Shown here: piece after piece, positions 1-64,000 of the stretch
Layout of the letters: each line of letters begins with the position of its first letter
How positions within the stretch are numbered: position 1 is the stretch's first letter
DNA from: Lingula anatina
Lineage: Eukaryota; Animalia; Brachiopoda
Reading direction: 5' to 3'
Length of the DNA stretch: 64,000 nt
Assembly: GCA_051362555.1 (NCBI GenBank)
Contig: CM120640.1
Location: 68,054,788-68,118,787 of the forward strand
Notes under the pieces: generated by a model
Database searches by the model: none
The model's input: the letters and a program-made list of their open reading frames with translations, nothing else
What the model was told of the DNA's origin: nothing
Program-made: the position numbers and the translations under genes

Positions 1-173
1 TGCAGATATGTCTATGTGAATGAAATTACATCATAAAGCTATGAGATAACATTTGATAATAACATCATATAGTTCTACTTTCAGTTTTGCTGTGGTAGCT
101 ACATTTACATGTACAGTGTACAGGTATGCAAGGCATGTGATCTCATAAGTTTCTAGTCAGTCACTTTACCCAC

Positions 174-279
174 CTGGGGCAGCTTTACCAGCAGCAGGCT
201 TTGCACCAGCCCCACTCTTTGCTGCTGGTTTCACTGCTGCCTTGGGTGCAGGCTTTTTTACTGGTGCTTTTGGAGGCAT
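174..279 (-). CDS. First coding exon of an unidentified protein with a Pro/Lys/Ala-rich N-terminus; the gene continues off the left edge
   Basis: ATG at 279 reads MPPKAPVKKPAPKAAVKPAAKSGAGAKPAAGKAAP and ends at a CAG|GTGGGT donor (intron starts at 173). The segment is too low in complexity to assign a family. Confidence 0.7.
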
Positions 280-628
280 TTCCAACAACTGATAAAAGTC
301 CCCAGTACCCTCTTACTCTTAGTGCTAGGGACTCTTTATAGTACCGCAGACGAAGATCTGACTACGAAACATTGGCTGGTGCAAGAATAAGAAGCAAAGC
401 ATAAAACTATTATGTATGGAATTAAGAAAAGTAAAAAGAAAAACAAGTCTTTAAAATAATACGATAAAAAAATTATGTCTCAAATAAATTGTGGTACATT
501 TCCTGATGTGACTCCGCAGAAAATTTGTCATTTTTCACCTATTAGCTGAGATTTCATTGGACAGCGAAGTAGGTCACAGAGAGGCACACATTTCCCGCCA
601 TATAAGACTTTCATACTTAACGTCAATA
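280..628. promoter_or_regulatory. Bidirectional promoter between the left-edge gene and RPA2, with an E2F site and a CCAAT box
   Basis: Divergent ATGs at 279 and 629. TTTCCCGC (E2F consensus) at 591-598 and ATTGG at 556-560. RPA2 is a classic E2F/S-phase gene. Confidence 0.6.
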
Positions 629-3600
629 ATGTGGAATAACCAAGGTGGTGAGTACTGTTTTATGCTGATCAGACCAAACATTTAGTCCTACTTGATACCC
701 CTTAAATATATAAGGGTGATGGAAACACCCTTCTTGTTCAATTCTCACCACCGTTGTTAACGTTTTGGCGATCGCAAGTTGCGACAAGTTTCAACCTGAG
801 TGTATCAGTCGTGATTAATATCATTATAATAACAATGAAATGTAACGTGATTATTAACGAGTGGCATTAGCAAATATTACATTCAATCTATCATTAGATA
901 AAAACAGACATGAGCTTTTCTTGCGGAATCATGATATTCCGCTTTTTTACATGACCCCAGAGCAATTAAACCCCCAATAATTTACGTAAGATGTTTGGTT
1001 CCACAATAAATGTTCAGAGTTTTTTTTCTTAAACCTGGGCTCGTGTCTGTAAAAAGAAAAAAAAAAAACACCTGTTTTGTCAAGATGAACCTCATAAAAA
1101 CGTATTTGTTTAGGTTTCAGTAACTATGATCAGGCTGGAGGGTTCGATTCTCCTGGAGGCTTCAGCTCCCCACAACAGTCCTCACAGCAGTCCAGGGTAG
1201 GTATGCATGAGGGGTCATGTCAATACTCCCCCGCACCGATACTACCCCACACCAATAATCCCAGTTAGTAAATTTTTGTGTATTACGCGCATTGATACGA
1301 CCCCACACCGATAGATCCCTGCATCAATACATCCCAAGTAAAATTACCAAATGTAGGCACACCGTTACTCCCCCACACCGATACTCCCCCACATCATTGC
1401 TTCCCTACATCGCTACTGCGGGGGAGTATCAGTGAGGGGGAGCATTGGTGCGGGGGAGTATCGGTGTGGGGACGTATAAGGATGTAACCATGTACGAGAC
1501 ATGATAACACAATGTGAAACTGGTAAAGTGAAATGTTTATTGAGAATGTCTAATGTTTCAATTGTTTCCAGTTTAACTTTTAATCATGTCAGTTATTATC
1601 AGCAAGTTGTGAAATTTGGGGAATAATCCTCCATATCATGTGCAGATTTATGCCACAAAAGGAAATATTTCACCAAATATTTAAAATTAAATAAAACTTG
1701 TAATTAATTACACAGAGGGAACTATATATGGTTGATTTTGATGTTACTTTTTGTGTCTTTTTAAATATAATAATCATATTAATTTGGAATGACTTTATAA
1801 TTTTAAATGAGTGATAGGAGAGAGTTGAGAAAAATACTTTTAATGCTGGTTATCTGGAATTGAATGGCTTATAAAGGAAGCGTGTTGGAGTGTATCATTT
1901 GGTGTTTACATATTTGATAGATTATAAATGCATACTATATACAGCAATGGCATGCTTCTGAAATAGAAGCACTTAATCAGTAAAACCTCTACATGTTAGA
2001 TGTGTATCCTGTATGTGTATGTGGTGAATCCTTTTTGCATTATTATTGTACCACCAGCGTTAGCGCTGGCGGTACACATGGTTTCGGTCTCGTCCGGATC
2101 GTTCCGCCGGCTCCGCCGGACGGCTACCGTTACCGCTTCTCCTCCTAGACGGTAAGGCCCCCCATACCCATCTCATGGATTTAGGTCACCTATAATCTCA
2201 ACTCGTTCCACGTAAAATTTGGGCTTTGTCGGTATTGGGGTCTGGGTGTGGCACTCATTGCAATGCACCCTTGTCCAAAAATGGCAAAATTAAATGCTAA
2301 TTATCTACCCTACGGAAGGAGTTACGGGAAAAATTTCTACAGACGGCTTTCCAAAAGTCATATGTGTAGATTTCAAATATACCCTCGGATTTGACCTTTG
2401 ACCTTTACTTCAAGGTCAAATGGGCCAAAATTTTCAAAAAAATGAAATTTTTTACGAAAAAAAAATTTTTTGCCCTGTTATTCAGACACCACACAGACTT
2501 AACCAATAATATTATTGGAAAGTGTTACCCTTCAGGTCATCTTTCATCTCCGTGAATTTGGGGTCAATCGGTGCATTTTCACAGGAGTAGCGGCCATAAG
2601 ATACCGAAACTGAAAACTGTCTCTAATTCGGGAACCGTTAATGCTAGAGACCCATTCTTTTTTGCATTTTGTAGAGCATGTAAAGCCCAACACTGGAGGT
2701 GGTCTCGGTTTTTTTGTATTCCATACGGTTTTCGAGTTACGCTGTATCAAAAAGTACATATTGGTGGTGAAAGGAAAATGTACGGAAGCCCACTGGTGCC
2801 ATATGTAGAAAAAAAAATTATCTCGAAATTTCGAGATACTATTTTGAAATTTGAACAAAAAAATTTACCACCAGCGTTAGCGCTGGCGGTACACATGGTT
2901 TCGGTCCCGTCCGGTCCGTTCCGCCGGCTCCGCCGCCATGTTACCGTTACCGCTTCTCCTCCTAGACGGTAAGGGCCCCCGTACCCATCTCATGGATTTA
3001 GGTCACCTATAATCTCAACTCGTTCCACGTAAAATTTGGGCTTTGTCGGTATTGGGGTCTGGGTGTGGCACTCATTGCAATGCACCCTTGTCTAAAAATG
3101 GCAAAATTAAATGCTAATTATCTACCCTACAGAAGGAGTTACGGGAAAAATTTCTATAGACGGCTTTCCAAAAGTCATATGTGTAGATTTCAAATATACC
3201 CTCGGATTTGACCTTTGACCTTTACTTCAAGGTCAAATGGGTCAAAATTTTCAAAAAAATGAAATTTTTTATGAAAAAAAAATTTTTTGCCCTGTTATTC
3301 AGACGCCACACAGACTTAACCAATAATATTATTGGAAAGTGTTACCCTTCAGGTCATCTTTCATCTCCGTGAATTTGGGGTCAATCGGTGCATTTTCACA
3401 GGAGTAGCGGCCATAAGATACCGAAACTGAAAACTGTCTCTAATTCGGGAACCGTTAATGCTAGAGACCCATTCTTTTTCATTCATTTTGTAGAGCATGT
3501 AAAGCCCAACACTGGAGGTGGTCTCGTTTTTTTTGTATTCCATACGGTTTTCGAGTTACGCTGTATCAGAAAGTACATATTGGTGGTGAAAGGAAAATGT

Positions 3601-6600
3601 ACGGAAGCCGACTGGTGCCATATGTAGAAAAAAAAATTATCTCGAAATTTCGAGATACTATTTTGAAATTTGAACAAAAAAAATTTTTATCTCGAAATTT
3701 CGAGATAGCATTTTGAAATTTGAACAAAAAAAAAATTATCTCGAAATTTCGAGATAGCATTTTGATATTTGAGCAAAAAAATTTATCTCGAAATTTCGAG
3801 ATAGTATTTTGAAATTTGAACAAAAAAAATGCTATCTCGAAATTTCGAGATAATTTTTTTTTTCAACATATGACACCAGTCGGCTTCCGTAAAAATGTGC
3901 AGTACGGTAATGGATAATAAATTTTGAACTCCGGAAAAATAAAACATAATGCTTGGCAAAGCAGACAACTTGTGGTCAAAAATGACATTATTTTATCAAA
4001 TTTAAACTTCTGCAACTTCAGAGAACCTCCCATTTCAAGAACTTTGACCAAAATGACCTTTTCTTTATTTTAATTAATTTTTTCTGTAGGAAATTTATGG
4101 CACATTATGGTAACTCCAAAATTATAACATTTAGTCCCTTATATCTCCAAAACTGGCAGAGATAGGTCCATAGTTACTATTGAAGTTGAATAGGAAGTCA
4201 TATACTGGCAATCTTACTGTGACCTTGACATTGACCTTTGACCTACTTTTCACCATGAACTGAACTTTGCAAATTTTGCTTCCCTTTTATCTCCAAAACT
4301 GGCAGAGATAGGTCCATAGTTACTATTGAAGTTGAATAGGAAGTCATATACTGGCAATCTTACTGTGACCTTGAAATTGACCTTTGACCTACTTATCACC
4401 ATGAACTGAACTTTGCAAATTTTGCTTCCCTTTTATCTCCAAAACTGGCAGAGATAGGTCCATAGTTACTATTGAACTTGAATAGGAAGTCATATACTGG
4501 CAATTTTACTGTGACCTTGAAATTGACCTTTGACCTACTTTTCACCTTGAACTGAACTTTGCAAAATTTGCTTCCCTTTTATCTCCAAAACTGGCAGAGA
4601 TAGGTCCATAGTTACTATTGAACTTGCATAGGAAGTCATATACTGGCAATTTTACTGTGACCTTGAAATTGACCTTTGACCTTCTTTTCACCATGAACTG
4701 AACTTTGCAAATTTTGCTTCCCTTTTATCTCCAAAACTGGCAGAGATAGGTCCATAGTTACTATTGAAGTTGAATAGGAAGTCATATACTGGCAATCTAA
4801 ATGTGACCTTGAAATTGACCTTTGACCTACTTTTCACCATGAACTGAACTTTGCAAATTTTGCTTCCCTTTTATCTCCAAAACTGGCAGAGATAGGTCCA
4901 TAGTTACTATTGAAGTTGAATAGGAAGTCATATACTGGCAATCTTACTGTGACCTTGAAATTGACCTTTGACCTACTTTTCACCATGAACTGAACTTTGC
5001 AAATTTTGCTTCCCTTTTATCTCCAAAACTGGCAGAGATAGGTCCATAGTTACTATTGAAGTTGGATAGGAAGTCATATACTGGCAATTTACTGTGACCT
5101 TGAAATTGACCTTTGACCTACCTTACAATGAACTTAACTTTGATTGCACCATTTTTAGTTATATATATTTTTTGCATATTTTGAAAATTCTTGTTGATTG
5201 CATTTTTACAGCTTGTCAAGCACAAGACTGGTGGCTGCACCCCTTATTTTGTGTATGTGGGGGTCTATACGAATGCGCTTGCTCCAGCTGGTGGTACAAT
5301 ATTCGGAGGCGGTATCGCCTCTCTGATCCTCTAGTTTTTTCTGTACACAAACTTGTATTTTTTCAGGCTCGTACTAGAACCCAAAACATTGTTCCAGTGA
5401 CAGTAGCTATGGTCCACCAGTGTCAACACGCAGATGAAAAATTCTTCATTGATGGCATAGAAATAGCACAGGTAAAGTAACAAAATAAAGTAGGGAACTC
5501 TGTCTTTAGATTTGTTACAATACATATTAATTAGATCAGTTTATTGAAATTTTTCTGAGAACTAGATGTGAATGACATTTGATGCACAAAAGTGCATGAA
5601 CATGGCATGAAGACAACAAATTCCAAATCAAAAGGTACAACATGATTAAATATCAGCACCACACTAGTAACATAACATTTTTTCAGTATTGAATAATTAT
5701 TCTTCATTTATTCAACATGTATTTGATGAAAAATTATTAACATGGCTAAAACAGAAATGACAGGGGTCCCAGAGAGAATGGAGATTATTATCCATTTCAG
5801 ATTTACAAATGAGATAGGAATGTATGGATGCTAAACATATTTTTCAGATATATGGGTTCTTTGAGGTGCTGAGTGCAGGTTTTTTTCTTCACTGGGTTGT
5901 TTTCAAAGCTGACAGTTGAACTTTTAATGAAGTGTGTTTTTTAAATATTTTTAGGTAACAATAGTTGGATTGGTCAGGTCAGTGCAACAGGGCAGTAACA
6001 GAATGGACTACACAATTGATGACTTAACGGGTCCTCCCATGGACGTCAGGCAGTTTGTTGACATTGATGTAAGTTAGTTGGTTTTTAAATACAGATGGAA
6101 GTCTTTCAGGTTTATCTGGAGATAGATATACTTCAGTATTGTAGTTATGCCCCCAGGACCCCCATACAGAGCTGTCCATAGAAAAATTTCCTAGAGGACT
6201 CAATAGTAGACCTATTGGATGCCCTATAGAATTCAAATAGAACGGGATATGTGCCAACTTCCTAAAGAACACCAGAAGACCTATAGAATTTAGGGCCAAT
6301 TTCCTAAAGGACACTATGGGACCATATCGAATTTTGGGTCTATAGGAAATTTCCCCTAAGGGATGCAATTCATCAGTGCTTGCATTTTGAGGATTTTTTA
6401 AAAGGTCTGCTTTTTCTTCTCATGTAGTTAATTGGTAGAAGCATATTATCTTGAAAGAACCTTTTTCTTCAACACACTGTAGTACATCACAGTTGGAAAG
6501 ATTGATGGATGTTTTTTATGTTAATGCCTTTATGAAAGACTACCATTGTCTGGTTGGATTCTGTCTTAAAGAACTGGCTAAACTAAATAACTTTTTCAAC

Positions 6601-9049
6601 AGGAAGCTAATTCAGAAGAGGCAGAGAGGATACGATCTGTACGAGAAAATACCTATGTGAGGTTATTCGGTCATATCCGTGCTTTCCAAGGCAAGAAAAA
6701 TGTGGTTGCTTTCAGGATCCAACCAGTAACGGATATGAATGAGTTAACGACACACATTCTAGAGGTCATGCAAGCCCACATGGCATCCAAAATGCAAATG
6801 GAAGCAGGTGTAAGTGAAATTTTATGTATTGCTCTTATTGTGTAAGTGGGAGTGTTTTTTTTTTTTTTTTTTTTTTTGGGGGGGGGGGGAGATACTTTTT
6901 TAAAATTAAAATGTCGAGCATTATAAGGCAAGGTAAGACAAGTGGAGTGATATAATGTTTCCCATATTTTATTTCTGCACGACCCCCCTGTGTTTTAGGA
7001 TAATATCCCAAAAAGTGTTTGTAAAAATAATAAAAAAATAATCAATTTGTCTGTTACTGGTCATGATAAGTGGAATATTGCTTATCTTTACAGGATGCTC
7101 CTGCTAAGACTGTGGTAGCTGATAACACATACTCTGGTGCCCAGGGCAGCATTCCAGCCAATGGACTCACACCAATACAAGCACAGGTAAAATTGACAGC
7201 TTCCTATCTTGTCTCTGTGAAGATAAAAGGTCTTACATAATTAACCAGTACCTACAAAGTGGGCCGATTCAGTAGATGTCTGACTCCTCATGCTCTGACA
7301 TGTGTTTCAGTGGGTCATCATTTTTCACAGGTCAGTGTCCAATGACCTAGAGAGAAAGAGGTTATTGCTTAGATATGCCTGAAGTTGAACTGCTTATGCT
7401 CAGTGAATACTTTACCTTGAATTGTCCTTACTGAATAGTTTTGGATGTAGAGTTGAAAAAAATCTTAACACAACCATTTCTGGGGTAGCGCTAACACTTG
7501 CCAATTTAGCCAAATGCTAAAACTGACTTAAATTGGCTAAACAAAATAGGCTTGGTTTGATTTGGTTTTAGTCAAATTTAAACCGTTTTGCAAAAATAGT
7601 AATGAAAAAGTAGTGATTTGGCTAAGTGAAAAAATTGCTAGCACTACCCCAGCATTTACACTCATCTAACACAATTTTGGGGTTAATTAATTCAACAACA
7701 CAGGTTTTGGAAGAAAAAGTGTTTAAATCTTGGTTGTTTCAAACAACTCAAGTCCCATATTTGTTGTTGCAAATGTTACTTGCCAATTTATTTTCTAGTC
7801 AGAGGAGATATTGTTATTGTCAGGTAGAAGCATGTGGAAGCTTTCTCTTTTTTCATAACAACCTATTGTTCAGTGTCAAATTCCAGCTTCAAAGTCTTGT
7901 TATAATGTACATAATTGTTTACTCATGACCGCAAAGGTAATTTATTATAATTTTCTACTCTTAAGGTTAAGAGTGGCAAATAAATATTTGTTGACATTAA
8001 AATTGTTATGTGCATATTTCAAAAAAAAAAAAAAAAAAAGAAAAGAAAAAAGCCTCATGAAAAGATGAACTGTGTGTTAGCTCATCAGAACCAAACAGAA
8101 TGCCCCCTTGTGAGATAAAATGCAGTAACATGTGCATTCTGATTTCTGTAGTAAAAAGCTGTTAAAAAGCAAAATGTTTTTTTCCTTCAGGTAGCAAAAT
8201 CATATTTAACAATTTTGGAAAAGAGCCATGTTTTAATGTTAAAGAATTTAACTTAAAATGTTGATGGCCAAATCATGTGTGCTAAAATAAGACTATATTG
8301 ATAACTGGTACAGTTACAGCATTGAAAAAAAGAGGGAGTGTTTTTTGAACTAATCAAAACCAAAATTGATAGCCTTTGGCTTACTTGGATTTAGATTTAA
8401 TGTAAAACTTGCAGATTTACGCATTCATAAATATAACATGTATCATAAAAATAATAGGAAGTATGGACAATATTGATTATTGTAGGACCTTTTCGCGGGC
8501 TTGTATATCATGTGTTATGTAACTTGAACTGAGATAGTTTGATTGATCATTTCCAGGTAGCACAGACAATAAGTGACTGTCAAGACGAGCAAGGTGTGAG
8601 TGTTTATGAAATAGCAAAACAACTGGAAGGTCTGACGGAGAAAGCCATCAGGTAGTTTTCATTTATTGGATAATTTTGCTGCAATAGCTCAAATCACTAT
8701 GGAGCTATTTGGCTGTTGTGACTAGTCATTTAAACTATTTTTCTTTTGCTTTTAAGTTGCTGTTTTTTGTTTGTTTTGAATTACTTCACTTTGGTATTCT
8801 CTGTAGTTTACTATTTCAGTGTTGTTCCCAGTTAAGGTATGATAAATTTTTATGTATGCAGATTTTGTTTTAATACGTTTACCTGTCACATGAAAGTGTA
8901 AAGTGTCAAGAGTGATAGATTAAAAAATGTGCATAGTTTGTCAAAAAAAAAGTTAATTTTCTTTCAGGAGTGCTATCGAATTTCTAAGCAGTGAAGGGCA
9001 CATCTATTCCACAATTGATGACGATCACTACAAAGCAACAGATTCCTAA
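629..9049 (+). CDS. RPA2: Replication protein A 32 kDa subunit (8 coding exons, about 265 aa)
   Basis: Exons 629-647, 1114-1196, 5367-5471, 5955-6068, 6603-6809, 7094-7186, 8557-8651 and 8968-9049 join in frame (798 nt) with GT-AG introns. Motifs match RPA32: MWNNQGG...[16 protein letters not shown]...YTIDDLTG (OB fold), [17 protein letters not shown]...[12 protein letters not shown] and [22 protein letters not shown] (winged helix). Confidence 0.97.
1212..1489. mobile_element. Degenerate MITE with GG...CC ends and internal inverted subrepeats (Mutator-like)
   Basis: Repeated ACCGATACTCCCCC(A/G)C units on the left are mirrored by GGGGGAGTATCGGT units on the right. Flanks ATGCATGAG (1203-1211) and ATGTACGAG (1490-1498) resemble a decayed 9-bp TSD. 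Confidence 0.6.
2049..3682 (+). repeat. About 817-bp direct duplication of the HINE 5' half
   Basis: TACCACCAGCGTTAGCGCTGG occurs at 2049 and 2866. The copies are near-identical with scattered substitutions and indels, which explains the paired spurious ORFs at 2544/3361 and 2571/3388. Confidence 0.95.
3600..3891. mobile_element. Nested non-autonomous TIR element with TACGG termini and a 6-bp TSD (IS3EU-like)
   Basis: TIRs TACGGAAGCCGACTGGTG...CACCAGTCGGCTTCCGTA with direct repeat AAAATG at 3594-3599 and 3892-3897. The interior is about 47-bp units containing the palindrome TATCTCGAAATTTCGAGATA. A truncated copy lies at 2781-2865. Confidence 0.8.
4135..5121 (+). repeat. Tandem array of a 146-bp unit (about 6.7 copies) inside the HINE
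   Basis: TATCTCCAAAACTGGCAGAG recurs at 4142, 4288, 4434, 4580, 4726, 4872 and 5018, an exact period of 146 with few substitutions. Confidence 0.97.
6175..6362. mobile_element. Old MITE remnant in RPA2 intron 4
   Basis: AAATTTCCTA near the left end pairs with TAGGAAATTT near the right end. CCTATAG/TTCCTAAAG subrepeats recur, and the right end is CCCTAAGGG. Boundaries are approximate. Confidence 0.35.
7480..7652. mobile_element. 173-bp MITE with a 5-bp TSD in RPA2 intron 6
   Basis: TIRs CTGGGGTAGCGCTAAC...GCTAGCACTACCCCAG, perfect TSD CATTT (7475-7479 and 7653-7657), and internal TTAGCCAA/TTGGCTAA subrepeats. Confidence 0.75.
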
Positions 9050-12000
9050 GGAAATGTAATTGGGATTCTTTTTACATGAACTAATTGTTGAAGAGCAGAA
9101 CGCTCACATAAGGGTGTTGGAAATTAATTCCTTGCCTTTCATTCAAGTAAAAGGTTAAAACACCATCTGTGCAGCACTCTGCAAGTGCTTTACATTTGTC
9201 AAACCACTACCCTCTACCTGGATCACAAAGAGAAAGGATTTTAGTAGATCTTCACACATATATTCTCTGGATGTTTCTCCACATGTTTATGTACCATATA
9301 CTGAGAATTTTTTTGGGGAAAAAATATGGTTCTCCAGCTGGCCCCTGGTGGCAAGCATCACATCGCTGGTCTTCTTTGATCACACTGTACGAAAGACTTC
9401 TGTATTCATATTTTTTCCTATGTTGTTGAGTCATATAAGTATACCATCATGAAGGGATTAAGTACTTTTTTGAGGCCGAGTACATTTTGTGTTTAGTGTT
9501 ATATACTTTTTTTTCAAAGGAAGAAAATTTAGTCTGTATTTGACAAATGGTTACTTCATAAATTAATCAAAATAACTGCAGAAATGACATTAAGTGAGAA
9601 TTGTAGGAATTTGTCTTTTTACTCTAAATATATAACTGATCAGATCTTATTGTCAACTGATTCCAACTGAATACAATTCAAAGTAATCTGCACAAGTATT
9701 GCCAATAGTCCAGAAGATATATTTTTGCCAATGAAAAAATATTCAGTTCCTTTTGACATAAATTTTAGGATCTTGTCATGATAAATGCAACTTGTCATGA
9801 AATTTAATTCAGTTATAAATATCATGGCCGAATAAAGGAGACTATGAAAAAATGAAGTGTTCTATTTAAAGTATGGGAATCATCAAGATCCTTTGTGATA
9901 TTATGGAGCAGTCCAGAAGTAAATATATGTTGTTAGGCTGAGGACCTGTGAAAAGTTGTTTCAGTCTGCTGGAGATGTGGCGTGAGCATACCAAAGCAGT
10001 TACCTAAATCTAGGTGATGACAGGGAGCGTTACTTTGATAGGATAAAGCTACCTACAGTACATTGAAACTGAGGGTGGTATAAATATGTATAAAGTGTCT
10101 ATTTCAATATCAATGACCTTGACCAATGACTATTTTTAAAATTCAAGTAAATCACTTGGTTATGCTCTTAACCCAGAGCTGAATGCGGCCTTCCAAGAAG
10201 TACATCAGGAATGATTAATACAAATTGCAACTGCTTTTAACATATAACTTTACTTTTGAAGTAAAGGAACCATTTGCCATTTTTGACTCCTAATATTTCA
10301 GTTGAACCTATATTTTTTTTTCTTTGTGGGCAAATACTACGCATATACATGGTGCAGTTATCATTTTTTGCATACATGTTGGCCATAATGTAGGACTGAC
10401 ATGTTTATTACCTCATATCTAGAGCAAGGTTGAAAGAGATTGTTGAAACGTGCTCCTGTAATTAGTATTCCGTTAGGGCCCCCCGATTTTCCAGCTGTGA
10501 GTACGTGAACTGAAAACTGGAAAGAAGATTGCATCATGGATGATGTTTTGGAGTTTTGCAGATCCACAATTCCTCATCAGACTTCACAGTACAAATGTGC
10601 GATACTGCATTTGTTTTTGTTTCATTTACAAAAATATGCAGTTTTCGACATCAACAATAATTGTTATTTAAGGGATTTTCATGTTTTAAATAAAAAATTA
10701 AAATTACGAAACTTGGGACTTGCGGTGCCATTCTCTATGCTAATATTATAAAATATAAGCAACACATGGAATGAAGCATGTTCTTTATTTAAGATTTTAA
10801 TGATAAAAATAGAGCAAATCCATTTAAAACTTCTAAGAATAATTAAAAGTCATGATCTAGTATTCCCAAGAAGTCTATTTACAATTGTCTAACATCTATA
10901 ACAATATACTGAAAGATATTAAGAAAGTATGAATGAGTGAGTGACTGCCCAGCAGCCGAATAAGAGTTTCATAGGCTGTTTTGTTTGCTGCTCTGGGAAA
11001 TATCAGTGAAAATATTGAGCAAATACAATTGCAAAGCTTGCTATAGTTGTAGAAACTACACAAATAATTTTGACGGTGTTAGGCGTGGTATTTGCTGGCG
11101 TTTAAGAGTCAAAACCACTAAATATTATATATACATATGGTGAACAGCATTCCTATGAAGTCCTTTTCATAATTAGGCACACTCATTTGGAAAAACAAGA
11201 AAAAAAGTCCCAATGCTTCCATGTGCATGAAAAAAAAAAATGTTACAGTTATTTACAGTTTGGTAACCTTCACAGTATTCACGGTCTAACTACAAACCCA
11301 CCTTTGAAAAAATCGGGGTATCTGAGCCACAAATAATACACCATCATTTGCAGTAACTCTTACAAATTACAATCAAGTTTCAGTTAATCCTAATAATGCA
11401 ACCACTCAGAGGTCATAAATACTTCCTACAGAAGAAAATACCAAAACTAGCTGTTGGTCCTTGTGATTAATTCTTATACTAAATCAACTGAATTACATTT
11501 TTTTTTTTTGGAACAGAAGTTGTTTATCATGTCTGTTTCAGCTATTTACATCATATCAAAGCAAACAGAATCATATTTAGCAAAACTGTTATTCTCACAG
11601 ATCTATCTGTATAGTAGCACCACTATGGTTTAAGAAAATCAAATAATTTAGCCATCCTTTCTGTCCATTTTATGGAACCCTTCAGGCGAAGCAATAAAGA
11701 AGAATTACACAGCATAAGGCTTTTTAAGAGTATCATTTCCTTTGGCAAGCTTTTAGACAGGAAAAATACACCTGTATATAATAAACAAAATGGGTACGGC
11801 ATGGGCACTAGATTTTACTTAGAAACACCTACACTTTCTGATGTGTGCAAAATATTTTAATTGCATTTTGTCATTATAATCATAATCCTACATATCCTTG
11901 AATATATGTAGGGAATAAAACAAGCTGTAATAACCTACTGATAGTTTTCTTTAAAATCATATTAAAACACCATGCAACATGTTATTATGCATTTTTTAAC

Positions 12001-13673
12001 ATGTAGTTGCCTTCTTCACTGTATAACATCACTAATTTTTATAAGCTGTCAAGAATATTTAATTTTTTTTATGAGGCAAGGAGTAAATCTGTAATAACAA
12101 CAAAATGGTACATTTACCATTAAATCTATATACAGTGATGCTGGTCTTTCCTTAAAGCAATAATATAATGAAGCAAGCTCATGTTACAATGAAATTAAAA
12201 TTCAACAAAGACATCTTGTGACAATATCATTACAAGATTCAATGGTCTCATAACAAAAGCATAAAAAAATAATATCATGATTTTCGCTTCTTTTGATACC
12301 ATGCTCTTATTTTGTTTTGAAGTATTACATTCCAGAAAAAATAGAACTTATGTCACTTGACCTTGAAAATATCCCATTTCAAAATATGCCTCAATTAAGT
12401 GCAAACCTCTTGTAGCAATCACTGTCAGTCTTGAAACTTATAAAGTTTATCTTATCACTCACAAAACAGGATATAAAACTCCTTGTGCTTATTACAGGCA
12501 ATGTTTTTCTTAATCAGTCAGGTGTGGGTATTCTAAATATCATGGTTGTACATCTGTTAAATGTGCTCACTCTAAAATTAACACATCTTGATATGCTAAA
12601 ACAACATGAATATCAGCAAAACAGAGCTTTACGTATATCAAAATTGACAAAATTTCAATGAATGGCCATTACTTTCAACTAAAAAAAAAACCCTTAACAT
12701 TGCTCGGCGGGACAAGGTGACCACCTCCTGTAAACAAGTACAAGGTATTCTATATAGGGTTTTCATGCCAAATCTCATTTTATTCAGGAATCATTGCTTG
12801 CCTATCCCTGCACACCGATTCAAAGTGTTGTGCCATTTCATATTAAATAAGTTACTTTTGAATAAATCTGGCTTAATTAAGACAGCTATGTCTTCTCAAC
12901 AAGGATAAATTAACATCAAACTTTTATTTGAGGGATTTTATCATTTCTATGGCCTGAATTGCGGGAAGATTAGTATCTCTGCAGGATATTTAGACATAAA
13001 ATTGTGACTTTGGGACATTTCCAAATGCCTATAGTATACCTTTAACCCATGTTACTTCATACATTGTTGTATAAGCATGATATAAAAACAGACTTGACTC
13101 ATCATTGTGACTACCTGTGACAAAAGCTTGATGTTGGCTTCAAGCACAACAAACTAACTACATATGGGAGCACTAAGATATCAGGGACGAACAGATTATT
13201 TTGTCACCAAGGTGCACCTTCATATATAACTTCTATACTTATACAAAGTCTTACATGCAATGTGCACTTCCACTGTCCTTGATAAATGTGGACTTCAACT
13301 GCTTTGACAGCATTTAAAGAAAACTGATAACTGTGCAGATATATAAGCAATCAAGGTTTAACAAACTCAAGCTACTGTCAGCTATATACTTGATCTACCT
13401 CTTACCCTACTAAAACCTGAGACAAGCCTTTATAGCCCTGATCGAGTTTGTTCAGGAGAGCTTGCCCATACAAATTGGCAGATCTTAATATTTCCCAATA
13501 TGATCTAGTGTCTGTAGAAATACTGAGAATTTCAAATTAAATTTTGAAATTCAGGATGATGTTTCCACCCCCTATATATAAGTAGCAATTTAAGATAAAG
13601 TATGTCAATCCATCATTGAGATAAGGTGTAATACTTCCATACAGATAGTGTATTTGTATAGTTTCCCAAAAGG

Positions 13674-16600
13674 TCACACCAGCACAGGATGGCCTTGAAC
13701 ATCTTCACAATCCTTGCCCTTGTCGTACTCCTCAATCTCCCACTGCATATTCTGCATTATAAACTTTACGATCAGCTGGTAGACTGTGTGTTTTGCTTTG
13801 ATTTGAACTGACATGGCAATGAAGAAGGAAACGAAAAATAAAACCCCACAAATCAGGGTAACTATCTCCTCTGTTGTCAAGTCAACTTTGTTGCGAGGGA
13901 ATTTGCTGATCTGGCCCTTATCTGACAGAAAACACATAACAGTAATGACTGCACAGGACAGCATGACAATGACATTGATGAGAAAGACGCTGTGGAGGAT
14001 TTTGTCTCGTCCATTTACCCTCGGGAGTCTGAAGTGGTTACACTGGAAGAAAGACAAGTTCATATTCAGATCATCTGAAAATAATAATATTGAAATAACT
14101 ATGATCAATCTATTTGATTAAATTTGACATTAACATACTCCCTGGTATTAACTGTCACAACTTTTTATCAAAACATTTAGCAAAAAATGTTTTTCAACAA
14201 TCAAGAAAAATCTAAGTGTGCAAAAAGCACCATTATCAAATATTTTTTTACTATTTTTTTCCATTACTGTGAATTCAGTACACATATATAACAAATTCTT
14301 AACAACAAGCATCATATATAAAAATGCATATCATGCCATCTTCTCAAGCATGAACTTCAAATGGTTACAAATATATTTAAGTGGGCTAAAAATAGGAAGA
14401 CTGATTTTTCTTCAAGGAATATCATGCATACTGAGATCCACCCTTGCTGATTCATTAAATTCCCCCTAAGTCCCGCAGACCTGTCAAAAGTGAAACTTAA
14501 ACCCTATTAGTAAATAAATTGTGTTTAAACTGACAGAGTTGTCCTAAAGTGAAAATAAAATTCAGTGCACAAATAAACTTTGGCACCAAATTCAAGGATA
14601 ACCTGTAACCTGTAATCTAACCCACATACAGAATTTTCTACATGCAGAACTTTTTTCTACACTGTACATGCTTCTTGTCATGTTGATAGTTCATTTGAGG
14701 TACACACAGACTGTGTATATACGCCTATAGTAGTAAACTACTCCACTCATAACTGACTGTTCTGTTAAATATAGAATACTACACTAGATACCAAACACCA
14801 ATTTAGCACTGGAGTTGTATCCTGTAGTTTGGTGAACAAAACACTCCTTAAGGAAGTTCAATAATTTGGGCACAGTCAATATTACAAGTTAAATTGACAT
14901 ACATAGACATATAACTCTAATTAAAATATATATATATGCTTAACTTGTACCCTCAGTTTACCCTTCATAATACTTACTTTGAACTTCTTGTGCCGATGAA
15001 ACTGGTAATGACACAGCTCACACTTGGGTGGCTTCCTAGTCTTGCGTGAGCAAACTTCCAACCATCTCTGAAATATATATATATATATTTTCTGCAATTA
15101 ATTTTTTCTTACAAAAATTTGTGTAAATTACATCTGAATAAGTCCCAATTGTAAATTTTCAGAAAGTACAGGTTTATTATCTATCCAAAATAAAGGTGTC
15201 TTGATCTTCAGTCAATGGGATAGTTTTTTTTTTTTTTAATTTGTAAATTTGTAATGTACCAGCCATAGCAGCAAAGTACTTTTCAGTGTTACAGTAATTG
15301 ACGCTTCACTCCTTACATTTTCACGGAGAACACAACTACTAATTTAACATTTGCGAAGGTTAACTTCTTTTAATGAAACAGCAAAATGAATGCTTGTATA
15401 TGTTATCTTGGGAGTTGTATGCCTTTGATGAGAAGAGCCAAGCAACAGAAATATATTGATAAGCTGAAACATGAACGTGTTATATATCAGTCATATATAC
15501 CAACATACTTGGTATACAGCCAAGATATGCAGTAGTCTATTGACTCAACTTAAAACAGGAGTGGATTTGAACCCATGAGGGTACACAACCCAAAATTAAG
15601 GTAAATATCAAGCCCTCAGCTGCAGAGCCACAGGGCAGCTGACTTCACATGCTAATCAATACTGGTTTGCTAGCTGCAACATGATGCTGCTTCACAATGC
15701 AAACTGTGACTGTGTGCACCTATACTATAATTATCATACTTAGACACAAAACTATCAATTGCTTTTCACCTTAAAAAAATCAATAATTGTTATTTCCCAT
15801 AGTATGGCCCATTTCCATGAAACAATCCCCACATTTTAAGACAAATTTTCCCATAATGATTTACTCTGCTAAAAACATCATAGTTAAGATGTATAGTTAT
15901 GATATTCACTATTCGCAAGTTTACCATTGGTGTATTCAGGAGGAAAATTATAATCCTATTAATTTTAATAGAAATTTTGGGATAAATGCATCTTTCCTTC
16001 AGTGTTTGACTTGTTAACTCAATATTGGCCTTGGCATTTGGCTTGAAATAACCCTGTGCATAGGGGGCTATATTTTGCCAAAGTTACATATAGATATGTA
16101 CCAGTCCATTTTCAATGTCAATAATGTACCTAACCACCCCTTACCAGAAATAAGGATAGTCCCAGAGCACATATTTCTTCTTTTTTTTTTTGGCCTTGAA
16201 TTCTTCATATAAAAACAGTCCTCCAAGACCTTTCCAAAATATATATCTAAAGCCAAGTCACAGCTGTGTGCAATGCTAAACAAACTTACACTTTCATTTC
16301 AAAAAACTTTTACTGAGTCTTACATAACGTGTTATGAATCAGAAAATGAAACTAAATAAATAAATGAATCATTGAAATGAGGTCACTTGCAATAACTCGA
16401 TCATTGTCTATTTGTCTCAAAATTTTCATTTGGCTGGAAGCAAACTTAATTGTAGCACATGGGTGACATCTACTCACCTTTAAACATGTGACATGTATAA
16501 ACTGAAGGGTTCCTGAGCACCTGCACGGTGAGATCAGTGCATCCTGGGCTGTGTCTGGCATATGGCATATCCGACAGATTGGGTTCAAAGAGTTGGCCGA

Positions 16601-16756
16601 ACTAGCCTCAGAGTAAGGTGCATCTGGCAAAGGCAAAAGGTGTTTCTTTGGTGATTCCTCCGACTGGGATGAAAAACTCTGCCCCTCCATAGGATTGATA
16701 TGTATTCCAACGAGAGGCAAGAAAGGCGTAGGTCCCTCTTCTGGTGGATCCCCCAT
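13674..16756 (-). CDS. MARCH-family membrane-associated RING-CH E3 ubiquitin ligase (3 coding exons, about 245 aa)
   Basis: Exons 16756-16478, 15067-14978 and 14042-13674 join in frame. The C4HC3 RING-CH reads CRICH...[23 protein letters not shown]...CELC and is followed by two hydrophobic helices and a WEIEEYDK tail. The acceptor at 16796 implies upstream 5' UTR exons. The paralogue cannot be assigned. Confidence 0.92.
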
Positions 16757-16860
16757 TCCTCTTTGCTGTACAATTTCTATGAACAGATCCTTTTTCCTAA
16801 AAGAAAACAATGGAACCTGTTAGCTGTCTGCCTGCACCTTGCTGTGTCTGATTAACACCT

Positions 16861-16871
16861 GGGGAAATCCC
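16861..16871. promoter_or_regulatory. NF-kB consensus site upstream of the first MARCH coding exon
   Basis: GGGGAAATCCC matches GGGRNWYYCC. Motif match only. Confidence 0.35.
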
Positions 16872-17288
16872 AATATTAGCCAAATCACACTCACAGCCAG
16901 ACAGCATTCCTGATAACAGCTTTATTCAAGTAAATCTATAGCAATTGAACCTTACCTCTCCTCAATCTTATCTGAATAAGACGTTAACCTCAAAGGTGAT
17001 ATAATACTTACACATATACTCTGTATATTCAAGACTCAAATACTTGGAAACGGGGCCAATGCTACAGCTGCATGCCTCTTTCCCTTAAAGCATAACATCC
17101 TACAATACAATACACAGAAGACGGTTCTATCTTTTAAATGCCTGTCCTGTCCTTTAAGAAACTTAACTGACTCTTGACACTGAGGTTATGTCCCCATTGA
17201 AGAATGATAACATAGGACTTTTCTGTTATATAAAAAAAATATTAATAGTATTGAGTTTCCCTTTTTCTCTATGATGTCATAAAGATTT

Positions 17289-17349
17289 TGCACTGAATTC
17301 ACCTTTTTTAATACATTATGCACTGAATTCACCTTTTTTAATACATTAT
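17289..17349 (+). repeat. 30-bp tandem duplication
   Basis: TGCACTGAATTCACCTTTTTTAATACATTA occurs twice in tandem. Confidence 0.9.
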
Positions 17350-20276
17350 TAAGTAGTTTTTATTTGTCCTCCAGCTGTATCTTATGTTCATTTTGGTTAA
17401 TCTTCCCCATGGGCAAGCCATTAATGTCACATATAAATATATTGATTTATAAAATCAGTATATAAAATCTATGTCTGCAATGGTAATAAAAAATGTCAAA
17501 ATTTTCTGTAAACAATATCCCCGCCATTTTAATCACCATTCCCCATTGCATAACAATCAACAGCATCTACTTCCCATACCCAGTATTAATTATGTCTAAA
17601 AGAAAGGTCACCTACATGAAGAAGTTGGCAATGAAAATTAATAACAGATTAGTAGAAGCAACATCTATTGTGTATCTTCAGAATACCATTCTATTTGTAA
17701 TCATGATGATGCGAGTTGGATGCCAACTTTGCTGTCAGAACGGCATCTCCAGGATGTGTTTCTATATTTGTACAGCAACCCTTCAGGCTCTTGGCGTGTT
17801 AGAATACAAATCATTGGCTCAACTCTACAGCAAAATCAATTCTCTGAGCATCATTAGAAGGTACATGTAACAGAGAGTACCTGAATAGCTCTGGTCCTGG
17901 TTTATTAGGAAATAAAGGACACAAGTAGCCTTAGCTTTGTCTAAAAATATATGTATGAGTGTAAGTTCTTCAAACACATGAGGTTGCTCAATTGCTGTTA
18001 ACATTATTTCCCCGCTTATATGATTAATTTACTGACAAAAACCCTAATGGATCCATAAAATGGCAACAACAATGAATTATCCAATGCACTGCCACTTGTG
18101 GACGGAAGTTATCTAATACTTAATGCCCTTAATAATAAATGTTCTTTGTCCAACAGTTAGGTCAATATTCTATGAAATCAATGAATTATCAAAAAAACCC
18201 ATGACTCATTAACTTACTACGGTTTCATTCTACATACCCAATCGCTTGGTCCAATTTTACTTAAAAAGACAATCTTTGCTTACTTGTAAGTAAGAAATAA
18301 AATTAAAACTGTGATAGTGAAATAGTGTAATCAAAAATTAAAACACCTACTAAAATGCCTGTCTCCACCCAAACAAAACAAAACCAAAAATACATGCATT
18401 GCTTAAAGTATGATGAAATGTCAAATGTGAATTTTAGCTGATGCAAGCAATCAGAAATACACAATGGCTGGCAGAGCTCACTCTCTCTCTTTCTCTCAAA
18501 ATTTTGATTGGTCACCTGCCTCCAATCACTTCTCTCTCTTCATCCAAAAATTAAATGGATAATAAAAAATCCATAGAATGGGTTATAATTGAAAACATTA
18601 TCATCAAAATTATCTTAGTCTGTTAAGAAAAGGTTACAATTTGAAACCCAAGCTGCTGAATGCAATTTGTAATTTTATAAAGAAGTATTCTCAATTCACT
18701 TTTTTCAAAATCCACATGCTGAATTGTTCAGATTACATCATGTGATAAATTATTCCCTACTTCACAAGCACTATCAAATATCACATGAACAGTCTTTTTC
18801 AGTGTGAATTGTAGCTGGCCTAAAAACCTGTCAGCAACAAGGACACCTCAAACCACAGAATGTGACCGCAAATGAAAACCTGTTACCAGTGTACAATGAA
18901 TTTATGACATTATATATAATCCCTTTTGTCTACTGACAACTCATCACACAGCATATAAACTTCACTACTCGGTGTAATAATAACATTTCTCTTTTTCACA
19001 GAGCCCTGTTCTACTGAATTAAACTTTGTTGTAACTAGATAGAATAGCTTAATTCTACTGACTTCAGATGTATAAAATGGATAATAAACTACGAAAAATA
19101 TGCACCTCTGTGTAATTTCTTCCCACAAGTATTCAGCACTAAAATTCTAAGGAGGTTAAATAAGGACACTGCTTTGTCCTCCAGTAAACTTTCTTAGGCA
19201 ATGCCCCAATAGACCTCCCTATTTCAACAGAGTAGAAAAAAACAAAACAAAAGTATGACCAAACAATCAAGGCAAAAAGGTCACTCAGCTTGGTTTAAAG
19301 ATCCAATTTCAAAATAGCCTTTGCTTGAACCTTTTTGGGGTTAATCTTAAATCAACTCAAGAAATGGATATTGCTCGACATAAATTATAAGCATAATTAA
19401 ATAAATGTGTGTGTGTGTGTATCTGTGTGTGCATAAATAGTATATCATATCTATAGGTAAAAAAATTAATTTAAATCTAAACTAACAACTAACAGTTTGT
19501 TAGTATTCATTATAAGTATAAAGGAAAAATCTATCATTTTTCAACTTGCATGGATCGGTTATTTAAATTTCCCCTTTGCAGAATTTTTGAGTATAAAAAA
19601 ACTTTGTGGCTACCAGTACTTAACATTACTTATATATTCCAACATGAACTTGGCATTGATGATGGACGATGGTAGCCATACATGAAGAAAGAATATTTGT
19701 CTGCAAGCAATGCTAAGATTTTACAATCAATTAATATTCCATTGTTAGGAGCTCCAAGTTAGGAGCTAGTAAGCTTGAAACAATAAACAAATACACTGCA
19801 TATTAGCACAAAATATTATTCAGTATTATTTTCTTCATATGCCGTTTACATTGGTAAAATTATCCTTTTTTAAGACCATTCACAATATATCTGTAAAATA
19901 CCAAATTTGCCAAAAGTATTTCAATACTGGAAAACATCCCTTCCACTTTTTACCTTCCAGTACATGATATATACTGACCTAACGCACAAAAATACTAACT
20001 CAATTAAATCACAAAATAATTTTTTTCAAACATTCAACACATGTATTTTATCAGGTTTCTTCTTAACCCCAGTCTAACCCATCTATAATCATGCAGCAGG
20101 CTTACAGTACTTACAGTAGCTAGCAGACCTAGCCTGCCTAGTGCTAAGGAGGATTACAACTTACACAAAGTAATAACATGTAAGGTATTCTAGTTAGTAC
20201 ATGTACTGTACCATATTTTTACTAAATGAAGTACTAAAATATTCTGCCTCTTTGTCTCCCCAACCCAACTCTTAAC

Positions 20277-21211
20277 CACGCTCGGCTGTCACCTTGATTG
20301 GATAGTAAACGATTGTCGTAAAATCGCTAAATGATATTAAAACCGGGTGCATAAACTTGAAAACCACCTACAACAACCTTGGACTACCACATTAATCCAA
20401 TACAATGCAAACATAAACTATAACAAGTGGTTAAAGCCTTCAAACCGAATGTCGTAAAGTCCCCATATACCTCCATAGAGACAATAAAATAGAATGAGCT
20501 TGTGAAACAAGAAAAATCCAGTTCCAACATAATAATCGAAATAAAATACTGCCGGGCATCGGAGCCCCCTAAAACTTGGCACGCTTACCGCTAATACTGC
20601 AGGCTACATCATCCCGTCGCTCGTTTGTAAATTCCGTGCATGGCATACGCACAATCAAACCGTAAAAAACAAATTCTCGGGGTGTCGTTGGCCAGGTCCA
20701 CTCTATCCTACCATTACGAAAAAGAAGCCATGCCATTGGACAATGCGACCTCTGCGGTTACGTCATTTCCTGAATTGGATTGTTGAGTGGACCTAGCCAA
20801 CGACACCCCGAGAATTTGTTTTTTACGGTTTGATTGTGCGTATGCCATGCACGGAATTTACAAACGAGCGACGGGATGATGTAGCCTGCAGTATTAGCGG
20901 TAAGCGTGCCAAGTTTTAGGGGGCTCCGATGCCCGGCAGTATTTTATTTCGATTATTATGTTGGAACTGGATTTTTCTTGTTTCACAAGCTCATTCTATT
21001 TTATTGTCTCTATGGAGGTATATGGGGACTTTACGACATTCGGTTTGAAGGCTTTAACCACTTGTTATAGTTTATGTTTGCATTGTATTGGATTAATGTG
21101 GTAGTCCAAGGTTGTTGTAGGTGGTTTTCAAGTTTATGCACCCGGTTTTAATATCATTTAGCGATTTTACGACAATCGTTTACTATCCAATCAAGGTGAC
21201 AGCCGAGCGTG
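20277..21211. mobile_element. 935-bp foldback element with 427-bp near-perfect inverted arms, an 81-bp spacer and an 8-bp TSD
   Basis: The left arm 20277-20703 (CACGCTCGGCTG...) is the reverse complement of 20785-21211 (...CAGCCGAGCGTG). I noticed one mismatch near the inner end. TSD CTCTTAAC at 20269-20276 and 21212-21219. Confidence 0.95.
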
Positions 21212-21735
21212 CTCTTAACGAACAGGGGAACACATTTTTGAAGGACTACAGCTAGTACATGTACTACTGTATCATGCAAGGATGGCAAGACTGTTATACA
21301 CATGCAGCCATAAATAATATGTTTTAGACTGACAGAAATGTGCAAACATTTTTTTCTAGCAGCAGCACTGAATGTGGTTTGTTCCCCCTGGCACTTTTGA
21401 TTAAGATGTTATAATATATCATCGCCCTTTCTTCCAGCCAAAGTTAAAATAGTACACGTTTGCATTTACTTAATTAAATGAAATTAAGAATGTATACATT
21501 CCTTTCCCAGGTACAACATGACTCAGTAGGAGAAGCCATATAAATCCTTTTAAAACAAATTACGAAGTTAGGCCTACACCGTTGCATGTACACCATGAAA
21601 AACCAAAACAATGCACTTTTCCTTTTAAATGTCGTTCAGTTGTTGAGTTTTAAAATTTTTCGTGGCATTAGAACTTAAGTCTGAATTAACAAGGATTAGT
21701 TAATTTTATATTAAGAAAAATTACATTATACTCAC

Positions 21736-21840
21736 CTCCTGAGAGTTCAACACCAACTGTCAACAAAAAAGCCCTTGCTACCCCCTACAGGTATTGTTTG
21801 AAAACAGCTGACAGTGTGACCTACTTTCGTTGTTGCGTTC
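21736..21840 (-). other. Probable non-coding 5' exon of the MARCH gene
   Basis: Strong donor GAG|GTGAGT at 21735 on the minus strand, at the edge of a CpG-containing promoter-like region, with no in-frame ATG. The 5' boundary is uncertain. Confidence 0.5.
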
Positions 21841-23818
21841 AAACAAGCAAATTTTCACGAAAAAAGTCAGAGTCTGAAAAACCCAATCACCTGGTTGAAT
21901 TGATACGCCAAGGAAAGTTTGCATGCACTGACGCTAAATTTAGCAAAATGATGCTATTTCTTGTTATAAGACAATTGTGTGCTCGTCTTGTCTAGGCCAG
22001 TTCTAGGCAAACGAACGTGTGTGTAAGTCACGTGACAATCACCAAATGGCAAGCTATACTTAGGGTAAAAAAATAGTTTCTCTCATGACAGGGGGAAAAA
22101 GGTGACCGAGAAAAAAATGCCACCACATTGATAATATAACAAAACCTTGCATATGTAAGATGACGAGTTTTCCTAGCGCAAAATTCTGGAACCAATGACC
22201 ATAACAAGAATAGATTAAATACCGAAATGCGGAAAGAGACTATAGAAATACAGAGCACGTGCACGACCTCGTGTTGCAATTAGTCACTGGTTTGTACGGT
22301 TATGTTAAAAAATCCAGCAATCGTTAAAAACATTGTCATGGAAATATATCCAAAAACCATGCCAAACTAAGGAGCACTATCATTTTAAAAACATTTTAGC
22401 CTACCAGTAGGCTACACCATGGAATATAGGCCTATGGTGCGTTATATTTCCATAGCTACACTGACACTTTGCACACACAAACATTGTTCCAAAATTCAAA
22501 TGAAAATAATACCCCGGTGCAATACAATGGTGTACTATTGCCTAAATACCTGGACTTAGAGATATGAAAAATTAATTCAAAACTGCGGTCCTGGTAGAGG
22601 ATATGTAGGGAAGAACGGTGCTTTGATTAGCTGTAGTTCAGAGTTAAAAACGCTGCATATCTAGAAGATGGTACGAAATAATGGAGCTGAATTGTCTCTT
22701 TGAATATATTGTTTAAGTGCATACAAGACTATGTGCGTTGACAATTAATCGGGGTAGCCTATAGCTGTTTTTGGTGTATATTTGAGCACATGGCAGGCCT
22801 GTCGAGGGGGCATGTTTGACCCTACGGCTATATATAGGCCTATATTCGTATACTTTAAAGCCCTTGAACTTCTTTTGAAAGTCTTTATATAATTTTTTAA
22901 TGCTCGACCATTCTAGCACGGATCAAGGTGCCTGCATTGGTTGGATTTTTTTTCTCTTTTTACATAACTTACTTTTATCTTTTTTCCCTCTATAGAATTT
23001 TATCCCGCTGGTGCAGCTACTTACATATTTTCAGTCTTGTAAAAGAAAAACAGCAACAGACTAAATTCCAATTTTAAAAGAAACTGTTCTCAAGAAAAAA
23101 AGCATTCTTTTTAAACGTGAAAGATGCAATCTCCAAATTGGTAGACCAATGGGTTCCAGCTACGATCTGAACATGGTCTCGCTACGCTTTAAACAAGGTG
23201 GAACGTATAGCTCAACAAAATCAGTTGCATATATGGCACCAAACTACATCGCACATATCATGATCACATTCAATGCTCTATGAAAACAACGATTAATGTT
23301 TGAAAATGATAGTTTTCCCTTCTATATAACAGCCTCTACATAGGCTGCAATCGATGTTGATCTGGCCACACCCACAGTAAAGGACGTTCGTCTATACATG
23401 CAGCTGTCTTTTGGCTAACTATAGGGCCTAGGCCCAATAAAGCACATATACGATCAGCATGTACGTAATCAGTCAGCCGACTGAATTATGTCAAATAAAT
23501 AAAATATTTTGTAACAGACTATATACAGTCAGAGACCCCTGTGGGCGGGTGAAAAGTCTATAAATCTATATCCGACATGCATAGATCTAGCTGCCGATCC
23601 CTATTAGGCCTATATTTAATCTATTTAAACCATATTTAGTTACACAAATTAGCGAGTGCCATTAGCACAAGAGAAACCGATTCATTGAAACTTACAATTA
23701 CATTATAATATATCATAATATAAAGTCGATAAACCAGTGACACTAGTCCTGATCTTGAGTAATTCATTGAGAATTACGGTTTCGTTTTGAACAGCCGTAG
23801 GCCTAGTCAAAGAGATAC

Positions 23819-23830
23819 GGGAGTTTCCCC
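23819..23830. promoter_or_regulatory. NF-kB consensus site in the divergent region between the MARCH and ZBTB genes
   Basis: GGGAGTTTCC(CC) is a perfect GGGRNYYYCC match. It lies between a minus-strand donor (23695) and a plus-strand donor (24111). Confidence 0.4.
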
Positions 23831-24611
23831 TCGTAAACAGTTTTCAGCAAAATATTTTTGGGAACGTGTTTTAATTCTTATCAAACAATCTACTTTATTT
23901 TGAACACACATTAGTATTTTAGCTATATAAATCACATTCTCTTTATTTTTTATTTTTCATGTCGTATCGTGCCGTTCATTTTTTACATTCTTTACTTTAG
24001 ATGAGCTTACGTATCAATATGGCCGCACGTCGTCGACGTTCATTTTGAGCAAGGTGCCAGTTAAGTTGAACTACTATCTCTTATTGTTCGCAGGCGGAAG
24101 CAGCTATCCAGTGAGTACCAGTAAAACATGGTGTGTGTGTGTGTTTGTTGTCTGTATTGTAATTGAATTAAGATAAAAGTAGGAATTAAACATTTGATGA
24201 TTCCTTTTAGAATTCAATTTCACGCGCCGATCCGAACAGATCTTTTTCGGTTCATGGATTAATAAGCTATGAACGAGAATCTGTCAATGGTTAATGAGTT
24301 TACGCAGGTCTGACGTTATTACTTTTAAAAATTGAGATTGATAGAAATCCCTTAACGGGACATATGATTATAATGACAGTGTGCAAAAGCGACGAGTGCT
24401 GATTTTTATGTGAAAATTAACTTCTATTTGAAATTAAAATGGACTAAAATGTCTGCAATAAGAATTTTTTTAATTATATCCAATATATATATATATTGGG
24501 TACAATTAAAAGATTCTTATTATCTGGATTTTGTGGTTTGATAAAATTGATGGCAGAGATTAAAAATTGCCCACAGCAGAATTATTTTTACACAAGTTTT
24601 TGGTATTGCAA

Positions 24612-24631
24612 TTTATTTATTTATTTTTTTT

Positions 24632-24667
<36 letters not shown>

Positions 24668-24670
24668 TTT
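24612..24670 (+). repeat. (ATTT)n microsatellite
   Basis: Imperfect run of TTTA units. Confidence 0.85.
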
Positions 24671-25022
24671 GATGTATTTTTCAGTGTTTACTCCATAAGG
24701 GTTAAACCATATTTTTGTTTTACTTTATTTTGCGAATGCAAATATAAGCTAGTTGGCTTTGTTTGGTGAACAGACAGGTTGATTTCAAGTCACCATAATT
24801 GTTCTTAAATAGTTTCTGTAGTATAGTTTCTGTGCGTAGTAGCTGTCCAACTACATTAGCCAAATTTGCCTTTTTTTTCTGAAATTTTTCAGAATCATGT
24901 AATGTTATTTTGCTTTAATAATACTGTCATATTAGGAGTCATTTTTTCTCAAAGCTATGTCCAAATCCTACACAAGTCCATATGTTTTTTTTAATTTTTT
25001 TTTTTATTTTTGCAGGTACAGG

Positions 25023-27382
25023 ATGCTTCCAATCCAGACCAAGTCCTCACATTTTGAATCAATCCTAGCAGAATTGAATAAGCAGCGCCTGTCCAAAGTC
25101 CACTGTGATGTGTCTCTGGTTAGTGATCTAGGTGTGACATTCCCAGCTCATCGCTGTGTCTTAGCAGCCAGTTGTGGATATTTCCGTGATCTACTAAACC
25201 AGCAGAGAGCAGGGTCAATCTTAGTCCTCAATGACTATAGCACAGAAGCATTGCAGCTCTTCATTGAGGTCATATACACTGGCAGGTTTCAGCTGCCCAA
25301 AAACATAGACAATGAGGAGGATGTAAAAAAGCTGAGACATTTAGCTACTCTTTTGGATTTACAGACTGCTGTTCAGCTTTGTGATGAATACCTCCGTGGA
25401 GTTCAATTTTTCAAACCAAAAAGTCGACGCAAAACTAACAAACAAAAAAGTCAACGTAAATTAAAGAAACCCTCTTCTAATCAATTGACAAATGAGTCTG
25501 CAGAGCCTGAAAAAGAAGAAAAGGAAATTAAAACTGATACAATTGCTACAAATGTACCAACTGATGATAATGATGATGATGATGGGGATGAATTACAAAC
25601 TGATGATGAGGGGGAAGAATCTCCAGTTGATGTTGGAATGATTGAAGATGATAGTGTTGAATACATACCAACTGGGTCTGCAGCAAAGCAGTGTTTTGAT
25701 GATGAAACGAACACAAAGGGTATAAGAAAATCACTACGCATTGTAAAACGAAAAGTGAAAAAATACCCTGAAGAGGAACAAATAGCGAAACCAAGAAGAA
25801 AAATTAAAAAGAGGAAAGTGCAAGATGATAGTGATTCTGATCTAGATGACAGTATTGTTGTAGAGAGTGGTGCAGATTTGGCTCCTTCTCAGCCTGTTGA
25901 TCCTGTGACAGAGGCTCTGAATGTGGCTTTTGGTATAACATCTGACTTAGGAAAAGAAACCAACCCAACACCAGATCCAGTGGAGGTTGAACAAACTTTT
26001 GACAAGATTTTGAAAATGTTGGCTGTTCATAGACCGCAACAAAAAATAGAGAAAAGAGGAAGAAAGCCCAAAATTAAGGTAGAGGAAAAGGAAAGCAAGG
26101 TAGCAATGGATGGGGAACTTTTCAGAGAAAATGATCAGTCAGTTCTTGAAAAGTTTGCTGAAATTACAACAAAGGTTGCAGAGCAGGAAGGACAGACACT
26201 TTTGATAAATGGGACCGTTTCTACTGAAAGTTCAGATTTTGATACCAAGGTCAGTAAATCCTTCAAGTCAATCCAAGAGCAAATTAAAAAGAGAAAACTA
26301 ACTGAAAATAGTGAAGTGTCAGTCAACCTTGGCTTAAAGAAGAAGCCAGCCAGTGCACAAGAAGAAGAAGAATGGCGAAATTGTTTATACTGCAAACAGT
26401 TTAGGGGTAAAAGAAAGGGAAGATTTGAGTTCCATGCAAGATATTGCAACAGCCAGTACCGATGTCAACTTTGCTACAAACCTTTTCTCAATGAGTTTGA
26501 TATGAAGAGGCATCATTGTGCAAAAGAAAAGGTATATTATGCTTTTTGTACTTTATTATGTATGTTGGTGCTGTCCATTGAGTTACTGAGAAAAAGGTGC
26601 ACAACAAAATTATGATACCAATAGTAAAAACATTCTTTGTCAATGGACTGATTGATATGCTATTTAAAAAGTGTTTGGACGGTTCCATCTATCGTACATG
26701 TTATTTGTTTTGCTTTATTTTTTAGAAAAGTGTCATTTGTGAACAGTGTGGGAAGACCTTGACCAACTGCTATGCTTTAGCTCTCCATATGCAAGTACAT
26801 TCAGGAGTGAAGAAACATGCTTGTCAGCACTGTGGAAAGCTTTTCCTACGAGCATGCCAGTTGAAGGCTCATGTAGTCCATGTTCACACAACAGAACGTC
26901 CCCATAAGTGTGTCCACTGTGGCAAGGCATTTGGATTGAAATATGAATTAAACAGACACTTACAGAACCACAGCACAGCATACAACTTCATTTGCAACCA
27001 GTGTGGTGCTGGGTTCCATGAGAATTTTAAACTTAACCAACATGTCAAGATGGCTCACAAGCCTATGAATGCTGGCATACCACAGGTACTACATCAGACT
27101 AGCAGTGCCTCAAGCCAGATAACATTTTTGGCCCCAAGTATGACATCCCAGGCTGAAAACTCTACTTTCACGTATCCTACTAATAGCTTGCCTGTCAACA
27201 ATCTTCCAAACTCCGTTCCAGGAGAGTCTCTGATTTATGCCATGGTCCCTGCATCTTCACTGGCACTGACTGATGACCTACAGGAGAATGATGTCACTTT
27301 CCAAGTAATTCAAGCTATCCAGGGGTCATACAGCAATGACCAACCAAACCAGGACCAGGAAACTAGACTGACCACTCTGTAA
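25023..27382 (+). CDS. BTB/POZ and C2H2 zinc-finger transcription factor (ZBTB-like, about 721 aa)
   Basis: Coding exons 25023-26531 and 26726-27382 (phase-0 GT-AG intron). BTB signature LNKQR...HCDVSLV...FPAHRCVLAASCGYF...YTG, an acidic/basic linker with a possible KRGRKPK AT-hook, and four canonical C2H2 fingers in the last exon plus two degenerate ones before the intron. A non-coding first exon probably ends at 24110 (GTGAGT). Confidence 0.93.
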
Positions 27383-28473
27383 ACATTGTAGTCAGTGTGG
27401 GGAAAAAAAAACACTGAACAATTCTAATGATTTGTTATACAAACTGATTTTTTTTTACTTTTTCAAAGATAGAGTAGTTTTATTCTATGCAAATATATTG
27501 CATGGTGAATATTGTATGGAATGTTTGAAAAAGTGAGTTTCAGTGCAAAAAAGTGTCACCAAGGGCTTTTGGTCAGATTCTGCTTAGAACACTTCGTAAA
27601 TGTCAAGAGGCTGTTGTGTAGTCATCTTGTCTGATCCTGTACAGGAAGAGAATCTTTATCAGAATGCCCTAGTTGTACGTATTCCTCATGCTTACATTAT
27701 TTGACATCAGAAGTTATCAGGTAAAATGTGTTTTTGCACTAGAAATTGTAATTATGCAATAACCAAGGACTTTAGACAACTTTATGATATGTGTAACGAT
27801 GAAAGTTTTATTGAAATGTTTTCAGATTCAACATAGCTCAACAACTGCCAATACGTAGCATTTCAAAAGTTCCCTGGCAGCTTAAAGACCCTCATCAATA
27901 TATACAAATGGTCTTAAACATTTTAAGCACAAGTTAGTAGTGTGTTACCTTTATACCAGAGACAGTGAAATAAAATCTTAGAAGCTAAAGGCCATCAAGT
28001 TGGTTACAACTTAAAACCAAGATCAATGCTTATAACAGAATGTGTTGGAGCACAAAGAATGCATTGAAAGACTGTTACGCAAAATTTCTAATTAATGGAA
28101 ATTTCAACAAGAAAATTAAAAAACCTGTTGAAAATGTTAAATGTCTTAGACCATTTATAAATCCTAATAACTGGATATTAACAGTCTAAATATCAACTTT
28201 GTTGAAAAATTAGATTCCTATGTATCTTTTATTACACCATCTAGTCACGTTCATGTCTACTCTGTAGTTTTGTTGCATTAAAGAGCACAGGAAGATTTGA
28301 GTGTAATCTAAAAATGTAAACATTTAAGATCATGGGACTTAACCATGCACTGTCACAGTGAACAAATAAGGGGTCCATAGAGTCAATCCCTTTTCACAGT
28401 TACTTATTATATTTGGTATTCACTGTCATGTAACTTTAAAGTCATTTTTTCGTACAACAAGTGTTGAATTCCA

Positions 28474-31400
28474 TCAGCTTGCTTGATCATCATCCTCAAA
28501 ATCCTGTGATAGTAAAAAGTTGGCTGCCAAGTCTTCATTTTTCTCACAGGCAAAATAGGCTTGAATGCACATACCCTCTGGGAAACCCAATGCTTTGAGC
28601 TGAGGGAAGAGAAAGAGAAAAAAGAAGCTATACATCTTCTTTGAAGCAAATCTGTATGCTCATCCATATTATATAATGTTTCTATGGCAATACAAGAACC
28701 TATATGCATTATACTTCAGTATTTTGAAAATCACCTTGACGCAAAGCAGACATATCTCACCCTTTCAATAGCTTCTTTTTCCTGTGGAGTAACTTGCACC
28801 ACACCTGGAGCAGGTCCTTGCCCTTGCCCCCCGGCTCCCTGAACCCCTGGCATCACCGGACTCCCACCTGCCTCCACTGGCTCATTCAACATCTGAACAA
28901 ACTGTGCTTGATTTTGGCTGATTACCTACAAAGACCAAGAGGTGTAAATAAGAAATCATCCAATTAAAAAAAAACATTTAAAGCAACAGATTTTTTTTAT
29001 CTTTAGATTAATTCTTAATTTCTCCAAAAAATTGTTTCTCAATAACTATTTTCAGGGTGAACTTGTGCAAATGTTACCTGGAGCAGCTGGGGGTTTGTCC
29101 TACCAATCTGTTCAAGCAACACATGCAGAAGCTGAGGGTTTTGCTGAACAAGGTTTCTCATTTGTGTAAACTGAGGTTGATTTCTCAAAAAGGAAAGGTC
29201 TTCAGCACCTAAAATAATTACATATTTAGTTAAAACTTAAAACATACCACAGCTATTTCACAAAAGCACCCTTAAGCCCGAAAAAGTCAAAACAAAGTGC
29301 GTTAACATTTCTCATCAAAGAACATGGATCGAGTGGAGAGCACAAAAACCAGTGATGCAACAAAATGTCTATTCCTCTTCATTTACAAAAACTAATACTC
29401 ACTTCCAGTGCCAGTTGGTGCTCCTGTGCCAGTTGTTGGTGCGCCAGTAGTTGGTGTACCAGTGGTTGGTGTACCAGTGGCTGCTGGAACTCCACCAGCA
29501 GGTGTCCCTGTCTCAGAGGCAGGTGTGCCAGCTGCTGGAGTACCAACAGGCTGTGCAGGTGCTTGTACTGGCTGTTGTGCTGGTTGAGCTTGAGTTTCTT
29601 GGCTATGTATTTGAGGAATACCCTGAGCAGGACACATGATATAAACATAATTAATAACCTGTTATTTCTTCATTGATTTTTTCTAATTTTATCATAATTT
29701 TTCAGAAAAAAAATGCTTTGGTACAATGGGGCAGTCCTTGACAAGAATGTCAATGTACTACTTTTTAAAAATTAAAAGGTTCCAATCCAAAAGCATATCT
29801 GATAAATAGTAAAATCCTTATCTACTTTCCATAAAAGCTTTGGGTTAAAAATACCTAAAGTGTAAATATATTACTTAACACAAAACTGTTACAGGAGGTT
29901 CTGCTAGTACTTACAGTTAAAAGATATTCCACTGCTCTATCTGGATTATTAAAGCTTGCCCTTAAGGCTCTTACTACTTGATCTCTCTCAAAGCCCATAT
30001 TCATAATTTCCAGTATCATCTGTTCATAAGCCTCCCCTGTTACTAGTGTACTCTCAGCAGAGACAATTGATGAAGAGGATGGCACAGAAGAAGCAGGTGT
30101 AAAGGAACTCTCTGAGCTAGCTGATGCTGAAACATCACTGAAATTACAAAAAGTAGAACCCTTTTTGTGTATGTGTGTGTGGTTAATACACAACCGTTAT
30201 ATAGGTAAACCAGCACTTTTCAAATCTCAGTGCACACATACACAACTATTACAATTACTTAAATCATTCTTAAACATCAACAGATCTGTTTCCAGTAATT
30301 TGAATAAATACAAACACTTGATAACCAATATGTTATTTGTCAGTTGGATCAGACAGTTTAGGCTGATATTGTTATTGAAAAACATAACTACCTCGAGGGC
30401 GGTGTTTCTTCTTGTATTGGTTTTACTTCTTCCTTCTTTTCTTCTTTTTTCTCTGGTGTGGCGGCTGCTGGTGTACTGGCAGGTGCTGGGGCTGGGGCAG
30501 CACTGGCTGTCTGGGCACTCTCTGCTGGTTTGGCAGGCTGTGCTTTAGGCTGAAATAGCAATTTTTAAGTATGTGTTCATCTCTTAAAGTAACAGCAACT
30601 ATTAAACTGTATTGCTTGTTGTGTAAAATTGTGCTTTCAATAGAATGAAAAGATTTGCAGCCCGTACAGGAACACTCTTACAAAATATATAAATGTGGGG
30701 GAACCAATGTAAGACCTAGATGAGAAGAGCTACAGAAATATATACCCAGACAAGGGTTGGGCCAGATATTAGCTGTTCACTGGGAAAAAGGAAAGAAACA
30801 TCCTTGACCTATACTTCTGCAGCTGAGGAAACTTTACATCAAATTTTAAATTCAGGAGTAAATGCCTGTATTCTTTAAAAATAGAGATGGACTGGGACTC
30901 ACAGAATGTTACAAAGTTCAATTCAGACCTAATAAGGAAACTGAATAATCACAAAGATGTTGAATAGGTATTTTCACTGGAAGGTTTGTGAGAAAACATA
31001 AGAAGGCGGAAAAATACAATTAGACATAAATGACAGCTTCTGTGAAAAACTGAGAAAGTGTAGGACCTAAATGTTTATTGATGTGAAAAGTCTTTAAAGA
31101 CAGTTAATCAATTTTTCACAATGAACAAAGTAGAGAAACAAAATATCAAGCCCAGGAAATGTTAACAAGCCAATATCTTCTGGCATTTGGTATATCCCAT
31201 AGATCTTTAAACAAATTATAATAAAGAAGATCACTTCACTTACTTTGGTAACCATTACCACCACAAAATTCTTTTCTTCAATTTTATAATCCCCAACGGG
31301 CTTTTCATCATCTAGAATTTTACCTGAAAAAAAAAAGAAAAGAAATTAAACTTAATAATCATAGTGCAGTCCCAAGGTTTCTCATTTTGGAGCAATATAA

Positions 31401-33698
31401 AGTAAACATTTATGAAAAGCCCCCCCCCCCCCCCCCCCTCCCTTTTCCAATGGCAAATTTGAAAAGGAACAATTCTTTTGGTTAAATGAAATATCTCTTT
31501 TTCAAAATTCCAATTTCTATTTATACTACATTATATTTATTCATTTATTTTTTGCTATTACTACCAATATCCTGTCTCTATTGTATAATTTGGCTGAAAG
31601 TCATCTATGCTGAAGTAAGCCAAGAACCTGATGCGTATAACATAGAGCATGTTTTTTTCTAACATGGAAAGGTGTAGCAATAACTCCTCACATTTGCTTT
31701 TGCAATTTTGACAGGATTGATCCTACCTGTGCATTTAACATGACCTAGCATCTAACTTGAGAAAACTGCTTCACTCATACCTGCATATATTAGCTTCTGA
31801 CCAACGGCTGGGAAATCCTTGCCTTTTTCTGCTTCTATTTTTGCTTTAAGCACCTTCACCTAAAAAATGAATAATATACACAGCAAAAAATGTTATATTT
31901 CATGTTTGTTTAATAAAAAACGATAGTAATTTGTAAAATTGTTGATGTACCAAAGTGATAAATGGTCATCCATTTTTACCATAATTTTTACAAGTCTACA
32001 AACTGTGCACTGAGGGGGAGGGATTTAATGGCCTTTGTACGCTTTTGAAAAATAATACAAATTGTCCAAATTGCTGTCAAAGATCATCATTTTAAACTTT
32101 TCACCTTGTACTCTCCGAAGGGGGGGAGGGGGGGGGAGAGAGGGGGTCTTAAAAAGTCTACTTTTTGTAGACTTGTGAAAATGATGATGGAAATTGACAG
32201 TTTACTTTTATAGTATAGCTTATCCTTTCTCAAGACTTTTATAATATAGCTTATCCTTCTCAAGACAAAACATGCAGGCTGACAACACCTACATCACCAT
32301 CACTCCTTGGTGAACAGCAAAACAGAGATCCACACAATACTGACTTTCAATGCAATCATTTGGAAGTACCCTTGAAATTTCAATTTCTGATATGTAAAAA
32401 CATATAAGCAAAACTTGCACCTCTCCCCACCCCGAATGACACAGCCAATAACTCAACTTCTGCCTTAATGAGTAAAACTCCCTGTAGGGTAATTACCTGT
32501 TAGGTCCTATCAAAGTGTGTTAATAGATATCAGTAGAGATAATTTTGCACAAGTATATCACTCAATGTAAAAGGGGCCTTGATGTTTTTTATTATATATT
32601 CTATACCATTAACAATTTGTATTTAAATAGTGTGCAAACTCAGGATAGTGTTGTTTTTTTCAAATAATTTTAACCCCTTAATTTTGAAAGAGACTAACCA
32701 ACTCTAACATAACGTTTCATGCATTAGCAGTCCTATTAATGGTCTCAGATGTGTACTATTTGTGCTAGCATATGAAGGATAGTTGCCTATAACTGTAAAA
32801 TAATGGATTAGTGCCAAATTTCAATTCTATCAAAGTAAAGCCTGTAGTGTGAACACAACAGTGATGCCAATACACCTTACGAGAAAAATTCTATGGACAT
32901 ATACTTTTTACTGCAGTAGAAAATCTCTTGTTGGAATGCAATTGATGTAAGCAGTGGATGTTGCTATGTTTAGCGCATGCATAGTTTCCTATATGTATAT
33001 CCAATCAAAAAGAAAGCAAACCATGTGGTCTCAAAAACTACAGAATGCTTTGGTCTCTCAAAAACAAGTATTTTTATACAGCAAAACTAATATCATGAAC
33101 ATTAAAAGTGAAGTATTACTGTGATGATTGAAGAGATTGGTATTTAATGTGCATGTTCAACAGGACATACCATGGCTCCCCTAGCAAGTGCCAGTAGTTA
33201 CCAGATCTAGCAAGGTGAATCAAGATTTTCATTTTCATGTGTGAATGCGAAGAAGTGAATTTAGACAAGTGCCTCAGAATGTCTGTTTTTTAAATCACAA
33301 TCACCATGCTGTATAGAAACTGGAATAATGGCGTCATGCCAATGCCAATATCCATGATCTTCAAACTAAGCACTAGTCACACGTGTGAAATGTGGCTTTC
33401 AATTCTTTCATTTGGGAGGGTAGTTCAATTCTCAATAATATAACACTATGCGGGAAAATCCATATATGTATAGGTAAATATACGAATAACACTTTACACG
33501 TTTAACCTTATCCAAAACAACTATCGTTTTTACCTTTCCTGGTAAGTGAATCATATACATGAAAATAGCGTCTACTCATCACTAACTCTACAACAGATAC
33601 CCGAAAAACAGCACTTTACTGTCGATTCTTACCAAATCACTTGGCTCTATTTCAATCTTGAAAGTCTGCTGTTGCAATGTTTTTAGTGTAATGAACAT
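28474..33698 (-). CDS. RAD23: UV excision repair protein RAD23 (UBL-UBA1-STI1/XPC-binding-UBA2; 9 exons, about 415 aa)
   Basis: Exons 33698-33633, 31859-31781, 31323-31244, 30549-30392, 30137-29915, 29622-29403, 29208-29078, 28925-28761 and 28599-28474 join in frame (1248 nt). Motifs: [66 protein letters not shown]...[37 protein letters not shown]. Confidence 0.97.
31963..32200. mobile_element. Degenerate MITE remnant in RAD23 intron 1
   Basis: TTTTACAAGTCTACAAA (about 31986) pairs with TTTGTAGACTTGTGAAA (about 32164) around a G-rich core. Ends are eroded. Confidence 0.4.
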
Positions 33699-34011
33699 TT
33701 TGGTTTCTGTTCAGTGTCAATGAAGCCGTAGTTATTATAAAAAAAGTGCAGAGACCCTAATGAAATGCGGCAATATTCCGACTTTGTCAGCTCGTCCCTG
33801 TCCCGCACTGAATTAATAATTTTATCATTTGTAAATATTTACCGATATTTTATACATAAAGTACACATATGTTCTATGTTGATAAAATAAAACACGCTTC
33901 GTAATTTTTATCGGGTATTTTACAATATGATGTGATAGTTTCTCTAATATTTGGTCAAATCGCAATACAGCAAAACATTTTGTCCTGCACTATATCAACA
34001 AAGCACGTGTC

Positions 34012-37000
34012 ATGGCTGACAGAAAACAAATGCCTGGTGAATTCAAGCCAGGAAGATGCGGCTTTTATCTGGAGAAGAAAAGGCGATATTGCAGGGCAGT
34101 ACCAAATGAAGGAAATAAATATTGCATAGAGCATTCACATCTACTTGGGGTGAGTGTGCAGTTTGCACCCATTCTGTTAAACGACAAGCAGAATATCTTA
34201 TCTGTGTACATGTACATGTAAATTAGAATAATGTATTAGCGTAATAATGATGATAATAATCATAATGTGACTTGACTGCCTCAGCATTATTGCATTTTAC
34301 CGTAGGAATTGAAGGATCAAGAAAGAATTCCCTGTCCATTAGATCCAAAGCAGTAAGTACAGGTTTGTACACCATGTTTAAAAGTGCCTGACTTAAACCA
34401 AAAAAGACCAATTTATCAAATTCATTTCTGATATAAACTAAATTTTAGAATTGAAAGAAATATAAAGGGAGTCCTGGAATATATGTTTTTTATTTTTATA
34501 TTTTATGTATGTTTTATTAAATGAGAAAAGTCATATTTTCAGCTCCTGCTATAAAAGCAAATTGAAGAAGCACCTTAAAAAGTGCAATGCCCGAGAAAAA
34601 GTACAACCTGTAAGCATTAACATCTAGAGGTTTTATCAGGAAATATTTTGATGAATGTACACCAGAATTTTGATAAGAGAATTAAAATTAGTACAAAATC
34701 AAGCATTAGAAATAGCAAAACATTACACTGGCAGATTTTTTACTGGGTTCAATAATTTTCAAGTACTGGTTTGATTGACCATCAGTCTTTGAGTTCTCTT
34801 CACCTTGCACGTGCTTACATTTCACATTGTTATAGTCTTGGCAAGCAAAGACAACACAGATAATTTGGTCTGTATGCTAAATTTTATATCTCTGACCTAC
34901 TGATTTGCAGTGATGTCTATACATGTGCGGAATTAGAACTATTGTTTTTAGAGCATAACTGATAACATTAAAAATTTAATTTATGGTCTGTATTCTGAAT
35001 GTTGCCCTTTCAGGCCTGCTACCAGAAATCTGTTAATTCTGGATATGGCGAGGATGAAACTGAGACAGAGAAGGTGAGGTTTATTCAGTGCTATAAAATA
35101 GTGCATATATTTTGATATTTAAATATTATTTTCACCTGAATGTAATTCATTCTGTTTTATAATTAAAAATATACTTTTTCATTTCGTTATACACCATAGG
35201 TCACAATCCTGACAGTGCCAGTTGAAGAGGTTTTCCAACTGATAGAAAAGGTCAAGAATATCCATGAAAGTATGTTATTGTTTACATTCATGTATCCAAA
35301 TATAACAGCTGGTAAATATGGTAGAACCATGTCATTTTCTTCTTGCAGATGCAGTGGATGAGAGTAATTGGGCCATACTTTCACCAGATGGTAACTTAAA
35401 AACTTAAAATTTTAAACATTTTTATCCTAGAGTGCCAGCTACTCATCCAGGAGGAAATCCTTGAGCATCCAGTTATGAGGGAAGAGCTGAGCAATAAAAC
35501 ATATGGAGAAGCTGCACTGAAACACAGAAGACAGCAGGTGTGTTTTATAATGAATTTGGTAATTCCAGATATGTCATAAATTTGAGAACATTTCACCATT
35601 TGTTAATGATTAGCTACACTTTCTATGTCTATTTTATGCCAAACGTTTTTTTTGCCAAAAACAGTGACAAATTTGTGAGGGAAAAACTTGTTTTCAAAAT
35701 GTGTTAGTTGCAATGCACTGTAACTGTCATTTATTTTGTTACAGTCATCCTTGGTAGCTCATATGCAGAAATTAGGTTTGTTGAAGGATGGAACATGTTT
35801 TGTAGAATTTGGAGCAGGAAAAGGTCAGTTGGCTTAGATTACTTTGTGTCTTGCATTTATTAAGATTGAATCCAGTTTAACTTTAAGATGTTTAATTCCA
35901 AGTTTGAGTTAAAGTAAGTTTTGATGGATTAATTGTTGAAAAGAAAAAGCTTGGTATATTTATTGATATCTAACTGTAACTCAGCCTTCAAATTCTGTAA
36001 TATCATTACACAACTTTGAGCTTTTATGATCTCAACCCTCATTTCAGACATACCCTGAAAACCACAGGTTCATTTGTTGTCTTTTATTATGATCATTATT
36101 ATTATCTCACACAACAGGTGCACTGTCCCACTGGGTTCAGCTGGCTCTTCCAGAATCCAAGGACAATAGTTACATACTAGTGGACAGGGGTACAGCAAGG
36201 TACAAGGTAGGTCATTGTGCCCTCTAGAAAATGGGACAGTTTTGTCATTCCTTTTTAAATTTTCTATAAACAGCAGATGGCGAAGATTCAAAGTTATAAA
36301 ATCACATAGGTTATCACCATGCCTGTGCTGTTTCTAGTACTGAGTGTTGGATAGGGGCAAGTTGCAAAAATGTTCTTAATGTATTTGTGTGTTGTTTAGG
36401 TATAGGCTCTGAAACAAAACTGAGATATTGTTTGGAAGTTATTTTAATATTATTTTGTTCTGGTTATTGATAATGATAAAATAAAATATTGCAATTGTAG
36501 ATGGATAACTACCATAACAACAAAGAAGAAGGTCCTATATTTGAAAGATTGAGAATGGACATAGAGCATCTTTGTCTGAGTGAGTTTTTAAATCAGATAC
36601 ATGATATTGAATTATTGATTATTTGACAAAGAAGTATCGATAGTATGTAATTAAGTTAGTTAGTTAGAGTGTCCCATATATCATTATGGTAGACCCTATT
36701 GATTAAAACACATTTGAGTTTAAAGGTTTATGTAATTAAGTCTCACCAAATACTCATACACTAGTAATAATTTTTTTCATCAATATTAATCAGGTAAAGT
36801 GCCAACAGTCATCGACCATCCCAGGGCTGTGGTAGGGATGAGCAAGCACTTGTGTGGAGCTGCAACTGGTAATACCATTATTGTTGTTATTGTCATCATC
36901 AATGTCTTCATCATCATCATCATCATTGTTATTGTTACTATTGTAATAAAGCTAGCTTGTGTTTCAAAGTTTACATCAAAGGAGAGGACCAGCCTCTCCG

Positions 37001-39741
37001 TTCAAATGTAACTAAGTATATGAAAAAAGATAACTTTGCTTCACATGGCTTGGTGAGAAAGAATTCAATGTTGATGAGAGACACTCATATTGAAATAAGT
37101 TTCATAATCATAACATGTTATGCTTTCTTTAACCTATAACAAAATAAATCTTGAATTTGATTAGATCTGAACATATACACAATCCCTGACAGTGGATAAT
37201 TCATATGGTTATAGAAAACAAAACATTGGACAACAAACAACAAAACTTGTCCCGCTATCATTTTGTTCTAGTATTTTGTTCTTGATATGAAAGTTAATAT
37301 TATAATTAAGAAAAAGTATTCATGAAGGAAGTGATTATTTTAATGGCTTAGTTTCATGTTGTATGGTACGGCATGTCCTCCTACATGAGGTTTTTAAAGA
37401 TTTTTTTTCTAGAAGGGAAAATTTTAGTTTCTTTTTTTTACGCATTATTGGATTATATATTAACGTGCATGCCTTTTTTCAGATCTGACATTGCGATGCA
37501 TGGTAGGGTCTAATAAATGTGAAAAAGAGTGTACAGGGGATTTAGGCCACGTTAACAAGAAGCAGAAAGTGGATGAATCAACCAAGCCAAATGAAAAACA
37601 AGAAAATAGGCAAGTAGATTGCAGTTTTTTAGTTTAAACAAATGATCAGATTATAGTTTTTTTTAGTTTATAAAAATGCTTACCATAATGTTACAAAACA
37701 CGTTGTTGGAGATGAAGCTTTTAGAGTCAATAAATATCCTTTCTGATAATTCCAGCTGGATTGAAGGAATCATTATAGCACTTTGCTGCCATCATCGCTG
37801 TTCATGGACACATTTTGTGGGTAAAGATTTCTTCACTCAGCATGGACTGACTGGCCGTGACTTTCAGCTGGTGACCAGCATGTCAAGCTGGGCAACTTGT
37901 GGATACAGGCCAAACAAAAAGGGTGTGGGTAAGATATGCAATGCATGTTCTACTTCCATCAACTGCACAAGTCAGTATTGAGGTATATTATCTGTGTGTG
38001 AAAATCACAAAGTCACATCTGCTGTCACAATGTTGGAGTATCCTAAAAAGCTATCTTTCCCAGTTCAGACTTAAAATGTGATAAACCCTGCAAACAATAG
38101 TACCTGATGTCGGTATTTCCTTATGAAATGTACTAAAAAACATGGTAAACTAAATGACTGGCCAGTCTTTAAAACTCAGTTATTTAATTTAAAATGGTAG
38201 AAAACATAGAATTCAAATGCAGGGATGGGACAAGCAAAGATTCACGAGTTGCAGAAAATTGCCTATTAGAGGAAAATACAATCTGGTGGAAAAATCATGT
38301 TAAAGAAATTCTTAAATGTTTCCAAACGGCTCTTCTTCTTGGTATTAATACAGTGGAGGATAATTGCAGTGATATTTACCAATTTAAATGTAAGAATTTA
38401 AATGTACAAATAAAATATTTTATTATTATTAAAATATCATTATTATTATTATTTGTTGTTGTTGTTTGATTTTAGGAAACTCATTCCAATGAAAAATGTC
38501 TCTTCTATTGCAGAAAAATCCAGTTCAGCACAGGAACCAAGCAAAGCTCCAACCCCTTATTCCTCACTGGATCAAAATCTAGTCAAAATTGAAAACAAAA
38601 CTTTAGTTGAGGAAAATATGCCTGACCAAAGTGAAACAAGCAGCTGTCAAAGTGACATGAAACAGAAAAATCATGACAAACACATAGACGAACATAATAG
38701 TGATGATGGTGGTGAACATGCAAAAAATGAAGACAGTGGTTATAATCATCCAAGGTATTACCGGTCTATAGATCAGGTTTTAGTTTCATGTACTTATATT
38801 CTATATTCAGATGACATGAACAATTCAGCTTAGAAAAAGCAGTTATACGTGTTCTATTTGTTTAGAAGTGTTCTCATCTGTACAAACTCCTGAATAGGTT
38901 ATTATTTTTAAGGGTTTTTTTTTTACATTTTATTTTGTGTTTCAGGTATGGAGCACTTACTCCAAAACAAAGAGAAGATATTGGAAAACAATGCAAAAGA
39001 CTGATAGACCTTGGAAGGATGCACTACCTCAAACAAAAAGGTTTCCAGACACAGCTAATGGTCTATATTCCCCATACAGTCTCCTTAGAAAATGTGGTGC
39101 TTACTGCTGTGCCATTAGATAGGTATGTATGGTCCTTTTAGCATCAAGTGGTTCACTTTTCTGTTTACTCTGCACCAGTTTACTTTGTCCTATCATTTAA
39201 TTATGCTAGGGGTAATCACCCCCTTTCACAAACCCTGGTGTACCAGTCAAAATTAATCTGATTAACTGGCCATGTCTTGGGTGGGGCTCCATGGGGCTCT
39301 TTAGTAATAGCCAAACTGAGTCGTCAATCTCTAAAAGTGGACCAATACAAACAATTGTGGTCAATGTGAAAAGGGCCTTTGGACAATGTCTCAACATCAG
39401 ATACTTTATATCAAAAACAATTGACAACTTAGCTCTGAGATCAGTTAGTTTTAGCGATGAAAAAGGTAATTAAAAGAAAAATATTGCAGGCATACATACT
39501 TATTATGATGGTGTTGAAAAGTGATATAACGTGTTATACTTTCATTTTTTATCAAACACTTAAATTGCATGGTTATGAACTCTTGTCCAGGGCTATAAAA
39601 GCATAGAAAAAATCAGAAACTTGCCCTCAATGATCTCTTCACTAAGTAGATTTTCAATAGTCACAGGCTGAAAAACTTTCTCATTTTATTCATATTTTCA
39701 GGTTTGGTGCTATGCTTGCTGAAGGCAATTCCCTCCAGTAG
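34012..39741 (+). CDS. TRMT13: tRNA:m(4)X 2'-O-methyltransferase TRM13 homologue (15 exons, about 522 aa)
   Basis: Exons 34012-34149, 34306-34352, 34543-34609, 35014-35073, 35200-35269, 35431-35537, 35745-35823, 36118-36206, 36501-36579, 36794-36868, 37483-37609, 37756-37928, 38514-38754, 38946-39122 and 39702-39741 (1569 nt, in frame). Motifs: CGFYLEKKRRYC...CIEH, RIPCPLDPKHSC...HLKKC (CHHC finger), VEFGAGKG, RMDIEHL, SKHLCGAATDL, ALCCHHRC, IGKQCKRLIDLGR, VSLENV. The last exon is less certain. Confidence 0.93.
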
Positions 39742-40733
39742 ACATGACAACAGTCAAAGACAGTTTAAAGACAAATGGAAGTGCAATTTGTTTTTACATA
39801 ATGAGTTAAGAGACATTTTAGTATTAAATTATTCAATGATAGACTTTTCAGTAATTAAATAACAAACATTTGTTTTGCTTTGAAAGTGCTATTTACAATG
39901 GCAGTTACTCTTGACATTTTCCAATTTGTTTCCATCTTACGTTGAATTATTTGTGGAAAGAGGATATTATTTTTATTTTGACTTTTTATGTCAAATGTTT
40001 GAATAGTTCAAAACCTTTTGATGTGAAAAAATTTAAAGTACACAGTACAAAAATCATCACATTCTTTCATTCTGCATGGTGCTCAAAGCGAGTTTAAATT
40101 TTAAAATAATAAACATTTATTGGATTTTAAAAAAATTTTATTCAAAGGTTACATATTATTGGTATGTTTGATATACATGTATCAATGATAAAGAAAAAGG
40201 GGATGTCTCAATAGTCTTGAAGGTTCATTGGTCCAAAGATTCACTGGTCTGAAATATTGTATAATTATCGTTTGTGAATATGTATTGAGGAAATGATAAT
40301 TATACAATATGGGTAAGACATAAAAGAAAAGTGTACATAATTTATCTACGCCCCTGGTAGAATGTAGGCCTACTCCCCAAATCTTACATTTTTGTATTAT
40401 GGCTATGCACCTGCCTCTGAAGAACTTTATTATCAATATACGTTATTCACACATTCAAACTGTTGAACATTCAGACCAATGAACCTACGGACTATTAATT
40501 GTAATGGCCCTAAGAAAAACTTCTCTCTCGTAATAATTATCAGAAGTAACACAAAATGGAGAAACACATCAGTTTTATTAAACAAAAACACAAAACCAGT
40601 GTTAAAACCACATTATTTACTTCATCATCTGCCACTTCTTTTACATTCTATATGCATAAAGGAATGCATGGGAAAATAAGAACAAAACAGGATGTGGGTT
40701 AAAAGGGAGGTTCGAAGTATAAATATAAATGTA

Positions 40734-40789
40734 TAAATTCAGGAATCTTCTTATGGAATATATTTAAATTCAGGAATCATCTTATGGAA
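40734..40789 (+). repeat. About 31-bp tandem duplication
   Basis: TAAATTCAGGAATC(T/A)TCTTATGGAA occurs twice. Confidence 0.8.
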
Positions 40790-41323
40790 ATTCTTCTGGA
40801 TATATACTTTCAAAGGATCCATTGTATGGTTATAAGTCAATGAATTTTTTTGCACTGTCATGCTCCATTTTTTCAAACATCCACAGCAACACTGGCTCTG
40901 TGCCTTGCCAGTGAAGACCCAGATGGTGTATTCTGTGGGGCATGTATGACTTCATGACATCTGATACAGATTCCAATGCCATTTTGATTTCGGCCATTCC
41001 AATGAAGATCAAAATTATCCTGGCACAACAGAGACCTTGCTAACCTTCCCAATGGTGATTTAGTTTTTGGGCATGAATGACCAGACAAATACCGAATATC
41101 ACAATACGTTTAAAATCACATTATTTTACCCTTTTAAATGTGAGTTTAAATGACAAATAAAACAGATTGCTATATCTGTGCATAAATATCAGAGTATATA
41201 GGTAACAATTATGTAATAAGGATATTTTAACTAAAAATAAAATATTTAAATCTCATTTACCCTAGGGTGAAATGTGAGATAACCACCCAATAAAAAAGGC
41301 TACAGTTGCTACTATAAAGAGTG

Positions 41324-41446
41324 CAAGGACAGATCCAGGCCTTCTTATTTTTCATTAATTATACGCAATTAATGAACGGACTTGGCAAGACTGTCACCCT
41401 AGATAGAGGGGTGGGGGGGGGGGGGGTCAGCCTGGATCTGTCCCTG
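41324..41446. mobile_element. Short hAT-like MITE
   Basis: TIRs CAAGGACAGATCCAGGC...GCCTGGATCTGTCCCTG with a poly-G subterminal tract. Flanks GAGTG/CAGTG may be a decayed 5-bp TSD. Confidence 0.6.
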
Positions 41447-42631
41447 CAGTGCATGGTCTTACTTGTCTGTAGAACTTAATATCCTACTCTGCCTGCATAG
41501 GCATATATAAATGTATGATAAATAACATGCAATGTTATTTTACAGTCACTTTTGGGCATGGTTGCTGTAAAATATTGTCAAATTAAAGAATATAACCTTT
41601 TGGTCTCTTTTTAATGAATGTACTGTTTTCAAAAAAAGAAAATGGATGGCAATATGTTGTTTTATCAATTGCTGCAAAAACACCAAATTAAAAAACTAAA
41701 TACCTTCAATAACCACCTGCATATTCAACCATGATTTCATGAAAGGTTCACTCCTTAATTAACAACTGTTGTTACAGTTTCCCTAATTAGATTTACCTAT
41801 ATAATGGAAAAGGATTACATAAACAAATCTTGCAATGACTAGTCATTAACTACTGAAGGTTTTGCGAGATGCATTAAGGTCTCCATAACAGCTGTATGAA
41901 AGTCACTGCAAACACATTGCAGTGTGAGATCAAAACTTATGAGTTTTAAAACAAGTTCAAAATATAAAATAGTTCATTACGTGAATAAAAAATTTAGTCT
42001 GCTCTGGAATATAGTTACAATGTACAGAAGACATCTGACATTTGCCTAGTATGTATTTTTTCACTGCATGTAACTGATTGTTTTACTAATATTGTGCATA
42101 TGGAAAAACCAGTTTTCTATTCTCACATCACATTTTGACCAAGATTACATGGAAGTGGTAATAAATCTTGCATCTGCCAACTCGGCAGTCACTAATTAAC
42201 TGGCATGCAAAGGTTAAATGTTTAACATATAAATGTAAAAATAGTCAAGATGGTACTAAAAAAGAGACATATTCTTTATAATTTGGACCATCTGTTTAAA
42301 ATATAAATCCTTCAATACATATATATCAAGTGCACCATGTTTATGTATAGCTGCCTTTATTTTGATGTAACAATTCAATATCATTGTTATCATCACAAAA
42401 AATGTAAAGAGAATGATACCTCAAAGATTTCATTCTGCCTTCACCTACTATCCAATATCAATCAATAGATCAATCAACCAAAATGAGCATATATTTTCTA
42501 TTATAGGACCAAATCTGTATTCACATTGATCAATATATGCATAACTTGTATCCCCAACCTAACACCATATCAGCAGTTAAAAAATAATGAACCTTGAAAG
42601 TATTTCTACAGAAAAATATCACAAATAAGGG

Positions 42632-45600
42632 CTAATCTCTCAGTCCCAGCTCTGAGACTTTCCTCTGAGCCCACTGCATTACAACCATACTGCTGCCATT
42701 AGCAATGAAGCTGCGAATGGTGCCTGGACCCAGACCTCTGTACAGGGCAAAAAACCCACCTCTTTCCTTGATTACCAACTGCATCCTCTTCAGAACTGGC
42801 ATTTTCCTAAGAAAGGACAAATTTACAATCTTTTTTAAAAATGTTTTTACTTTAAAACTGAAATATATATATAATATTTGTACTTCACATGTCAGTTTCA
42901 CACAATAATATTTAAAACATTTTGAAACTGTAATACAGAGATCAAATTTTCACACATGTACTACTGTGATTTTGAAAGAGAAGTGAAACAACTTACTCTC
43001 CATATCCACCTTGAACTTGAGACTTCATAAACTCTAAAGGCCAGACCAACCACCATGCTAAAGTGGCTGCAATGCCTGATGTCAAAAATGGTCCCAACAG
43101 AGGGCGCTGGAAGTGCTCAGCATGGTTACGCCTTATGTAATCCACCATTATAAAATATGATGTCATCAGACCTAGTGTTCTGCTTAAACTTATGCCAAAA
43201 CCCTGAAGAATAATAGTTACATTCTGCATATACATTTAAATAATTAGCATGCTGAGACATATCTTGACATTACATTCAGAATGGCACAGTAGTTACAAAC
43301 AATCCCGCACTTTTAAACTTGACAGTATAATAATCTTTCATGAATAAATATTTTAAATGTCTGAGAGCTTTACTTGTAATTCAAATATTGGTAATTCTTT
43401 TACATCTATAAAAGCTCAATAAATATTACTTTAAAAAGGGAAAATTTTAAATTCATACAAACATTGTAAACTTCTCTTATTGTCCATGTTGACTGGATTT
43501 GTCTACGAATCTGAAATCAAAATAGTCAAATTAGGCATAAAATGTTTCTTATCTGATGGATAGGACTTTTAAGATGAGTAATGAGACAGAAAGTACTACA
43601 TTTAACAAAATATACAGAAACTTTTTCTTAATAATTTCAATATTTTCAAACCTTGGCATACTCTAGTGGTGTTTCAATAACAGCCCTTGCAGTAGATGCA
43701 ACCAATCCACCAATGATAACTCGGCTGTTGAATGGAAAAAACATATTATTTGCAAATAAATATTCCATTCCTTAAAAACACTTTCTCCTCTTAGTGTTTT
43801 TACTGTTATAAATATAATATCTTTACAAATATTTTCAGATGTCTACATGTACCTTTAAAATGTTTTTCAATGATTTTCAACTCAATATCAATCTCAGTGC
43901 TTTGTTCAACTTTTCATTTCTATCCACTTATATTGGAAACCAATTCCCTTGACATGTCTATATTTGGTGCTCTAATTTAAATTTTCTGTGAAAACTTACA
44001 TTTGTAGACCTGCAGTTGCTGGTATTTCATATTTTCCAAAATTACTGTCCATCTTCGTATATCTAAAATATCACAATACTAAAATTCTATCTGTTACAGT
44101 CAGTGAGATGTAGTCAAGGAAATACTGTGTAAATTAAATTATCAAAACAGCTTTTGACTAAACAGTAAATACTGATGACAAACAGCAGTAAGCAGCAGTA
44201 CTACTAGACTACTAGTAAAAGAACTAGATAATGTCATATTCAGCTAAACATCATTGACAAACAACTGGATAATTACATAAGAGAGCACCTGCTGATGTAC
44301 TTACACTGCCTCAAACACTGCAAACTGTGTAGATCTGTATATCCCTGAGCCACAGAGGGGTGGAATACAGCCTCTGTAAAAACAGTGAAGACACAGGCCA
44401 TTAGATTAGTGTTGAAATAAGTACAAATATATTCCACATAAATCCAGATTACTGTAAAAACTGAATATTTAACAAAGTAGCAAAGGTGTGAAATGGACAG
44501 ACATATAAAGGAAAAAAAAACTGACAGCAGCACCCTAAAATGATGAACGTCCAATTTTATTGATATAAGAGTATAAAATGGGTTTTTAAAATCTTTATTG
44601 ATGCAACAGGACATAGTGGCAAAATCACAACTGTCAGTAGAGAGCATACATTTAAACTGTTGGGTGTCTTCCTTACATAATGACCTTAAATAGTTCAAAC
44701 TTGTTGAACATGTTTAAAAAACACATACACATGACAGCATTATCTATGCAAACTTAAACATGGCAATCTGTGTTCATGCAACTTGTTGCACAGTGTCAAA
44801 GTTTACAACAGAAATTTTTAACAACATTTCAGAATTCCATTTTCTTTAACTACTTTTCAAATATACCTGTGCTTACTTGATTTTATCATATGTACGGTCG
44901 TATAAAAGAACAAATTTTAGTGTATAACTTCAACTTTTTGGGTGCTATGATTCCCCCAAATCACACCTAAAAAGGCCTATTTTGCAAAAATAAAAAATAA
45001 AAATAATAAAATAATAATAATAAGAACAATCCAACAAAACTAGTTTTCAAACTGTTTTTCGGACATGACAACCATTCCTGTAAGTTTGAGAATAATCAGA
45101 AAGCAACGCAGTTTTCTTTTTATTGTGTTTATAAGTAAAAATTCCAGGAAAGTGCCTTATGAAGGTGGGGCAACATCTGACACAGGCAATGTAGTTATAC
45201 AAGATGCTTTCTAAATCAAAATAAAATTAATTTTTAAAAAAGAAACAGTCAAGAATCAATTAAACAGTTTGATCTAAGTTTCTGTGCAGCTTACATGGAA
45301 GACTTAAATTAAAAATAAAGGTTTGAAATACATAACCATTTGCATGCAATACTGTACCTATATAACCCTATTACTCCTTGAGACTTGATTGTTTTTGCTA
45401 ATGTTTTCAGCATTCCACCTTTTTCAAAGCCTACTTGTGCCTGCATCTTGGTCTTGATGGTGTCAAAGGGATGCCCCACTGCAACACTGGTGGTGCCATA
45501 CAGTACCCCCACTGAAATTGATGCACAGACAAACTTGTATATTTTAATGTAAATAAAAATTTCACCTTACAAACAATTGTAAAAAATATTGACCAAGAAA

Positions 45601-46099
45601 ATGTAATAACGCCTGAAAAATAGTATTATTTGGATTCACACAGTTCAAACTTGATATTAAAGAAAAAAGCACTGGGCCTGTAAAGAACTTTTGTGAATTT
45701 TATGCATGATCTAAAAATTATTACATCTGTCCATGTTGTGATACATGTACAGGATAAATAGAGGTTTGTTTGCACACTTGTCCTAGGATTAAAGATCGAA
45801 CCTACAGTACTAGTACAAATGTAATTGCGATATCACAGATTAAAATATTCGAGAATTTATTATTATTATTATAACACTAAGAGTATGTTGCCATTAATAC
45901 CTCCAAGGTAAATAAAATAACGATATTAATGTCGATAGTAACAGATATTTACCTTAACCATTATTTATATTATACTAAAATAGATAAAAGTTATGATAAG
46001 AATATACAGTACATGTATACTTTGGCGTTGTTGTAACGTACCTCCAAGGCCTATAAGGCCCTCTTTGATCCAATGAGCACGCTCCTCGTTATGTGTCAT
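42632..46099 (-). CDS. Mitochondrial carrier (SLC25 family; 8 exons, about 281 aa)
   Basis: Exons 46099-46042, 45511-45358, 44373-44305, 44062-44000, 43724-43652, 43510-43463, 43202-42997 and 42806-42632 join in frame (846 nt). Three Px[DE]xx[KR] signatures (PFDTIKTKMQ, PLEYAKIRRQ, PLEFMKSQVQ) and GLYRG/EVYNG/ALYRG motifs. Confidence 0.93.
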
Positions 46100-46210
46100 G
46101 ATGCCAAATAGTTTGAAAAAAGTATCAATAACACACAGCCTTCATATTTGTCTTATTTTGATAAAACAACAGTACTAAAATTGCCTTCCTAAGTGTACAG
46201 TATACTAACT

Positions 46211-46247
46211 AGGTCACGCTGTGTTTACAGGTGGTGACCTTGACCTA
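46211..46247. promoter_or_regulatory. Nuclear-receptor (ERR-type) and FOXO-type motifs upstream of the SLC25 gene
   Basis: AGGTCA at 46211, TGTTTAC at 46222-46228, and TGACCTTGA (reverse complement TCAAGGTCA, an ERRE) at 46235-46243 overlapping a second half-site. Confidence 0.4.
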
Positions 46248-46450
46248 GATGGTGAGGTCTCGCTTTTCATAAGTCTTTAAGATAATAAGATTTGCATGGC
46301 ATTATTCAATCGTGAGTGGGTTTTATAATTAGAATAGAAAGGGTCTCCATTTGAAATTATATATTCTTACGATGATAGCATTAATGCATTACCATTAAGC
46401 CAACACGGAGCCAACACCCACACAACAAAGACAAAGTGCCCGTATTTGGA

Positions 46451-46473
46451 GGGGAATCCCCATGGAAATTTTC
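46451..46473. promoter_or_regulatory. Tandem NF-kB-like sites upstream of the CARD-TRAF gene
   Basis: GGGGAATCCCC (46451-46461, near-palindromic p50-type) and GGAAATTTTC (46464-46473), about 280 bp before a donor AGA|GTATGT at about 46752 that probably ends a non-coding first exon. Confidence 0.5.
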
Positions 46474-47586
46474 ATATCCAAACTTACACCCCCAGGAAAG
46501 GGAGAGATAAACACTTTAAAGGCTGACTTTTGGTATAGTTTTATACATGTGAGTTAGTTTATTGAACTTAAAAAAGTTTCATATGAATACTTAGTAAAAT
46601 TTGCAATCAACTTGTTTGATTACCCACTGCAGTGGGGAGATTGGAAAGGGAATAACCAGTCAACATCAAGGGAGCGTTCGATGGGATAACGGCACACCGC
46701 ACTACAATAGGCCGGGCAGAGAACAGCAGCTAATGTCGTTCGGCAAGCAGAGTATGTTTTCTTTTAATTTATACATTCTATCCAGTTTAGTTGACTCATT
46801 TGGAGTCTGTTTTATCTTCACTGATACTCTGAAACTAATAGTGATAGGCTGCACTTGCACTGTTTTATGTAAAAAAATACCATTTAACCCATTTAACCCA
46901 CGCCATCTTAAAAATTGTTTTGATAAAAAATGTCGGATTTCAATAATCAGTATGAGCTAAATTATCGCTTGTCGCTAATATGTTGAAAGGACCGTGGGTG
47001 GGTGTTTTATTGTCAGTAAACTCCATATTTCTTATATGGATCATCTTCAGTGCAAACTATACTTAAATGCTTTTGAAATATGGTATAACATGATGTAAAC
47101 TAAAAATCTTGTCATTCACATTTAAAGCCAAATGAAGATGTGAAGTGTGGCAAAAACCGTATAGATCTACGTTTTATGGGCGTTAATTCAAAGTTTGCGA
47201 CCTGTAAGTTTGATCGTAAAAAATTACATAAGGTCCAGGTACCAGTAATTGAGAATCAGAAACCTAACAGAAAAGCCATACGTTCTTTATTGCAGATTTA
47301 AGGTATACTGTACTGGATATTTAGTAATTTTTACTCACAAATCATTACTTGTCTCTTGACCTGCACACTAATCAAATTGTATCATGTTTCCTGAACATTT
47401 TAGAAAAAAAAAGACACCAGGTACATTTATTTGAGGGTTATTTATTATCATTTTAAATGTGTTAATTGGGAAAGATATGACATTTTGCAAGAAACTGACA
47501 TGACATTGTCCTATCAGAATATATTCAAATGTATAAAATATACATGTACCTTTCAGTTCTCTTTTTTATTTATATTTACATAGGAT

Positions 47587-50500
47587 ATGGATGAAAGAAA
47601 GAATATGTACAAAAAAATTCTGAAAAAGAATCAGGTATATTTGGTGGAAGAATTGAAAAGTGAACATCTCATAAATCATTTACTTGAAGAGGGAATTTTA
47701 ACATCAAGAGACAATGAAGAGTTCAAGGCTTCACAAACAAGACGAGAACGTTCAGAATGGTTGATTAACCATCTGACTACACATGCTCCACCACGTTTTT
47801 ATGATGTTCTCAGAAGAGCACTGATAAAAGAGGGACAAGAACATGTAGCAGATAAACTTGATGCAACTCTGACAGGTATACACATACATGTACTCCTTGC
47901 TGATCATATAATAGTGGAATAAGTATTTTCTATGGGTCCTCCTTCTGGGACCTTTGATTATATTAATCTACAGAATCTATTAAAATGCCTTGTCTTAGTC
48001 ATGAATGCATTAAAACATTACAATGTTTTTGATTGATTTCAACAAAAATGGCTTTGATTCACCATTATATCCACTGTCATAAGTAATGATAAGGACTGTG
48101 ATGATAATAACAATGAAAGAAATGATCAAATTACTATGGCCTGCTGTAATTAATTTTATCTGAAATGTACTCAAAAACTTGTATGTGCTTGTTTAATTTT
48201 GGACAAATTTCTTATTTTAAAAAATTTTTCCATTTAGAGTTGATGGAAGAAGATAAAACAGCTAGACCATCTAAGGGACATAAAAGTAGGTTTTCAATCT
48301 TTTCCTTAGTGATGAATTTATCAAGAGTTTTTAATAGAGGCTGGTTACCCTGGCTGGATTAATTTTTTTTTTTTTACATATCATGTGATGCTTGCTATCT
48401 TAAGCAGCTTAGATGTCTGTCATGCCTACTGAAGCTGCTAGGGAGTAATTAATTATCGTTTTTTGTATCTGAAAATTATATTTTGTGTCTGAAACATATC
48501 TTTAACTATAACAGGAAGGAGGTCACAGGGCAGTGGGTCATGTCCATCGCCAAAGTACAAGTCATATTACAGAAACCTTAATCGCAGCTCTCCAACAAGC
48601 AGTGTCTCATCATCTAGTCCCAGGGGAAGTCCCACATTAAAACAGCTTCAGGGTGTAGTATGTATTCTTCTTAACCATCTGATATATTAAACTTTTACCA
48701 CAGTGACTGATATTTTTACGTTTTGCATAATTTGTTTTTCAAAGAAAAATAAGTGCATGATTTAGTTCTCAAAATGTGTATGTTTATATTTTGCGTCATC
48801 TTATAAGTCCGTTATTATGGTATGACCTTAAAGCAAAAGCATGATATTAGGATTACAAACAACTGTGTAGATTTTCTATCCTTAAAGGTATCCTATAATT
48901 TGGCATTTTCTTGCCAGATTGAATTTTTCTTAGAAAAAAGCAATTTGCTCTTACTCATCTATCATTGATCTTAAATTTGTGAACTGGATTGAGATGTAGG
49001 ATAAGAAAATGTTTGGGAATTTGTATAACATTGAGGATATATAGTGGTTTTTATATTAGGTCTTCAGGCCCATGGAAATTTATTTATGTTACATATAATT
49101 TGGGACATCATGATTACAGGAGAGCGTTCTTTGTAAATACCATGACAAAGGTTGTTGTCAGTCAGTTCCACCAGAAGAGTTAGAAACTCTCTACGCCCAC
49201 AGTTGTGCATACAGGCCACAGCAATGCCCTCACTGCGGAAATGAAGTGCCACTCATTGCTTTTGGACAGGTATTTTTGATTCTGTTTTTGAACTGAAATG
49301 TATGTAATAAAATGTTGTGTACTATTTTTATGTACAGCATAACCACCATTATTCTGACTGCATGCATTGTTCAATTTAGTACCCTTACAATTATATACAA
49401 ATTGTTTGTAGCAGTTAGTAGATTAATTCTTAACAATTTTTGTAATGATTCAATCTTTTCTTACTTAAAGCACATTATCTAACAGATGTTTACATCATTC
49501 TCAAATGAGGATAAATTGCAGTAATCTGAAAATAACATTTTTCTTTGTACAATTTCCCTCTTTAAGCATGTTACCACCTGTAAAGTGAGGAAAACTGAAT
49601 GTCCAGTGTGTTCAGAAACAGTGGCACAAGGACAGGTATACTGTTGTCATGATCACTTGTAAATATGTAATTAATTAATTTTTTTGTATACTTGAATATA
49701 TATGCATATATTTTAAAATAGGAGATATCGGAGTTGTTTTTCTTCATATATATACTAACTTTGATATAAATACACTTTTCAAAAAGAGGAGCATCCTGAT
49801 GTTCTGAGTTGCCAGTTTTTCAGCTGTCCATTACTTAGTTGTTTTCTGGTCACAATTTATTTTATTAAGGAGGCAATAATGGAGTATGTAATATAAGTTT
49901 TTAAGATCAGTATGTCAGATCATCAGATTTTTTTGATGATAAAGCCAGCAAAACATATTTAATTTAAATCTCTAAAATTTACTTTCAAATTGAATTGTGT
50001 AATAATAGTGAAAAATTTGTTTAAGAAATTATGGTCTCCCCATCAAAAGTGAACTTAAGTAAATTTGCTTTGTCAAAGTCAGTAGTTTAATTTCATTTTA
50101 TAACATTAATAGTGATTTATGTGTATTTAGAAAGAATTTTCATTGTTTAAACAATAGCTGGAATTGTTTTGTTTTGAATGTATTTATTTCTGAAATACTA
50201 TTACAGTTGGATGAACACATTGAGAAACATTATGATACTCAAGACAGCAAGTGTCACTTTGTCTTGGTTGGATGTACTTATGCAGTAGGTATAATTTGAT
50301 ATTCAAACTTAAAAGCCAAGATTTAGTAGTAGTGTTTAAATATATATATTGCTCTCACCTTTGTCACACAAGCAGAAGCTTGAGCTGTTTACATTTAGCT
50401 TACTGTCATTTCTTTTACTGCCAGTTTCACCATTTTTCTTCAAACTCACAGGGATTACTCATTGTTCTAATAGAAACTGGGCATGAACCGATAATTCTTT

Positions 50501-52366
50501 TATATTTTAGAATTAGTTTTGTTTACACAGTACCTTTAATTGATTTTGTAAAGGCCGCAATTGTTGTTAAAATTTTGATTTCTTTAACGTGGCAAGTTCC
50601 ATTTAATGATTCACACTAAAGTGATCTTCTACATTTAAATATGCAATTTTTCAAGGGAAAATCAGCTGATCTTGGGGCTCATAGGAAAGAAGCTGTTTGC
50701 TCCCATTTGGAATTGCACAGTAAATGTTGCGAGAAAAAACACAAGGAAACCAAGGTAAAGACATATCTATGTATATCATATATATATCAGATAAATCATA
50801 TTACATAAAATCACTGCCTTCCGGAATTATTGTTGCAGGCATAATTTTAGCACAATTTAAATTGGGAATCAGACATTTTTGCTTGTTGATTTTCTACCTG
50901 AAGTGCCTTCTGATTATCTGTCATAAGTCCACCTTGTCATTTGTTCCCTTTTAATCATGTAATCCAAAATCTTGTCTGTTGTTGGTGATACAACTTATTA
51001 TTTCCATTGTAGACATCCCTATTTTCAATAAGAACTGACCTTGACTCTGTCAAAAGTACTGTTGACTCTCTACAGAAACAGAATTCTGTCACAAAGGGAA
51101 TACTTGATGAAATGAGAAACACAAGTTATTCAGTTAATAACAACACAAGTCCAGCAGTTTCATCTGGTTAGTATAACTGTTAATAAATTTTGACTCCCTT
51201 TTAAAGGAAATTAGAATTGTGTTGGAGAAAAAAACATGAAACTTATGGTTCCTTTAGATACAGTTTTGACTTCATGTATGTATATTCTCTTGTTATTTTT
51301 AGTTATTTTAACTGGCAAGTTAGTGATTTCCAAATATGGGTAAGATATTAGAATGTTATAAAGTCATACTTACCTGTTCTTTTTTGAATAGCATTTCATC
51401 CATTCCCTACCCCTGAAAGTCAGCATGAAATAGAAACCACCGGGACTCCAGCAGCTTCAAAGAAACCTGTGGCTGGAAAGAAAACTCAACTTTTTAAACC
51501 AGCCCTGAAGAATGTGCTGACTCTGTCCAATATGACTGGTAAATATTATATGTTTCTATGAATTGGTTTGTGTGAGATGCAACATGAAAGAGATACAACA
51601 TGTAGGCGGAAAAAGTCGAGTCATAATTTTTTAAACATGAAATTTGTAATTGTAGAAATATGAACTCAACAGTGATATTAGAAGAGAAATGTAAGACGTT
51701 ATATGGCAAACACATAGTGCATGCAATTTTTTTCATCATTTTGAAAGCGATTTAGAAAATTTTAGATACTTACATACTTAATACTCTTTATCAGTGCCCA
51801 TTATATTTCTATTTATTGCAGGCAATGTGGTAGTTGGAAAAAACATTACATTTGGTGAAAAGGACAAAGTAATGCAAGATGAGATATTGATTGATAACAC
51901 TGGCGAGGAGGAATGTTTTCAATGGGATGTGTACCCAGTGACAAATTATCTCGGTGCAGTTCGTAAAAATCTTGTGGAGTCAATTATTAGTCCAGTTTTC
52001 TATACCAATAACAAATCTGGGTACAAAATGCAGCTGCAGATGTACTTGAATGGGGATGGTGAGGAAAGCAGGGGGTTTGTGTCTCTCTTCTTTGTTCTGC
52101 TGCCAGTAATTAATGATGGTAAGCTTGACTGGCCTTTCAAGCAGAATGTGACCATTAAGATTTTGGACCAGAGTGACCAGAAACGCCATATTGTATACGA
52201 ACTGCAATATGACCCTGATACCGAGATTGAAAACCCAATCCCCACTGAGGATTCATTTGTAGCTTATGGTGTGCCCAAGTTTGTTAGATATGAGTTTCTT
52301 GAAAAGAAACAATATTTATATATTTCTCATGATAGAATAAGAGTAGAAGTTCAAGTATCTGACTAG
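47587..52366 (+). CDS. CARD + TRAF-type zinc fingers + coiled coil + RHIM-like motif + MATH/TRAF-C domain protein (10 coding exons, about 573 aa, no RING)
   Basis: Exons 47587-47875, 48238-48285, 48515-48657, 49120-49269, 49567-49635, 50207-50284, 50656-50754, 51013-51166, 51392-51538 and 51822-52366 join in one frame (1722 nt, all GT-AG). CARD: ILKKNQVYLVEEL...HLLEEGILT...TRRERSEWLINHL...RALIKEGQEHVADKL. Fingers: CKYHDKGC...CAYRPQQCPHC...HVTTC...CPVC...EH...CHFVLVGC...H...SHL. TRAF-C: SPVFYT...GYKMQLQMYLNGDG...VSLFF...LDWPFKQNVTIKILDQ...YGVPKF. Confidence 0.88.
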
Positions 52367-53789
52367 TTTAACAACAAGATGCATGTTTGGCAAGTCCATT
52401 GCCATGTTTGTGTTGTAGGAAGATACTGTATATGATCATTCATATTTGTCTTATTTTATTCATTTTATTAATTTTTTTCATTTATTTACTGTTGTAGCTC
52501 ATATTATTTTTTATCATTTATTTTGAAATTTTTAGGTGGTGGAAGTTCTAGTCTTTAACTCTATAGATAATAAGAAATTTTGTTCTTTATAGCCTGGTTT
52601 TGGGCTGATTTCACACCTGTGATTAAGTCTTAATTCTGCCTTTGATCTTGTTTTGAATTAAGGTGAGTTATTTGTATGGCAACCCATATGGAGAAACCAG
52701 GTTTTGATTTTGATGTAAACTTGTCCTCATGAATAAACAAACTTAAACCCACTTGTGAAGTCAACCCTGAACAGTTCAGTGAAAAATTCTTTTGTGTATA
52801 TTTAAGAACTACATATTGCATGGATGAACTATTTTTGAAGTTTAACCATTTATTCCAAAGTGTTTGTTACAGATATACAAACTTTGTAGATGTGTATTTA
52901 AAGTGAATGTATTAACTTATGTTCACAGAGGAGACAAGGTGTCGTTCATGCTGAACATTGTCTGAAGGTTTAACCATCTTCAGTTGATAATGTGTTCTAG
53001 TTCTAGCAAATTCTACACTTTGTAATCATAAGGTGCAAGTATTATCAGCGCTTGATTATTGATGTGCAGTCTTTAGTGGCTAATACGAGACTGGCATTTA
53101 GATAGATGTTCAGATATTATAGTTGCACTTCCATGGTCAAACTTAACTGAAAAGTAGGGAATAAAAGTATCGAATTGCCAATCTTTACCTGACTAAATTG
53201 ATAGAGATTGATAGAAAGATTTCATTATTGGCAGTTGGGAAGTGCAGTGCTAAAGGACTTGTTCAAAAGTATTAAGATAAATGAATATAATTGATATAGG
53301 CTGACAAATGAAGAATTTCATGGACATTTTTTAAATAAATTGGTGGCGAACAGCTTGACGCATTTTGCACATGCCGTGCCTTATTAAGACACGGTCCAAT
53401 CTTCTAGGGACCAATAAACATAGAAGCAATTTATTTTATGATATTTTCTTGGAGATTAATAAGTATGGCAGTACAAACACCATTTTTACTGTTATATTTG
53501 ATTTAGGCACTACTCATTTGATAGCATGGCTGTTTTATTTTCACTTTTGGCAGATTTCAATTTTGAGGTAACATATTGATAAAGTATTTTAGGAATATTA
53601 ACCTTTTGTTATTTTGTCAGATTTGACACATTGTTGTATGACAGTCAGTAATCTGTATTATAATTTATGCTATATTGTAGTTTAAATCATATTCATATGT
53701 ATTTCCCATTTTAATGTATATTGCTTTAGGAGCTTTCTTGACATTGGCAAATTGCATGCATGCTTAAGCTGTGTATATCTTCAGTATAA

Positions 53790-54073
53790 GACCCAATTTC
53801 AATACCTAGATTGATCTAGCAGGATCAACCCTTCTCCAAGGGGATTCAAATTGCGTCCAGATTAAGCGGCTTAGTATGGCACGCCTACTGTAGCTGCTAA
53901 ATGATAATTATCCCCCCCCTCCCCCCCCCCCAAAAAAAAAAAAAAAAAAAAAAAAAAAACAGCTCCAGTAAGCACTCCAGACATCAGAACCATTTAAGCT
54001 GAACGTAATTTAGCAGGAAACCCCTCGGAGATGGGTCGGTCCTGCTAGATCAATCTAGGTATGGAATGGGGTC
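53790..54073. mobile_element. PIF/Harbinger (Tourist)-like MITE
   Basis: About 55-bp imperfect TIRs (ATACCTAGATTGATCTAGCAGGA... and its reverse complement at 54040-54062), with TAA on both flanks. Confidence 0.75.
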
Positions 54074-54383
54074 TAAGACTTAAGTTTGTGTTACTGGAGG
54101 AAAAATGGCACCTAAACTTCTACAGTGTATGGTCTGTGAGTTGCCCATAAATTCAAATTTAAAACCATTTTAAAGGTGACATTTTAAAGGTGATTTGTAG
54201 CATGTAATGCTAAAATGATAATCATCATTTTATATATTTGTAAGAAAAGCTCTTTTATTTTTAAATGAAAATTTTTAGGGAAAACATTATACATTTCATA
54301 CTATTTTAGTAGTAAATGTATTATTAGATTTTTACTTTGCTTGTAGTTGCAATAATAATATTTATATCATGCAACCAGAGTAA

Positions 54384-54605
54384 GAGGCCATTTAGAACAG
54401 AAGATCCAAGGGTCTACAGATCCTCGGATCAAATATGGCAGACCCTACATGAAAGAAGAGCTGGCTAATCCGCTGATGGTCTCCCTGCCTCCACACGGGC
54501 CATTAAACAGGTAAAAGTCAGCGAGTTAGCTCTTCTTTAAGTAGGGTCCATCACTTTTGATCCATGGATCAGTAGATCCTCGGATCATCTGTTCTGAATG
54601 GCCCC
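54384..54605. mobile_element. Harbinger-like foldback MITE
   Basis: GAGGCCATTTAGAACAGAAGATCC... pairs with ...GGATCATCTGTTCTGAATGGCCCC over about 90 bp. Flanks are TAA and TAT. Confidence 0.75.
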
Positions 54606-56940
54606 TATGGAATGTTATCAAAACATTTCCACTGTTAAGACTATTCTCTGTATATAAATTTGCCTTTAAACGGTAGACCAATGTACAGTCACCTATATAA
54701 CTTATTACTTACAATAAATTGTATTATATGTGATAGAGTAGTAGTTACTTTAATAGCTAAAATCATAGTCGCAATAACGAAAATATAACTGTGTTGATCA
54801 TCAAAAGTGAGAAATTAGTTTATTAACCACTACTATACATATTTGATACATGGGGGGGGGGGGGGTATGAATTGTCAGCATATCAGCAGATTGATACGGC
54901 GTGAAATATGAGCATCACACAGATCCACTTAGCCAAATAATAATTATTGAAGATGACATTCATGGTGGGTTTTTCAGTTTGAAACGCCATAGCGTAATGA
55001 TTAGTAAATACTGTGTAACAGGCAGCGAAAATCCGTTAATTGTTTCTCTGCGGCAAAACCCCGCGCACGTCTGTTTAACGATTTATAATCGTTTACCGTA
55101 AGTGGCATGTACTCCTGTTTACCCCGCTCTAAGTTGATCGCTACCTGGATATGTCTGACTTAAATTCATCATTTTCATCATGCTATTTGATAATTAAACT
55201 TAGAACATATGTGAAATTGTGTCGTGAAATCATTTGAGTACAAATAAAAGGATAGAGAGGTGTATCAGTTTCTATCCGCTCGGCTTTAAAAAATTACAAG
55301 GTTAATATTTACATTCACTTCTGCGAAAAGGCGGCAAGTACCGAAACCTTGACAGGTAAAGCTTGCATGAATTCACGTACAGTCGTGAGAAAACAAATGA
55401 GCTGAATAACGTTAACTTTCATTGTAGTTGTGCAATAGAATGCACCTGATTTTTTGTTTTCCGAATCTGAGAAGGCAAACGAAAGTATCCTTGTTTCTGG
55501 GTAGACGCCGATGTCGGCAAACAGCGACAAAGGCTTCAAAAGTACGCGTTTTCGCGCCTTTAAAGAAAATCGACTGTCTCGGAAAGATGGCATCCGAAGG
55601 GGCGCCGGCAAATCAATATACGCAACAGTCGGCTTCGCTAGAAGAAGTTTTTTTTTTTCATAGTGAAAATGAAAATACTTGAGTGCCATATATATTTATT
55701 TAACAATTCATGCTTTCACCTCAAATGCATGTTACATCCTAATAAATTTTCTAAAATACATTTTTTACGAAGTGATAGAAAAGCATGGAGCACTTTATTC
55801 GGTCGAAGCCAATTGAAATCAGCAATATTTACACTGAGAATAGTCCTGCAATAAGAATGGTATTACCAGGTATAATGATATGGGATTCTTTCATTTGGCG
55901 GTTATTAAAGGAACTTCATGAAACGCAAAACTGGTAGCGATCGACTTCTTAAAAATATCTACAAATAGTTACAAGCATATCTAGGTTTCGTTGCCTTGGC
56001 TACCCCTCACACCCTCCTACTTAAAGTGCATCGAATTTGTTAAGAAAAATCAATGTGAAGTATTTTCGACTCGGTCTCAGGTTTTTAATCACATTTCCCC
56101 AAATGTCGTTTTCGGAGGTAAACTGAGCATCTCGTTCCACTTGCCTATCCCAACATAATACATATACATGTACATTAGTCAAGTCTCAGTGAAACCAAGG
56201 ACAAAAGTCACGGGTGTAACCACATGGATACATTTCTTCATTCTCTGTAACACTTTGCTTCCATCGATTGCTTGAAACATCATATATAAATATAGACATA
56301 TTAATACTCGTGTTCTTGATTGTCAGTTTACCCAAATGAAAGTCAAGTCACTCAACGCTTAACTACATTCCCAACAGAAATATCAATAAATGAAGCACTT
56401 ACTTACTCCCCAGTGTCTTCACCCACTCTGCCCTGTAATAACAGATACAAGTCATCATCTATCATCTGATGCCATACATTAACTTTATACGTCTGTAGTG
56501 ACATTGCTCTCCATACATAAATGTATAGAACTAATCTGATGTGTAGTGTACGTCTAGTCTCTTTGGCGATGATGTGATCACCTTGTAGAACCCATGTGTT
56601 CTATTGTAAATTATACAAAATGTATAACAGTGTCAACAAATATAGTTTAGTCTCCGTTTCCAGTTTAAAACAAAGAGATGAAGTGGTTGCTCAATTTGGT
56701 AACTCCTAGCATATTCTCTGTAAATTGTAACAGGCATATATTACATATGATTGTTACCGCACATTGCATGATTTATTTACGATTAATATGTAAACACTCC
56801 AATAAGTTGTATTTCACCGTTTAGTTAAAATATTTTAGTAGTATCTATCCTACATGTAATACATCTGTCAATTATATAAAAAGATTTGTTCATTTACAAA
56901 CTGGTAATGCAAATACCAATTACAGAATGGTAATGCACCA

Positions 56941-57000
56941 ATTATATTATATTATATTATATTATATTATATTATATTATATTATATTATATTATATTAT
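56941..57000 (+). repeat. (ATTAT)12 microsatellite
   Basis: Perfect pentanucleotide run. Confidence 0.95.
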
Positions 57001-57784
57001 ACAAGTTCATGATAATATTTGTACCAGTGCAGAAATGAATTGAATAGAAAGCCACATGATAAGTCACAAGCCGTCAACAAAACGTCTTTACGTTTCATCA
57101 CCATGTGTCAGACCTGGTGCAGACATCGACGATCATGGTTCTTCAGTTTACTCTATTTTCAGTTAATTGGATGAGCTTGTTATTGTACAGTTGTTGATTT
57201 GTTGTATAATGTTCTTTGTCTTTCTCTACTTCTTCTTCCCTCGTTTTCCCACATATATACAACTTTTTATTATTTCTTCAGTTTGAGACCTTATTCCTTT
57301 ATGCAACTGTTTTTTAAAATTATATATTTTGGAACACAATTCATTAATTTGGCATCGCGACGCGGCTTCAATATCGTTTTCTTCTTGTAATAAAACATAA
57401 TCATCGGATATAATATGCTATTGTCAGTTACAGTGTTATCACTTAGATATTTCTAGTCTCCACAGATCAATACTAAGTGCACGTTTTCAACAGTTTAAAA
57501 CCATGGCTCTCCAAAACATGTTTTGTAGCTCTGCATTAAGAATATTTTTTGTGAAATAATAGCAAACCATGCGCTTGCACAAACATTTTAAATAGAAGGG
57601 ATGATCAAAGGAACCATGAAAATTTTTTTTGCAGAACTGATTCCAACCATAAAATGATGTCAGGTGTATGAAAAACATATATTGTCATCAATACTATGAA
57701 CACGCGTTGGTTAGAAAATAATGACACATAAATGTTTCTAAATCTAAAATATTCTATTTGAAAACAAGATTCAAGAAGGTCTAA

Positions 57785-58049
57785 GGCCCCATTCCCATAA
57801 ACACCAGTGATCTACTTCCATAAATCGATCCAACTCGGTGGGAAGTCTTGCTGAGTGCATGCAGTCCAACTGCATGGCACGTCTCCTCCTGGCGTTATGT
57901 TGCATACAGAAAGGTTCGTGCTTATTCGAATTCGTTGGAAACAAAAGGAGGCGTGTCATCCAGTTAAGCTGATTGCTCTCAGCGAGATTCACCGCAGAAA
58001 TGGATCGATCTACATGTGCAAAGACCGATGGTGTCTATTGGGCTGGGCC
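57785..58049. mobile_element. Old Harbinger-like foldback MITE
   Basis: GGCCC...GGGCC termini, TAA on both flanks, and diverged arms of about 100 bp (ATCGATCCA/TGGATCGAT; CACGTCTCCT/AGGAGGCGTG). Confidence 0.7.
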
Positions 58050-58356
58050 TAAAGGTTCTTAACATATGGATTTCAACCTGGCTCTAAATGATATCATTTC
58101 TAATTTGCGTGCCCTTTTCAATTCCTTGTAATGTATACAAAAAATTTCTGTACAAGTTATTTAAAAATATATGCAGACTTTTGATCCAATAAAATCACTG
58201 TCGCGAATATCACGCAACTGGTCATATCATCATCACTTTCCTTAAACTTTGTTCTGACGACATCAGGCACAGTCATATGGAAGAGGAGGACGGAATCTTC
58301 AAATGTCTATTATTATCCATATGATGTTTTATTATACATGTAATAAAAAGTAATTA

Positions 58357-59760
58357 TCATGGTATGTATATATAGGGGTTCTTTGGTGTTGAGGGCGAAC
58401 ACTTTTCCTCGACCTTCTTTTTCTTCCAATTGTATTTCGACTCGGCTACTTCGGACGGCTCTTGCTTCTTTTTCCACTGAAACTTTGTGGCACTCTTTGG
58501 TTTCGTTTTATTTGCCGGAGTTTCATTTGTTGGTGTATGTGCATCAGAGTTATCTTCATTTTTAGTCCTCCGATCCGCCGACGACTCTGAAATGGATTGT
58601 GAGTCTTTGTTTTCATTCTTCTCGTAGTTACCGGACGATAGTTTTGTCAGATCGTTGTTCAGAGCCTGTGAAGCAGCGTACTGACTGAGGGTCGTCCCCT
58701 CGCGCCTCATTGCGCTCCCGAGGTCGCCACTTGGTAACACAGTAAGTTCTAGTTCTGTCTCTTCCTTCGCTTCTTGCCTACAAAACAAGAAAGCAGGGCG
58801 TTATGTTCCCGAAAATCGTCAATTATAAGTATTTAACAAAATCATTTAATCAATAGTTTATCTGAATAATTAATAGTTATTGATTTTTCTTCGTTTTTTA
58901 TATATAGAATCAGTATTTTAGTCCAAATTAAAAATAATTTGACACGGTTACTGTGGCAGCGCACTTTAGGGCCGTTTTCATTGGAGATGGATCGACCTAA
59001 CTTAGAACAACCCATCTCAACTGGTCGTTGATGCAAGTTTCGTGCCGTTAAATTTGTTTCTCTGATTGCGATAAGTTCACCAGATAAATAAATTTAACGG
59101 CAAGAAACTTGCATCAATTATACTGAAGCTGGGTGTGACAACAGAGGGATTAGAACTGCCGCCCGTGGTCAGCTAATCGTAATCACACATCCAACTGGAA
59201 TTGGGTCGTATTGAGTTACATCGAACCAACAACCCCATGGAAGCTCGCCTTAAAGTTGCTGCAATCTTTATCTAAAGCTAAGTAAGCTATGTAAAGTGAG
59301 ATTAGGTTCCAAGGTTGAACTTACTTTTTGCCACAACTGCACCTTTCCTTGAGGCTTTTTTCGCAAATGTTAGTTTCCTTTTTGTAGCAGAGATAGGCAC
59401 CCGTCACAATGAGCATGAATCCTACCACCCCACCCCATAGCTGAAGTTGCTGATAACTGGAAATATACATTCAGGAGTTAAGGGCACAGAATAACTTTGT
59501 TTGATTGTTTTCATTCTATAAACCCCGTGTACGTTCTCTTTAATTTTATGTTAAGCCATTTAAATATATCTTTAACCATGGCAAAACGATGAGTCTTCCT
59601 CGACCTCGTCCAAAATTTACTCACAGTGTTTTCTGTGCCTCGGTCTGGCAGCATGTAAATTCTTCACTCTCCACGCAGCACTCCGGGGTGCTATCTGGGC
59701 ACGTGTACTTATTCCAGTCGAATTCGCCTGCCTCCTCGTCCTTATAACATGTCTTCAAGG
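58357..59760 (-). CDS. Shisa-like / STMC6-type single-pass membrane protein with a six-cysteine ectodomain (last three coding exons; start exon uncertain)
   Basis: Exons 59760-59625, 59456-59325 and 58777-58357 join in frame: LKTCYKD...YTCPDSTPECCVESEEFTCCQTE (C-C-CC-CC), TM LWGGVVGFMLIVTGAYLCY, juxtamembrane Cys/Lys and a disordered tail. A phase-compatible candidate start (MEP, 62087-62078, donor GTAAGA) exists upstream. Confidence 0.75.
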
Positions 59761-60612
59761 CTGAACAGAGGAAAAAGGCTATCAATAATAATAATAATAA
59801 TAATTCATTTCTTAAAATGCGTCTCAGCACTGTTTACAAATGTATAAAAACTTTAACTACACATAAATTTAGAAACTAATATAAAAGTAATTAAAACTGA
59901 AACTAAAAGATATAATTTAACTATAATATTCTTTGAATGAAAAGGTTTTTTAATTCTTTGAAAAACAATAATAAGACTAATTTGATTTGTTGATAAAATT
60001 GGACCATAAAATGGATCAAAATTTTATCAAAATGGGTTTGTTTGTCTGCCTGCCCGTCTGTCTGTTTGACTGTGTTTCTTCTCTATGTCATATTGACTTG
60101 TTCGTCTTTCCATTTTTAACCAAACGACAACACACTCCATAAATTGTGATTTTATCACCAGTGTTGCAATAGGCGAGCATCTGCATTAATTAAATATCAA
60201 TAGCACTGTCAGCATTATGTAACAATTTACGTTATAAGTACACAATGCTGCTGTCATAAGAGTCCAAGCGATTTAACTTTCGACGTATTCAACAACAAGG
60301 AGCTTGAGATAAGAAAACAACTGTTTCTGCGATAAATCCATATCGAGGGCATGAAAAGTTCAGCAAACTAATTACAATAGTCAGACTGGGTTCAGGCGCA
60401 GCTCTGCAGTGTTTTGGCCTAGTGTATTCCGTATTCATGTATACATGTATTCCGTCTACATATAATAAGATAATAAGTAATAAGATAATATGAAAATAAG
60501 CGTCATTGAAACAAACACGGAAATAATTGCATTAAACCGGACTTAAATGTGAGCGAAACTTGGTTATATCGCCATGACTGTAAACGATAGTTTTGAAAAT
60601 TTCAGGCCTATA

Positions 60613-60711
60613 CCCAGATACCACAAAACGTTATTATATCGTTACCATAACGTTTTTTGGTTGTATATAAACGTTACGTTAACGTTATAATAACATTATG
60701 TGTTTACTGGG
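60613..60711. mobile_element. 99-bp MITE with CCCAG termini and a 2-bp TSD (animal EnSpm/CACTA-like)
   Basis: CCCAGATACCACAAAACGTTATTATA...TATAATAACATTATGTGTTTACTGGG with AACGTT subrepeats and TA on both flanks. Confidence 0.7.
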
Positions 60712-63700
60712 TAAATCGTGCGCTCTACTAGGGCCACAAAGATAATTCTTTATTTGCAGGTATTTCTATGGCTATCCCATGGCCATGTTCATTTCTGTTC
60801 TGAGACCCTGTGCTGATATGTTACGCCTATGTACGGTTCAGGTCCTGTGGGGAGTTTAGCACAGAGAGTATGTACTTGGTGATATTTTCCTATGAGTATT
60901 ATACATTGGCTATACTAATGCTTTCAGAACTTAGTGTATTTTATAGGTGTTCACTGCTTTAATAATAATAATAATAGTATGTAAAAATATACCATAATCC
61001 AACACCGTGGATTATCCACTAATGAATCAATTTATTTTTTTTTCATTTTATGTTATAATGTTGTCAAAAGTATACATTAAACAAAGGTACATTTTGACTA
61101 ATCCCGTTGCAGTTTCAATCAAAAAAAGAAAGAAAATGATAACAGTGATAATAAATTCAATTTTGAAGAAATCTATAGAATCTTTATAAACCTTACAATT
61201 GGATATTTTTTTTTCTTAACTTTTAATATCATTACCTTTTAATCGAAAATAATCCCTTTAACTTTGTATTTCATTTGTACAATCTTCAGAACATATTTTT
61301 GATGGAATGTAGACTCTAAATACATATACATGTATTATTATTAGACGAAACGTCGGAACAAATACCATATAAAAGTAAGTGCGCAGTAATGTCTGTATGC
61401 AATTTAATTTTCTTTTCATTTTTAAGTTTGGAATCTCGATCATTAATCAATTATCATTATTTCCCAAAGATTTATTTTTCAATATTGCAGTAGCGTCAGA
61501 ATGGTGTCAGAGCTTGAACAATTACAAAAATTGCTATAAACATCTGTAGACGCAACCAAATTAGACGGATTTATGTGAAGCACAAATTGTGTTCCTCAGT
61601 TTGTTTTGTATCTTGGTTACTGCACTCAGGCCGGAAATATTGAATATTGCGTCCGTCATACTTGGCTGTGTGTTGGCGTTTCAATATACTACAACATCTA
61701 TGACGCATATGATATTTCTAATTTCAATGAAACCTAGATTGAGGACTCGGCATACACAATATGCAAACAAACAAACAAATAAGTGAGTAATGACTGTCCG
61801 TTTTAATGTAAAGGGCATTAAGAGAATTGCCAAATGAGCCGTTTTGTCAAGTCAGTCAAGCATTACATGTACGTATCTAATATCCATCTAATGGAACAAT
61901 AATTTCACTTGATTGTTTGTTTAGTGAAAGGATGTACCAGACATTCAATAACAATCCCATAAATAGCTTGCTAGGAGAACGTTTTGTTTAATTTTTTCGT
62001 ACAGTACAATATAATTCCCTTTATTACGTGTTACATATTTCTCTTGTCACATTATATTCTACTGCTTCAAATCTTACATGGTTCCATCGTAAACCATCGT
62101 CAAATTATTGCAATAAATATCACAAAAAGTGCTATTTCGTTAATGAAAGGTAAGTCTTTTGGTAATCCTTCTTATAACTCATTTGCCATAAATCTACCGA
62201 TCCAAGACCAAGTTATGGGTTTTGATAGAATAACAATGGAATAATTGCTCACTCTCACAATTTGCGTTCATTTTACGTTGTGAATCTATTTTTTGCTAAA
62301 AAGTAAACAATTCTTCTATCAAGTCTTGATATATTTTGTTAAAAGGGCTATCAGCTCACACATTTCAATTCAAAAAGGCACTTACCCGATATATATGTTA
62401 TCCAGGAAAGAAATTCAACAATACACGATACAAACATTATTATCGTCTTTGCCATTTTGTTGCTTGGAGAACCTCTGACCATTAACCGTCTTTGTCGGAA
62501 TACATAGCAATCCTATTCAGGGAGAATCTATTAAGATGGAACTGTTCCGTTAACGTACGTGAAGACAGACTATAGATCCAGTTGATGTCTCCAGCTCGCC
62601 ATGGTGATCACGAGTTAACACATATCACCAAGCACCTGCACAGTAATCCTCCAAGGACCTGACGCTTGATCCCAACTGAATCGATCTGACGGCAACTGAT
62701 GTCAGCTTCACCTCGGATATCTCAAAACAAGGGTGTCATTTGAAGGTGTGGTTTTCGGGAAAACAACTGAAATGTGTAATATCTATTTTAGTGATCGTAG
62801 CTTTTGTACTGGGAGCTTCGATGATAAATATAGGTGTAGTTCTTGGGAGATGCATGTTCTGACACGAATATCGATTGATTAAATAGCACGCCATCTCCGG
62901 TCTTTTATTTCAACTCTCGGGAGACATCAGTCAACTTGCGCTGAGGAAAATGGTGTTGAACATTTTACTAAACGCATACTAATTTTCTTAATGGTCTTTT
63001 TTTGATAGCGAGTGGCTTTGTGTTAATTTTAGATTTTATCAATCTTGGCACACAAAGTGATATTGATTGCTAAATTTATTTCATGTGGTTATTTTATAAG
63101 AAAAGAAAAAGAAACATAATTAATAACAACCTAAACACGGATTATTCTTGTAAAATATGCTGATTTGTCTGAAACACCTGAAAACATACAAATTCCCCTC
63201 CCCCCTTTTTTTTCTGAAAAATATGGGAATTGGTTGGAAAGATGATGATTTCTTATTGCAACTAGATTTAGGTGCATTGGTGAAATAACTTAACGCATTC
63301 TCTTCTGGCGAATAAAGTTGGTCTTTCTGCTACTAGCATTCGAGGAATGGATGGACAGGTCCATTACTTTCTGTCAAGGACACTTTTTTCACTCCCCGCA
63401 ATGATTCCAAAAATCAACCTATTGTTGAGCCACCACGCTGTGTTGACACTCTAGGCATCTTCCAACTGCTTGCAAAAACCACTTAATAAGGGACGTCGTT
63501 GTACACTAGGGAAAACCTGAAATACGGAAGCTGGCTCTTTGATTTCTATAACTCTCCGGACGCTGCTAAAGTGGAATCAATAGCGCTTTCAGCTTCAGCG
63601 CTGGTCGACCCATCGAGACAGCGTCAGCTCCTGGGTTGTTGAAATAGATTAGGTTTTCATTGTGCTATTATCATTTTCAATCTCAGGCTTAATAAAATAT

Positions 63701-64000
63701 GCGGCATGTAAGGACTGTCAAAATGCATGTTTAATGTAGAAAGAATAAAATACGATTTGGCAGCTGATATTAAAAAGATTGAATTGCGTAAAAGCTGGCG
63801 CACAGATTCTGTTCCCAAGATAAGTAATTGTTCTTTTAATACGAAGTGCCTACAGAGATTTACGGCCTTGGATTATCTTTGTTTGTCAAGAATAATCAAT
63901 CGGTAAAAAAGTAACATGAAGTTCTAATCTGTTGTGCATAACTAATGTGAGCCTTGGTAACGGCACACAAAATAAACAGTAGGCAAATATCAGCATTCCA

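Follow-up and report, generated by a model that had tools for sequence, protein, structure and literature searches.

The brachiopod Lingula anatina carries a gene, confirmed here as real and spliced, that encodes a RING-less TRAF with an N-terminal CARD, a protein that probably couples a clustered partner directly to a platform for cell death or NF-kB signalling. Canonical TRAF2-6 have a RING (E3) at the N-terminus, whereas this protein has a CARD there, followed in order by a Ser-rich linker, four TRAF zinc fingers, a coiled coil, a spacer and a MATH domain. Of the features by which the TRAF family is recognised, it has the MATH beta-sandwich, the zinc fingers and a trimerising coil, the last by prediction only.

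Gene structure and transcript evidence

The gene is single-copy within the window (the whole 64-kb stretch of DNA analysed) and runs on the forward strand from 47587 to 52366. Its ten coding exons (47587-47875, 48238-48285, 48515-48657, 49120-49269, 49567-49635, 50207-50284, 50656-50754, 51013-51166, 51392-51538 and 51822-52366) join in one frame of 1722 nt, encoding 573 amino acids plus a stop codon. Every intron is GT..AG, and RNA reads back all nine of the nine splice junctions, bearing out the original prediction of a single ten-exon, 573-residue frame from CARD to MATH. These reads came from eight of the nine runs listed under the species label and are 150 nt long, so that the CARD-to-MATH distance exceeds any single read. 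In runs X1, X3 and X4 few or no reads cover the MATH exon, and the frame and domain order are retained in the more divergent runs X7-X9. Two other splice sites were rejected because they bring in stop codons and because reads use different positions: 50284 rather than a donor at 50288 for exon 6, and 51013 rather than an acceptor at 51076 for exon 8.

Upstream lies a non-coding exon (46300..46751, + strand) identified from sense-strand depth in runs X1 and X4, with an approximate start and an inferred donor at 46751. A loose end in run X7 matches this exon joined to 47584, and a short upstream open reading frame starts at its end. When the exon is joined via the inferred donor, an in-frame stop lies upstream of the CARD ATG. 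Downstream, read depth marks a 3' UTR over at least 52367..53400 (+), up to the end of the stretch examined.

A CARD in the RING position

The CARD (aa 1-96) is encoded by coding exon 1 (47587..47875, +), whose 3' end is in phase 1 and which is hypervariable over aa 6-70 when compared with the RefSeq counterpart, L. anatina XP_013389961.1 (P0001, automatically named 'TRAF3'). The domain was recognised by Pfam (E 1.8e-12; 47.5 bits vs a cut-off of 23.9) and by modelling: a single-sequence fold of the protein, poor in quality except in the CARD, predicts six helices there (residues 3-15, 27-35, 41-48, 53-66, 69-82 and 86-105). Structure comparison placed it closest to 5wvc_D, a chain of a CARD-CARD disk (Z 11.6, rmsd 2.7, 100 aligned), and the N-terminus thus models as the six-helix death fold that had been put forward as a check on the assignment. 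The next matches were to 4rhw_E (Z 10.6), Apaf-1 (10.5) and CED-3 (10.3), with RIG-I and MAVS CARDs lower (Z 9.3-9.6) and CARD9 at Z 8.6-8.8. By structure, the nearest CARDs are those of caspase-9/Apaf-1/CED-3; by sequence, the nearest to the CARD profile is BCL10 (E 5.5e-6), and CARD9/11 gave no match to it at E 0.1.

Among the Pfam families that matched P0001 at E 1 or better there was no RING, and the proposal that a CARD occupies the position of a missing RING stands. The accompanying argument from phase-1 exon shuffling held in part: the 3' boundary of the CARD exon is phase 1, but, with the inferred donor, the intron before it interrupts the 5' UTR and has phase 0 relative to the CARD frame. 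The exon therefore lacks 1-1 symmetry.

Zinc fingers, coiled coil and spacer

A basic, Ser-rich linker (aa 97-160; exons 2-3, 48238-48285 and 48515-48657, spanning 48238..48657, +), confirmed by junction reads and disordered in the model (pLDDT under 50), leads into four TRAF-type zinc fingers (aa 165-276; exons 4-7, which also hold the start of the coil, 49120..50754, +). The fingers were assigned from Cys/His spacing, zf-TRAF matches, pLDDT and junction reads. The zf-TRAF matches in the window protein are weak and fall on exons 4 and 6; in P0001 the match (1.3e-5, 26.2 bits) is slightly below the 27-bit cut-off. There are four sets of ligands, of CCHH type in finger 3, and an alignment-based model gives the region pLDDT 90-98. 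Where the window protein lacks one finger His (Leu184), P0001 has it, as do 44 of the 44 reads over position 49190. An earlier description of the fingers as partly degenerate was therefore overstated, and they are essentially intact.

The coiled coil (aa ~273-327; encoded from the end of exon 7 into exon 8, 50695..51117, +) was delimited from its heptad register and a modelled helix at 274-337, and it is predicted to form a parallel trimer. For P0001 aa 270-574, folded as three copies only, the trimer score was 0.56 vs 0.00 for the best of three controls; agreement between runs extended to at least 40% of contacts, the pLDDT of partners was 54 or higher, and the confident interface covered aa 274-328. 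In microbes, 21 of 30 solved pairs passed the mark for this score and none of 23 single chains did; in eukaryotes the corresponding counts were 17 of 29 (7 of 16 for animals) and 0 of 30. Of the seven eukaryote pairs that had no earlier solved relative just one passed, and the pass here may come from the predictor's memory of solved TRAF coils. The models predict a coil able to trimerise on its own, some 95 residues upstream of MATH, with flexible tethers on both sides. Since TRAFs are stable trimers in solution (PMC6125299, in excerpt) and the coil alone gives a confident interface, the idea of receptor-induced trimerisation in the original prediction is unsupported.

Composition defines an S/T/P/N-rich spacer of ~95 aa that separates the coil from MATH (51118..51910, +, from the end of exon 8 through exon 9 into the start of exon 10), and the beta/turn content of the pre-MATH stretch was the highest among 86 proteins. 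In the TRAF mushroom, the coil is continuous with TRAF-C, whereas here the confident coil ends ~95 aa before MATH with a low-confidence helix modelled in between; the alignment-based model draws this helix at aa 379-419 (pLDDT ~57-68), possibly as a second stalk beside MATH. A RHIM-like motif spanning intron 9 (51517-51538 and 51822-51844, +) is a lead only; its tetrad, VVVG, departs from the RHIM core (V/I)-Q-(V/I/L/C)-G (PMC9444067), and the motif drew no Pfam or PDB matches. A less strict pattern, composed after the motif had been seen, matches 1 of 177 proteins, and its shuffle counts (0/20000 and 5/5000) are inflated for that reason.

A complete MATH domain with an altered groove

Pfam, structure comparison and hot-spot mapping place the TRAF-C/MATH domain at aa ~423-573 (51911..52366 including the stop codon, +). 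Exon 10 matches MATH_2 (E 8e-26) and TRAF-mep_MATH (4.4e-25), and the model aligns with TRAF5 over 151 columns (Foldseek E ~1e-14, rmsd 1.8 A); the fold is as complete as had been predicted. MATH scored highest against TRAF5 (82 bits), with 76 against TRAF2, 72 against TRAF1 and TRAF3, 65 against TRAF4 and a much lower 34-36 against TRAF6.

Among 12 receptor hot-spot positions, mapped through an amphioxus TRAF2-like protein (P0022) with a gap in the serine-loop alignment, three are kept, one is conservatively replaced and eight are changed. The TRAF2-type Arg, serine finger, two Phe and Cys of the groove have changed, the serine triad is absent, and the classical PxQxT-binding residues are mostly lost; therefore, MATH may bind no receptor. 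Hot spots 1-3 serve TRAF1/2/3/5 in binding Px(Q/E)E motifs, while TRAF4 and TRAF6 bind receptors though they lack typical hot spots (PMC6125299, in excerpt), and because of the latter the altered groove is also compatible with a new specificity. Given the eight changed positions, assembly of the trimer on classical receptor tails, as first envisaged, is not supported.

Relatives and age of the fusion

MATH identity to any of 102 relatives was at most 35%. In unrooted trees of 103 rows (quick) and 38 rows (careful), built without TRAF6, multi-MATH proteins, partial domains or cluster members, the window MATH had an end branch of 3.59 and belonged to no starred set, and no parent TRAF could be named. 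Lingula also has a conventional TRAF3-like protein with a RING (P0025), and grouping of the window MATH with it was not rejected in an AU test (p 0.21).

A HMMER search gave 2731 matches at E 0.001, and two of the best 150 matched the CARD. Pfam CARD was found only in P0001 and P0031 among 147 of these 150 (P0002-P0004 left out), considering the best five families per protein, or 25 of 33. The second of these, P0031 (XP_013396205.1, automatically named 'uncharacterized'), is a Lingula paralog 29% identical over 279 columns; it carries the CARD, the fingers and the coil and apparently lacks MATH. Because a paralog this divergent shares all three elements, the CARD-TRAF fusion is old. Word-index homologue searches returned only the Lingula query or counterpart (1 of 316, 1 of 7992 and 1 of 655 candidates) and were insensitive, those with 316 and 7992 candidates missing the true paralog P0031. 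No clusters combining CARD and TRAF families were listed in Atlas, a metagenome scan gave no match for CARD-TRAF, and these insensitive sequence searches found none outside Lingula. No description of the architecture was found in the literature searched, which excluded the main Lingula immunity study (Gerdol et al. 2018); the words 'TRAF' and 'MATH' are absent from the main text of PMC2575513.

Uneven divergence between two Lingula copies

The window and P0001 proteins, compared at the protein level, differ at 34 of 574 columns, among them 21 of 96 CARD positions but only 2 of 296 from coil to MATH (aa 278-573). Neutral change at 1.6% divergence (PMC4595640) would have given 11 differences in the latter stretch, which is therefore constrained. 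In the CARD, amino-acid change is in excess: there are 20 substitutions, nine of them charge-changing and all 20 reachable by a single base change, and the differences end near aa 70, within exon 1. Sparing of the hydrophobic core was non-significant (p 0.09), and RNA run X1 holds more than one CARD haplotype. This contrast points to diversifying selection or gene conversion, and may reflect pressure from antagonists or changing partners. The hypervariable CARD, the ~95-aa spacer and the MATH-less paralog had all been missed by the original prediction.

Proposed mechanism and alternatives

We put at roughly 40% the probability that the protein works as a non-enzymatic, pre-formed trimer, with MATH domains that collect on a partner of non-canonical type and CARDs that nucleate an assembly like those of caspase-9/2 or Bcl10. 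The RING-less TRAF would be pre-assembled through its coil, the MATH heads would gather once that partner is clustered, and the CARDs so clustered would then seed the assembly; the signal would enter at MATH and leave at the CARD, in the manner of TRAFs that have their effector at the N-terminus, and the MATH-less paralog would modulate via its CARD or coil. The partners of both ends are ones we infer. Proteins that combine a CARD with a coiled coil signal via Bcl10 and a paracaspase, and Bcl10 is reported from annelids and molluscs (PMC5978004, in excerpt); no statement on Bcl10 in Lingula was found in the literature searched. Counting against the proposal, a CARD fitting a conserved caspase should be constrained, yet this one carries the substitutions and charge changes given above.

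A variable CARD end and a constant MATH end would suit the reverse polarity, in which the CARD takes input from sensor filaments of the NLR, RLR or MAVS type and the coil and MATH hand the signal on to an unchanging partner in the host or to TRAFs that have a RING, much as a MAVS-TRAF shortcut built into a single chain would. The altered groove for receptor tails and the varied N-terminal death-fold domains of Lingula RLRs (PMC8998645, in excerpt) also favour this arrangement, but it inverts the established TRAF polarity, and the CARD best matches caspase-9/Apaf-1/CED-3/BCL10 rather than RIG-I or MAVS; we consider it possible, if somewhat unlikely. Excess change in the CARD would also fit a decoy or inhibitor, either a TRAF1-like modulator with a CARD-only-type inhibitor or a bait for pathogen antagonists of CARD assemblies. 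RING-less TRAF1 is a negative regulator through TRAF2 (PMC11117997, in excerpt), and the paralog retains CARD, fingers and coil without MATH. However, MATH, fingers and coil are all intact and constrained in the window protein, beyond the needs of a simple sponge, and we judge this role unlikely.

The CARD divergence could also be non-adaptive, produced by gene conversion from another CARD exon, by introgression, or by comparison of two species or paralogs, the gene then being a lineage-specific shuffle of modest function. The stop of the differences inside exon 1 is conversion-tract-like, the comparison with P0001 is protein-level, the MATH branch is very long, core sparing is non-significant, and lophotrochozoan immune genes often show domain grafting, according to excerpted literature. 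That all substitutions are single-base fits recent change over a distant donor, and the multiple haplotypes in run X1 and the frame and domain order kept in X7-X9 and in the old paralog also argue against this account, which we regard as quite improbable. An extension of the preferred reading, that of a pre-formed trimer seeding CARD assembly, is doubtful: an undescribed brachiopod family would couple TRAF-type clustering to death-fold polymerisation without ubiquitin, with its CARD in an arms race or under balancing selection (as integrated bait or a self/non-self-type polymorphic surface) and perhaps a second site of polymer seeding in a RHIM-like amyloid motif.

Comparison with known systems

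TRAFs are ubiquitin-based relays, and CARD assemblies are a separate, polymer-based relay; if the proposal is true, one TRAF-CARD chain would be a TRAF scaffold rewired to a ubiquitin-free output. CARD-TRAF offers a test of whether three tethered CARDs suffice to seed a filament, and the excess change in its CARD flags a possible point of host-pathogen contact in a phylum whose immunology has hardly been studied functionally. Its appeal is narrowed by a known range of two Lingula genes and by the frequency of domain grafting among immune genes of marine invertebrates.

RAIDD, ASC and MAVS are two-ended death-fold adaptors, non-enzymatic bridges with a CARD at one end. Their other end is a death domain, a pyrin domain or a TRAF-binding peptide, whereas that of the window protein is a TRAF coil and MATH. 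With TRAF2/3/5 and TRAF4 it has zinc fingers, coiled coil and TRAF-C fold in common, and it differs from them in its CARD for RING, a coil ~95 aa from MATH and mostly changed hot spots. TRAF1 is likewise a RING-less TRAF with no E3 activity (PMC11117997, in excerpt), but it has no folded N-terminal domain and keeps typical hot spots (PMC6125299 and PMC11117997, in excerpt), in contrast to the CARD, four fingers and altered groove found here. In CARD9/10/11/14 of the CBM complex, too, a coiled coil oligomerises an N-terminal CARD, and a regulatory tail comes after it (PMC5978004, in excerpt). In those proteins, the CARD is directly followed by a long coiled coil, whereas in the window protein a linker and four fingers, ~175 aa together, precede a TRAF-derived coil of ~55 aa; by analogy, these CARD-coiled-coil proteins are likely the model for how CARD-TRAF works.

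Gene structure and transcription

The CARD-TRAF gene (47587-52366) is real, and the original prediction that ten exons form one 573-aa CARD-to-MATH frame was upheld: the 1722-nt coding sequence encodes 573 aa and a stop, every intron is GT..AG, and all nine junctions were found in RNA reads of runs that share the species label (X1-X5 and X7-X9). The CARD is exon 1 (Pfam E 1.8e-12), the MATH domain lies within exon 10 (Pfam E 8e-26), and weak zf-TRAF Pfam matches fall in exons 4 and 6. Reads from X1, X4, X7 and X9, respectively, crossed junctions 47875/48238 (10, 2, 12 and 8), 48285/48515 (6, 2, 13 and 3), 49635/50207 (2, 3, 6 and 8) and 50284/50656 (6, 4, 6 and 9), while reads from X2, X3, X5 and X8 crossed 49269/49567 (1, 1, 0 and 12) and 51166/51392 (6, 10, 0 and 4). 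Junction 50754/51013 had 4 X1 reads, 48657/49120 had 3 X1 reads (8 X7 and 9 X9 reads, from more divergent runs, crossed it slightly offset), and 51538/51822 had 5 X2, 2 X3 and 4 X5 reads plus 15 X8 reads with one letter different. The expected single transcript was thus supported in part, as a series of nine junctions linked by short reads rather than as one CARD-to-MATH molecule. In X1 and X4 most of the MATH exon had zero depth, as did part of it in X3, but X2, X5 and X7-X9 showed depth there; such dips are not to be taken as a finding.

Other read features accompanied the gene. An in-frame 45-nt skip in exon 8 (51082-51128; 3 X2 and 7 X3 reads), with non-splice ends and alongside two nearby variants, is probably a deletion allele losing ~15 aa from the coiled-coil end. 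Upstream, should the inferred donor that joins 46733-46751 to 47584-47593 be correct, a short ORF would run over the CARD start codon in another frame. Three X3 reads belonging to the opposite strand class ended in poly(T) at ~52454, possibly from a minus-strand transcript polyadenylated within the CARD-TRAF 3' UTR. Short intronic repeats (48397-48461, MITE-like and with hairpin-type joints, and 50875-50917) drew numerous unrelated reads on both strands.

The gene stands alone among housekeeping genes. A mitochondrial carrier (SLC25) gene (42632-46100, minus strand) lies head-to-head with it, probably with a common short promoter near 46100-46300. Domain matches identified RINGv ligase exons (16352-16819, minus; presumably MARCH-type), BTB-C2H2 zinc-finger exons (24936-27382, plus) and exons of a UBA-bearing gene (29855-30196, minus; presumably RAD23-like).

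Domain structure

The N-terminal domain modelled as a six-helix death fold, as predicted, aligning best to 5wvc_D (Z 11.6), then to 4rhw_E, Apaf-1 and CED-3 (Z 10.3-10.6), and its sequence profile was nearest BCL10 (E 5.5e-6), likenesses that identify no binding partner. The zinc fingers had been called partly degenerate; Leu184 does replace one zinc-ligand His, but four fingers are present and model well (pLDDT 90-98), and the His is found in the RefSeq counterpart XP_013389961.1 and in 44/44 reads, so Leu184 reflects either a private allele or a fault in the assembly.

A trimer through the coil (~aa 274-328) is predicted: aa 270-574 of XP_013389961.1, modelled as three chains, reached 0.56, and the best control 0.00, a score that may stem from likeness to solved TRAF coils. 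Runs agreed at least 40%, partner pLDDT was at least 54, and confident contacts all lay within the coil, residues outside that interface being uncertain rather than evidence of standing apart. In the named relatives heptads continue directly into MATH, whereas here ~95 residues intervene. Of the 37 residues preceding MATH, 35% are helix formers, a share tied for the lowest (85 relatives average 56%), and 54% are beta/turn formers, a higher share than in any of these relatives; an alignment-based model placed a helix there with low confidence. The spacer also holds an RHIM-like motif (51517-51538 and 51822-51844, split by intron 9) with an Asn-flanked VVVG core, which fails the mammalian tetrad, had no match in the libraries searched and is a lead only.

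The MATH domain has the full TRAF-C fold by structure comparison, confirming the completeness first proposed. Its groove keeps Y395, D399 and F410, has Ile for L432, and is changed at R393, F447, S453-S455, F456, S467 and C469; D399 and S467 we take to be TRAF2 groove positions. R393, F447, S453, S455 and F456 are retained in 92-98 of 102 relatives (TRAF2 numbering from PMC6125299). A separate MATH phylogeny was run and left the domain unplaced on the longest branch; grouping with the conventional, RING-bearing Lingula TRAF3-like protein P0025 was not rejected (p 0.21).

Relatives and CARD divergence

Among longer proteins, the CARD exon matched solely L. anatina XP_013389961.1 (574 aa), whose name, 'TNF receptor-associated factor 3', is a best-hit label. 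Its domains follow one another as in the window protein and, in line with the claim made for the latter, include no RING. A Lingula brachiopod is therefore the probable source of the window. HMMER, run against 1.84 billion representatives, found a second protein that aligns over CARD and fingers, L. anatina XP_013396205.1 (411 aa; CARD, fingers, coil and low-complexity tail, without MATH; 29% identity in 279 columns), which places the CARD-finger junction before an old duplication. No further CARD match occurred among the best 150 HMMER matches, and further homologue searches, of low sensitivity, returned no other CARD-TRAFs. The HMMER matches also include unnamed proteins (P0002-P0014 and others like them) in which as many as 13 MATH domains stand in tandem.

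The supposed novelty of the architecture held in part. An incomplete literature search yielded no description and no match to 'CARD-TRAF', including in the available parts of PMC8195603, PMC8998645, PMC9444067, PMC9835746, PMC4595640 and PMC4262963, and a supplement of PMC5978004 does not mention Lingula; the architecture is, however, already implicit in the public automatic annotation of XP_013389961.1. Death-fold grafting documented for Lingula RLRs (PMC8998645) makes it less surprising.

Between the window protein and XP_013389961.1, 21 of 96 CARD positions differ (20 substitutions and one indel, all within aa 6-70) against 13 of 477 elsewhere (Fisher p 1e-9). Each of the 20 substitutions needs one base change, and nine alter charge. 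At the 1.6% heterozygosity reported for one Lingula animal (PMC4595640), ~3.7 CARD changes would be expected were all sites neutral (p 2e-9; at 3%, p 3e-5) and 11 rather than the observed 2 in aa 278-573, presuming the same locus in one species. Either selection or gene conversion may underlie this excess, XP_013389961.1 having been compared at the protein level. Run X1 holds at least two CARD haplotypes. At three CARD residues the divergent runs X7 and X9 agree with XP_013389961.1, not with the window.

Proposed mechanism and comparison with known systems

Our best reading, at roughly 40%, is a constitutive trimer (as predicted) without enzyme activity, whose flexibly tethered MATH heads would gather on a clustered non-PxQxT partner, the higher CARD density seeding caspase-9/2- or Bcl10-type assembly. 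We infer both these partners and the polarity, MATH in and CARD out. The reverse, in which the CARD would receive the signal and MATH/coil pass it on, is distinctly less likely, and a decoy or TRAF1-like inhibitor (PMC11117997) somewhat less so again; these three readings share a CARD-to-TRAF bridge without ubiquitin ligase. Least probable is that the CARD divergence is non-adaptive and the gene a modest lineage-specific shuffle.

By its MATH domain, fingers and coil the protein is a TRAF-family member, but it lacks the RING of canonical TRAFs and fails the groove test for TRAF1/2/3/5. CARD-CC proteins, which act via Bcl10 (PMC5978004), are an analogue of the proposed CARD seeding; the window protein is not a member, though it probably works alike.

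What the first reader, a model, noticed from the sequence alone, without database searches (positions are those of the whole stretch)
51392..51860. RHIM-like amyloid motif hidden across an exon junction of the CARD-TRAF protein, on a frame-preserving skippable exon
Seen: joining 51538 to 51822 gives ...KNVLTLSNMTG-NVVVGKNITFG in an otherwise disordered insert between the coiled coil and MATH, where canonical TRAFs have no insert. The motif is invisible in the ORF track. Established: RHIMs (RIPK3 VNIYNCSGVQVGDNNYL, RIPK1 YTIYNSTGIQIGAYNYM) form functional amyloids, and variants occur in invertebrates. The pattern hydrophobic-x-hydrophobic-x-N-x-x-G...V-x-V-G-x-N is kept, with a Q-to-V change in the core and one extra residue. 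Exon 51392-51538 is 147 nt and phase 1-1, so skipping it deletes half the motif in frame. Inference: one protein could bridge TRAF-binding receptors, RHIM amyloid signalling and CARD/caspase filaments, with a splice switch.
Basis: partly seen in the sequence, partly recalled or inferred. Interest (0 to 1): 0.8.

Follow-up and report, generated by a model that had tools for sequence, protein, structure and literature searches.

The report
Lamp-shell TRAF with partial amyloid motif
A lamp-shell (brachiopod) immune-adaptor gene splices two exons into a short stretch that partly resembles the amyloid-forming RHIM signalling motif, but the stretch lacks the motif's key glutamine, sits where the adaptor's helical stalk normally lies and shows no exon skipping in the RNA read here, so it is more likely an eroded stalk than a splice-controlled amyloid switch.

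Summary
The gene is real and expressed: ten coding exons give a 573-aa CARD-zinc finger-coiled coil-linker-MATH protein, 94% identical to Lingula anatina XP_013389961. The join 51538^51822 is read in 7 of 8 RNA runs (43 reads), so the motif exists as described. It beats chance for one protein (5 of 1000 shuffles; 0 of 173 TRAF-like proteins). It keeps the four aliphatic residues that nucleate RIPK amyloids. But it fails the RHIM definition: no Pfam hit, Val in place of a Gln kept in all 37 listed natural vertebrate variants, and no distal Asn. Roughly 100 such matches are expected per proteome by chance. It is not an insert: it occupies the place of the TRAF-N stalk and weakly resembles it. 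No skip junction was listed, and 6 of 8 internal exons preserve frame anyway. The MATH receptor groove is non-canonical. Verdict: a Lingula CARD-TRAF adaptor with an eroded stalk (0.55); a working cryptic-RHIM amyloid stays open (0.3); the splice switch is unsupported. The scan holds no earlier RHIM note for this genome.

The parts
47584..47875 (+). Coding exon 1 (ATG at 47587): CARD
   Evidence: Pfam CARD E 1.8e-12; join to exon 2 in RNA; nearest natural solved CARDs are Bcl10 and Apaf-1, E about 2e-4 to 6e-4
48238..48285 (+). Coding exon 2, phase 1-1, 48 nt, linker
48515..48657 (+). Coding exon 3, Ser/Pro-rich disordered linker
49120..49269 (+). Coding exon 4, TRAF-type zinc finger
   Evidence: zf-TRAF E 6e-4, below the curated cut-off; matches P0001; the exact 48657^49120 join was not among the displayed RNA rows
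49567..49635 (+). Coding exon 5, zinc finger
   Evidence: downstream join in RNA
50207..50284 (+). Coding exon 6, zinc finger
50656..50754 (+). Coding exon 7, end of zinc fingers and start of long helix
51013..51166 (+). Coding exon 8, predicted coiled-coil helix (helix 274-336 of P0001) running into the linker; fast-evolving
51392..51538 (+). Coding exon 9, 147 nt, phase 1-1: Pro/Thr/Lys-rich disordered linker, then the first half of the motif; included in every junction listed
51517..51538 (+). First half of the RHIM-like stretch (Leu386, Leu388, Asn390, first base of Gly393)
51822..51856 (+). Second half of the RHIM-like stretch (Gly393 to Gly404; cores VVVG 395-398 and ITFG 401-404), at the place of the TRAF-N stalk; position 51822 reads A (Asp393) in 31 of 31 junction reads of runs X7-X9
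51822..52366 (+). Coding exon 10: stalk remnant, acidic spacer and MATH/TRAF-C domain (from about 51914) with a non-canonical receptor groove; stop codon ends at 52366
   Evidence: Pfam MATH_2 E 8e-26; TRAF5/2/3 structures E 3e-22 to 1e-18

Best explanation
This expressed Lingula gene encodes a RING-less TRAF-type protein with an N-terminal CARD, and the RHIM-like stretch is likely the eroded remnant of the TRAF-N helical stalk, included in every junction read listed and likely not a working amyloid switch. Shown: the exon structure, inclusion of exon 9, the domain order, the position of the stretch directly before MATH, its loss of helix-forming residues, and the altered receptor groove. Inferred: the remaining upstream helix (about residues 274-336) would oligomerise the protein. 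The MATH domain, now on a flexible tether of about 90 residues, would bind a non-Px(Q/E)E ligand. Clustering would bring the CARDs together to recruit a CARD partner such as an initiator caspase or a Bcl10-like adaptor, in place of the ubiquitin-ligase output of ordinary TRAFs. The apolar, beta-prone patch left by the stalk would resemble a RHIM partly by inheritance of hydrophobic positions and partly by chance.
For: Zinc-finger-to-MATH spacing is ordinary (178 vs median 186; 37 of 59 as long or longer), while the 80 residues before MATH are unusually poor in helix formers (1 of 59 as low) and rich in Pro (1 of 59 as high). The alignment puts the motif on the TRAF-N heptads. Its second half matches best at one common offset in 47 of 101 homologues, best in TRAF2-like proteins, with a mean score reached by 18 of 500 shuffles. 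Pfam finds no RHIM on the whole protein or on the 40-mer at E up to 10; there is no PDB hit and no Atlas feature hit. All 37 natural variant tetrads of vertebrate RIPK3 and RIPK1 listed by Fay et al. keep Gln2 and Gly4. A per-protein chance of 0.003-0.005 times about 34,000 genes (listing) gives roughly 90-170 equal matches per proteome. The only other CARD-zinc-finger protein found, Lingula P0033, has no such pattern. No skip joint was listed against 43 and 29 reads on the two inclusion junctions.
Against: Homology to TRAF-N is weak: a profile of the 45 residues before MATH does not recognise the linker (526 of 2000 shuffles score as well), and the match needs a 3-residue offset. The first half of the motif lies on another exon and is not explained by the stalk match. 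The stretch is the most apolar, least charged, proline-free window of the linker. Residues 375-424 carry only 1 listed difference in 150 nt in the divergent runs X8/X9, against 15 in 154 nt of exon 8 (p = 0.0004). That suggests constraint, although the rate does not differ from MATH (p = 0.2 to 1.0). The partner and output of CARD and MATH are untested.
Confidence: 0.55

Rival explanations
1. The stretch is a working cryptic RHIM (VxxG type). It has taken over from the lost stalk as the oligomerisation module: receptor-clustered MATH domains would nucleate a cross-beta stack that gathers the CARDs, alone or with the Lingula RIPK1-like protein. It would be constitutive, not splice-switched.
For: The aliphatic tetrad needed for nucleation (RIPK3 V450, I452, V458, V460) maps to Leu386, Leu388, Val395, Val397. 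In RIPK3, polar or aliphatic insertions just before strand 2 increase nucleation, most changes at the first Gly increase it, and mouse RIPK3 has Glu there; this tolerates both the extra Asn394 and the Gly393Asp allele. Insect and crustacean cRHIM cores are VxxG or IxxG. The N-terminal flank is disordered, as for RHIMs. Lingula has a RHIM-bearing RIPK1-like protein, XP_013410819.1. The pattern has p = 0.003-0.005 per protein, and variation is low in runs X8/X9.
Against: Gln is invariant in 37 of 37 listed vertebrate variants, and Gln and Asn ladders stabilise the RIPK1-RIPK3 fibril. The distal Asn is absent. VxxG/IxxG occurs 9 times in this protein and about 3 times per 573 residues of background. 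With Asp393 the class score falls to 14.9, inside the background range, and the analogous RIPK3 G457D impairs cell death. There is no profile hit. The paralogue lacks the stretch, and no orthologue was found to test conservation.
Confidence: 0.3
2. The stretch is a short binding segment that is not amyloid: it folds as an extra strand on its own MATH domain or on a partner, or still forms a short helical trimer neck.
For: It directly precedes MATH and varies little in runs X8/X9. With an alignment, AlphaFold2 draws 380-412 as a helix with pLDDT about 70 falling to 47, although the alignment rows there are TRAF-N coiled coils and bias the model.
Against: The model shows no strand there packed on MATH. 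The 40 residues before MATH hold 4 Gly and 12 beta-branched residues, against medians of 1 and 6 in 101 homologues, which argues against a stable helix.
Confidence: 0.1
3. One reading: exon 9 skipping toggles a RHIM on and off in a three-way receptor, amyloid and CARD bridge.
For: Exon 9 is phase 1-1 and the skipped frame is open. Alternative exons do control a cRHIM in a Rhodnius PGRP. Depth was low, so a minor or infection-induced skip form could be missed.
Against: No skip joint was listed in the complete table for four runs or among the displayed rows for four more. Six of 8 internal exons are frame-preserving. The canonical receptor groove is lost.
Confidence: 0.05

Closest known systems
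TRAF2/3/5-type adaptors (RING, zinc fingers, TRAF-N coiled coil, TRAF-C/MATH)
   Same: TRAF zinc fingers, a long helix and a C-terminal MATH; best solved matches are TRAF5, TRAF2 and TRAF3; RefSeq names the 94%-identical protein 'TNF receptor-associated factor 3'.
   Different: CARD instead of RING; the MATH-proximal stalk is replaced by a disordered linker and an apolar patch; groove residues matching TRAF2 R393, S453-S455, F447, F456 and C469 are replaced; only about 20-26% identity to nearly all TRAFs aligned.
RHIM of RIPK1, RIPK3, ZBP1, TRIF (core (V/I)-Q-(V/I/L/C)-G)
   Same: Aliphatic tetrad, proximal Asn, Gly before and after the central strand, final apolar residue, disordered N-terminal flank.
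   Different: Val for the core Gln, Ile for the distal Asn, one extra loop residue, Gly393Asp in one set of animals; no profile hit; no TRAF with a RHIM found in the papers searched.
Cryptic RHIM (cRHIM, VxxG/IxxG) of insect PGRP-LC/LE/LA, Imd, Pirk and crustacean SRB2
   Same: Gln-less four-residue core ending in Gly; two such cores in tandem (395-398 and 401-404); immune context.
   Different: The core alone is uninformative (9 copies in this protein); no cRHIM profile was available; PGRPs with RHIM and Imd were reported as not found in molluscs and brachiopods (passage).
Lingula anatina LOC106163228 (XP_013396205.1, P0033)
   Same: CARD plus TRAF zinc fingers, 29% identity; the only other CARD-bearing hit among 151 other proteins fetched.
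   Different: Annotated without MATH and without the motif; its model may be incomplete, which could not be checked because no genome is held.

Membership tests
RHIM | Core tetrad (V/I)-Q-(V/I/L/C)-G | tested here: not met
   Core is VVVG; no such tetrad anywhere in the protein; Gln kept in 37 of 37 listed natural variants
RHIM | Match to the Pfam RHIM profile | tested here: not met
   No hit for P0001 or for the 40-residue stretch at E up to 10; HMMER filters drop most weak hits
RHIM | Aliphatic tetrad of the first fibril interface (RIPK3 450/452/458/460) | tested here: met
   Leu386, Leu388, Val395, Val397, with one inserted loop residue
RHIM | C-terminal Asn-x-apolar extension | tested here: not met
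   Ile401 stands at the Asn position; Phe403 fits the apolar one
RHIM | Embedded in unstructured sequence | tested here: met
   pLDDT under 50 for 341-378 and most of 399-420 (prediction only)
RHIM | Conserved above its flanks in orthologues | tested here: inconclusive
   No orthologue found outside Lingula. Within Lingula reads: 1 of 150 nt vs 15 of 154 in exon 8, 3 listed in the poorly covered first 91 nt of exon 9, and 12 of 451 in MATH
RHIM | Forms homotypic or heterotypic cross-beta amyloid | not testable with these tools
   Needs fibril or nucleation assays
cRHIM | VxxG or IxxG core | tested here: met
   VVVG and ITFG, but 9 such tetramers occur in the protein
cRHIM | Needed for signalling with a partner bearing a matching motif | not testable with these tools
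   No genome or proteome is held; the Lingula RIPK1 RHIM sequence is only in a figure that is not held
TRAF | C-terminal TRAF-C/MATH domain | tested here: met
TRAF | TRAF-N coiled coil adjoining TRAF-C | tested here: not met
   Helix ends about 90 residues upstream; the adjoining segment is Gly- and beta-branched-rich
TRAF | TRAF-type zinc fingers | tested here: met
   zf-TRAF E 1.3e-5, 26.2 bits against a cut-off of 27; confident model
TRAF | N-terminal RING ligase domain (absent in TRAF1, recalled) | tested here: not met
   CARD in its place; no RING family listed
TRAF1/2/3/5 receptor-binding type | Serine triad, Arg and hydrophobic pocket for Px(Q/E)E motifs | tested here: not met
   P0001 Gln466 (Arg in 95 of 104), Thr527-Glu528-Ile529 (Ser in 93, 53, 97 of 104), Leu521 and Glu530 (Phe in 98 and 99 of 104); Tyr468 kept
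Regulated cassette exon | Reads joining 51166 to 51822 | tested here: not met
   None listed at a 3-read threshold (complete table, 8 rows hidden); low depth

The most novel reading that the evidence does not exclude
A brachiopod TRAF has traded both ends of the usual design: a CARD replaces the RING ligase, and the helical trimer stalk has turned into a glutamine-less RHIM-type amyloid core assembled across an exon junction. That would be the first TRAF that oligomerises as a functional amyloid and couples MATH-bound receptors and the Lingula RIPK1 RHIM to CARD filaments, and a caught case of a signalling amyloid arising from a coiled coil.
Probability: 0.25. Interest if true: 0.8.

Novelty: new variant of a known kind. 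Interest (0 to 1): 0.42.

Why it matters
The solid part is a lineage-restricted TRAF rewired from ubiquitin-ligase output to a likely CARD output, with a changed receptor groove and fast-evolving CARD and coiled-coil exons. It is one more example of immune domain shuffling in lophotrochozoans, and I did not find it described in the library searched. If the patch did form a RHIM-type amyloid, it would show that the core Gln is dispensable outside arthropods, extend amyloid signalling to the TRAF family, and give a testable route for how such motifs arise. One peptide assay would settle it. As it stands the RHIM reading is a lead, and the splice switch is unsupported.

Tried and rejected
Orthologue searches found no CARD-TRAF outside Lingula. 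The MATH query against longer proteins gave 1 hit among 226 candidates. Whole P0001 gave 3 hits among 7683 candidates. The linker-plus-MATH query against shorter proteins gave 0 among 176. The 50%-identity library gave 2731 hits, of which only the best 150 were seen, with one other CARD protein among them. The Atlas showed ordinary TRAF clusters only, all under 0.9. No genome is held, so no proteome-wide partner search was possible and the P0033 locus could not be read. The run search listed no RNA holder by index, which is no evidence; the raw runs were laid directly. Single-sequence AlphaFold2 was unusable (mean pLDDT 38.5). The complex prediction of the motif with MATH gave no answer (score 0.01, alignment not used) and is not counted either way. 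The profile test for TRAF-N homology was negative. Literature: no paper held any of six phrases for CARD-TRAF or TRAF-RHIM fusions, and broader searches showed none in titles or abstract starts. Gerdol et al. 2018 on the Lingula immune system (PMID 29278680) was seen only as a reference and may mention this architecture. The per-substitution score for RIPK3 Q459V is in a figure or a closed bioRxiv supplement and was not seen. Rejected: 'insert'; phase symmetry as a sign of regulation; VxxG as evidence by itself.

Full report
Gene and organism. Ten coding exons between 47587 and 52366, all with AG/GT ends, give one open frame of 573 residues. Pfam finds a CARD in exon 1, weak TRAF zinc-finger matches and a MATH domain in exon 10. 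The only close database protein is P0001, Lingula anatina XP_013389961.1, 574 aa and 94% identical. It has the same exon 9-10 join and no difference in exons 8 and 9. Residue numbers below follow the window model unless marked P0001, which is one higher.

Is the junction real? The 51538^51822 join has 43 reads in 7 of 8 runs, and the 51166^51392 join has 29 reads in 6 of 8. No 51166^51822 skip joint is listed. The table is complete for four runs but shows a joint only from 3 reads at 2 starts, and hid 8 rows, so a minor isoform cannot be excluded. Phase symmetry is no hint: 6 of 8 internal exons keep the frame when skipped. All 31 junction reads of runs X7-X9 carry A at 51822, which makes Gly393 an Asp.

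Is the motif more than chance? I scored ten RHIM positions named in papers, allowing one loop indel: the aliphatic tetrad and flanking glycines, the core and the distal Asn-x-apolar. The stretch scores 18.9 of 31.6, with 8 of 10 positions matched. Five of 1000 whole-protein shuffles, 9 of 5000 linker shuffles, 0 of 173 other fetched TRAF-like proteins and 1 of 6 reading frames of the window reach that score. A stricter regular pattern gives 51 of 20000 shuffles and 0 in 107,349 background residues. The patterns were written with the motif in view, so these figures are optimistic. They mean about 1 protein in 200 to 400, or roughly 90 to 170 equal matches among about 34,000 genes (gene count from the listing of PMC4595640). 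So the stretch is unusual for one protein but expected somewhere in a genome scan.

Is it a RHIM? By definition, no. The core is (V/I)-Q-(V/I/L/C)-G (PMC9444067, passages; PMC13506858, passages). All 31 RIPK3 and 6 RIPK1 natural variant tetrads in supplementary file 8 of PMC12119088 keep Gln and Gly. Here Val396 replaces Gln, and Ile401 stands where the two RIPK motifs quoted in the finding share an Asn. Pfam finds no RHIM in P0001 or in the isolated 40-mer, the solved-structure search finds nothing, and the Atlas gives no feature hit.

Could it work like one? Possibly. Deep mutagenesis (bioRxiv 10.64898/2026.02.19.706818; abstract, Results part 2 of 4 and passages) finds nucleation to rest on four aliphatic residues, which map to Leu386, Leu388, Val395 and Val397. 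It finds that insertions before strand 2 and most changes of the first Gly raise nucleation. It also reports that RIPK3 G457D lowers cell death and that too much nucleation impairs function. Arthropod cryptic RHIMs have VxxG or IxxG cores (PMC9387487 and PMC13506858, passages), but such tetramers occur 9 times in this protein. Lingula has a RIPK1-like protein with a RHIM (PMC12119088, passages and supplementary file 4). RHIMs occur in many Branchiostoma immune proteins (PMC4262963, parts 1-2 of 4 and passages; figures not held). The fungal PP comparison stresses Gln and Asn ladders (PMC7885112, passages). A nemertean study states that RHIM-bearing PGRPs and Imd were not found in molluscs or brachiopods (PMC9835746, passages).

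Conservation. No orthologue outside Lingula was found. The one paralogue, P0033, shares the CARD and zinc fingers but has neither MATH nor the pattern. Among the differences displayed for runs X8/X9 (40 rows shown, 25 hidden as less supported; 4 intronic rows and 1 UTR row left out, the junction base added from the joint table), residues 375-424 have 1 in 150 nt. Exon 8 has 15 in 154 (p = 0.0004) and MATH has 12 in 451, 5 of them scored as fixed (p = 0.2 and 1.0). The stretch is therefore as quiet as MATH and quieter than exon 8. But exon 8 looks accelerated, divergence is shallow, and the single change hits the motif's Gly, so this is inconclusive.

What the stretch is anatomically. It is not an insert. 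The last zinc finger lies 178 residues before MATH, against a median of 186 in the 59 homologues where both landmarks were found. What differs is the content: the helix ends near residue 336, residues 341-378 are disordered (P0001 numbering), and the 40 residues before MATH have 4 Gly and 12 beta-branched residues against medians of 1 and 6 in 101 homologues. In ordinary TRAFs this place holds the TRAF-N stalk of the trimer (PMC6125299, passages). The alignment lays the motif on those heptads. Its second half matches at one offset in 47 of 101 homologues, best in TRAF2-like proteins, with 18 of 500 shuffles reaching the mean score. A profile of the region, however, does not recognise the linker (526 of 2000 shuffles score as well). 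With this alignment AlphaFold2 draws 380-412 as a low-confidence helix and not as a strand on MATH; the alignment biases it that way.

The MATH groove. TRAF2 binds Px(Q/E)E motifs with S453-S455, R393, Y395 and a pocket that includes F447, F456 and C469. By the alignments the Lingula protein has Thr-Glu-Ile for the serine triad, Gln for the Arg, and Leu, Glu and Val for the pocket residues; only the Tyr is kept. It would not be expected to bind ordinary TRAF2/3/5 motifs.

Mechanism. Most likely (0.55) this is a lineage-specific adaptor. An atypical ligand binds MATH, the upstream helix oligomerises the protein, and clustered CARDs recruit a CARD partner; the nearest natural solved CARDs are Bcl10 and Apaf-1, both weak matches. 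The RHIM-like patch would be the eroded stalk. All functional steps are inferred. The main rival (0.3) is that the patch became a Gln-less amyloid core that replaces the stalk. A non-amyloid binding or neck role gets 0.1, and the splice-switch model 0.05.

Novelty. No paper in the library held six phrases for CARD-TRAF or TRAF-RHIM fusions, and five broader searches showed none in titles or abstract starts. The main paper on Lingula immunity (Gerdol et al. 2018) was not read and may describe the architecture. The scan has no earlier RHIM note for this genome and none near this place. Its notes on other shuffled death-domain proteins in the same genome are unchecked context, and the eight RHIM-like findings listed from elsewhere are bacterial or phage. 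I rate the protein a new variant of a known kind, with interest 0.42; the amyloid reading would deserve 0.8 if a peptide assay bore it out.

Noticed in passing
window 47587-47875: The CARD exon differs at 20 of 96 residues from the RefSeq protein P0001, while exons 6-10 differ at 2 of 340. This points to a hypervariable CARD, or to exchange with a paralogue.
   Followed up: partly
window 50656-51166: In runs X8/X9 the coiled-coil exons 7-8 show 12 amino-acid-changing against 4 silent codon differences among the rows displayed, whereas exon 10 shows 6 against 7. Possible positive selection on the coiled coil; no formal test was run.
   Followed up: partly
window 51082-51128: Seven reads of run X3 lack 45 nt in exon 8, in frame (residues about 316-331), with non-splice ends AT..TT: likely a deletion allele.
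   Followed up: partly
window 51822: All 31 junction reads of runs X7, X8 and X9 carry A at the first base of exon 10 (Gly393Asp); the 12 reads from the other runs match the window.
   Followed up: yes
window 48399-48461 and 50875-50917: Short intronic stretches attract many reads that continue into other sequence, some with strand-switching joints: likely interspersed repeats with inverted ends.
   Followed up: no
P0033 (XP_013396205.1): Second Lingula CARD plus TRAF-zinc-finger protein, annotated without MATH; either a truncated model or a natural MATH-less form.
   Followed up: partly
window 16355-16819 (-), 24936-27379 (+), 29858-30196 (-), 42635-45566 (-): Neighbours look like housekeeping genes by eye: a RING-CH ligase, a BTB-zinc-finger protein, a RAD23-like protein and a mitochondrial carrier (names recalled from motifs, not scanned). 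No second TRAF copy lies in the window.
   Followed up: no
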